Shown here piece by piece: positions 1 to 64,000 of a DNA stretch of 64,000 nucleotides (within the stretch, counting starts at the first letter, position 1; every line of letters begins with the position of its first letter). The stretch lies in NCBI RefSeq assembly GCF_016903815.1, contig NZ_CP069973.1; one strand, 5' to 3'. The position numbers and the translations under genes are program-made. This stretch comes from Escherichia coli (GTDB lineage Bacteria > Pseudomonadota > Gammaproteobacteria > Enterobacterales > Enterobacteriaceae). The notes under the pieces are model-generated. The model was not told the DNA's origin. It saw nothing but the letters and a program-made list of their open reading frames with translations, and ran no database searches.

Positions 1-408
<408 letters not shown>

Positions 409-486
409 TTTTTTCATCGCTCAAGGCGGGCCGTGTAACGTATAATGCGGCCTTGTTTAATCATCATCTACCACAGAGGAACATGT

Positions 487-756
487 ATGGGTGGTATCAG
501 TATTTGGCAGTTATTGATTATTGCCGTCATCGTTGTACTGCTTTTTGGCACCAAAAAGCTCGGCTCCATCGGTTCCGATCTTGGTGCGTCGATCAAAGGC
601 TTTAAAAAAGCAATGAGCGATGATGAACCAAAGCAGGATAAAACCAGTCAGGATGCTGATTTTACTGCGAAAACTATCGCCGATAAGCAGGCGGATACGA
701 ATCAGGAACAGGCTAAAACAGAAGACGCGAAGCGCCACGATAAAGAGCAGGTGTAA
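487..756 (+). CDS. tatA: Sec-independent translocase subunit TatA (89 aa)
   Basis: Track ORF 445..756; an internal ATG at 487 gives [27 protein letters not shown]..., matching recalled TatA. Confidence 0.95.
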
Positions 757-759
757 TCC

Positions 760-1275
760 GTGTTTGATATCGGTTTTAGCGAACTGCTATTGGTATTCAT
801 CATCGGCCTCGTCGTTCTGGGGCCGCAACGACTGCCTGTGGCGGTAAAAACGGTCGCGGGCTGGATTCGCGCGTTGCGTTCACTGGCGACAACGGTGCAG
901 AACGAACTGACCCAGGAGTTAAAACTCCAGGAGTTTCAGGACAGTCTGAAAAAGGTTGAAAAGGCGAGCCTCACTAACCTGACGCCCGAACTGAAAGCGT
1001 CGATGGATGAACTACGCCAGGCCGCGGAGTCGATGAAGCGTTCCTACGTTGCAAACGATCCTGAAAAGGCGAGCGATGAAGCGCACACCATCCACAACCC
1101 GGTGGTGAAAGACAATGAAACTGCGCATGAAGGCGTAACGCCTGCTGCTGCACAAACGCAGGCCAGTTCGCCGGAACAGAAGCCAGAAACCACGCCAGAG
1201 CCGGTGGTAAAACCTGCTGCGGACGCTGAACCGAAAACCGCTGCACCTTCCCCTTCGTCGAGTGATAAACCGTAA
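760..1275 (+). CDS. tatB: Sec-independent translocase subunit TatB (171 aa, GTG start)
   Basis: Translation [26 protein letters not shown]... matches TatB; 3-bp gap after tatA. Confidence 0.95.
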
Positions 1276-1277
1276 AC

Positions 1278-2054
1278 ATGTCTGTAGAAGATACTCAACC
1301 GCTTATCACGCATCTGATTGAGCTGCGTAAGCGTCTGCTGAACTGCATTATCGCGGTGATCGTGATATTCCTGTGTCTGGTCTATTTCGCCAATGACATC
1401 TATCACCTGGTATCCGCGCCATTGATCAAGCAGTTGCCGCAAGGTTCAACGATGATCGCCACCGACGTGGCCTCACCGTTCTTTACGCCGATCAAGCTGA
1501 CCTTTATGGTGTCGCTGATTCTGTCAGCGCCGGTGATTCTCTATCAGGTGTGGGCGTTTATCGCCCCAGCGCTGTATAAGCATGAACGTCGCCTGGTGGT
1601 GCCGCTGCTGGTTTCCAGCTCTCTGTTGTTTTATATCGGCATGGCGTTCGCCTACTTTGTGGTCTTTCCGCTGGCATTTGGCTTCCTTGCCAATACCGCG
1701 CCGGAAGGGGTACAGGTATCCACCGACATCGCCAGCTATTTAAGCTTCGTTATGGCGCTGTTTATGGCGTTTGGTGTCTCCTTTGAAGTGCCGGTGGCAA
1801 TAGTGCTGCTGTGCTGGATGGGGATTACCTCGCCAGAAGACTTACGCAAAAAACGCCCGTATGTGCTGGTTGGTGCATTCGTTGTCGGGATGCTGCTGAC
1901 ACCGCCGGATGTCTTCTCGCAAACGCTGTTGGCGATCCCTATGTACTGTCTGTTTGAAATCGGTGTCTTCTTCTCACGCTTTTACGTTGGTAAAGGGCGA
2001 AATCGGGAAGAGGAAAACGACGCTGAAGCAGAAAGCGAAAAAACTGAAGAATAA
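1278..2054 (+). CDS. tatC: Sec-independent translocase subunit TatC (258 aa)
   Basis: Translation [25 protein letters not shown]... is polytopic and matches TatC. Confidence 0.95.
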
Positions 2055-2095
2055 ATTCAACCGCCCGACAGGGCGGTTGTCATATGGAGTACAGG

Positions 2096-3408
<1,313 letters not shown>

Positions 3409-3529
3409 TTACGCTAAGTTAATTATATTCCCCGGTTTGCGTTATACCGTCAGAGTTCACGCTAATTTAACAAATTTACAGCATCGCAAAGATGAACGCC
3501 GTATAATGGGCGCAGATTAAGAGGCTACA

Positions 3530-5023
3530 ATGGACGCCATGAAATATAACGATTTACGCGACTTCTTGACGCTGCTTGAACAGCAGGGTGAGCTAAAACG
3601 TATCACGCTCCCGGTGGATCCGCATCTGGAAATCACTGAAATTGCTGACCGTACTTTGCGTGCCGGTGGGCCTGCGCTGTTGTTCGAAAACCCTAAAGGC
3701 TACTCAATGCCGGTGCTGTGCAACCTGTTCGGTACGCCAAAGCGCGTGGCGATGGGCATGGGGCAGGAAGATGTTTCGGCGCTGCGTGAAGTTGGTAAAT
3801 TATTGGCGTTTCTGAAAGAGCCGGAGCCGCCAAAAGGTTTCCGCGACCTGTTTGATAAACTGCCGCAGTTTAAGCAAGTATTGAACATGCCGACAAAGCG
3901 ACTGCGTGGTGCGCCGTGTCAGCAAAAAATTATCTCCGGCGATGACGTCGATCTTCACCGTATCCCCATTATGACCTGCTGGCCGGAAGACGCCGCGCCG
4001 CTGATTACCTGGGGGTTGACCGTGACGCGCGGCCCGCATAAAGAGCGGCAGAATCTGGGCATTTATCGCCAGCAGCTGATTGGTAAAAACAAATTGATTA
4101 TGCGCTGGCTGTCGCATCGCGGCGGCGCGCTGGATTTCCAGGAGTGGTGTGCGGCGCATCCGGGCGAACGTTTCCCGGTTTCTGTGGCGCTGGGTGCTGA
4201 TCCCGCCACAATTCTCGGTGCAGTCACCCCCGTTCCAGATACGCTTTCAGAGTATGCGTTTGCCGGATTGCTGCGCGGCACCAAGACCGAAGTGGTGAAG
4301 TGTATCTCCAATGACCTTGAAGTGCCCGCCAGTGCGGAGATAGTGCTGGAAGGGTATATCGAACAAGGCGAAACTGCGCCGGAAGGGCCGTATGGCGACC
4401 ACACCGGTTACTATAACGAAGTCGATAGTTTCCCGGTATTTACTGTGACGCATATTACCCAGCGTGAAGATGCGATTTATCATTCCACCTATACCGGGCG
4501 TCCGCCGGATGAACCTGCGGTGCTGGGTGTCGCACTGAACGAAGTGTTTGTGCCGATTCTGCAAAAACAGTTCCCGGAAATTGTCGATTTTTACCTGCCG
4601 CCGGAAGGCTGCTCTTATCGCCTGGCGGTAGTGACGATCAAAAAACAGTACGCCGGACACGCGAAGCGCGTCATGATGGGCGTCTGGTCGTTCTTACGCC
4701 AGTTTATGTACACTAAATTTGTGATCGTTTGCGATGATGACGTCAACGCACGCGACTGGAACGATGTGATTTGGGCGATTACCACCCGTATGGACCCGGC
4801 GCGGGACACGGTGTTGGTCGAAAATACGCCTATTGATTATCTGGATTTTGCCTCGCCTGTGTCCGGGCTGGGTTCAAAAATGGGGCTGGATGCCACGAAT
4901 AAATGGCCAGGGGAAACCCAGCGTGAATGGGGACGTCCCATCAAAAAAGATCCGGATGTTGTCGCGCATATTGACGCCATCTGGGATGAACTGGCTATTT
5001 TTAACAACGGTAAAAGCGCCTGA
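3530..5023 (+). CDS. ubiD: 3-octaprenyl-4-hydroxybenzoate decarboxylase UbiD (497 aa)
   Basis: Translation [41 protein letters not shown]... matches UbiD. Confidence 0.95.
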
Positions 5024-5068
5024 TGCGCGTTTGTTTTGCCCTATTTATCGATCCGACAGAGAAAGCGC

Positions 5069-5770
5069 ATGACAACCTTAAGCTGTAAAGTGACCTCGGT
5101 AGAAGCTATCACGGATACCGTATATCGTGTCCGCATCGTGCCAGACGCGGCCTTTTCTTTTCGTGCTGGTCAGTATTTGATGGTAGTGATGGATGAGCGT
5201 GACAAACGTCCGTTCTCAATGGCTTCGACGCCGGATGAAAAAGGTTTCATCGAGCTGCATATTGGCGCTTCTGAAATCAACCTTTACGCGAAAGCAGTCA
5301 TGGACCGCATTCTTAAAGATCATCAAATCGTGGTCGATATTCCGCACGGTGAGGCATGGCTGCGCGATGATGAAGAACGTCCAATGATTCTCATCGCGGG
5401 CGGCACCGGGTTCTCTTATGCGCGCTCGATTTTGCTGACGGCGCTGGCGCGTAACCCAAACCGTGATATCACCATTTACTGGGGCGGGCGTGAAGAGCAG
5501 CATCTTTATGATCTCTCCGAGCTTGAGGCGCTTTCGCTTAAGCACCCTGGTCTGCAAGTGGTGCCGGTGGTTGAACAACCGGAAGCGGGCTGGCGTGGGC
5601 GTACTGGCACTGTGTTAACGGCGGTATTGCAGGATCACGGTACGCTGGCAGAGCATGATATCTATATTGCCGGACGTTTTGAGATGGCGAAAATTGCCCG
5701 TGACCTGTTTTGCAGTGAGCGTAATGCGCGGGAAGATCGCCTGTTTGGCGATGCGTTTGCATTTATCTGA
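5069..5770 (+). CDS. fre: NAD(P)H-flavin reductase Fre (233 aa)
   Basis: Track ORF 5036..5770; the internal ATG at 5069 gives [26 protein letters not shown]..., matching Fre. Confidence 0.93.
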
Positions 5771-5778
5771 GATATAAA

Positions 5779-5799
5779 AAACCCGCCCCTGACAGGCGG
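5779..5799. terminator. GC-rich hairpin (cccgcccctgacaggcggg) after fre; a T-run follows on the minus strand, so it may also terminate fadBA
   Basis: Inverted repeat read directly in the sequence between the fre stop and the REP cluster. Confidence 0.5.
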
Positions 5800-5844
5800 G
5801 AAGAACGGCAACTAAAACTTTATACAGTGGCATTTAGATCTATG

Positions 5845-5950
5845 TCGCATCCGGCATACGCTGCCTGATGCGACGCTGGCGCGTCTTATCAGGCCTACAT
5901 TGGTGCTGGATCGGTAGACCGGATAAGGCGTCACGCCGCATCCGGCAAGT
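5845..5950. repeat. REP/BIME palindromic units between fre and fadA
   Basis: gcctgatgcgacgctggcgcgtcttatcaggcctac and ccggataaggcgtcacgccgcatccggca are canonical enterobacterial REP consensus. Confidence 0.75.
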
Positions 5951-5952
5951 GG

Positions 5953-7125
<1,173 letters not shown>

Positions 7126-9315
7126 TTAAGCCGTTTTCAGGTCGCCAACCGGACGGGCTGGCTCAACCGGGGGATAGTACGGTTCGTTATGACGCGCTTT
7201 ATTACGCAGACCTTCCGGCACTTCATACAGCGGGCCGAGGTGCTGATATTGCTGTGCCATATCGAGGTATTTTGCGCTACCGAGGGTGTCCAGCCAGCGG
7301 AACGCACCGCCGTGGAACGGAGGGAAGCCCAGGCCGTAGACCAGCGCCATATCCGCTTCTGCCGGAGTGGCGATAATGCCTTCTTCCAGACAGCGGACCA
7401 CTTCGTTGACCATCGGGATCATCATGCGGGCGATAATCTCTTCTTCGCTGAAATCGCGCTTCGGCTGGCTCACTTCTGCCAGCAGGTCGTCAACGACGGC
7501 GTCTTCTTCTTTCTTCGGCTTACCTTTGCTGTCTTCTTTATAACGCCAGAAACCGAGGCCGTTCTTCTGACCAAAGCGGTTGGCATCAAACAGCGCGTCG
7601 ATGGTATCGCGATAATCTTTCTGCATCCGCTGCGGGAAGCCTGCTGCCATGACAGCCTGGGCATGATGCGCGGTGTCAATGCCCACAACGTCCAGCAGAT
7701 ATGCCGGACCCATAGGCCAGCCAAACTGTTTTTCCATCACTTTGTCGATCTTGCGGAAATCCGCGCCGTCGCGCAGCAGCTGGCTGAAACCCGCGAAGTA
7801 GGGGAACAGCACGCGGTTAACGAAGAATCCGGGGCAGTCGTTAACCACAATCGGCGTTTTGCCCATCTTGCTCGCCCAGGCGACGACTTTCGCGATGGTT
7901 TCGTCGGAGCTTTTCTCGCCGCGAATAATTTCCACCAACGGCATCCGGTGCACCGGGTTAAAGAAGTGCATCCCGCAGAAGTTTTCCGGACGTTCCAGCG
8001 CGTTGGCCAGTTCGCTGATAGGAATGGTTGAAGTGTTAGACGCCAGCACGGTATCCGGGCGTACTTTCTGCTCGGTTTCTGCCAGTACGGCTTTTTTCAC
8101 TTTCGGGTTTTCGACAACCGCTTCTACCACAACATCCACGCGGTCAAAACCAGAGTAATCGAGCGTTGGGTGGATTGTGGAGATCACGCCAGCCAGTTTC
8201 AGACCATCGATCTTGCCGCGCTCAAGCTGCTTGTTCAGCAGTTTCGCGGCTTCGGTCATGCCGAGGGTTAACGACTTGTCGTTGATATCTTTCATGACAA
8301 CCGGTACGCCTTTCCACGCAGACTGGTAAGCGATGCCGCCACCCATAATGCCTGCGCCCAGCACAGCGGCCTGTTTCGGGGTTTCAACGTCTTTGGTGAG
8401 TTTCTTCGCTTTGCCTTTTACATATTGATCGTTAAGGAAAATGCCGACCAGTGCGCGGGCTTCGTTGGTGTGCGCCAGCGGGACAAAGCTTTTGTTTTCC
8501 AGATTTAATGCTTCTTCACGACCAAAACGGGCCGCCGCTTCAATGGTTTTTACTGCGGTGATGGGGGCCGGATAATGTTTCCCCGCCGTTTGTGCGACCA
8601 TCCCTTTAGCGATGGTGAAGCTCATGGTGGCTTCAATCTTGCTCAGTTTTAGCGGTTCCAGCTTCGGCTGACGTTTCGCTTTCCAGTCGAGGTCGCCGTT
8701 AATGGCCTGGCGTAAAATCGCCATCGCCCCTTCAACCAGTTTTTCTGCTTTGACTACACCATCCACCAGACCGATTTTCAGCGCCTGATCCGCGCCGACA
8801 TCTTTACCGGCGGCAATGATTTCCAGCGCACTGTCAGCGCCCAGCATACGTGGCATACGTACAGAACCGCCAAAGCCCGGCATGATGCCCAGTTTGGTTT
8901 CCGGCAGACCGATGCGCAGATCCGGCGTCGCCAGACGATAATCGGTCGCCAGCACGCATTCGCAGCCACCGCCCAGCGCATAGCCGTTGACGGCAGCAAT
9001 GGTCGGCACCGGGAGATCTTCCAGGCGATTAAACACGCTATTGGCAAAGTGCAGCCACTGACTTAACTGTTCTTCAGGAACGAGGAACAGGGACAAAAAT
9101 TCGGTGATATCAGCACCGACGATAAAGGCTGATTTGTTCGAACGTAGCAGCAGCCCTTTTAGATCTGATTGCTGTTCCAGCACGCCGATGGCCTCGCCGA
9201 GGCTGGCGACGGTCGCAGTGTCGAGTTTATTAACTGAACCTGGGGCATCAAATACCAGTTCGGCAATGCCATCTTCCAGCCAGTCAAGGTACAGGGTGTC
9301 GCCTTTGTAAAGCAT
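7126..9315 (-). CDS. fadB: Fatty acid oxidation complex alpha subunit FadB (729 aa)
   Basis: Track ORF 7126..9441; the K-12 protein starts [23 protein letters not shown]..., which sets the start codon at 9313-9315. Confidence 0.95.
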
Positions 9316-9340
9316 GTCAGTCTCCTGAATCCGCAAGGTG

Positions 9341-9357
9341 ATCTGGTCGTACCAGAT
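9341..9357. promoter_or_regulatory. FadR operator palindrome (ATCTGGTCGTACCAGAT) in the fadBA promoter
   Basis: A perfect 17-bp palindrome about 25 bp upstream of the fadB start, matching the recalled FadR site of fadB. Confidence 0.7.
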
Positions 9358-9504
9358 GCATCGAAGTGTGTATTTTGTGTTAAAAATATGCAAATAAAAG
9401 ATTAAAGAAATGCCGATCTGATCACGCTCGGCAGAAATCACGCTCTGGATGAACGATGTGCTAAGATGCGGAGACTTAAGGTCAAAAAAACAGAAGGGTA
9501 AAAA

Positions 9505-10836
9505 ATGGAATCACTGGCCTCACTCTATAAAAATCATATAGCTACCTTACAAGAACGGACTCGCGATGCGCTGGCGCGCTTCAAGCTGGATGCGTTACTT
9601 ATTCACTCCGGCGAACTGTTCAACGTTTTTCTCGACGATCATCCCTATCCGTTTAAAGTGAATCCGCAATTCAAAGCGTGGGTGCCGGTAACTCAGGTGC
9701 CAAACTGCTGGCTGTTGGTGGATGGCGTGAACAAGCCGAAACTGTGGTTTTATCTGCCGGTTGATTACTGGCACAACGTCGAACCGCTGCCGACCTCCTT
9801 CTGGACTGAAGATGTAGAAGTGATCGCGCTGCCGAAAGCCGATGGCATTGGTAGCCTGCTGCCTGCTGCGCGCGGGAATATCGGTTATATCGGTCCGGTG
9901 CCGGAGCGTGCGCTGCAACTGGGTATTGAGGCCAGCAATATCAACCCGAAAGGGGTGATCGACTACCTGCATTACTACCGCTCCTTCAAAACCGAGTACG
10001 AACTGGCCTGTATGCGTGAAGCGCAGAAAATGGCGGTCAACGGTCATCGCGCGGCAGAAGAAGCGTTCCGTTCTGGCATGAGCGAGTTCGATATCAATAT
10101 TGCCTATCTGACCGCGACCGGTCATCGTGATACCGACGTACCTTACAGCAACATTGTGGCGCTTAACGAACACGCTGCGGTGTTGCATTACACCAAACTG
10201 GACCACCAGGCACCGGAAGAGATGCGCAGCTTCCTGCTGGATGCCGGGGCCGAATATAACGGCTATGCGGCTGACCTGACCCGTACCTGGTCGGCAAAAA
10301 GCGATAACGACTACGCACAGCTGGTGAAAGACGTAAATGATGAACAACTGGCGCTGATCGCCACCATGAAAGCAGGCGTCAGCTATGTGGATTACCACAT
10401 CCAGTTCCATCAGCGCATCGCCAAACTGCTGCGTAAACATCAAATCATCACCGATATGAGTGAAGAAGCGATGGTCGAAAACGATCTCACCGGACCGTTT
10501 ATGCCGCACGGTATCGGCCATCCGCTGGGCCTGCAGGTGCATGACGTAGCCGGTTTTATGCAGGATGATAGCGGTACGCACCTCGCGGCACCGGCAAAAT
10601 ATCCGTACCTGCGCTGCACCCGTATTCTCCAGCCGGGCATGGTGTTAACCATCGAGCCGGGTATCTACTTCATCGAATCGCTACTGGCACCGTGGCGTGA
10701 AGGGCAGTTCAGTAAACACTTTAACTGGCAGAAAATTGAAGCACTGAAACCGTTCGGCGGCATTCGTATCGAAGACAACGTGGTGATCCACGAAAACAAC
10801 GTGGAAAACATGACCCGGGATCTGAAACTGGCGTGA
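9505..10836 (+). CDS. pepQ: Xaa-Pro dipeptidase PepQ (443 aa)
   Basis: Translation [37 protein letters not shown]... matches PepQ. Confidence 0.95.
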
Positions 10837-11450
10837 TGGAAAGCTGGTTAATTCCTGCGGCACCAGTCACGGTCGTTGAAGAGATCAAAAAGAGCCGCTT
10901 CATAACGATGTTGGCGCATACCGATGGCGTTGAGGCGGCGAAAGCGTTTGTTGAATCGGTGCGGGCAGAACACCCCGATGCCCGCCACCATTGCGTGGCG
11001 TGGGTGGCGGGTGCGCCGGATGATTCTCAACAGCTCGGTTTCTCTGACGACGGGGAACCGGCGGGAACGGCCGGTAAACCGATGCTCGCCCAACTAATGG
11101 GCAGCGGCGTCGGGGAAATTACCGCTGTGGTGGTGCGCTACTACGGCGGCATATTGCTTGGTACCGGTGGGTTAGTGAAAGCGTATGGCGGCGGAGTGAA
11201 TCAGGCGCTGCGCCAGCTAACGACCCAACGCAAGACGCCATTAACCGAATATACTTTGCAATGTGAATATAGTCAGTTAACCGGCATTGAAGCGTTGCTG
11301 GGGCAGTGTGACGGCAAAATTATCAACAGTGATTATCAGGCATTCGTTCTGCTGCGGGTGGCGCTTCCGGCGGCGAAAGTGGCTGAATTTTCCGCAAAGC
11401 TGGCGGATTTTAGCCGTGGTTCATTGCAATTGTTAGCGATTGAAGAATAA
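10836..11450 (+). CDS. yigZ: IMPACT-family protein YigZ (204 aa)
   Basis: Translation [22 protein letters not shown]...; the ATG overlaps the pepQ stop (ATGA-type junction). Confidence 0.9.
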   Translation: MESWLIPAAPVTVVEEIKKSRFITMLAHTDGVEAAKAFVESVRAEHPDARHHCVAWVAGAPDDSQQLGFSDDGEPAGTAGKPMLAQLMGSGVGEITAVVVRYYGGILLGTGGLVKAYGGGVNQALRQLTTQRKTPLTEYTLQCEYSQLTGIEALLGQCDGKIINSDYQAFVLLRVALPAAKVAEFSAKLADFSRGSLQLLAIEE

Positions 11451-11488
11451 TCCCCACTTCGTTTTGCAGAACTAAGGAAGCGGCAGAG

Positions 11489-12940
11489 ATGCATTTTCGC
11501 GCCATTACCCGAATCGTTGGACTACTGGTCATCTTATTTTCAGGGACCATGATTATCCCTGGGCTGGTAGCACTCATCTACCGGGATGGAGCGGGCCGCG
11601 CTTTTACCCAGACCTTTTTTGTCGCCCTCGCCATTGGCTCTATGCTGTGGTGGCCGAACCGCAAAGAGAAGGGCGAACTGAAATCCCGTGAGGGGTTTCT
11701 GATAGTGGTGCTGTTCTGGACCGTGCTGGGTAGCGTCGGTGCGCTCCCTTTTATCTTCTCGGAAAGCCCGAACCTCACGATTACCGATGCGTTTTTTGAA
11801 TCTTTCTCTGGCCTGACCACCACGGGGGCCACTACGCTGGTGGGGCTGGATTCGCTCCCTCACGCCATCCTCTTTTATCGCCAGATGCTGCAATGGTTTG
11901 GCGGGATGGGGATCATCGTGTTGGCGGTTGCGATACTGCCTATCCTCGGCGTGGGTGGGATGCAGCTCTATCGCGCAGAAATGCCCGGCCCGCTGAAAGA
12001 TAACAAAATGCGCCCGCGAATTGCGGAAACGGCGAAAACCCTGTGGTTGATTTATGTCTTGCTGACCGTCGCCTGTGCGCTGGCGTTGTGGTTTGCCGGA
12101 ATGGATGCCTTTGATGCCATCGGCCATAGCTTTGCGACTATCGCTATTGGCGGCTTCTCGACACATGATGCCAGTATCGGTTATTTCGACAGCCCGACAA
12201 TTAACACTATCATTGCTATCTTCCTGTTGATCTCCGGCTGTAACTACGGTCTGCACTTTTCGCTGTTAAGTGGGCGTAGTCTGAAGGTTTATTGGCGCGA
12301 TCCGGAATTTCGCATGTTTATCGGCGTACAGTTTACGCTGGTGATTATTTGTACCCTCGTGCTGTGGTTTCATAATGTCTATAGTTCGGCGCTGATGACA
12401 ATTAACCAGGCGTTTTTCCAGGTGGTGTCGATGGCGACAACCGCCGGGTTTACGACTGACAGCATTGCCCGCTGGCCGCTCTTTTTGCCGGTACTGCTCT
12501 TATGTTCAGCTTTTATCGGCGGTTGTGCCGGGTCAACGGGCGGTGGCCTGAAAGTGATCCGCATCCTGCTGCTGTTTAAGCAGGGGAACCGTGAGCTGAA
12601 ACGACTGGTGCATCCGAACGCCGTCTATAGCATTAAGCTGGGGAATCGCGCACTGCCGGAACGTATCCTCGAAGCCGTTTGGGGATTTTTCTCCGCCTAT
12701 GCATTGGTGTTTATTGTCAGTATGCTGGCGATTATCGCCACGGGCGTGGATGACTTTTCTGCCTTTGCCTCAGTTGTTGCGACATTGAATAACCTGGGGC
12801 CAGGGCTTGGCGTGGTTGCTGATAACTTTACCAGTATGAACCCGGTGGCTAAATGGATCCTGATTGCCAACATGCTGTTTGGTCGTCTTGAGGTCTTTAC
12901 ATTGCTGGTGCTCTTTACCCCGACTTTCTGGCGTGAATGA
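11489..12940 (+). CDS. trkH: Potassium uptake protein TrkH (483 aa)
   Basis: Translation MHFRAITRIVGLLVILFSGTMIIPGLVALIYRDGAGRAF... matches TrkH. Confidence 0.95.
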   Translation: MHFRAITRIVGLLVILFSGTMIIPGLVALIYRDGAGRAFTQTFFVALAIGSMLWWPNRKEKGELKSREGFLIVVLFWTVLGSVGALPFIFSESPNLTITDAFFESFSGLTTTGATTLVGLDSLPHAILFYRQMLQWFGGMGIIVLAVAILPILGVGGMQLYRAEMPGPLKDNKMRPRIAETAKTLWLIYVLLTVACALALWFAGMDAFDAIGHSFATIAIGGFSTHDASIGYFDSPTINTIIAIFLLISGCNYGLHFSLLSGRSLKVYWRDPEFRMFIGVQFTLVIICTLVLWFHNVYSSALMTINQAFFQVVSMATTAGFTTDSIARWPLFLPVLLLCSAFIGGCAGSTGGGLKVIRILLLFKQGNRELKRLVHPNAVYSIKLGNRALPERILEAVWGFFSAYALVFIVSMLAIIATGVDDFSAFASVVATLNNLGPGLGVVADNFTSMNPVAKWILIANMLFGRLEVFTLLVLFTPTFWRE

Positions 12941-12951
12941 TGGAGTAATAC

Positions 12952-13497
12952 GTGAAAACATTAATTCTTTTCTCAACAAGGGACGGACAAACGCGCGAGA
13001 TTGCCTCCTACCTGGCTTCGGAACTGAAAGAACTGGGGATCCAGGCGGATGTCGCCAATGTGCACCGCATTGAAGAACCACAGTGGGAAAACTACGACCG
13101 TGTGGTCATTGGTGCTTCTATTCGCTATGGTCACTACCACTCTGCGTTCCAGGAATTTGTCAAAAAGCATGCGACGCGGCTGAATTCGATGCCGAGCGCC
13201 TTTTACTCCGTAAACCTGGTGGCGCGTAAACCTGAGAAGCGTACTCCACAGACCAACAGCTACGCGCGGAAGTTTCTGATGAGTTCACAATGGCGTCCCG
13301 ATCGCTGCGCGGTCATTGCCGGGGCGCTGCGTTACCCACGTTATCGCTGGTATGACCGTTTTATGATCAAGTTAATTATGAAGATGTCAGGCGGTGAAAC
13401 GGATACGCGCAAAGAAGTTGTCTATACCGATTGGGAGCAGGTGGCGAATTTCGCCCGAGAAATCGCCCATTTAACCGACAAACCGACGCTGAAATAA
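12952..13497 (+). CDS. hemG: Protoporphyrinogen oxidase HemG (181 aa, GTG start)
   Basis: Translation [34 protein letters not shown]... is flavodoxin-like and matches HemG. Confidence 0.95.
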
Positions 13498-13546
13498 GCA
13501 TAAAGAATAAAAAATGCGCGGTCAGAAAATTATTTTAAATTTCCTC

Positions 13547-13574
13547 TTGTCAGGCCGGAATAACTCCCTATAAT
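13547..13574 (+). promoter_or_regulatory. rrnA P1 promoter (TTGTCA -35, 16-bp spacer, TATAAT -10) with an A/T-rich UP region upstream
   Basis: Hexamers read directly at 13547-13552 and 13569-13574. Confidence 0.8.
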
Positions 13575-13665
13575 GCGCCACCACTGACACGGAACAACGG
13601 CAAACACGCCGCCGGGTCAGCGGGGTTCTCCTGAGAATCTCAACAGGGAAAAGCAAAAAAAATGC

Positions 13666-13693
13666 TTGACTCTGTAGCGGGAAAGCGTATTAT
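13666..13693 (+). promoter_or_regulatory. rrnA P2 promoter (TTGACT -35, TATTAT -10)
   Basis: Hexamers at 13666-13671 and 13688-13693 with a 16-bp spacer. Confidence 0.8.
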
Positions 13694-13730
13694 GCACACC
13701 CCGCGCCGCTGAGAAAAAGCGAAGCGGCAC

Positions 13731-13747
13731 TGCTCTTTAACAATTTA
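13731..13747 (+). promoter_or_regulatory. rrn leader boxA antitermination element (tgctctttaacaattta)
   Basis: Matches the rrn boxA consensus GCTCTTTAACAA in the leader between P2 and the 16S gene. Confidence 0.7.
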
Positions 13748-13874
13748 TCAGACAATCTGTGTGGGCACTCGAAGATACGGATTCTTAACGTCGCAAGACG
13801 ATAAATGAATACCAAGTCTCAAGAGTGAACACGTAATTCATTACGAAGTTTAATTCTTTGAGCATCAAACTTTT

Positions 13875-15416
<1,542 letters not shown>

Positions 15417-15484
15417 CCTTAAAGAACTGTGCTTTGCAGTGCTCACACAGATTGTCTGATGAAAATGAGCAGTAAAACCTCTAC

Positions 15485-15561
<77 letters not shown>

Positions 15562-15603
15562 AATTTGCACCGCAAATTTGAAGAGGTTTTAACTACATGT
15601 TAT

Positions 15604-15679
15604 GGGGCTATAGCTCAGCTGGGAGAGCGCCTGCTTTGCACGCAGGAGGTCTGCGGTTCGATCCCGCATAGCTCCACCA
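15604..15679 (+). tRNA. alaT: tRNA-Ala (anticodon TGC) in the 16S-23S spacer
   Basis: GGGGCTATAGCTCAGCTGGGAGAGCGCCTGCTTTGCACGCAGGAGGTCTGCGGTTCGATCCCGCATAGCTCCACCA. Confidence 0.97.
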
Positions 15680-15862
15680 TCTCTGTAGTGATTAAATAAA
15701 AAATACTTCAGAGTGTACCTGCAAAGGTTCACTGCGAAGTTTTGCTCTTTAAAAATCTGGATCAAGCTGAAAATTGAAACACTGAACAATGAAAGTTGTT
15801 CGTGAGTCTCTCAAATTTTCGCAACACGATGATGAATCGAAAGAAACATCTTCGGGTTGTGA

Positions 15863-18767
<2,905 letters not shown>

Positions 18768-18859
18768 ACAACGCCGAAGGTGTTTTGGCGGATGAGAGAA
18801 GATTTTCAGCCTGATACAGATTAAATCAGAACGCAGAAGCGGTCTGATGAAACAGAATT

Positions 18860-18979
18860 TGCCTGGCGGCCTTAGCGCGGTGGTCCCACCTGACCCCATG
18901 CCGAACTCAGAAGTGAAACGCCGTAGCGCCGATGGTAGTGTGGGGTCTCCCCATGCGAGAGTAGGGAACTGCCAGGCAT
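18860..18979 (+). rRNA. rrfA: 5S ribosomal RNA, 120 nt
   Basis: TGCCTGGCGGC...GGGAACTGCCAGGCAT, the canonical E. coli 5S ends. Confidence 0.95.
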
Positions 18980-18990
18980 CAAATTAAGCG

Positions 18991-19018
18991 AAAGGCCATC
19001 CGTCAGGATGGCCTTTTT
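18991..19018 (+). terminator. rrnA rho-independent terminator (aaaggccatccgtcaggatggccttttt)
   Basis: Perfect stem ggccatcc/ggatggcc followed by a T-run just after the 5S gene. Confidence 0.8.
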
Positions 19019-19106
19019 GCATTGGTGCAAAACAAATGCCGGATGCGACGCTGGCTGAACTGCACCCCAAATGTTGGACATAATCTGACATCTGAAGGTG
19101 CAGTTT

Positions 19107-19628
19107 ATGAAACATTCATTTGAAGTAAAAATTGCCGCTGTAAATCATTACCTGGCCGGTCATGCAGGCATCATTTCTACGGCAAAACTCTTTCAACTTT
19201 CTCACACCAGCCTCTCACACTGGATTAATCTTTTTCTTCTTCACGGTCCTCAGGCACTGGATTGCAGACACAAGCGTAGCTATTCTCCTGAAGATAAACT
19301 TTGCGTGGTTCTTTATGCTCTCGGGCATTCTGAGTCTCTACCCCGGGTAGCTGCCCGGTTTAACATTCCCAGCCACAACACGGTTAAAAACTGGATAAAA
19401 GGCTACCGCAAATCTGGTAATGAGGCCTTTATCAGGCGCAGGAAGGAGAAATGCATGACCCGTTCTGATGATACCCATGAAAACGAGGCAAACATGACGC
19501 CGGAAGAGATGAAGAATGAGCTGCGTTATCTTCGCGCAGAAAATGCATATCTGAAAGCCATGCAGGAGCATCTCCTGGAAAAAAAGCGCCAGGAGCTGGA
19601 GAAAAAACGAAAGTCATCCGGAGCCTGA
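19107..19628 (+). CDS. IS3-family transposase OrfA (helix-turn-helix / leucine-zipper part)
   Basis: Track ORF 19098..19628; the ATG at 19107 lies 8 nt after GAAGG; the C-terminus ...RYLRAENAYLKAMQEHLLEKKRQELEKKRK is the coiled-coil typical of IS3 OrfA. Confidence 0.85.
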   Translation: MKHSFEVKIAAVNHYLAGHAGIISTAKLFQLSHTSLSHWINLFLLHGPQALDCRHKRSYSPEDKLCVVLYALGHSESLPRVAARFNIPSHNTVKNWIKGYRKSGNEAFIRRRKEKCMTRSDDTHENEANMTPEEMKNELRYLRAENAYLKAMQEHLLEKKRQELEKKRKSSGA

Positions 19629-19732
19629 GGTGCGGACACTGCCAGTCTGATCTGTTAAAGGCTGCAGGGCTGGCCAGAAGCACGCTGTACTACCAGCTGT
19701 CACTGCAGAAGGCTAAGGACAAGTATGCTGAT

Positions 19733-20488
<756 letters not shown>

Positions 20489-20515
20489 GGCGCGTCTTAT
20501 CCAGCCTACTCTTGC

Positions 20516-21043
20516 TTATCCGTTCTGCTTTTGCATCCACTCCACCACAAAATCAGCCAGCCCCTCAACATCATTAATATCCAGTAATGCGACATCAAGA
20601 TTAAGCGGCACATCACTGGCTACAGCAATAACATGCCTGTCTATCACTAATTCTTCCGGTCGATGTCCGGCTCCATCGCGAAACAGCACAATCTTTGCGA
20701 TCTCTTCATGCTTAAACCCTTCGACCAGAATCAAATCCAGCTTTGAGGTATCCATTCGACTTGCGAGAAAATGTAGATCCAGCTCTTCTTCGTCTGGTGT
20801 TTCCGTCATCAAGGCCCATCGTTGCTGGCTGGCAACGATGGTTTGTGCCGCGCCAGCCTTGCGCAGCTCATAGCTATCTTTGCCTGGCTTATCAACATCC
20901 ATATCATGGTGCGTATGCTTAATCAGCCCTGGACGGATCCCTCTGGCGCATAATGCCGGGATCAGTTTTTTCAGCAGCGTAGTTTTTCCAGTGCCACTCC
21001 ACGCGGCAAAGGCGAGTAACGGTATCATCGTTTTTCCTGCCAT
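20516..21043 (-). CDS. mobB: Molybdopterin-guanine dinucleotide biosynthesis adapter MobB (175 aa)
   Basis: Translation [46 protein letters not shown]... with a P-loop; overlaps the 3' end of mobA. Confidence 0.9.
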
Positions 21044-21609
21044 CGGGCAAGCTCCTCTGGCGTATTCACGTTAACAAATGCATCTTTATGATCGCTGAAA
21101 TCAACCGCATGCCCGCCAGCCAGACGCATAAATGCCATTACCCGGCGTTCTCCTGCTTGCAGATATTCCAGTAATAAAGGCTCAATAGCGCGGTTTACCA
21201 GAGCAATAGTCGGGTGATCGCGTTCACCGTCATGGACCCACACGACAGGCGCATCTTTGCGCTGATGATTAAGCCGGGCTGCTAAATCCTCGGGAATATA
21301 AGGAGTATCGCACGGACAAAACAAAAACCACTCGCCTGCTTCCTGCTGCATTACTGAAAGCATTCCTGCCAGAGGGCCTGGGTAATCCGCCAGTGAATCT
21401 TCAATCACTTTCAGACCGCTTGCCTGATAGATTTCCTGATGACGATTAGCATTAACCACGACGTGAGAGAGCTGCGCCATAAGCGCGTCAGCGACATGTT
21501 GCCATAATGGTTTGCCGTTTAATTCAAGCAATCCTTTATCTACGCCGCCCATTCGTCTGGCTTTACCGCCTGCCAGCACAACGCCTGTTATCGTCGTCAT
21601 CAGATTCAC
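21025..21609 (-). CDS. mobA: Molybdenum cofactor guanylyltransferase MobA (194 aa)
   Basis: Translation [39 protein letters not shown]... matches MobA. Confidence 0.93.
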
Positions 21610-21678
21610 CGATATCGCCTCTTTTATTGTGGGATTGACCCTGCTAACGTGTCTGTCTCAAGAGTAAGGAGCATTACT

Positions 21679-21948
21679 ATGAAATGTAAACGTCTGAATG
21701 AAGTTATTGAACTCCTCCAGCCAGCCTGGCAAAAAGAGCCAGACCTTAACCTGTTGCAATTTTTGCAGAAACTGGCGAAAGAGTCAGGTTTTGACGGCGA
21801 ACTGGCGGATTTGACGGATGACATTCTGATCTATCACCTGAAAATGCGTGATTCCGCGAAAGATGCGGTGATCCCGGGTTTGCAGAAAGATTATGAAGAA
21901 GACTTCAAAACGGCGCTGTTACGCGCTCGCGGCGTAATTAAAGAGTAA
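21679..21948 (+). CDS. yihD: YihD (DUF1040) small protein (89 aa)
   Basis: Track ORF 21649..21948; the internal ATG at 21679 gives [29 protein letters not shown].... Confidence 0.88.
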
Positions 21949-22024
21949 AAGCTTGTAAGCGGCGCCACCAAAATCATCGTGAAATGATATCCTTCATCAT
22001 TCGTAATGTTTTCCGGATGATGGG

Positions 22025-23011
22025 ATGAACAACAGCGCTTTTACTTTCCAGACACTACACCCGGATACCATCATGGACGCTCTGTTTGAGCATGGGATCC
22101 GGGTGGATTCCGGTCTTACCCCGCTTAACAGCTATGAAAACCGTGTCTATCAATTTCAGGACGAAGATCGTCGACGTTTTGTCGTCAAATTTTATCGCCC
22201 TGAACGTTGGACTGCCGATCAAATCCTCGAAGAACATCAATTTGCGTTGCAGCTGGTTAACGATGAAGTTCCGGTCGCAGCGCCTGTGGCCTTTAACGGT
22301 CAGACTTTATTGAATCATCAGGGATTTTATTTCGCTGTTTTTCCAAGCGTCGGTGGTCGCCAGTTCGAAGCTGATAATATCGATCAGATGGAAGCGGTTG
22401 GGCGTTATTTAGGGCGTATGCACCAGACGGGGCGCAAACAGCTTTTTATCCATCGCCCGACCATCGGTCTGAATGAATATCTCATTGAGCCACGCAAGCT
22501 GTTTGAGGACGCTACACTGATACCTTCCGGGTTGAAAGCGGCATTCCTGAAAGCGACAGATGAGCTGATCGCCGCCGTTACAGCACACTGGCGGGAAGAT
22601 TTCACCGTTCTGCGGCTACATGGAGACTGCCACGCCGGGAATATTCTCTGGCGCGATGGTCCAATGTTTGTTGATCTGGATGATGCACGTAATGGTCCAG
22701 CCGTTCAGGATTTGTGGATGTTGCTCAATGGCGATAAAGCCGAGCAGCGGATGCAACTGGAAACTATTATTGAAGCTTATGAAGAATTTAGCGAGTTCGA
22801 CACCGCTGAAATCGGACTGATTGAACCTTTACGCGCCATGCGTTTGGTTTATTATCTTGCCTGGCTAATGCGGCGTTGGGCTGATCCCGCGTTCCCGAAA
22901 AATTTCCCGTGGTTAACCGGGGAAGATTACTGGCTGCGACAGACGGCGACTTTTATAGAACAGGCAAAAGTTCTACAAGAACCCCCTTTGCAATTAACAC
23001 CTATGTATTAA
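22025..23011 (+). CDS. srkA: Stress-response Ser/Thr kinase SrkA (RdoA/YihE), 328 aa
   Basis: Translation MNNSAFTFQTLHPDTIMDALFEHGIRVDSGLTPLNSYENRVYQFQDEDRRRFVVKFYRPERW.... Confidence 0.92.
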   Translation: MNNSAFTFQTLHPDTIMDALFEHGIRVDSGLTPLNSYENRVYQFQDEDRRRFVVKFYRPERWTADQILEEHQFALQLVNDEVPVAAPVAFNGQTLLNHQGFYFAVFPSVGGRQFEADNIDQMEAVGRYLGRMHQTGRKQLFIHRPTIGLNEYLIEPRKLFEDATLIPSGLKAAFLKATDELIAAVTAHWREDFTVLRLHGDCHAGNILWRDGPMFVDLDDARNGPAVQDLWMLLNGDKAEQRMQLETIIEAYEEFSEFDTAEIGLIEPLRAMRLVYYLAWLMRRWADPAFPKNFPWLTGEDYWLRQTATFIEQAKVLQEPPLQLTPMY

Positions 23012-23027
23012 TCGGAGAGAGTAGATC

Positions 23028-23654
23028 ATGAAAAAGATTTGGCTGGCGCTGGCTGGTTTAGTTTTAGCGTTTAGCGCATCGGCGGCGCAGTATGAAGATG
23101 GTAAACAGTATACTACCCTGGAAAAACCGGTAGCTGGCGCGCCGCAAGTGCTGGAGTTTTTCTCTTTCTTCTGCCCGCACTGCTATCAGTTTGAAGAAGT
23201 TCTGCATATTTCTGATAACGTGAAGAAAAAACTGCCGGAAGGCGTGAAGATGACTAAATACCACGTCAACTTCATGGGTGGTGACCTGGGCAAAGATTTG
23301 ACTCAGGCATGGGCAGTGGCGATGGCACTGGGCGTGGAAGACAAAGTCACTGTTCCGCTGTTTGAAGGCGTACAGAAAACCCAGACCATTCGTTCAGCAT
23401 CTGATATCCGCGATGTATTTATCAACGCAGGTATTAAAGGTGAAGAGTACGACGCGGCGTGGAACAGCTTCGTGGTGAAATCCCTGGTCGCTCAGCAGGA
23501 AAAAGCTGCAGCTGACGTGCAATTGCGTGGCGTTCCGGCGATGTTTGTTAACGGTAAATATCAGCTGAATCCGCAGGGTATGGATACCAGCAATATGGAT
23601 GTTTTTGTTCAGCAGTATGCTGATACTGTGAAATATCTGTCCGAGAAAAAATAA
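23028..23654 (+). CDS. dsbA: Periplasmic thiol:disulfide oxidoreductase DsbA (208 aa)
   Basis: Translation [19 protein letters not shown]... with the CPHC active site ([15 protein letters not shown]). Confidence 0.96.
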
Positions 23655-23671
23655 CTCAATGTAAATTACAT

Positions 23672-23700
23672 AAAGCCCGTGAATATTCACGGGCTTTTTT
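23672..23700 (+). terminator. dsbA rho-independent terminator (aaagcccgtgaatattcacgggctttttt)
   Basis: Stem gcccgtg/cacgggc followed by six T; the IS200-like copy A begins immediately after the T-run. Confidence 0.8.
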
Positions 23701-24413
23701 GTGCACAGAAAACCCCCAGCTAGGCTGGGGGTTCCGGAAAGCTTTCAGCTTTAAGCCAGTTATTAAAACCCCTTTTGATTTGTTAAAACACCTTGCGGTC
23801 TGGCAACTGCAAGTGTCAAACAAGAAATCAAAAGGGGGTCCCAATGGGGAACGAAAAGAGCTTAGCGCACACCCGATGGAACTGTAAATATCACATAGTT
23901 TTTGCGCCAAAATACCGAAGACAGGTGTTCTACAGAGAGAAGCGTAGAGCAATAGGCAGTATTTTGAGAAAGCTGTGTGAGTGGAAAAGTGTACGGATTC
24001 TGGAAGCTGAATGCTGTGCAGATCATATCCATATGCTTGTGGAGATCCCGCCCAAAATGAGCGTATCCGGCTTTATGGGATATCTGAAAGGGAAAAGCAG
24101 TCTGATGCTTTACGAGCAGTTTGGTGATTTGAAATTCAAATACAGGAACAGGGAGTTCTGGTGCAGAGGGTACTACGTCGATACGGTGGGTAAGAACACG
24201 GCGAAGATACAGGATTACATAAAGCACCAGCTTGAAGAGGATAAAATGGGAGAGCAGTTATCGATTCCCTATCCGGGCAGCCCGTTTACGGGCCGTAAGT
24301 AACGAAGTTGGATGCAAATGTCAGATCGTGTGCGCCTGTTAGGGCGCGGCTGGTAAGAGAGCCTTATAGGCGCATTTGAAAAACCTCCGGCTATGCCGGA
24401 GGATATTTATTTA
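23701..24413 (+). mobile_element. IS200-like element (IS200/IS605 family), copy A, about 0.71 kb
   Basis: Bounded by sequence identity to copy B (40452..41163). Left-end hairpin cccccagc-tag-gctggggg, a second structured region sequestering the tnpA RBS, and a right-end hairpin cctccggc-tat-gccggagg. The left boundary is uncertain by a few nt inside the T-run. Confidence 0.85.
23844..24302 (+). CDS. tnpA: IS200-type HUH (Y1) transposase TnpA (152 aa)
   Basis: Translation MGNEKSLAHTRWNCKYHIVFAPKYRRQVFYREKRRAIGSILRKLCEWKSVRILEAECCADHIHMLVEIPPKMSVSGFMGYLKG... with the HxH (HIHML) motif; closely matches recalled IS200/IS1541 TnpA. Confidence 0.9.
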   Translation: MGNEKSLAHTRWNCKYHIVFAPKYRRQVFYREKRRAIGSILRKLCEWKSVRILEAECCADHIHMLVEIPPKMSVSGFMGYLKGKSSLMLYEQFGDLKFKYRNREFWCRGYYVDTVGKNTAKIQDYIKHQLEEDKMGEQLSIPYPGSPFTGRK

Positions 24414-24519
24414 TTATTTAATAAATATAAATACATTCTGATAATGCGTCCTGCCGCTGGACATTATTTCAGCATAAGTGGATATTCAAAGTTTTGCTGT
24501 TTTATCAGGGAATATTTAT

Positions 24520-25950
24520 ATGATACGTAAGTCAGCTACAGGTGTTATTGTTGCGTTAGCCGTAATCTGGGGGGGTGGCACATGGTACACAGGTACGCAA
24601 ATTCAGCCTGGTGTCGAAAAGTTTATTAAAGATTTTAACGATGCTAAAAAGAAAGGTGAACATGCCTACGATATGACGTTAAGTTATAAAAACTTTGACA
24701 AAGGCTTTTTTAATTCTCATTTTCAAATGCAAATAACATTTGATAACGGTGCACCCGATCTCAATATCAAGCCAGGCCAGAAAGTTGCATTTGATGTGGA
24801 TGTTGAGCACGGTCCGTTGCCCATCACAATGTTAATGCGTAGTAATGTCATCCCCGCACTGGCAGCGGCAAAAGTGAACTTAGTGAATAATGAACTGACA
24901 CAACCGCTATTTATCGCCGCAAAAAATAAATCGCCCGTGGAAGCGACATTGCGATTCGCGTTTGGTGGCTCATTCTCCACGACATTAGATGTTGCCCCTG
25001 CAAAATATGGAAAGTTTTCTTTTGGTGAGGGCCAGTTTACTTTTAATGGTGATGGTAGTTCATTGTCTAACCTGGATATTGAAGGCAAAGTCGAAGATAT
25101 TGTTCTGCAATTATCACCAATGAACAAAGTAACGGCGAAAAGTTTTACCATTGATTCTCTGGCGCGATTAGAAGAAAAGAAATTTCCGGTTGGTGAAAGC
25201 GAGTCGAAATTTAATCAGATTAACATTATCAATCACGGGGAAGACGTTGCCCAAATCGATGCTTTCGTTGCAAAAACCAGGCTGGATCGCGTTAAAGACA
25301 AAGATTATATCAATGTCAATCTGACCTACGAACTTGATAAGTTAACAAAAGGGAATCAGAAACTCGGTAGTGGTGAGTGGTCATTGATTGCTGAATCTAT
25401 TGATCCCTCAGCGGTGCGCCAATTTATCATCCAGTATAACATTGCGATGCAGAAGCAGCTTGCTGCACACCCTGAGTTAGCAAACGATGAAGTTGCTCTG
25501 CAAGAAGTGAATGCTGCATTGTTCAAAGAGTATTTACCGTTATTACAAAAAAGTGAGCCGACCATTAAACAACCGGTAAGATGGAAGAACGCACTCGGCG
25601 AACTAAATGCCAATCTGGATATCAGTATTGCCGACCCAGCCAAATCCTCATCATCCACAAACAAAGATATTAAATCGCTCAATTTTGATGTGAAGTTACC
25701 GCTTAATGTCGTCACAGAAACCGCAAAACAGCTTAATTTATCTGAAGGGATGGATGCTGAAAAAGCGCAAAAGCAGGCTGATAAACAAATCAGCGGGATG
25801 ATGACCTTAGGTCAGATGTTTCAGTTAATCACGATTGACAACAATACCGCCTCGCTGCAACTGCGTTATACACCGGGTAAAGTTGTTTTTAACGGACAGG
25901 AGATGAGCGAAGAAGAATTTATGTCTCGTGCCGGACGTTTTGTTCATTAA
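24520..25950 (+). CDS. yihF: YihF (DUF945 family) protein with N-terminal membrane anchor, 476 aa
   Basis: Track ORF 24478..25950; the internal ATG at 24520 gives MIRKSATGVIVALAVIWGGGTWYTGTQIQPGVEKFIKDFN.... Confidence 0.88.
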   Translation: MIRKSATGVIVALAVIWGGGTWYTGTQIQPGVEKFIKDFNDAKKKGEHAYDMTLSYKNFDKGFFNSHFQMQITFDNGAPDLNIKPGQKVAFDVDVEHGPLPITMLMRSNVIPALAAAKVNLVNNELTQPLFIAAKNKSPVEATLRFAFGGSFSTTLDVAPAKYGKFSFGEGQFTFNGDGSSLSNLDIEGKVEDIVLQLSPMNKVTAKSFTIDSLARLEEKKFPVGESESKFNQINIINHGEDVAQIDAFVAKTRLDRVKDKDYINVNLTYELDKLTKGNQKLGSGEWSLIAESIDPSAVRQFIIQYNIAMQKQLAAHPELANDEVALQEVNAALFKEYLPLLQKSEPTIKQPVRWKNALGELNANLDISIADPAKSSSSTNKDIKSLNFDVKLPLNVVTETAKQLNLSEGMDAEKAQKQADKQISGMMTLGQMFQLITIDNNTASLQLRYTPGKVVFNGQEMSEEEFMSRAGRFVH

Positions 25951-25990
25951 AATACTCACTCGCCTCTGCTCATTCAGAGGCGAGCAAAAT

Positions 25991-26923
25991 TTACTTGTCC
26001 TGCCGCTGTGATGACATCAACGACGTCAGAAGCCGGTCTTTTTCCTGCCACAGTGAGTTCAGCCATTGCTGAAAATGGCGCTTAAAGCTTTTGTCATTGA
26101 TGTAGTCGCCATGTAACTCATCGGCAATAGGCTGTAAATCCACATGTACGACAATCCGCGTCAGTTTACCGCTTAACATATCGAAGAACGGCTGACGGTT
26201 ATTGTCCGGATAACACAGCGTAACATTAAGCAGTTTATCGAATTGTTTACCCAGTACATTTAGCGCCATCGCAATGCCTGCCGCCTTTGGTGGCAACAAG
26301 TTTTGAAAAGTGGAGTGGGTTTGCTGATGTTTTTCTTGCGTGAAACGGGAGCCTTCAACGAAATTGACAATGGTGGTGGGATGCAGGCGAAACTTTTCAC
26401 AAGAACGCCGAGTGGTTTCAACATCTTTACCACGTCGCTCCGGATGACGTAATAAATAAGCGCGGGAATAACGCTTCATAAACGGCATATCCAGCGCCCA
26501 GCATGCCAGGCCAAGAAAAGGCACCCAGGCCAGCTGCTGCTTGAGGAAATATTTATTCATCGGAATGTGCTTACGAAACAGCACGCACAGTACGACAATA
26601 TCTGCCCAACTACGGTGGTTACAAATAAGCAGATACCAGTTCTTCTTACTTAACCCTTCCAGCCCGTGAACTTCCCATTGCAGGTGTGGGTTCAGATGCA
26701 GTAATACCGCAAGGCATTCACACCAGCAATACATCATAAAATCACAAAAACGCGAAACCTTTCGCCAAATGACTGGCACAGGTAGCAATAGTTTTACAAT
26801 CCCGGCAATGATGATCGGGACGGAACAAAAAATAGTGACCAAAATGGTCAATACGATACTCAGCAAAAGGGTTATCGCAGCGAGTATTCTCGTCATAATG
26901 AATTTATTCAAAAGGTTAGCCAT
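25991..26923 (-). CDS. yihG: YihG, putative 1-acyl-sn-glycerol-3-phosphate acyltransferase family membrane protein (310 aa)
   Basis: Track ORF 25991..26947; the internal start gives [29 protein letters not shown]...; contains an [10 protein letters not shown] acyltransferase-like motif. Confidence 0.85.
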
Positions 26924-27286
26924 AGACAGTGCGCTAAAGAAGCGCAAGGCGCAGATTTTAGCAGAAAACGACCCAAATAACGGATGATCCTTAAGGAGAA
27001 AAATAATTCATATCTATCCACATTAGAAAAAATCCCATTATCTTAATTACTAGGGATGGTCTTATTTTTAACTGCATGAAAAACAAAGACAAACATCATG
27101 CTGTAAAAAGCATGATAATAAATTAAAAGCGATGTAAATAATTTATGCACAAAGTTATCCACATGACGATTTGCGAGCGATCCAGAAGATCTACAAAAGA
27201 TTTTCACGAAAAGCGGTGAAAAACTCATGTTTTCATCCTGTCTGTGGCATCCTTTACCCATAATCTGATAAACAGGCACGGACATT

Positions 27287-30073
27287 ATGGTTCAGATCCC
27301 CCAAAATCCACTTATCCTTGTAGATGGTTCATCTTATCTTTATCGCGCATATCACGCGTTTCCCCCGCTGACTAACAGCGCAGGCGAGCCGACCGGTGCG
27401 ATGTATGGTGTCCTCAACATGCTGCGCAGTCTGATCATGCAATATAAACCGACGCATGCAGCGGTGGTCTTTGACGCCAAGGGAAAAACCTTTCGTGATG
27501 AACTGTTTGAACATTACAAATCACATCGCCCGCCAATGCCGGACGATCTGCGAGCACAAATCGAACCTCTGCACGCGATGGTTAAAGCGATGGGACTGCC
27601 GCTGCTGGCGGTTTCTGGCGTAGAAGCGGACGACGTTATCGGTACTCTGGCGCGCGAAGCCGAAAAAGCCGGGCGTCCGGTGCTGATCAGCACTGGCGAT
27701 AAAGATATGGCGCAGCTGGTGACGCCAAATATTACGCTTATCAATACCATGACGAATACCATCCTCGGACCGGAAGAGGTGGTGAATAAGTACGGCGTGC
27801 CGCCAGAACTGATCATCGACTTCCTGGCGCTGATGGGTGACTCCTCCGATAACATCCCTGGCGTACCGGGCGTCGGTGAAAAAACCGCGCAGGCATTGCT
27901 GCAAGGTCTTGGCGGCCTGGATACGCTGTATGCCGAGCCAGAAAAAATTGCCGGGTTGAGCTTCCGTGGCGCGAAAACAATGGCAGCGAAGCTCGAGCAA
28001 AACAAAGAAGTTGCTTATCTCTCATACCAGCTGGCGACGATTAAAACCGACGTTGAACTGGAGCTGACCTGTGAACAACTGGAAGTGCAGCAACCGGCAG
28101 CGGAAGAGTTGTTGGGGCTGTTCAAAAAGTATGAGTTCAAACGCTGGACTGCTGATGTCGAAGCGGGCAAATGGTTACAGGCCAAAGGGGCAAAACCAGC
28201 CGCGAAGCCACAGGAAACCAGTGTTGCAGACGAAGCACCAGAAGTGACGGCAACGGTGATTTCTTATGACAACTACGTCACCATCCTTGATGAAGAAACA
28301 CTGAAAGCGTGGATTGCGAAGCTGGAAAAAGCGCCGGTATTTGCATTTGATACCGAAACCGACAGCCTTGATAACATCTCTGCTAACCTGGTCGGGCTTT
28401 CTTTTGCTATCGAGCCAGGCGTAGCGGCATATATTCCGGTTGCTCATGATTATCTTGATGCGCCCGATCAAATCTCTCGCGAGCGTGCACTCGAGTTGCT
28501 AAAACCGCTGCTGGAAGATGAAAAGGCGCTGAAGGTTGGGCAAAACCTGAAATACGATCGCGGTATTCTGGCGAATTACGGCATTGAGCTGCGTGGGATT
28601 GCGTTTGATACCATGCTGGAGTCCTACATTCTCAATAGCGTTGCCGGGCGTCACGATATGGACAGCCTCGCGGAACGTTGGTTGAAGCACAAAACCATCA
28701 CTTTTGAAGAGATTGCGGGTAAAGGCAAAAATCAACTGACCTTTAACCAGATTGCCCTCGAAGAGGCCGGACGTTACGCCGCCGAAGATGCTGATGTCAC
28801 CTTGCAGTTGCATCTGAAAATGTGGCCGGATCTGCAAAAACACAAAGGGCCGTTGAACGTCTTCGAGAATATCGAAATGCCGCTGGTGCCAGTGCTTTCA
28901 CGCATTGAACGTAACGGTGTGAAGATCGATCCGAAAGTGCTGCACAATCATTCTGAAGAGCTCACCCTTCGTCTGGCTGAGCTGGAAAAGAAAGCGCATG
29001 AAATTGCAGGTGAGGAATTTAACCTTTCTTCCACCAAGCAGTTACAAACCATTCTGTTTGAAAAACAGGGCATTAAACCGCTGAAGAAAACGCCGGGTGG
29101 CGCGCCGTCAACGTCGGAAGAGGTACTGGAAGAACTGGCGCTGGACTATCCGTTGCCAAAAGTGATTCTGGAGTATCGTGGTCTGGCGAAGCTGAAATCG
29201 ACCTACACCGACAAGCTACCGCTGATGATCAACCCGAAAACCGGGCGTGTACATACCTCTTATCACCAGGCAGTAACCGCAACGGGACGTTTATCGTCAA
29301 CCGATCCTAACCTGCAAAACATTCCGGTGCGTAACGAAGAAGGTCGTCGTATCCGCCAGGCGTTTATTGCGCCAGAGGATTATGTGATTGTCTCGGCGGA
29401 CTACTCGCAGATTGAACTGCGCATTATGGCGCATCTCTCGCGTGACAAAGGCTTGCTGACCGCATTCGCGGAAGGAAAAGATATCCACCGGGCTACGGCG
29501 GCAGAAGTGTTTGGTTTGCCACTGGAAACCGTAACCAGCGAGCAACGCCGTAGCGCGAAAGCGATCAACTTTGGTCTGATTTATGGCATGAGTGCTTTCG
29601 GTCTGGCGCGGCAATTGAACATTCCACGTAAAGAAGCGCAGAAGTACATGGACCTTTACTTCGAACGCTACCCTGGCGTGCTGGAGTATATGGAACGCAC
29701 CCGTGCTCAGGCGAAAGAGCAGGGCTACGTTGAAACGCTGGACGGACGCCGTCTGTATCTGCCGGATATCAAATCCAGCAATGGGGCTCGTCGTGCAGCG
29801 GCTGAACGTGCAGCCATTAACGCGCCAATGCAGGGAACCGCCGCCGACATTATCAAACGGGCGATGATTGCCGTTGATGCGTGGCTACAGGCTGAGCAAC
29901 CGCGTGTACGTATGATCATGCAGGTACACGATGAACTGGTATTTGAAGTTCATAAAGATGATGTCGATGCCGTCGCGAAGCAGATTCATCAACTGATGGA
30001 AAACTGTACCCGTCTGGATGTGCCGTTGCTGGTGGAAGTGGGGAGTGGCGAAAACTGGGATCAGGCGCACTAA
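27287..30073 (+). CDS. polA: DNA polymerase I (928 aa)
   Basis: Translation [42 protein letters not shown]... with the 5' nuclease, 3'-5' exonuclease and polymerase regions (…[23 protein letters not shown]…). Confidence 0.97.
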
Positions 30074-30220
30074 GATTCGCCTGAACATGCCCTTTTTTCG
30101 TAAGTAAGCAACATAAGCTGTCACGTTTTGTGATGGCTATTAGAAATTCCTATGCAACAACTGAAAAAAAATTACAAAAAGTGCTTTCTGAACTGAACAA
30201 AAAAGAGTAAAGTTAGTCGC

Positions 30221-30329
30221 GTAGGGTACAGAGGTAAGATGTTCTATCTTTCAGACCTTTTACTTCACGTAATCGGATTTGGCTGAATATTTTAGCCGCC
30301 CCAGTCAGTAATGACTGGGGCGTTTTTTA
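30221..30329 (+). ncRNA. spf: Spot 42 small RNA (spf), 109 nt
   Basis: GTAGGGTACAGAGGTAAGATGTTCTATCTTTCAGACCTTTTACTTCACGTAATCGGATTTGGCTGAATATTTTAGCCGCCCCAGTCAGTAATGACTGGGGCGTTTTTTA matches recalled Spot 42, including its terminator. Confidence 0.88.
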
Positions 30330-30351
30330 TTGGGCGAAAGAAAAGATCCGT

Positions 30352-30440
30352 AATGCCTGATACGCCATGTTTATCAGGCCAACGGTAAAATCGTAATCTA
30401 TTGAATTTACGGGCCGGATACGCCACATCCGGCACAAGCA
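30352..30440. repeat. REP palindromic units between spf and engB
   Basis: gcctgatacgccatgtttatcaggcc ... gggccggatacgccacatccggca. Confidence 0.6.
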
Positions 30441-30454
30441 TTAAGGCAAGAAAA

Positions 30455-31087
30455 TCATTCGCCGTCCTGCGTTTCTTCTACAGGCTGCATCTCGCTAAAC
30501 CAGGTATCCAGTTTCTGCCGCAGCTTGTCCACGCCTTGTTTCTTCAACGAAGAAAACGTTTCAACCTGCACATCACCGTTAAACGCCAGCACCGCTTCAC
30601 GCACCATATTCAATTGCGCTTTACGTGCGCCGCTTGCCAGTTTGTCCGCTTTGGTCAGCAGCACCAGCACGGCGATATTGCTGTCTACCGCCCACTCAAT
30701 CATCTGCTGATCCAAATCTTTCAGCGGATGGCGAATATCCATTAGCACCACCAGACCTTGCAGGCTCTGACGTTTTTCGAGGTATTCGCCGAGCGCGCGT
30801 TGCCATTTGCGCTTCATCTCTTCCGGGACTTCCGCGTAGCCATAGCCGGGCAGGTCAACCAGACGCTTGCCGTCAGCCACTTCAAACAGGTTGATAAGCT
30901 GGGTGCGCCCTGGGGTTTTTGAGGTACGAGCCAGGCTTTTCTGGTTAGTCAGCGTGTTCAGCGCGCTGGATTTACCTGCGTTGGAACGGCCTGCAAAAGC
31001 CACTTCAATTCCGGTATCGGAAGGTAGGTGGCGAATATCAGGCGCACTCATCACAAAATGCGTCTGTTGATAATTCAAATTAGTCAA
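30455..31087 (-). CDS. engB: Ribosome biogenesis GTPase EngB/YihA (210 aa)
   Basis: Translation [46 protein letters not shown]... with G1-G4 GTPase motifs. Confidence 0.93.
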
Positions 31088-31357
31088 AGCGGTCGTCTCC
31101 GTCAGTCAAAGCTTTGCGGCGATTATACCTGAACCATAATAAAAGGCGGATTTTTCGGCGTGAGCGTTGTAAGTAAAAGCCATACGCTTTGTGAGACATT
31201 GCCGATAGTCTTTATGCGAAATAGCAGAGAAAATTCTGCGATGCATGTCAAATAAGCTATATAAATCAGTTAATTGCTTTTATATAAAACTCTGAAAATG
31301 TGCAAATACTGATGGCGGTTGATTGTTTGTTTAAAGCAAAGGCGTAAAGTAGCACCC

Positions 31358-31600
31358 ATAGAGCGAGGACGCTAACAGGAACAATGACTCAGGATGAGGG
31401 TCAGGAGCGCCAGGAGGCGAAGACAGAGGATTGTCAGGAAGACAAACGTCCGGAGACGTAATTAAACGGAAATGGAATCAACACGGATTGTTCCGGCTAA
31501 TGGAAAAACAGGGTGTGTTGGCGGCCTGCAAGGATTGTAAGACCCGTTAAGGGTTATGAGTCAGGAAAAAAGGCGACAGAGTAATCTGTCGCCTTTTTTC
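31358..31600 (+). ncRNA. csrC: CsrC small RNA (CsrA-sequestering)
   Basis: It lies in the engB-yihI intergenic region where csrC maps in K-12, has at least a dozen GGA-containing motifs (AGGAC, CAGGAAC, CAGGATG, CAGGAGC, CAGGAGG, GAGGATT, CAGGAAG ...) and ends in the terminator aaggcgacagagtaatctgtcgccttttttc. The 5' end is approximate. Confidence 0.65.
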
Positions 31601-31668
31601 TTTGCTTGCTTTCTGTTAGATTCCGCCGCAAATCTATACTGAATAAAACGGCTAAAAGACGAACCATT

Positions 31669-32178
31669 ATGAAACCATCATCTTCAAACTCACGCAGCAA
31701 AGGTCATGCAAAAGCGCGTCGAAAAACACGCGAGGAGCTGGATCAGGAAGCTCGTGACCGTAAGCGTCAGAAAAAACGTCGTGGTCATGCGCCGGGCAGC
31801 CGCGCAGCGGGCGGTAACACCACGTCAGGCAGCAAAGGCCAGAACGCACCGAAAGATCCACGTATTGGCAGTAAAACCCCTATTCCATTGGGCGTGACTG
31901 AAAAAGTCACCAAACAGCACAAACCGAAGAGTGAGAAACCTATGCTTTCACCGCAGGCGGAGTTGGAGTTACTGGAAACGGATGAGCGTCTGGATGCGCT
32001 GCTGGAACGTCTGGAGGCAGGCGAAACCCTGAGCGCCGAAGAGCAATCCTGGGTGGATGCCAAACTGGATCGTATTGATGAGTTGATGCAGAAACTCGGC
32101 CTCTCTTATGACGATGACGAAGAAGAGGAAGAAGACGAGAAGCAAGAAGACATGATGCGTCTGCTGCGGGGCAACTAA
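31669..32178 (+). CDS. yihI: Der GTPase-activating protein YihI (169 aa)
   Basis: Track ORF 31606..32178; the internal ATG at 31669 gives [40 protein letters not shown]..., highly basic at the N-terminus and acidic at the C-terminus. Confidence 0.9.
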
Positions 32179-32366
32179 CGGATTGCCGCCGTGGGCCTTC
32201 CCGTTCTGCTGATAACCCTTCCGGTTATATGTTATCTGGTGTGGTTATTCGTTAAACTACAGCGGTTGTCGCGGCGACAAAAGTGGCTGCGCAACCGGCT
32301 GATGACCCGAAACGGGCATCCGCCGGTACGCCGTAGCCGCCAGAGACGCCATCGGAAGGAGTGAGC

Positions 32367-33740
32367 ATGTCTGTACAGCAAATCGACTGGGATCTGGCCC
32401 TGATCCAGAAATATAACTATTCCGGGCCACGATACACCTCGTACCCGACCGCGCTGGAGTTTTCAGAAGACTTCGGCGAACAGGCGTTTTTACAAGCCGT
32501 GGCGCGCTATCCTGAGCGTCCATTATCTCTCTACGTACATATCCCGTTCTGCCATAAGCTTTGTTACTTCTGCGGTTGCAATAAGATTGTTACTCGCCAG
32601 CAGCACAAGGCCGATCAGTATCTGGACGCGCTGGAGCAAGAAATCGTCCATCGTGCACCGCTTTTTGCCGGGCGCAAGGTGAGCCAGCTGCACTGGGGCG
32701 GTGGTACGCCGACGTATCTGAACAAAGCGCAAATCAGCCGTCTGATGAAGCTGCTGCGCGAAAACTTCCAGTTCAATGCCGATGCGGAGATTTCGATCGA
32801 AGTCGATCCGCGCGAAATCGAACTGGATGTACTCGATCATTTACGCGCCGAGGGCTTTAATCGCCTGAGCATGGGCGTGCAGGACTTCAACAAAGAAGTG
32901 CAACGTCTGGTTAACCGCGAGCAGGATGAAGAGTTCATCTTTGCACTGCTTAACCATGCGCGTGAGATTGGCTTTACCTCCACCAACATCGACCTGATTT
33001 ACGGCCTGCCGAAACAAACGCCGGAGAGTTTCGCTTTTACCCTGAAACGCGTGGCGGAGCTGAACCCCGATCGTCTGAGCGTCTTTAACTATGCGCATCT
33101 GCCGACCATTTTTGCTGCTCAGCGCAAAATCAAAGATGCTGACTTGCCGAGTCCGCAGCAAAAACTCGATATCCTGCAGGAAACCATCGCCTTCCTGACG
33201 CAATCGGGCTATCAGTTTATCGGTATGGATCACTTTGCCCGTCCGGATGACGAACTGGCGGTGGCCCAGCGTGAAGGCGTGCTGCATCGTAACTTCCAGG
33301 GCTACACCACTCAGGGCGATACCGATCTGCTGGGGATGGGCGTTTCCGCCATCAGCATGATTGGCGACTGCTACGCGCAGAACCAGAAAGAGTTGAAGCA
33401 GTACTATCAGCAAGTGGATGAACAAGGCAATGCGCTGTGGCGTGGTATTGCGCTAACGCGTGATGACTGTATTCGCCGCGATGTGATTAAGTCGCTCATC
33501 TGCAACTTCCGTCTGGATTACGCTCCCATTGAGCAACAGTGGGATTTGCACTTCGCTGATTACTTTGCCGAAGATCTCAAGCTGCTCGCCCCGTTAGCAA
33601 AAGATGGGCTGGTGGATGTGGATGAGAAGGGGATTCAGGTGACGGCGAAAGGTCGCTTGCTGATCCGCAACATTTGCATGTGCTTTGATACCTATCTGCG
33701 CCAGAAAGCGCGGATGCAGCAGTTCTCACGGGTGATTTAA
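32367..33740 (+). CDS. hemN: Oxygen-independent coproporphyrinogen III oxidase HemN (radical SAM), 457 aa
   Basis: Translation MSVQQIDWDLALIQKYNYSGPRYTSYPTALEF... with the CxxxCxxC motif (CHKLCYFCGC). The alternative start at 32361 (MSMSVQQ) is not excluded. Confidence 0.93.
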   Translation: MSVQQIDWDLALIQKYNYSGPRYTSYPTALEFSEDFGEQAFLQAVARYPERPLSLYVHIPFCHKLCYFCGCNKIVTRQQHKADQYLDALEQEIVHRAPLFAGRKVSQLHWGGGTPTYLNKAQISRLMKLLRENFQFNADAEISIEVDPREIELDVLDHLRAEGFNRLSMGVQDFNKEVQRLVNREQDEEFIFALLNHAREIGFTSTNIDLIYGLPKQTPESFAFTLKRVAELNPDRLSVFNYAHLPTIFAAQRKIKDADLPSPQQKLDILQETIAFLTQSGYQFIGMDHFARPDDELAVAQREGVLHRNFQGYTTQGDTDLLGMGVSAISMIGDCYAQNQKELKQYYQQVDEQGNALWRGIALTRDDCIRRDVIKSLICNFRLDYAPIEQQWDLHFADYFAEDLKLLAPLAKDGLVDVDEKGIQVTAKGRLLIRNICMCFDTYLRQKARMQQFSRVI

Positions 33741-33807
33741 ATAGTGAATGGCGCTTCGTTTACAAAGTAGAAAACGAAAGCGCCATCAATGTGCTGAGAA
33801 CAAGATT

Positions 33808-33897
33808 GCCTGATGCGCTACGCTTATCAGGCCTACAAAACCTGTTGAAAATATTGCTTTTGTAGACCGGATAAGGCGTTCACGCCGCATCCGGCAT
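33808..33897. repeat. BIME/REP cluster downstream of hemN
   Basis: tgcctgatgcgctacgcttatcaggcctac ... tgtagaccggataaggcgttcacgccgcatccggca. Confidence 0.7.
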
Positions 33898-33929
33898 GAA
33901 CAAAGAGCACTTCATCAGCAATCTGAAAC

Positions 33930-34040
33930 TCAGCTAAACAGCCCAATCATCGCGGCACACAGCACGGCAGCAACGGCAGTTTGCGGTGTGTGGCTGTCAA
34001 CTGCGCCACTCGATACCAGATTAATTATTGATTCCAGCAT
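33930..34040 (-). CDS. yshB: Small protein YshB (36 aa)
   Basis: Reverse-strand ORF MLESIINLVSSGAVDSHTPQTAVAAVLCAAMIGLFS preceded by a GGGGAGAG Shine-Dalgarno; its position between hemN and glnG matches K-12 yshB as I recall it. Confidence 0.6.
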   Translation of the reverse strand: MLESIINLVSSGAVDSHTPQTAVAAVLCAAMIGLFS

Positions 34041-34151
34041 AATGACTCTCCCCGTTTTCCGGGCAAGATCATACTGAACTTATCGGAACAGTAAAGCGCA
34101 AAATACCAGCAATTTGCGCTCAATAATCAATCTTTACACACAAGCCGTGAA

Positions 34152-35561
34152 TCACTCCATCCCCAGCTCTTTTAACTTCCGCGTCAGAGTGTTACGCCCC
34201 CAGCCGAGTAGCCGCGCCGCTTCCTGTTTATGCCCCTGCGTATGTCGCAGCGCGGTGGTCAGTAACGTCCGCTCCAGCTCAGGCTGCGCTTCGGAAAGCA
34301 GATTTTGATGACCGGAACGCAGCGCCCTGTCTGCCCACTGCGCTAACAGCGTCGCCCAACTGTCCGGTTGCATTTGCGAAGTACTCTCCGCAACCGTTGA
34401 TTCAAACAGTTCGCCAGGCAAATCCTGAATCAACACTTCCTGTCCGGCAGCCATTACCGTTAGCCAGCGGCAGGTGTTTTCCAGCTGGCGCACGTTGCCT
34501 GGCCACGCCAGACGCGTCAGCGCGGCTTCGGTTTCCGGATGCAGTAACTTCGCTTCTACGCCCAGTTCGCGCGCGGCAACCTGTAAAAAATGGCGTGCCA
34601 GGCGGGGAATATCTTCCCGACGCTCACGCAGTGGTGGCAGATGAACGCGGATGACGTTCAGGCGGTGGAACAGATCCTCACGGAACTTACCTTCCTGCAC
34701 CCGCTGTTCAAGATTCTGGTGAGTGGCAGCGATAATCCGCACATCCACTTTCACCGGCGCATAGCCGCCAACGCGATAAAACTGACCGTCTGCCAGCACG
34801 CGCAGCAAACGCGTCTGCACATCCAGCGGCATATCACCAATTTCGTCGAGAAATAACGTGCCGCCATCGGCCTGTTCAAAACGCCCCTGACGAATGGTAT
34901 TCGCGCCGGTAAACGCGCCTTTCTCGTGACCAAACAGTTCTGATTCGATCAAATCCTTCGGGATAGCCGCCATATTCAGCGCGATAAACGGCGCTTTGGC
35001 TCGCGGACTGTGGCGATGCAGGGCATGAGCGACCAGCTCTTTACCGGTGCCGGATTCGCCGTTAATCAGCACGCTAATAGAAGAACGCGAAAGCCGACCG
35101 ATAATACGGAACACGTCCTGCATGGCTGGCGCTTCGCCGATGATATCGGTCGTTGGGCCGTTAAGCTGAACATTACGCGGCTGCTGCTGTTCCTGGTAAT
35201 GACTGATGGCGCGCTCAACCAGGGCGACGGCTTCGTCGATATCAAACGGTTTGGGCAGATAATCAAACGCCCCTTGTTGATAGGCGCTGACGGCAGCATC
35301 CAGATCGGAATGTGCGGTCATAATGATGACCGGAAGCATCGGATGGCGCTGTTTAATCTGCTTGAGCAGCGCCAGCCCGTCCATTCCCGGCATACGGATA
35401 TCTGAAAGCAGCACATCCGGCGTTTTGCTCGCCAGCGCCTCCAGTACCTCCGCGCCGTTCTCAAATGTTGTACAGGTTAAACCCGCTCCAGCGAGCGCAC
35501 GTTCAAGCACCCAACGGATGGAACTATCGTCATCGACTACCCAGACTATCCCTCGTTGCAT
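34152..35561 (-). CDS. glnG: Nitrogen regulation response regulator NtrC/GlnG (sigma54 activator), 469 aa
   Basis: Track ORF 34152..35621; the internal start gives [28 protein letters not shown]...; contains the AAA+ GESGTGKE and GAFTGA motifs and a C-terminal HTH. Confidence 0.95.
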
Positions 35562-35572
35562 AAACGTCACCT

Positions 35573-36622
35573 TTATTTCCTGATAGGCAGGTAAACCGAG
35601 AACTCGGTATGACCTGGCCAACTGGTAAATTCAATTTTGCCTGAATGCTGATCAATCAAATTACGGGCGATGGATAAGCCAAGCCCGGTGCCACCTTCGC
35701 GGCCACTGACCATCGGATAAAACAGCGTATCCTGCAAATGAGGCGGAATGCCCGGCCCGTTATCTTCCACATCAATTCGCGCCGCCAGCCGATAGCGCTC
35801 GCCGTGTAAGGTCAGTTGAAACGCGGTGCGGGTACGCAGAATGATTTCACCGCCTTCCGGCCCCAGCGCCTGTAGCGCATTGCGCACAATATTCAGCAAG
35901 ACCTGTTCAATTTGATCCGGGTCGTGCGCCAGTTCCGGCAGGCTGGGATCGTAATCACGAATCAACCGCACGTTGTCCGGCAGTTCCATCGACACCAACG
36001 TCACCACGCGTTCAGCCACTTTGTGAATACTTTCGGTAACGCGCGTACCGGGCAGTTGCGGTCCCAACAGACGGTCGACCAGATTTCGCAGCCGGTCCGC
36101 CTGTTCGATAATCACTTTGGTATATTCGAGTAGTGACGGGTCAGGTAATGCTTTGCTGAGTAGCTGCGCCGCGCCACGTAAACCGCCAAGCGGATTTTTA
36201 ATCTCATGTGCCAGGCCGCGCACTAAATCACGGGCAGCAACCTGCTGGGCGTGCTGTAGCTGTTCCTGACTTAAGCGGCGCTGGTTATCCATCGGTGCCA
36301 TCTCCAGCAGGATCATGCCGTCTGGCATACGCTGGGCCGTCACAGAAAGGATATGCGAGCGCCCGTCGATGACCAGCGTCACTTCGTTATCGGTAAAACC
36401 TTGCCCCGCCTCCAGACTTTCTTGCATCAGCTCGATATTTAATGAGAAGTAGCTCAATAGTTCCGGTAACGGTGTACCAAACAATTTGCGGGAGCTTTGG
36501 GCGAGCAGTTGTTGCGCGGCGGGGTTGGCGTAATGGATCGCCAGGTTGTCATCGATTAACAAAATACTGTTAATCAGCGAGTTGAGGATCTGCCCAGCAT
36601 CGGGCTGCGTGCCTGTTGCCAT
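35573..36622 (-). CDS. glnL: Nitrogen regulation sensor kinase NtrB/GlnL (349 aa)
   Basis: Translation [40 protein letters not shown]...; H-box HEIKNPLGG. Confidence 0.95.
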
Positions 36623-36795
36623 AAAGCAGTCTCCTGAACAGGTTGCACCATTTTAGTGCATTATAGCTTTTTACGGATAAAAAGCGCGTAGCATCAGAGA
36701 ATTGACGGAGAAAAAAGCCCATGCAGAGATGGGCTGAAAGTTTCCACGGCAACTAAATCCCGGCGTTGTTGCGCCGGGTAGTACAACTTCAACTA

Positions 36796-38205
36796 TTAGA
36801 CGCTGTAGTACAGCTCAAACTCTACCGGATGCGGAGTCATACGCACGCGGTCATCTTCTTCGCGACGCAGAGCGATGTACGCATCGATCGCTTCATCAGT
36901 GAACACACCACCGGCTTTCAGGAACTCGCGGTCCAGATCCAGTTCGTTCAGTGCTTCTTCCAGAGAACCAGCAACCTGTGGGATCTCTTTCGCTTCTTCC
37001 GGCGGCAGGTCATACAGGTTTTTGTCCATCGCTTCGCCCGGATGGATCTTGTTCTTGATACCGTCAAGACCGGCCATCAGCAGGGCAGCAAAGCACAGGT
37101 ACGGGTTAGCCGCCGGGTCCGGGAAACGTACTTCGATACGACGTGCTTTCGGAGAAGAAACCACCGGAATACGGATAGACGCAGAACGGTTGCGTGCAGA
37201 GTAAGCCAGCATTACCGGTGCTTCGTAGCCCGGGACCAGACGCTTGTAAGAGTTGGTGGTCGGGTTTGCCAGGGCATTAATCGCTTTCGCGTGTTTGATT
37301 ACGCCGCCAATATAGTACAGCGCCTGCTCAGACAGACCTGCGTATTTGTCGCCTGCGAACAGGTTGACGCCGTTTTTAGACAGCGACATGTGGCAGTGCA
37401 TACCGGAGCCGTTATCACCGAACATCGGTTTTGGCATAAAGGTCGCGGTTTTACCGAAGCGGTGCGCTACGTTGTGCACAACATATTTGTAGATCTGAAT
37501 TTCGTCAGCTTTTTTGGTCATGGTATTGAAGCGGGTAGCCACTTCGTTCTGACCAGCAGTCGCTACTTCGTGGTGATGGGCTTCAACCACCAGGCCCATC
37601 TGTTCCATCACCAGACACATTTCAGAACGAATATCCTGAGCAGAGTCTACCGGCGGAACCGGGAAGTAACCGCCTTTCACTGCCGGACGGTGACCTTTGT
37701 TACCACCTTCGTATTGGGTGGAGGAGTTCCATGCGCCTTCGATATCGTCGATAGCAACGTGAGAACCGGAGATAGATGATCCGAAACGGATGTCATCGAA
37801 CAGGAAGAATTCAGGTTCTGGCCCGAACAGTACGGTGTCGGCAATGCCAGTGGAACGCAGGTAATCTTCGGCGCGCTTCGCAATGGAGCGCGGGTCACGG
37901 TCATAGCCTTGCAGGGTGCCAGGTTCAAGGATGTCGCAACGGATAATCAGGGTGGAGTCGGCGAAGAACGGGTCAATCACTGCGGTGGATGCGTCTGGCA
38001 TCAGCACCATGTCGGACTCGTTAATGCCTTTCCAGCCGCCAATCGAGGAGCCGTCAAACATTTTGCCTTCTTCGAAGAATTCAGCATTCACCTGATGAGC
38101 AGGGATAGTGACGTGCTGTTCTTTACCTTTAGTATCGGTGAAGCGCAAATCAACAAACTTCACTTCGTGCTCGTTCAGCATCGTCAGTACGTGTTCAGCG
38201 GACAT
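36796..38205 (-). CDS. glnA: Glutamine synthetase GlnA (469 aa)
   Basis: Translation [40 protein letters not shown]... matches GlnA. Confidence 0.97.
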
Positions 38206-38288
38206 ACTTTAACTCTCCTGGATTGGTCATGGTCGTCGTGGTAACGAAATCTGCAATTATTTTGGCCGTGTCGCCGTAAAAAAGATAA

Positions 38289-38305
38289 AGCGAAATCTGT
38301 GCCAA
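38289..38305 (-). promoter_or_regulatory. glnAp2 sigma54 promoter (TTGGCACAGATTTCGCT on the minus strand)
   Basis: -24 GG and -12 GC elements with the canonical spacing, about 85 bp upstream of the glnA start. Confidence 0.8.
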
Positions 38306-38344
38306 CTTTTAAATTGCCCCTAAAAGGCGTTATCATGCTTAACA

Positions 38345-38430
38345 TCGTGCAAAAGGGCTGCACCATGATGTGAATGTTGCACCAATATAGTGCTTCAATG
38401 GAAACATTAAGCACCATATTGGTGCAATGA
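38345..38430. promoter_or_regulatory. NtrC enhancer sites upstream of glnA (TGCACCA-N-TGGTGCA palindromes)
   Basis: Near-perfect palindrome gcaccatattggtgc at 38411-38425 plus related half-sites tgcaccaatatagtgc and tgcaccatgatg upstream. Confidence 0.75.
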
Positions 38431-38577
38431 CCTTTGGATAACCCTTTTTATGCTCCGTGAAAGCAATCACAAAGGGACTCTGCAATACTTGTTTGCGGAG
38501 GATGTTTGTGATCCTGTTTTGTAGTGCGATTAATCCGTGTACAATAACGCGCTATTTCTAATGCCTGAGGCAAAGTT

Positions 38578-40401
38578 GTGATCGAAAAATTGCGTAATAT
38601 CGCCATCATCGCGCACGTAGACCATGGTAAAACCACCCTGGTAGACAAGCTGCTCCAACAATCCGGTACGTTCGACTCTCGTGCCGAAACCCAAGAGCGC
38701 GTGATGGACTCCAACGATTTGGAGAAAGAGCGTGGGATTACCATCCTCGCGAAAAACACCGCTATCAAATGGAATGATTACCGTATCAACATCGTTGATA
38801 CCCCGGGGCACGCCGACTTCGGTGGTGAAGTTGAACGTGTAATGTCCATGGTAGACTCAGTGCTGCTGGTGGTTGACGCATTTGACGGCCCGATGCCGCA
38901 AACGCGCTTCGTAACCAAAAAAGCGTTTGCTTACGGCCTGAAGCCGATTGTTGTTATCAACAAAGTTGACCGCCCTGGCGCGCGTCCTGACTGGGTTGTG
39001 GATCAGGTATTCGACCTGTTCGTTAACCTCGACGCGACCGACGAGCAGCTGGACTTCCCGATCGTTTACGCTTCTGCGCTGAACGGTATCGCGGGTCTGG
39101 ACCACGAAGATATGGCGGAAGACATGACCCCGCTGTATCAGGCGATTGTTGACCACGTTCCTGCGCCGGACGTTGACCTTGACGGTCCGTTCCAGATGCA
39201 GATTTCTCAGCTCGATTACAACAGCTATGTTGGCGTTATCGGCATTGGCCGCATCAAGCGCGGTAAAGTGAAGCCGAACCAGCAGGTCACTATCATCGAT
39301 AGCGAAGGCAAAACCCGTAACGCGAAAGTCGGTAAAGTGCTGGGCCACCTCGGTCTGGAACGTATCGAAACCGACCTGGCGGAAGCTGGCGATATCGTGG
39401 CGATCACGGGCCTGGGCGAACTGAACATTTCTGACACCGTTTGCGACACGCAAAACGTTGAAGCGCTGCCGGCACTCTCCGTTGATGAGCCGACCGTTTC
39501 TATGTTCTTCTGCGTTAACACCTCGCCGTTCTGCGGTAAAGAAGGTAAGTTCGTAACGTCTCGTCAGATCCTGGATCGTCTGAACAAAGAACTGGTACAC
39601 AACGTTGCTCTGCGCGTAGAAGAAACCGAAGACGCCGATGCGTTCCGCGTTTCTGGTCGTGGCGAACTGCACCTGTCTGTTCTGATCGAAAACATGCGTC
39701 GTGAAGGTTTCGAACTGGCGGTATCCCGTCCGAAAGTTATCTTCCGTGAAATCGACGGTCGTAAACAAGAGCCGTATGAAAACGTGACTCTGGACGTTGA
39801 AGAACAGCATCAGGGTTCTGTAATGCAGGCGCTGGGCGAACGTAAAGGCGACCTGAAAAACATGAATCCAGACGGTAAAGGCCGCGTACGTCTCGACTAC
39901 GTGATCCCAAGCCGTGGTCTGATTGGTTTCCGTTCTGAGTTCATGACCATGACTTCCGGTACGGGTCTGCTGTACTCCACCTTCAGCCACTACGACGACG
40001 TACGTCCGGGTGAAGTGGGTCAGCGTCAGAATGGCGTACTGATCTCTAACGGTCAGGGTAAAGCGGTAGCGTTCGCGCTGTTCGGTCTGCAGGATCGCGG
40101 TAAGCTGTTCCTCGGTCACGGTGCAGAAGTTTACGAAGGTCAGATTATCGGTATTCATAGCCGCTCTAACGACCTGACTGTAAACTGCCTGACCGGTAAG
40201 AAACTGACCAACATGCGTGCTTCCGGTACTGACGAAGCCGTTGTTCTGGTTCCGCCTATCCGCATGACTCTGGAACAAGCTCTGGAGTTCATCGATGATG
40301 ACGAACTGGTAGAAGTGACTCCGACCTCTATCCGTATTCGTAAACGTCACCTGACGGAAAACGATCGTCGTCGCGCCAACCGCGCACCGAAAGACGATTA
40401 A
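38578..40401 (+). CDS. typA: Ribosome-associated translational GTPase TypA/BipA (607 aa, GTG start)
   Basis: Translation [32 protein letters not shown]... matches BipA. Confidence 0.95.
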
Positions 40402-40424
40402 TTTCGTTTTTTAGTTATAAAAAA

Positions 40425-40451
40425 CCTGCCATCGCTGGCAGGTTTTTTTTT
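40425..40451 (+). terminator. typA rho-independent terminator (cctgccatcgctggcagg plus nine T)
   Basis: Stem cctgcca/tggcagg followed by a T-run; the IS200-like copy B begins immediately after. Confidence 0.8.
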
Positions 40452-41163
40452 GTGCACAGAAAACCCCCAGCTAGGCTGGGGGTTCCGGAAAGCTTTCAGC
40501 TTTGAGCCAGTTATTAAAACCCCTTTTGATTTGTTAAAACACCTTGCGGTCTGGCAACTGCAAGTGTCAAACAAGAAATCAAAAGGGGGTCCCAATGGGG
40601 AACGAAAAGAGCTTAGCGCACACCCGATGGAACTGTAAATATCACATAGTTTTTGCGCCAAAATACCGAAGACAGGTGTTCTACAGAGAGAAGCGTAGAG
40701 CAATAGGCAGTATTTTGAGAAAGCTGTGTGAGTGGAAAAGCGTACGGATTCTGGAAGCTGAATGCTGTGCAGATCATATCCATATGCTTGTGGAGATCCC
40801 GCCCAAAATGAGCGTATCCGGGTTTATGGGATATCTGAAAGGGAAAAGCAGTCTGATGCTTTACGAGCAGTTTGGTGATTTGAAATTCAAATACAGGAAC
40901 AGGGAGTTCTGGTGCAGAGGGTACTACGTCGATACAGTGGGTAAGAACACGGCGAAGATACAGGATTACATAAAGCACCAGCTTGAAGAGGATAAAATGG
41001 GAGAGCAGTTATCGATTCCCTATCCGGGCAGCCCGTTTACGGGCCGTAAGTAACGAAGTTGGATGCAAATGTCAGATCGTGTGCGCCTGTTAGGGCGCGG
41101 CTGGTAAGAGAGCCTTATAGGCGCATTTGAAAAACCTCCGGCTATGCCGGAGGATATTTATTA
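40452..41163 (+). mobile_element. IS200-like element, copy B, same orientation as copy A
   Basis: Near-identical to 23701..24413 (only a few substitutions seen); the same terminal hairpins are present. Confidence 0.85.
40595..41053 (+). CDS. tnpA: IS200-type HUH (Y1) transposase TnpA (152 aa)
   Basis: Track ORF 40544..41053; the internal ATG gives MGNEKSLAHTRWNCKYHIVF..., with an amino-acid sequence identical to copy A. Confidence 0.9.
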   Translation: MGNEKSLAHTRWNCKYHIVFAPKYRRQVFYREKRRAIGSILRKLCEWKSVRILEAECCADHIHMLVEIPPKMSVSGFMGYLKGKSSLMLYEQFGDLKFKYRNREFWCRGYYVDTVGKNTAKIQDYIKHQLEEDKMGEQLSIPYPGSPFTGRK

Positions 41164-41328
41164 CCTGTCGTGAGCGCACACCAATGCGAGTATCTCCCTT
41201 ATAAGTCTGTGATTACGTCAATAGAGAGCTTTGTCACAATTATCTGCAAAGTCATACACCGTTAATTGCTTTCTTTTTTGGCGTAAGCGTAAGATGCTTC
41301 ATCTGGTTTAAACCAAAAGGATTAAACA

Positions 41329-42039
41329 ATGGCGGAGAATCAATCCACCGTAGAAAATGCAAAAGAGAAACTGGATCGGTGGTTGAAAGATGGCATCACC
41401 ACGCCGGGTGGAAAACTCCCTTCAGAAAGAGAGCTGGGAGAACTGCTGGGCATTAAACGTATGACGCTGCGCCAGGCGTTGTTGAACCTCGAGGCAGAAT
41501 CCAAAATCTTCCGTAAGGATCGTAAGGGGTGGTTCGTGACCCAGCCGCGATTTAATTACAGTCCGGAGCTGTCAGCGAGCTTTCAGCGGGCCGCAATTGA
41601 GCAAGGACGAGAGCCTTCTTGGGGGTTTACCGAGAAAAACCGTACCAGCGATATTCCCGAGACGCTCGCGCCACTGATTGCAGTGACACCATCAACTGAA
41701 CTCTATCGCATCACCGGCTGGGGGGCGCTGGAAGGACATAAAGTTTTCTATCACGAAACATATATTAATCCTGAAGTTGCTCCGGGTTTTATTGAACAAC
41801 TTGAAAACCACTCATTTTCTGCAGTCTGGGAAAAGTGCTACCAGAAAGAGACGGTAGTAAAAAAATTGATTTTCAAACCCGTCAGAATGCCGGGCGATAT
41901 CAGCAAGTATCTTGGCGGTTCTGCGGGTATGCCAGCGATCTTAATTGAAAAGCATCGCGCCGACCAGCAAGGCAATATTGTCCAGATAGATATTGAATAT
42001 TGGCGATTTGAGGCCGTAGACCTCATCATTAATCTGTAG
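41329..42039 (+). CDS. yihL: YihL, GntR-family (HTH plus UTRA-like) transcriptional regulator, 236 aa
   Basis: Translation MAENQSTVENAKEKLDRWLKDGITTPGGKLPSERELGELLGIKRMTLRQALLNLEAESKIFRKDRKGWFV.... Confidence 0.88.
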   Translation: MAENQSTVENAKEKLDRWLKDGITTPGGKLPSERELGELLGIKRMTLRQALLNLEAESKIFRKDRKGWFVTQPRFNYSPELSASFQRAAIEQGREPSWGFTEKNRTSDIPETLAPLIAVTPSTELYRITGWGALEGHKVFYHETYINPEVAPGFIEQLENHSFSAVWEKCYQKETVVKKLIFKPVRMPGDISKYLGGSAGMPAILIEKHRADQQGNIVQIDIEYWRFEAVDLIINL

Positions 42040-42046
42040 GTGTTTT

Positions 42047-43027
42047 ATGGTGACAATAAATAACGCAAGAAAGATTCTACAACGTGTCGACACTCTTCCT
42101 CTTTATTTACATGCTTATGCCTTTCATTTAAATATGCGGCTGGAAAGAGTGTTGCCTGCTGATTTACTTGATATCGCAAGTGAAAATAATCTACGTGGCG
42201 TCAAAATCCATGTTCTGGACGGCGAGCGTTTTTCTCTTGGTAATATGGACGATAAAGAACTCTCTGCCTTTGGGGATAAAGCCCGCCGTCTGAACCTTGA
42301 TATTCATATTGAAACCAGCGCTTCAGATAAGGCATCTATTGACGAAGCCGTCGCCATTGCGTTGAAAACTGGGGCATCGTCCGTACGTTTTTATCCACGT
42401 TATGAAGGTAATTTGCGCGACGTATTATCGATCATCGCTAACGACATTGCCTATGTACGGGAAACGTATCAGGACAGCGGCCTGACTTTTACGATCGAAC
42501 AGCATGAAGATTTAAAAAGCCATGAGTTGGTGTCGCTGGTCAAAGAAAGTGAGATGGAATCTCTTTCCTTACTGTTTGATTTTGCGAACATGATCAATGC
42601 AAATGAGCATCCCATCGACGCTTTAAAAACGATGGCACCGCATATTACCCAGGTCCATATCAAAGATGCCTTGATCGTTAAAGAAGAGGGTGGCCTGGGT
42701 CATAAAGCCTGTATTTCAGGTCAGGGTGATATGCCGTTCAAAGCGTTATTAACGCACCTTATATGCCTGGGTGATGATGAGCCGCAGGTGACGGCATATG
42801 GCCTGGAAGAAGAGGTTGATTACTATGCGCCGGCGTTCCGCTTTGAAGACGAAGATGATAATCCGTGGATCTCTTATCGCCAGATGAGTGAAACACCATT
42901 GCCAGAAAATCATTTACTGGATGCGCGGTTACGTAAAGAAAAAGAAGATGCAATTAATCAGATAAATCATGTGCGTAACGTACTACAACAAATCAAACAA
43001 GAGGCAAACCATCTTCTGAACCACTAA
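42047..43027 (+). CDS. yihM: YihM, putative sugar phosphate isomerase/epimerase (TIM barrel), 326 aa
   Basis: Translation MVTINNARKILQRVDTLPLYLHAYAFHLNMRLER...; gene order yihL-yihM-yihN as in K-12. Confidence 0.85.
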   Translation: MVTINNARKILQRVDTLPLYLHAYAFHLNMRLERVLPADLLDIASENNLRGVKIHVLDGERFSLGNMDDKELSAFGDKARRLNLDIHIETSASDKASIDEAVAIALKTGASSVRFYPRYEGNLRDVLSIIANDIAYVRETYQDSGLTFTIEQHEDLKSHELVSLVKESEMESLSLLFDFANMINANEHPIDALKTMAPHITQVHIKDALIVKEEGGLGHKACISGQGDMPFKALLTHLICLGDDEPQVTAYGLEEEVDYYAPAFRFEDEDDNPWISYRQMSETPLPENHLLDARLRKEKEDAINQINHVRNVLQQIKQEANHLLNH

Positions 43028-43128
43028 TAAGTTTTAACTCATACGCAGTTAATAAAACCATTCGATATGAATGGTCGGTATCTTATTGCCTTTAAAACAG
43101 TGATTTTAAAAATCGCTTAGGGGATGTT

Positions 43129-44394
43129 ATGCTCACGAAAAAGAAATGGGCGTTATTTAGTCTATTAACATTGTGTGGCGGTACAATTTATAAATTACCG
43201 TCGCTGAAAGATGCGTTTTATATCCCGATGCAGGAATATTTCCATTTGACCAATGGTCAAATTGGTAATGCTATGTCGGTAAACTCATTTGTCACGACAG
43301 TGGGCTTTTTTCTGTCTATTTATTTTGCCGATAAACTACCGCGCAGATACACCATGTCATTCTCACTCATTGCGACAGGATTACTGGGTGTTTATTTGAC
43401 GACAATGCCGGGGTATTGGGGCATCCTCTTTGTCTGGGCGCTATTTGGCGTTACTTGCGACATGATGAACTGGCCGGTCTTGCTCAAGTCGGTAAGTCGA
43501 TTGGGCAATAGCGAACAACAAGGTCGGTTGTTTGGCTTCTTCGAAACAGGGCGTGGCATTGTCGATACCGTGGTGGCATTTTCTGCGTTGGCAGTATTTA
43601 CCTGGTTTGGCAGTGGCTTATTGGGTTTTAAAGCAGGCATCTGGTTCTATTCCCTTATTGTGATTGCCGTAGGCATTATCATTTTCTTTGTTCTGAATGA
43701 CAAAGAAGAGGCACCGTCCGTTGAGGTGAAAAAAGAAGACGGAGCATCGAAAAACACCAGTATGACCTCGGTGCTGAAAGACAAAACTATCTGGCTTATC
43801 GCTTTCAACGTCTTCTTCGTTTACGCGGTTTACTGTGGCCTGACATTCTTCATTCCATTCCTGAAAAACATCTATCTATTGCCCGTTGCGCTGGTGGGGG
43901 CTTACGGCATCATTAACCAATACTGTCTGAAAATGATTGGTGGACCGATTGGTGGCATGATTTCAGATAAGATCCTGAAATCGCCGAGTAAATATCTATG
44001 CTACACCTTTATCATCAGTACCGCTGCGCTCGTACTGTTGATTATGCTGCCGCACGAAAGTATGCCGGTATATTTAGGGATGGCATGTACGCTGGGCTTT
44101 GGCGCGATAGTCTTTACACAGCGAGCCGTATTTTTTGCACCTATCGGCGAAGCAAAAATTGCTGAAAATAAAACAGGCGCGGCGATGGCGTTGGGTAGCT
44201 TTATTGGTTACGCCCCGGCGATGTTCTGCTTCAGTCTGTATGGCTACATTCTGGATTTAAATCCGGGGATTATTGGCTACAAAATTGTGTTTGGCATTAT
44301 GGCCTGCTTCGCATTCTGTGGTGCGGTGGTTTCCGTAATGCTGGTTAAGCGTATTAGCCAACGTAAGAAAGAGATGCTGGCGGCTGAAGCTTGA
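43129..44394 (+). CDS. yihN: YihN, MFS transporter, 421 aa
   Basis: Translation MLTKKKWALFSLLTLCGGTIYKLPSLKDAFYIPMQEYF... with about 12 predicted hydrophobic segments. Confidence 0.88.
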   Translation: MLTKKKWALFSLLTLCGGTIYKLPSLKDAFYIPMQEYFHLTNGQIGNAMSVNSFVTTVGFFLSIYFADKLPRRYTMSFSLIATGLLGVYLTTMPGYWGILFVWALFGVTCDMMNWPVLLKSVSRLGNSEQQGRLFGFFETGRGIVDTVVAFSALAVFTWFGSGLLGFKAGIWFYSLIVIAVGIIIFFVLNDKEEAPSVEVKKEDGASKNTSMTSVLKDKTIWLIAFNVFFVYAVYCGLTFFIPFLKNIYLLPVALVGAYGIINQYCLKMIGGPIGGMISDKILKSPSKYLCYTFIISTAALVLLIMLPHESMPVYLGMACTLGFGAIVFTQRAVFFAPIGEAKIAENKTGAAMALGSFIGYAPAMFCFSLYGYILDLNPGIIGYKIVFGIMACFAFCGAVVSVMLVKRISQRKKEMLAAEA

Positions 44395-44400
44395 TTAATG

Positions 44401-44478
44401 GCCGGATGTGGCTTAATCCGGCCAACGGAAACCGTATCAACCGTAGGCCGGATAAGGCGTTTTCGCCGCATCCGGCAG
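44401..44478. repeat. REP palindromic units between yihN and ompL
   Basis: gccggatgtggcttaatccggcc ... gtaggccggataaggcgttttcgccgcatccggca. Confidence 0.65.
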
Positions 44479-44485
44479 TTTTACA

Positions 44486-45178
44486 TCAGAAGAAATACTT
44501 CGTCCCGATACGAATCTGGTTTTGCTCGCGGTGGTACGGTTCGACATTACGATCTAACCAGCGTAATTCGAAATAAGGGAGCCAGTGTTCATTAATGCGA
44601 TAACGGAAGGTGTTAGTGATTTCCCAGTGATGATCTTTTCCATTGCTGCTATTAAAGTCATTTACTCGCATGAAGTAATGTGGTTCAAATGTATAGGAGA
44701 ATTTCTCGGTGATTTTAAAATTCCAGTAGGTGCCAACTTCATAGGTGTCGTTATTATCCAATTCGCCGTTCAAATCTGTAGAGCTGTAATTATTATGGTT
44801 ATAGCGATTACGCACCGTCAGGTTAAACCACGGAGTAAATTTGTAGTTAACATCCAGATAAACGGCACCACCCGAACCGATACTCTTGTCATTAATTAAG
44901 CCACCGGGCTGGATGGTTAATTTATCGGTTGGTTTAAATAAAGGATACCAACCTTCAATTTCATTATAGCCATGTTTGAGTTCATCTTCTCGCTGAAAGG
45001 TGTAGGTATTGGTTAACATAATACCCGCGCCCATATCGAAGTTATAACCCACGCGTAGCATAACTTCGCCCTGATCGGAGGCGAGATTATATGCCTCCCT
45101 GTTTTCGACGTATGCGCCAGCAAATACCGAGGCAGAGGTCAGAGAGGATAATAGAATTATTGCATTAATCTTTTTCAT
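44486..45178 (-). CDS. ompL: Outer membrane porin OmpL (230 aa)
   Basis: Track ORF 44486..45244; the internal start gives MKKINAIILLSSLTSASVFAGAYVENREAYN... and the C-terminal ...RIGTKYFF beta-barrel signature. Confidence 0.9.
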   Translation of the reverse strand: MKKINAIILLSSLTSASVFAGAYVENREAYNLASDQGEVMLRVGYNFDMGAGIMLTNTYTFQREDELKHGYNEIEGWYPLFKPTDKLTIQPGGLINDKSIGSGGAVYLDVNYKFTPWFNLTVRNRYNHNNYSSTDLNGELDNNDTYEVGTYWNFKITEKFSYTFEPHYFMRVNDFNSSNGKDHHWEITNTFRYRINEHWLPYFELRWLDRNVEPYHREQNQIRIGTKYFF

Positions 45179-45244
45179 AATAAGTCCATTTTTAAACGTA
45201 GGGAGGCCGCCACCCACCAGGATGGAAATAGCGGCTATTGACAT

Positions 45245-46648
45245 TTATAACGTTACGGAAGCCGTTTTTTCTTCTGTCGCCATCTCTTTATTTTTGCGTT
45301 GGTTGATTTCCTCAATAATCAATGCAAACCGTTTTTCATTGAGTGTGTAAAAGAATCCCATCGTCAATGCAGCAATAATTGCCAGTGCACAAGGCCAGAT
45401 AAAAATGAGCTGACGCAAACCCTGTAATGTCGCATCACTTTGCGCGATGTTGGGAACATAACCGATTTGCGTCAGCATAATGCCTGGCAAGAAGCCAGCA
45501 AGTGCGGCAGAAATTTTACGAAAGAAGGTATAACCGGTATAAACAGAACCTTCGGCACGAATACCGGTTTTCCATTCACCGTAATCTACGGTATCTGGCA
45601 CCAGTGCCCAGTTCAGGCTGTTTACAAAGGCCGTGCCAAAAAAGGCGACACAAGAGAACATGACGAAAGTGAAAGAGTTACTTCCCCAGAAATAATTCAG
45701 GATATCACCAACCGCCCATAGCACCATGCCAGCTAAATAAACCTGTTTTTTACCAAAACATTTTACAGTTAATGGCACCAGTAATACGCCGACGAGGATA
45801 CATCCCATACTGAAAAATCCCATCCACGACAATAAATTAATATCATTCAGCACATACTGGGTGTAATAGACCTGAATCGCCAGTTTGATATTAAATGCCG
45901 CCAGGGTACACAGGTTAGCAATGCACAAAACCAGCAATGGCGGATTACGAAATATCGCGCAAAAAGATTTGAGAATACTGGCTTTATGTCCGGTTGGCGT
46001 CGTGTCCACATAATGCTCTTTGACGCCTCTGTAGCACAGCATCATAAAAATAAAGCCACCAATGGAGAACATCAGTGCCGCGCAGGCATAACCGACGGTG
46101 GAGTCAGAAAAAAGCGACTGCAACGGAATAAACGCCACGGTACAAATCAATAGCCCTATGGTTGCACCACCCTGGCGGTAAGCCGCGAGCTGCGCGCGCT
46201 CATTCGGGTTTTTGGTAATTGCCGGGATCATCGCACCATACGAGCAGTTCATCAGACTGTATGAAAGTCCAAACATCATAAACAGTGCGGTGGCAATCGT
46301 CGTTTTAACCGGCAAACTAAAGGTGGTGGCGATAAACTGGAGCGTTGCAATTAACGCCGCCGGAACCGCTGCATATAAAATAAAGGGACGAAATTTGCCT
46401 TTAGGCCCAATATTTTTCCGCGAGTCGAGTAAAAATCCGGTGAGCATATCGGTAAACGCGGTAAAAAACTTCGCCACCAGAAAGATAATCCCGCCATAGT
46501 AAGCAGGCATCCCTAATTCATCGGTATAAAATTTGAGGAGATACAGAGTACCGATGCAGAGCATTAAATTCGAACCGACGTCGCCCATACCATAGGCGAT
46601 TTTTTCCCGCAGATTCAGTCTTAATGTCAGTGGATTATGGTCAGACAT
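45245..46648 (-). CDS. yihO: YihO, GPH-family (MelB-like) sulfoquinovose importer, 467 aa
   Basis: Translation MSDHNPLTLRLNLREKIAYGMGDVGSNLMLCIGTLYLLKFYTDELGMPAYYGGIIFL.... Confidence 0.92.
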   Translation of the reverse strand: MSDHNPLTLRLNLREKIAYGMGDVGSNLMLCIGTLYLLKFYTDELGMPAYYGGIIFLVAKFFTAFTDMLTGFLLDSRKNIGPKGKFRPFILYAAVPAALIATLQFIATTFSLPVKTTIATALFMMFGLSYSLMNCSYGAMIPAITKNPNERAQLAAYRQGGATIGLLICTVAFIPLQSLFSDSTVGYACAALMFSIGGFIFMMLCYRGVKEHYVDTTPTGHKASILKSFCAIFRNPPLLVLCIANLCTLAAFNIKLAIQVYYTQYVLNDINLLSWMGFFSMGCILVGVLLVPLTVKCFGKKQVYLAGMVLWAVGDILNYFWGSNSFTFVMFSCVAFFGTAFVNSLNWALVPDTVDYGEWKTGIRAEGSVYTGYTFFRKISAALAGFLPGIMLTQIGYVPNIAQSDATLQGLRQLIFIWPCALAIIAALTMGFFYTLNEKRFALIIEEINQRKNKEMATEEKTASVTL

Positions 46649-46690
46649 AATCACTCCTTATAACGCCCCGCAGGGCGTTGTTTATTATAA

Positions 46691-48076
46691 TTACGCCGTG
46701 CGTTTACGGGCTTCTATCTCTTCAACAATGCGGACGTACATCTTCTCGTTCAGACTGTAGAAGCAACCCATCGCCACAATGGTGACTACTGCCAGTGCGC
46801 TTGGGTAGATGAAGATCAGCTGGCGCAACCCTTCAATGGTGTGGTCAGCCTGTGCGACGTTTGGCACATAGCCGATTTGCGTCAGCATCCAGCCTGGGAA
46901 GAAACCTGCCAGCGCCTGAGATACTTTGCGAAAGAAGGTGAAGCCGGTGTAGACCGTACCTTCCGAACGCACACCGGTGCGCCACTCGCCGTACTCGACG
47001 GTGTCGGAAACCAGCGCCCAGTTCAGGCTGTTAACAAACGCCGAGCCGAAGAATGCCAGGCAGGAGAACGCCACAAAGCTGACCGAGCCGCCGCCGAAGA
47101 AATAGTTGAGCAGATCGCCCAGCACCCAAATCAGCAGGCCGCCGATATAGACCTTCTTCTTACCAAAACGTCTGACTGCGCCAGGCATCAGGAACACGCC
47201 GATGAAAATACAGCCCATGCTGAAAAATCCCATATACGACAACAGGATGGGATCGTTAAGTACGTACTGGGTGTAATAGACCTGGATGGCGAGCTTGACG
47301 TTAAACGCCCCTAAAGTGCAGAGGTTGGCAATGCACAGAATGAACAGCGGGCGGTTACCGGCAATTGCGCGGAAAGATTGCAACAGGCCTGGCTTTTGCG
47401 CCGGATTGGTAGGTTGGGTTTCGACATAACGCTCTTTCACGCCCGAGTAGCAGATCCACATAAACAGCAGGCCGAACAGTGAAAACAGCGTGGCAGCGAA
47501 GATATAGCCAATTTGCTGATTACCTTCGATAAGATTCATAACCGGCACGAATCCCACCGTACACAGCAGTAAGCCCAATGTAGCGCCACCCTGACGCCAT
47601 GCTGCCAGCGATGCGCGTTCGTTGGGGTTTTTGGTAATAGCGGGGACCATTGCGCCGTAGGAGCAGTTCATCATGCTGAAAAACAGCCCGTAGAGCATAA
47701 ACAGAATAGTGGCCATCACCGTTTTACCGGTGACATCAAACGGTGTGCCGACAAAGTTGGCGATCGCCAGCAGAGTGACCGGGAATGATGCATACAGAAT
47801 AAAAGGGCGGAATTTGCCTTTTGGACCGATCTTGCGCCGGGAATCGAGCATGATGCCGGTACCCATATCGGTAAAGGCGGTAAAGAATTTCGAGATCAAA
47901 AAGATAATGCCGCCATAGGTGCCGGGCAGCCCCAGAACGTCGGTATAAAACTTCAAAAGATAAAGCGTGCCGATATCCAGCAGGATGTTAGAGGCCAGAT
48001 CGCCGATACCGTAAGAGAGTTTCTCTTTAAAGGGCAGACGTAAAGTAGCCGGATCTTCCGTTGTGATGTGACTCAT
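46691..48076 (-). CDS. yihP: YihP, GPH-family transporter, paralog of YihO
   Basis: Track ORF 46691..48109; the internal start gives MSHITTEDPATLRLPFKEKLSYGIGDLASNILLDIGTLYLLKFYTDVLG.... Confidence 0.92.
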   Translation of the reverse strand: MSHITTEDPATLRLPFKEKLSYGIGDLASNILLDIGTLYLLKFYTDVLGLPGTYGGIIFLISKFFTAFTDMGTGIMLDSRRKIGPKGKFRPFILYASFPVTLLAIANFVGTPFDVTGKTVMATILFMLYGLFFSMMNCSYGAMVPAITKNPNERASLAAWRQGGATLGLLLCTVGFVPVMNLIEGNQQIGYIFAATLFSLFGLLFMWICYSGVKERYVETQPTNPAQKPGLLQSFRAIAGNRPLFILCIANLCTLGAFNVKLAIQVYYTQYVLNDPILLSYMGFFSMGCIFIGVFLMPGAVRRFGKKKVYIGGLLIWVLGDLLNYFFGGGSVSFVAFSCLAFFGSAFVNSLNWALVSDTVEYGEWRTGVRSEGTVYTGFTFFRKVSQALAGFFPGWMLTQIGYVPNVAQADHTIEGLRQLIFIYPSALAVVTIVAMGCFYSLNEKMYVRIVEEIEARKRTA

Positions 48077-48121
48077 CGTTGTTCTCCCTTTGCCCGTGAG
48101 TTTCCCCACGGGCGGACGTGA

Positions 48122-50158
48122 TTAGATGCTTTTTAACGACGCGAACAGTGCCGCCCATTCGCTATCGGCGCGATAAAAGACCGGCGGCTTGCCGATGGGC
48201 GCATTAACGGTCACTTCCCCGCCCCGGAATGCTTCACCCGTCCAGGCATGGACCCAGTTATCCTCCGGCAGATAGAGCGTCCAGTCGCTACGGCCTTCTT
48301 CATGCACCGGAGCGACCAGAATGTCGCGGCCTAACAGGTACTGATATTTCAGGGTGTAGGTCTGCGCGTCGTCTTCGTAATGCAGGAACAGCGGGCGCAT
48401 GACCGGCAGACCGGACTTCGCATTCAGCGCGACGGCCTCTTTCAGATAAGGTTTCAGGGTGGTGAAGACGGTGGTCATACGGGCGAAATGGGCGATGGTT
48501 TCCGCGTCGCCGTCAAACTGCCAGTTGTCGCCAGGACGGTTACCTTCGTGGGTGCGCATCATCGGCGTGAAGGCGCTGAAATCGCACCAGCGCAGCAGCA
48601 GCTCTTTGCTGCGCTTCATCTCAAACAGGGTGGTGTAACCGCCAATGTCGCTGTGATGCAGGCCATGTCCGGTCATTGCCAGCGACAGCGCCGCCGGGAC
48701 AACCGACGCCAGGCCATCGTCGAGACTCCAGTCGACGTTCTGGTCGCCCGCCCACATCATGGTGGAGTATTTCTGGCTACCGGTAGAACCGGCGCGCATA
48801 AAGAAGAGGATCTCGCCGAGCTTGCCCGTTTCTTCAAGGGCTTCGTAGTTACATTTCGCCCACAGCGCAGGCCAGGCGTTATGCATAATTTCCGCGCTGA
48901 CGCCGTTATGCAGGTACGTGTCGGTGGGCAGATACTCGCCGAAGTCAGCCATCCAGCCGCCGCAGCCAAGTTCAATCATGTTCTTTTTGATCACTTCCTT
49001 GAACCAGGCGTAGGCTTCTGGATTGGTGAGGTCGACAACGCCGCCATAGAACTCGCCAAACTCCACCAGATAGTCGCCGCCAGAGGCATCTTTTGCCAGA
49101 TAACCGCGCTTTGCCGCCTCTTCGCAGAGATCTTTATCGCTGGCTACATACGGGTTGATATAGGCCAGGAACTGCACGCCCTCTTTGTTCCACTGCTTAA
49201 TACGTGAGTCCAGTTGCGGATAGTTTTCGCTGTTCCACTTCCAGTTCCACATTACGCGTTTGCCAAAAGAGGTCATACGGATCCCGGACCAGTCCTGCGC
49301 CCAGATGCCGTTAACCTTCACACCCGCGTTACGCATGGTGTCCAGTTTCTTCTGACACACTTCCGTCCCGCCCTGAATGCCGAGCGTTACCCCGTCATAA
49401 ATCCAGTCGGGCAGTTCTGGCTGGCGTCCCAGCAGGGCAGTTAATTTTTCCAGCAGGGAGATGTATGTATCAGCACATTCAAAACGCAGCGTTGCTTTGT
49501 CTTCCCACAGCGCCAGTTCATGGTATTCCGGGGCGCTAAAGTCGAAGTTCATGTAGCAACTGTTATCAACATGGCAGTAATACTTCTGCGTGCTGACAAA
49601 CGTAGGCTGTGGGAAGAAAGTCCAGTAATAGTCGCCGCCCGCGTTCTCTTTGCAGTCGGCCTGCCAGGTGACATAGGTTTGCTTGTTGCGACCAACGCCT
49701 TGTTCACTGGTCCATAGCGGGAACGGTTTGCCGCGCAGATCGAAGTAGGAAAACTGTTCGCCGCAGCCGTAGATATGGTCCTCTGGTTGAGCGGCAAGGC
49801 GCAGCCAGATGCGGTTGTGGTTAAGGTTGTCGTTTTGTAGTTCCAGCAATAAACGGCCCTGATCGTCGGCAGAGATATTCAGCGTGGCGCTAATGTCAGA
49901 ACCACGGCTGAAATGGATTAACCAACCATCCGGTGACTGGCTGACGATGGCGTCGGTAAGCGCAATTTTCTCCTGTAGTTTATCTTTAATGCTGAAATTG
50001 CCGCGGAACATATCGATATCCGCAATACCTGAACCAATCCATAAACAAGGATTATCTTTGCTATGGGTTAAAATAAGACGCTGTTGAAAATGTAGGGTAA
50101 AACAGTCGTTATTCTGATGAAACTGAAAATCTGGTAATTGTGGGCGTGGCGTATCCAT
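48122..50158 (-). CDS. yihQ: Sulfoquinovosidase YihQ (GH31), 678 aa
   Basis: Translation MDTPRPQLPDFQFHQNNDCFTLHFQQRLILTHSKDNPCLWIGSG... matches YihQ. Confidence 0.95.
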   Translation of the reverse strand: MDTPRPQLPDFQFHQNNDCFTLHFQQRLILTHSKDNPCLWIGSGIADIDMFRGNFSIKDKLQEKIALTDAIVSQSPDGWLIHFSRGSDISATLNISADDQGRLLLELQNDNLNHNRIWLRLAAQPEDHIYGCGEQFSYFDLRGKPFPLWTSEQGVGRNKQTYVTWQADCKENAGGDYYWTFFPQPTFVSTQKYYCHVDNSCYMNFDFSAPEYHELALWEDKATLRFECADTYISLLEKLTALLGRQPELPDWIYDGVTLGIQGGTEVCQKKLDTMRNAGVKVNGIWAQDWSGIRMTSFGKRVMWNWKWNSENYPQLDSRIKQWNKEGVQFLAYINPYVASDKDLCEEAAKRGYLAKDASGGDYLVEFGEFYGGVVDLTNPEAYAWFKEVIKKNMIELGCGGWMADFGEYLPTDTYLHNGVSAEIMHNAWPALWAKCNYEALEETGKLGEILFFMRAGSTGSQKYSTMMWAGDQNVDWSLDDGLASVVPAALSLAMTGHGLHHSDIGGYTTLFEMKRSKELLLRWCDFSAFTPMMRTHEGNRPGDNWQFDGDAETIAHFARMTTVFTTLKPYLKEAVALNAKSGLPVMRPLFLHYEDDAQTYTLKYQYLLGRDILVAPVHEEGRSDWTLYLPEDNWVHAWTGEAFRGGEVTVNAPIGKPPVFYRADSEWAALFASLKSI

Positions 50159-50265
50159 AAATAATCTCCATAGAGTATAAAGCTAATATTTCATGCCATC
50201 CTGTTGTTACAGGTTTCATTAATTAAAGAATGTGTGCGGGTATAAATTAAAACCCGCATAAGTGA

Positions 50266-51141
50266 TTATTTACTTTCTTCAGCCCGGCGGATTGCCGCCA
50301 CTTTTTTACCAAATGCCAGTTGCAGTATAACTAACAAGGTAAAAGGAGGCAGAAGCGCGGCAGCAGCGGGAATTCCCAGCGCGCCTTTTATCAACATAGA
50401 ACCGGAGGCAATCAGCAACAAAAAGACCATCACACGGAACACTTTGACTGAAATGCGTTTATGCACATATTGTCCAACCAGTGAACCGAGGATCATGGTG
50501 GGAATACAAAACAGCACCAGTTTAAAGATAGAAACAGTCAAAATTCCGCTGGTCGCCAGCCCGCCGATCACCGCGATGTTGTTTGCGGTGAAGAAAGCGT
50601 TCAGAGTGCCACGAAATGCCGCCGGGCCTAAGTTACGCAGCATACCGTAGATAACCATCGGCGGTCCGTTGGTTGAGAACGCCGCGCCTAATGCGCCAGC
50701 TACTGCGCCGATAGGTGCGGCGATCCAGTTACGGTCATAAATCGGCAGGCGAGGAATAAACATGCTGTAAAACGAGTAAAGGATAAGGAATCCGCCTAAG
50801 CCCACTTTCATAAAATGGTCGGGTAAATACGACAGCGCATATAAACCGACGGGTATTCCCAGAAACGAGAAAATAATCAGTACCATTGCCGATCGCCAAT
50901 CCGTTTCTTTACGTGACAGCCAGGTGGCGTACAAGGCGGTCGCGGTGCCGACAATCACCGAGAGCGGAGTTGCCATTTTTACGGGGAGCATTAACGTGAC
51001 GAGCGGCATAGTGGTTAAACCACCGCCAAATCCCGCGCATATCCCCACAAAGGTATAAAGAAACATTAACGCGATAACGATACATACCACGCTTGTTTCC
51101 ACCATGGCCCCATCCGGCGAAAATAACGTAAAAAAGTCCAT
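50266..51141 (-). CDS. TauE/SafE (DUF81) family anion permease-like membrane protein, 291 aa; not in the K-12 yih cluster as I recall it
   Basis: Translation MDFFTLFSPDGAMVETSVVCIVIALMFLYTFVGICAGFGGGLTTMPLV...; highly hydrophobic with about 8 predicted helices and the GxGGG helix motif typical of TauE/SafE/YfcA proteins; sits between yihQ and yihR on the same strand. Confidence 0.8.
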   Translation of the reverse strand: MDFFTLFSPDGAMVETSVVCIVIALMFLYTFVGICAGFGGGLTTMPLVTLMLPVKMATPLSVIVGTATALYATWLSRKETDWRSAMVLIIFSFLGIPVGLYALSYLPDHFMKVGLGGFLILYSFYSMFIPRLPIYDRNWIAAPIGAVAGALGAAFSTNGPPMVIYGMLRNLGPAAFRGTLNAFFTANNIAVIGGLATSGILTVSIFKLVLFCIPTMILGSLVGQYVHKRISVKVFRVMVFLLLIASGSMLIKGALGIPAAAALLPPFTLLVILQLAFGKKVAAIRRAEESK

Positions 51142-51201
51142 AATATTTCCTGTTGTGTAAATACAACCCTAAACAATGATCTCGTTCTTTTCTTAATAAA
51201 A

Positions 51202-52113
51202 TTAATTGTGCTGCCCGTGAATATTAAAAAACAGGCGGTGCGTTTTTCCTGGTTCCAGTAATAATAAGTCGATACCTGAATTAAAGGCGTTAGGCGGGCA
51301 ACTCATAGGTTCAACTGCCAGTCCCTGACGCTGTAATTTTTCACCGCTATAAACCTGCACCCAGGGTTGATCGGAACAGAGGCTCACCGAAAGCGCCTGT
51401 TGTGGATGGGTAATGGTTATTTCCCACAGATCATTAGCGGTTTTAAAGGTATGGTCTATTTTTGTCGCGGCTATTTTTGTCGCCCGCGTGAAATTTAAAT
51501 TCAGCTCATCAACGTGGTGAAGCGTTGTCGGATTTGCGTGCTCATCGACGGCATAAACCTGTTCTGCCGGAAGCTGGAAAAGATAGTCATCAACAGATGT
51601 TAAGTTGCAGGTTAAATAAGGATGAATACCCACACCATAAGGTGCGGTCACAGTACCAATATTCTGGCTTGCGATCTCAACGGAAAGACCCGTGCGTGCA
51701 TTGAGCGAATAAACAACTTGTGAAGCCAGCATAAACGGATAGCCGTAACTGGGCGGCAGAAAAGCTGTCAGGGTAACGCTGGTGGCGGTTAATTCGCTAA
51801 TTTGCCAGTCACGCCAGGCAAGCAGCCCGTGAATAGCGGCTTTTGAACTATGTTCATTAATGGGTAACTGATAGTCCTGCCCCTGATAGCGATAACAGCC
51901 GTTGGCGATCCGGTTCGGCCACGGAATAAGCACTTTACCCAGATGCGCCAGCGGCATCTCTTCGGGTTTGTGCGGGATGACTAAATGACAACCCTGAAAG
52001 GTTAATTCAGCCAGACCAGCACCAACCGTCACGATAGTCGCGTGATAATCCCCCGCGGCAAGTGAAACGGTTTGTCCACTGCAATGCATGTTGGTGATTT
52101 GCATACGAGGCAC
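51202..52113 (-). CDS. yihR: YihR, aldose-1-epimerase family (sulfoquinovose mutarotase)
   Basis: Translation MPRMQITNMHCSGQTVSLAAGDYHATIVTVGAGLAELTFQGCHLVIPHKPEEMPLAHLGK...; the start may instead be the internal MQITNM. Confidence 0.9.
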   Translation of the reverse strand: MPRMQITNMHCSGQTVSLAAGDYHATIVTVGAGLAELTFQGCHLVIPHKPEEMPLAHLGKVLIPWPNRIANGCYRYQGQDYQLPINEHSSKAAIHGLLAWRDWQISELTATSVTLTAFLPPSYGYPFMLASQVVYSLNARTGLSVEIASQNIGTVTAPYGVGIHPYLTCNLTSVDDYLFQLPAEQVYAVDEHANPTTLHHVDELNLNFTRATKIAATKIDHTFKTANDLWEITITHPQQALSVSLCSDQPWVQVYSGEKLQRQGLAVEPMSCPPNAFNSGIDLLLLEPGKTHRLFFNIHGQHN

Positions 52114-52171
52114 CTTTATTGAATAACGACATACCCGGCATGTAGCCTGATATGCCGTTATTTCAGCTCAG

Positions 52172-64000: not shown

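Follow-up and report, generated by a model that had tools for sequence, protein, structure and literature searches.

A TauE/SafE-family permease gene in the sulfo-EMP cassette of Escherichia coli and Salmonella encodes a candidate exporter of the C3-sulfonate end product and is missing from K-12-type strains

Introduction

When Enterobacteriaceae break down sulfoquinovose, they provide 2,3-dihydroxypropanesulfonate (DHPS) for H2S-forming bacteria of the gut that respire sulfonates. Because DHPS feeds these H2S producers, the step by which it leaves the cell sets the cross-feeding flux. In other sulfonate pathways, proteins of the TauE/SafE (TSUP) family export sulfite or sulfonates such as sulfolactate or sulfoacetate. 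The family Pfam PF01925 was founded on TauE from Cupriavidus necator H16 and SafE from Neptuniibacter caesariensis, associated with the export of sulfite and sulfoacetate, and the name TSUP in TCDB comes from a 4-toluenesulfonate uptake permease.

TauE-type permeases encoded in sulfoquinovose clusters are already known. SftE of the sulfo-transaldolase pathway (Bacillus, Enterococcus and Clostridium) is a predicted TauE-type sulfonate exporter (PMC7491151), as is SqwE of the sulfo-transketolase pathway (PMC12890257), and the same role is predicted for a TauE of Arthrobacter. Both SftE and SqwE are encoded together with sulfoglycolytic enzymes and have been assigned the export of C2/C3 sulfonates, a function that is a prediction there too. 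In the sulfo-EMP pathway of E. coli, YihO is the presumed sulfoquinovose importer and DHPS is exported "most likely by YihP" (PMC6278857), an assignment repeated in PMC12890257; this wording agrees with the remark in the initial annotation of our locus that YihP had been given the role mainly by inference. E. coli K-12 has been reported to grow on sulfoquinovose and to excrete DHPS (PMC6278857). Sharma et al. (2021) termed the Salmonella operon "syntenic" to that of E. coli and did not remark on an extra gene, and a survey of yih variants in E. coli by Kaznadzey et al. (2025) recognized two cassette types, long and short (PMC12608037). Here, we describe a TauE/SafE-family gene within the sulfo-EMP cassette of E. 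coli, its distribution and orthologs, and the role that its contexts suggest.

Results

A TauE/SafE-family permease gene lies between yihQ and yihR

The stretch of DNA that we analyzed (the window) comprises 64,000 nucleotides of an E. coli genome and contains a sulfo-EMP (yih) cassette, in which a permease gene, here called tauE, is embedded between yihQ and yihR in the same orientation as both (Table 1). RefSeq annotation was taken from E. coli strain 7/2 (NZ_CP023820.1), which differs from the window by 3 mismatches over 64 kb, and equivalog-level NCBIfam matches were obtained for yihQ, yihR and yihU. The yihR allele of the window shares 94% amino-acid identity with the K-12-type allele.

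Table 1. Features of the sulfo-EMP cassette in the window, ordered by position
Feature	Coordinates	Strand	Evidence
ompL, porin	44486..45178	-	RefSeq
yihO, GPH-family transporter	45245..46648	-	TIGR00792; RefSeq
yihP, GPH-family transporter	46691..48076	-	TIGR00792; RefSeq
yihQ, sulfoquinovosidase, downstream neighbor of tauE	48122..50158	-	NCBIfam NF007746, 1245 bits; RefSeq
tauE-yihQ spacer, 107 bp	50159..50265	-	yihQ-proximal ~60 bp common to K-12-type spacer (alignment)
Hairpin UGCGGGU...ACCCGCA, 7-bp G+C-rich, a few bases 3' of the tauE stop, no U-run	50235..50258	-	RNA fold
tauE, TauE/SafE (TSUP) permease CDS	50266..51141	-	ORF list, translation, Pfam PF01925, RefSeq, AlphaFold2, dN/dS
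yihR-tauE spacer, 60 bp, 27% GC	51142..51201	-	sequence
yihR, sulfoquinovose mutarotase / aldose-1-epimerase, upstream neighbor of tauE	51202..52104	-	NCBIfam NF011719, 615 bits; RefSeq
yihS, isomerase	52172-53413	-	RefSeq
yihT, aldolase	53429-54307	-	RefSeq
yihU, sulfolactaldehyde reductase, forms DHPS	54331-55227	-	NCBIfam NF012005 "sulfolactaldehyde 3-reductase", 599 bits; RefSeq
yihV (sulfofructose kinase) and csqR/yihW (DeoR-type repressor), divergently transcribed	55395..57110	+	RefSeq; NCBIfam

The tauE reading frame opens with ATG and translates without interruption into 291 amino acids, in agreement with the open reading frame first noted at this position. Its membership in the TauE/SafE family, for which the initial annotation had proposed an HMM search, was upheld by the Pfam TauE profile (PF01925, E = 4.7e-35 and 121.8 bits), in which residues 23-248 pair with positions 2-235 of the 237 in the model, and by the fold model described below; PF01925 was also present in all 120 homologs listed for the protein. 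In the annotation of strain 7/2, the product between yihQ and yihR is named "sulfite exporter TauE/SafE family protein" (WP_000345433.1). An NCBIfam profile search with the window protein gave no family match, so a curated functional name for TauE goes no further than Pfam. The GxGGG helix motif seen at the outset is GFGGG at residues 37-41, and in an alignment of 111 relatives G37 was invariant and F38 and G39 were kept in at least 90%.

We found that tauE has an ordinary GC content (49.8%). Its dN/dS was 0.029 in the comparison with E. whittamii and 0.049 in that with Leminorella. Synonymous sites were saturated relative to Salmonella, as they were for yihQ, yihS and yihP. Given the Pfam match, the dN/dS of 0.03-0.05 and the confident AlphaFold2 model, tauE is a genuine gene under selection, and a chance reading frame is ruled out. 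It is, moreover, an old and maintained gene: a recent horizontal insertion was ruled out by the ordinary GC content, the saturated synonymous sites and the divergence among E. coli alleles. The flanks of tauE held no mobile-element genes and no repeats in the ORF list and RefSeq annotation, a further point against recent insertion.

The co-orientation with the yih genes and the spacers of 107 and 60 bp were confirmed (yihQ start codon at 50158 and yihR stop at 51202), and a Shine-Dalgarno-like AGGAAA (51146-51151) lies 4 nt 5' of the tauE ATG. A consensus scan of 49900-52300 found no promoter on the - strand, the overall count of sites not exceeding that in shuffled sequence, and no - strand terminator in either spacer flanking tauE; one terminator-like site was called on the - strand inside the tauE coding sequence (51093-51068). 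A 60-bp spacer with neither a - strand promoter nor a - strand terminator fits, and is consistent with, read-through from yihR into tauE. The region 3' of the gene folds with a z-score of -2.4 (50159-50275), and the terminator scan made no call at the hairpin it contains, which would be no more than a weak terminator or a structure that stabilizes the mRNA.

The fold model places TauE in the TauE/SafE family, with an additional C-terminal helix

The AlphaFold2 model, for which 111 relatives were used, had a mean pLDDT of 94 and a pTM of 0.89. Its helices span residues 16-36, 40-49, 54-75, 82-105, 108-128, 138-155, 159-168, 173-198, 203-227 and 232-255, followed by an additional C-terminal helix at 259-290. 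The modeled core is of the 8-TM type, with two equivalent halves of 5 helices, one of which in each half is short and broken; the breaks follow the G/P-rich motifs GFGGG (37-41) and NGPP (158-161). The early estimate of about 8 helices thus describes the type of core, although each half has 5 helices and the C-terminal helix comes on top. A profile-profile comparison of the N and C halves (hhalign) gave a weak match, in register (E = 0.019 over 35 columns). Foldseek against AFDB50 returned solely models named "Probable membrane transporter protein" (TauE/UPF0721), with query-normalized TM-scores of ~0.8 for generic members of ~240 amino acids and 0.96 for an ortholog; target-normalized TM-scores against AFDB membrane transporter models were mostly 0.8-0.98. 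Members of the TauE orthogroup from Azospirillum thermophilum and Craterilacuibacter were also seen in this search. A sequence search of the PDB found no relative at E <= 1, and the best PDB fold match was a weak one to BacA/UppP (Foldseek TM 0.44, E = 0.013).

TauE orthologs form a discrete subfamily

We searched 1.84 billion cluster-representative proteins exhaustively with HMMER. Full-length orthologs of TauE fell into one 50%-identity cluster, whose representative (P0097) is 80% identical to the window protein, and the other high-identity matches were fragments. The next full-length relatives were 27-38% identical, measured ~240 amino acids (about 50 fewer than TauE) and aligned to residues ~15-255 only, and no non-orthologous relative in this library exceeded 38% identity. 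The two nearest that we examined, P0127 and P0131 (36-38% identical in this search and 35-36% in the alignment of 111 relatives), lie in unrelated, uninformative gene contexts. As judged from these alignments, the orthologs are a discrete subfamily that stands sharply apart from other TauE/SafE proteins and has the extra C-terminal helix as its hallmark.

We then compared TauE with better-known members of the family. SftE and SqwE belong to the same Pfam family; TauE differs from them in its pathway (sulfo-EMP or sulfo-ED-type) and probably also in forming an enterobacterial orthogroup of its own, with the extra C-terminal helix. The housekeeping protein YfcA of E. coli K-12 (UPF0721) has the Pfam family and the RefSeq product name in common with TauE, whereas its identity to the window protein is 26% over 117 amino acids (BLASTP E = 1e-4) and its gene lies in the mepA-aroC region; by alignment and context, it is a distant paralog of TauE, neither an ortholog nor the source of a duplicate. 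C. necator TauE and N. caesariensis SafE resemble the window protein in HMM family, G-rich TM1 motif and 8-TM-type core and differ in setting, as they serve C2-sulfonate metabolism (taurine, sulfoacetate) beside desulfonating enzymes, while the window TauE stands where no desulfonation takes place and a C3 sulfonate is the likely substrate.

These comparisons bear on whether TauE could be a sulfite exporter that clears sulfite released by desulfonation. The names that Pfam gives to the family and RefSeq to the product both point that way, and the founding member C. necator TauE is said to have been described as a sulfite exporter (Weinitschke, in 2007). We nonetheless consider sulfite export by TauE highly improbable. 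There is no recognized desulfonating enzyme in the yih cassette or in the ED-type operons examined, and sulfo-EMP has been described as excreting DHPS, without desulfonation (PMC6278857). Furthermore, because TauE is at most 38% identical to generic members of the family, the RefSeq/Pfam name is a family label rather than a functional assignment.

All ortholog contexts examined are sulfoglycolysis clusters

The gene contexts of TauE orthologs were compared in about a dozen genomes, and all of them were sulfoglycolysis clusters. Three arrangements were found, across which TauE is 75-93% identical, and a neighbor-joining tree grouped the proteins by arrangement. In the first, seen in Escherichia and Salmonella, the order is yihR-TauE-yihQ. 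The second, yihQ-TauE-GPH, occurs in Enterobacteriaceae strain RIT691 and Klebsiella quasipneumoniae. The RIT691 cassette has both YihP-like and YihO-like genes; that of K. quasipneumoniae has TauE and one GPH transporter (73% identity to YihO versus 68% to YihP), and neither YihP nor ompL is in it. In the third arrangement, TauE is the last gene of a sulfo-ED-type operon in Leminorella, Hafnia, Kluyvera, Enterobacter kobei and Mixta, and by tblastn the same appears to hold in Edwardsiella and Vibrio owensii.

The ED-type operon reads LacI and SSF symporter, divergent from IlvD/Edd dehydratase, HpcH aldolase, aldose epimerase, SGL lactonase, beta-hydroxyacid dehydrogenase, SDR and TauE, a domain set that corresponds to the sulfo-ED pathway families given in PMC9594981. 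The dehydratase scored just above the L-arabinonate dehydratase cut-off, and we considered whether these operons might instead encode a pentose (Dahms) pathway. This is less likely, because the Leminorella SDR matches the solved "Sulfoquinovose 1-dehydrogenase" 9gwu (E = 8e-93, 313 bits) far better than anything else (next match, 198 bits) and because Frommeyer et al. named Hafnia and Leminorella among sulfo-ED carriers. In Pseudomonas putida, an aldehyde dehydrogenase of the sulfo-ED pathway makes sulfolactate. The ED-type operons have no aldehyde dehydrogenase gene. Since a beta-hydroxyacid dehydrogenase takes the place of the aldehyde dehydrogenase, the predicted product of these operons is DHPS, a prediction tempered by the fact that their reductase is nearer to tartronate-semialdehyde reductases than to YihU.

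We also evaluated whether TauE might be an importer of sulfoquinovose, of a sulfoquinovose glycoside or of another sulfonate. Transport direction is not readable from sequence, and the family does not fix it, as one TSUP member, TsaS, is a proposed uptake system; in addition, the sulfo-ED-type operons examined contain no sulfoquinovosidase, which makes their true substrate and transport needs less certain. Each cluster examined already has a GPH YihO-like or an SSF symporter, however, and an importing TauE would leave it with no exporter. Moreover, the 75-93% identity of TauE spans clusters whose importers (GPH versus SSF) are unrelated. On balance, import by TauE is unlikely.

E. coli is polymorphic for tauE

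We surveyed 5,426 complete E. coli genomes, using yihS as the marker of the full-length ("long") cassette, and found it in 3,997. Full-length tauE was present in 1,287 genomes, a share of 24% in the whole set and of 32% among genomes with the full-length cassette, and the gene was intact in 1,287 of the 1,295 genomes with any match. O157:H7 is among the carriers, with a gene order identical to that of the window. About 63% of full-length-cassette genomes lacked tauE; a gene-free yihQ-yihR spacer of 197 bp was found in 2,517 genomes, MG1655 included. The comparison of this interval with K-12 therefore agrees with the statement in the initial annotation that K-12 has no gene there. The remaining genomes lacked yihS, in keeping with the yihTUVW cassette that Kaznadzey et al. 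term "short" (PMC12608037). These results indicate that E. coli cassettes fall into three types: full-length with TauE, full-length without TauE, and short. The words exporter, permease and sulfite do not occur in PMC12608037, and the split of the long form by TauE is not made there.

Within E. coli, tauE alleles were about 100%, 97.8% and 96.6% identical to that of the window (differences of up to 3.5%). The cassette is unusually polymorphic along its whole length: between the window and the TauE- strain EC17GD31, segments of 300 bp differed by 1-7%, and divergence peaked at 10-16% in ompL, in yihQ and in the 5' portion of yihR. TauE+ haplotypes were as distant from each other as from the TauE- haplotype. 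Based on the divergence from EC17GD31 and on PMC12608037, the yih cassette is a recombination-prone, mosaic locus.

This variability raises the question of whether TauE is an anion carrier with a redundant or accessory role, such as that of a safety valve that releases sulfolactaldehyde, sulfolactate or, under particular conditions, sulfonates. The presence of tauE is highly variable in E. coli, and a cheap loss would explain why most genomes lack it; K-12 is reported to be competent on sulfoquinovose, and the cassette is prone to recombination and mosaic (PMC12608037). Against this, the gene is under strong purifying selection, its reading frame is nearly always intact where present, and it has been kept across many genera and two different pathways, all of which speaks for a genuine function that is specific. 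We regard an accessory function as rather doubtful.

The gene-free spacer of K-12-type strains is most simply a loss

We next looked into which state of the yihQ-yihR interval came first. In Salmonella enterica, the order is yihU-T-S-R-TauE-yihQ-P-O-ompL, and its TauE shares 86% identity with that of the window; this protein is indexed in 23,831 blocks of the sequence collection, and all Salmonella cassettes examined contained tauE. The gene order in E. whittamii matches that of Salmonella, and its TauE is 99% identical to the window's. Because these outgroups carry tauE in the same slot, the K-12-type arrangement would be the derived one: most simply, tauE occupied the yihR-yihQ slot in the common ancestor and the K-12-type haplotype lost the gene.

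The alignment of the K-12-type spacer with the window, searched for a remnant of tauE, showed that ~60 bp adjoining yihQ are clearly homologous. The end on the yihR side bears a weak resemblance to the yihR-tauE spacer (z about 2.5). The middle of the K-12-type spacer had no match to the window sequence and is unrelated or decayed. The initial annotation had regarded the gene as an extra exporter carried by this strain. That polarity is reversed: Salmonella and E. whittamii have the gene in this slot as well, as do ~24% of complete E. coli genomes, which makes it an old and common component of the cassette, and the K-12 arrangement is most simply the derived one. Comparison with other Enterobacteriaceae thus supported the view that tauE is embedded in the sulfo-EMP cassette, but not that it is specific to one strain.

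Discussion

Our analysis points to TauE as a probable exporter of the C3-sulfonate end product DHPS, and we infer both the substrate and the direction of transport from the contexts of its orthologs. In the scheme that we propose, YihU would reduce sulfolactaldehyde to DHPS, and TauE, a TSUP-family permease of the secondary-transport type, would carry DHPS out of the cell. As part of the cassette, tauE would be transcribed together with yihR and yihQ and would be induced by sulfoquinovose. The gene would be ancestral in the Escherichia/Salmonella sulfo-EMP cassette and lost in K-12-type strains, where export would be left to YihP or another carrier, and its subfamily would be a narrow one, dedicated to enterobacterial sulfoglycolysis.

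The evidence for export comes from what accompanies TauE in the different clusters. Each sulfoglycolytic cluster needs both uptake of a sugar and disposal of a C3 sulfonate, so that TauE is the only exporter candidate encoded in the cluster where a single symporter is present. This is the case in the cassette of K. quasipneumoniae, whose transporters are a YihO-like GPH protein and TauE only, and in the ED-type operons, which have the SSF symporter and TauE only. In addition, nearly the same TauE accompanies importers and enzymes that are unrelated from cluster to cluster, which fits a common product better than a common uptake route. With YihU in the EMP cassettes and a beta-hydroxyacid dehydrogenase, without an aldehyde dehydrogenase, in the ED-type operons, DHPS is the predicted common product.

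The other candidate for this step is YihP, which is encoded in the same cassette and has an unrelated fold and family (GPH/MFS; TIGR00792, glycoside-pentoside-hexuronide:cation symporter), whose members are typically sugar importers. YihP is missing from the K. quasipneumoniae cassette that keeps TauE, and it is present in K-12, which lacks TauE. K-12 is nevertheless reported to excrete DHPS, so tauE is dispensable there, another carrier can export DHPS and TauE is not the sole route. The initial suggestion that TauE may be "the real exporter" is thus favored by the K. quasipneumoniae and ED-type contexts as far as export is concerned, but not in its claim to exclusiveness. A stronger version is conceivable, in which TauE, and not YihP, would be the ancestral and physiological DHPS exporter of sulfo-EMP and sulfo-ED-type clusters and YihP would be a second importer, for example, of sulfoquinovosyl glycerol; we put this forward tentatively, as possible rather than probable.

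In the searchable literature, we found no transport assays, mutants or expression data for the TauE subfamily, and in the open-access literature we found no mention of tauE in the yih cassette, although supplementary figures of earlier work might show the gene. The RefSeq label on this protein was known beforehand. No new kind of system is described here, as TauE-type exporters are a standard prediction in other sulfoquinovose pathways. Measured against the accessible literature, four points appear to be new: that the sulfo-EMP cassette of E. coli and Salmonella ancestrally includes tauE, that E. coli is polymorphic for it, that a single tight orthogroup is shared by sulfo-EMP and sulfo-ED-type clusters, and that comparative bookkeeping favors TauE over YihP as the dedicated exporter.

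Mechanistic work on the pathway has all been done in K-12, whose cassette misses a gene that is common in Salmonella and E. coli. The presence of three cassette types, instead of the two published (PMC12608037), provides a natural experiment on the identity of the DHPS exporter. If TauE is the ancestral exporter, the textbook K-12 pathway would represent a derived cassette without its dedicated exporter, and one would expect a measurable difference in DHPS efflux between TauE+ and TauE- E. coli, and hence in the cross-feeding of H2S producers.

Divergence of the yih cassette

Between E. coli strains, the yih cassette diverges far more than typical core genes do, as seen when positions 44400-57200 of the window were compared with L001, strain EC17GD31, which lacks the TauE-family permease gene between yihQ and yihR (TauE-). 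The divergence was mosaic across the cassette, at 1 to 7% per 300 bp, with peaks in ompL, yihQ and yihR (see the table). The window and O157:H7, both of which carry TauE+ haplotypes, differed from each other as much as TauE+ and TauE- haplotypes do.

The last three codons of yihR read QHN* in the TauE+ allele (window 51202-51213) versus QRK* in the K-12-type allele (L001 6257-6268), and the boundary of the replaced segment was therefore placed at the end of yihR. Between E. coli and Salmonella, YihR was the least conserved protein of the cassette (70% identity).

The window also contains several mobile elements, and the truncated pseudogene and transposase gene downstream of fabY look like the scar of a small degraded one.

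Divergence peaks and mobile elements in the window
Feature	Location	Window coordinates	Source or comparison
Divergence peak, 10-16%	ompL	44400-45000	L001
Divergence peak, 10-16%	yihQ	48900-49200	L001
Divergence peak, 10-16%	5' part of yihR	51900-52200	L001
IS1397 (IS3-family) element	immediately after rrn operon 5S gene	19107-20455	
IS200C tnpA, copy 1	dsbA-yihF interval	23844-24302	identical to copy 2
IS200C tnpA, copy 2	typA-yihL interval	40595-41053	identical to copy 1
Truncated hypothetical pseudogene, then transposase gene	downstream of fabY	60510-62324	RefSeq

Sulfo-ED-type operons and their chromosomal site

Whereas Pseudomonas putida has a sulfolactaldehyde dehydrogenase, the five enterobacterial sulfo-ED-type operons (L010, L011, L015, L016 and L017) carry in its place a beta-hydroxyacid dehydrogenase resembling tartronate semialdehyde reductase, and they lack a sulfoquinovosidase gene. 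Together, these features suggest a sulfo-ED variant that forms DHPS from free sulfoquinovose. The operon's dehydratase scored 891.8 bits, just over the 882-bit cut-off of the NCBI L-arabinonate dehydratase model, a possible source of misannotation.

In Enterobacter kobei (L016 1-16876), the sulfo-ED-type operon, TauE included, lies beside a sulfo-EMP cassette, with only genes for T6SS Hcp and a Tlde1-domain protein between them; this cassette runs csqR, yihV, yihU, yihT, yihS and then directly yihQ, without yihR. In Kluyvera ascorbata (L015 1-12557), the end of the sulfo-ED-type operon adjoins typA-glnA, the neighborhood that houses the sulfo-EMP yih cassette in Salmonella (L007 14996-18876) and E. 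coli (window 36796-45178). The same chromosomal site seems to be occupied by two different sulfoquinovose pathways in related genera.
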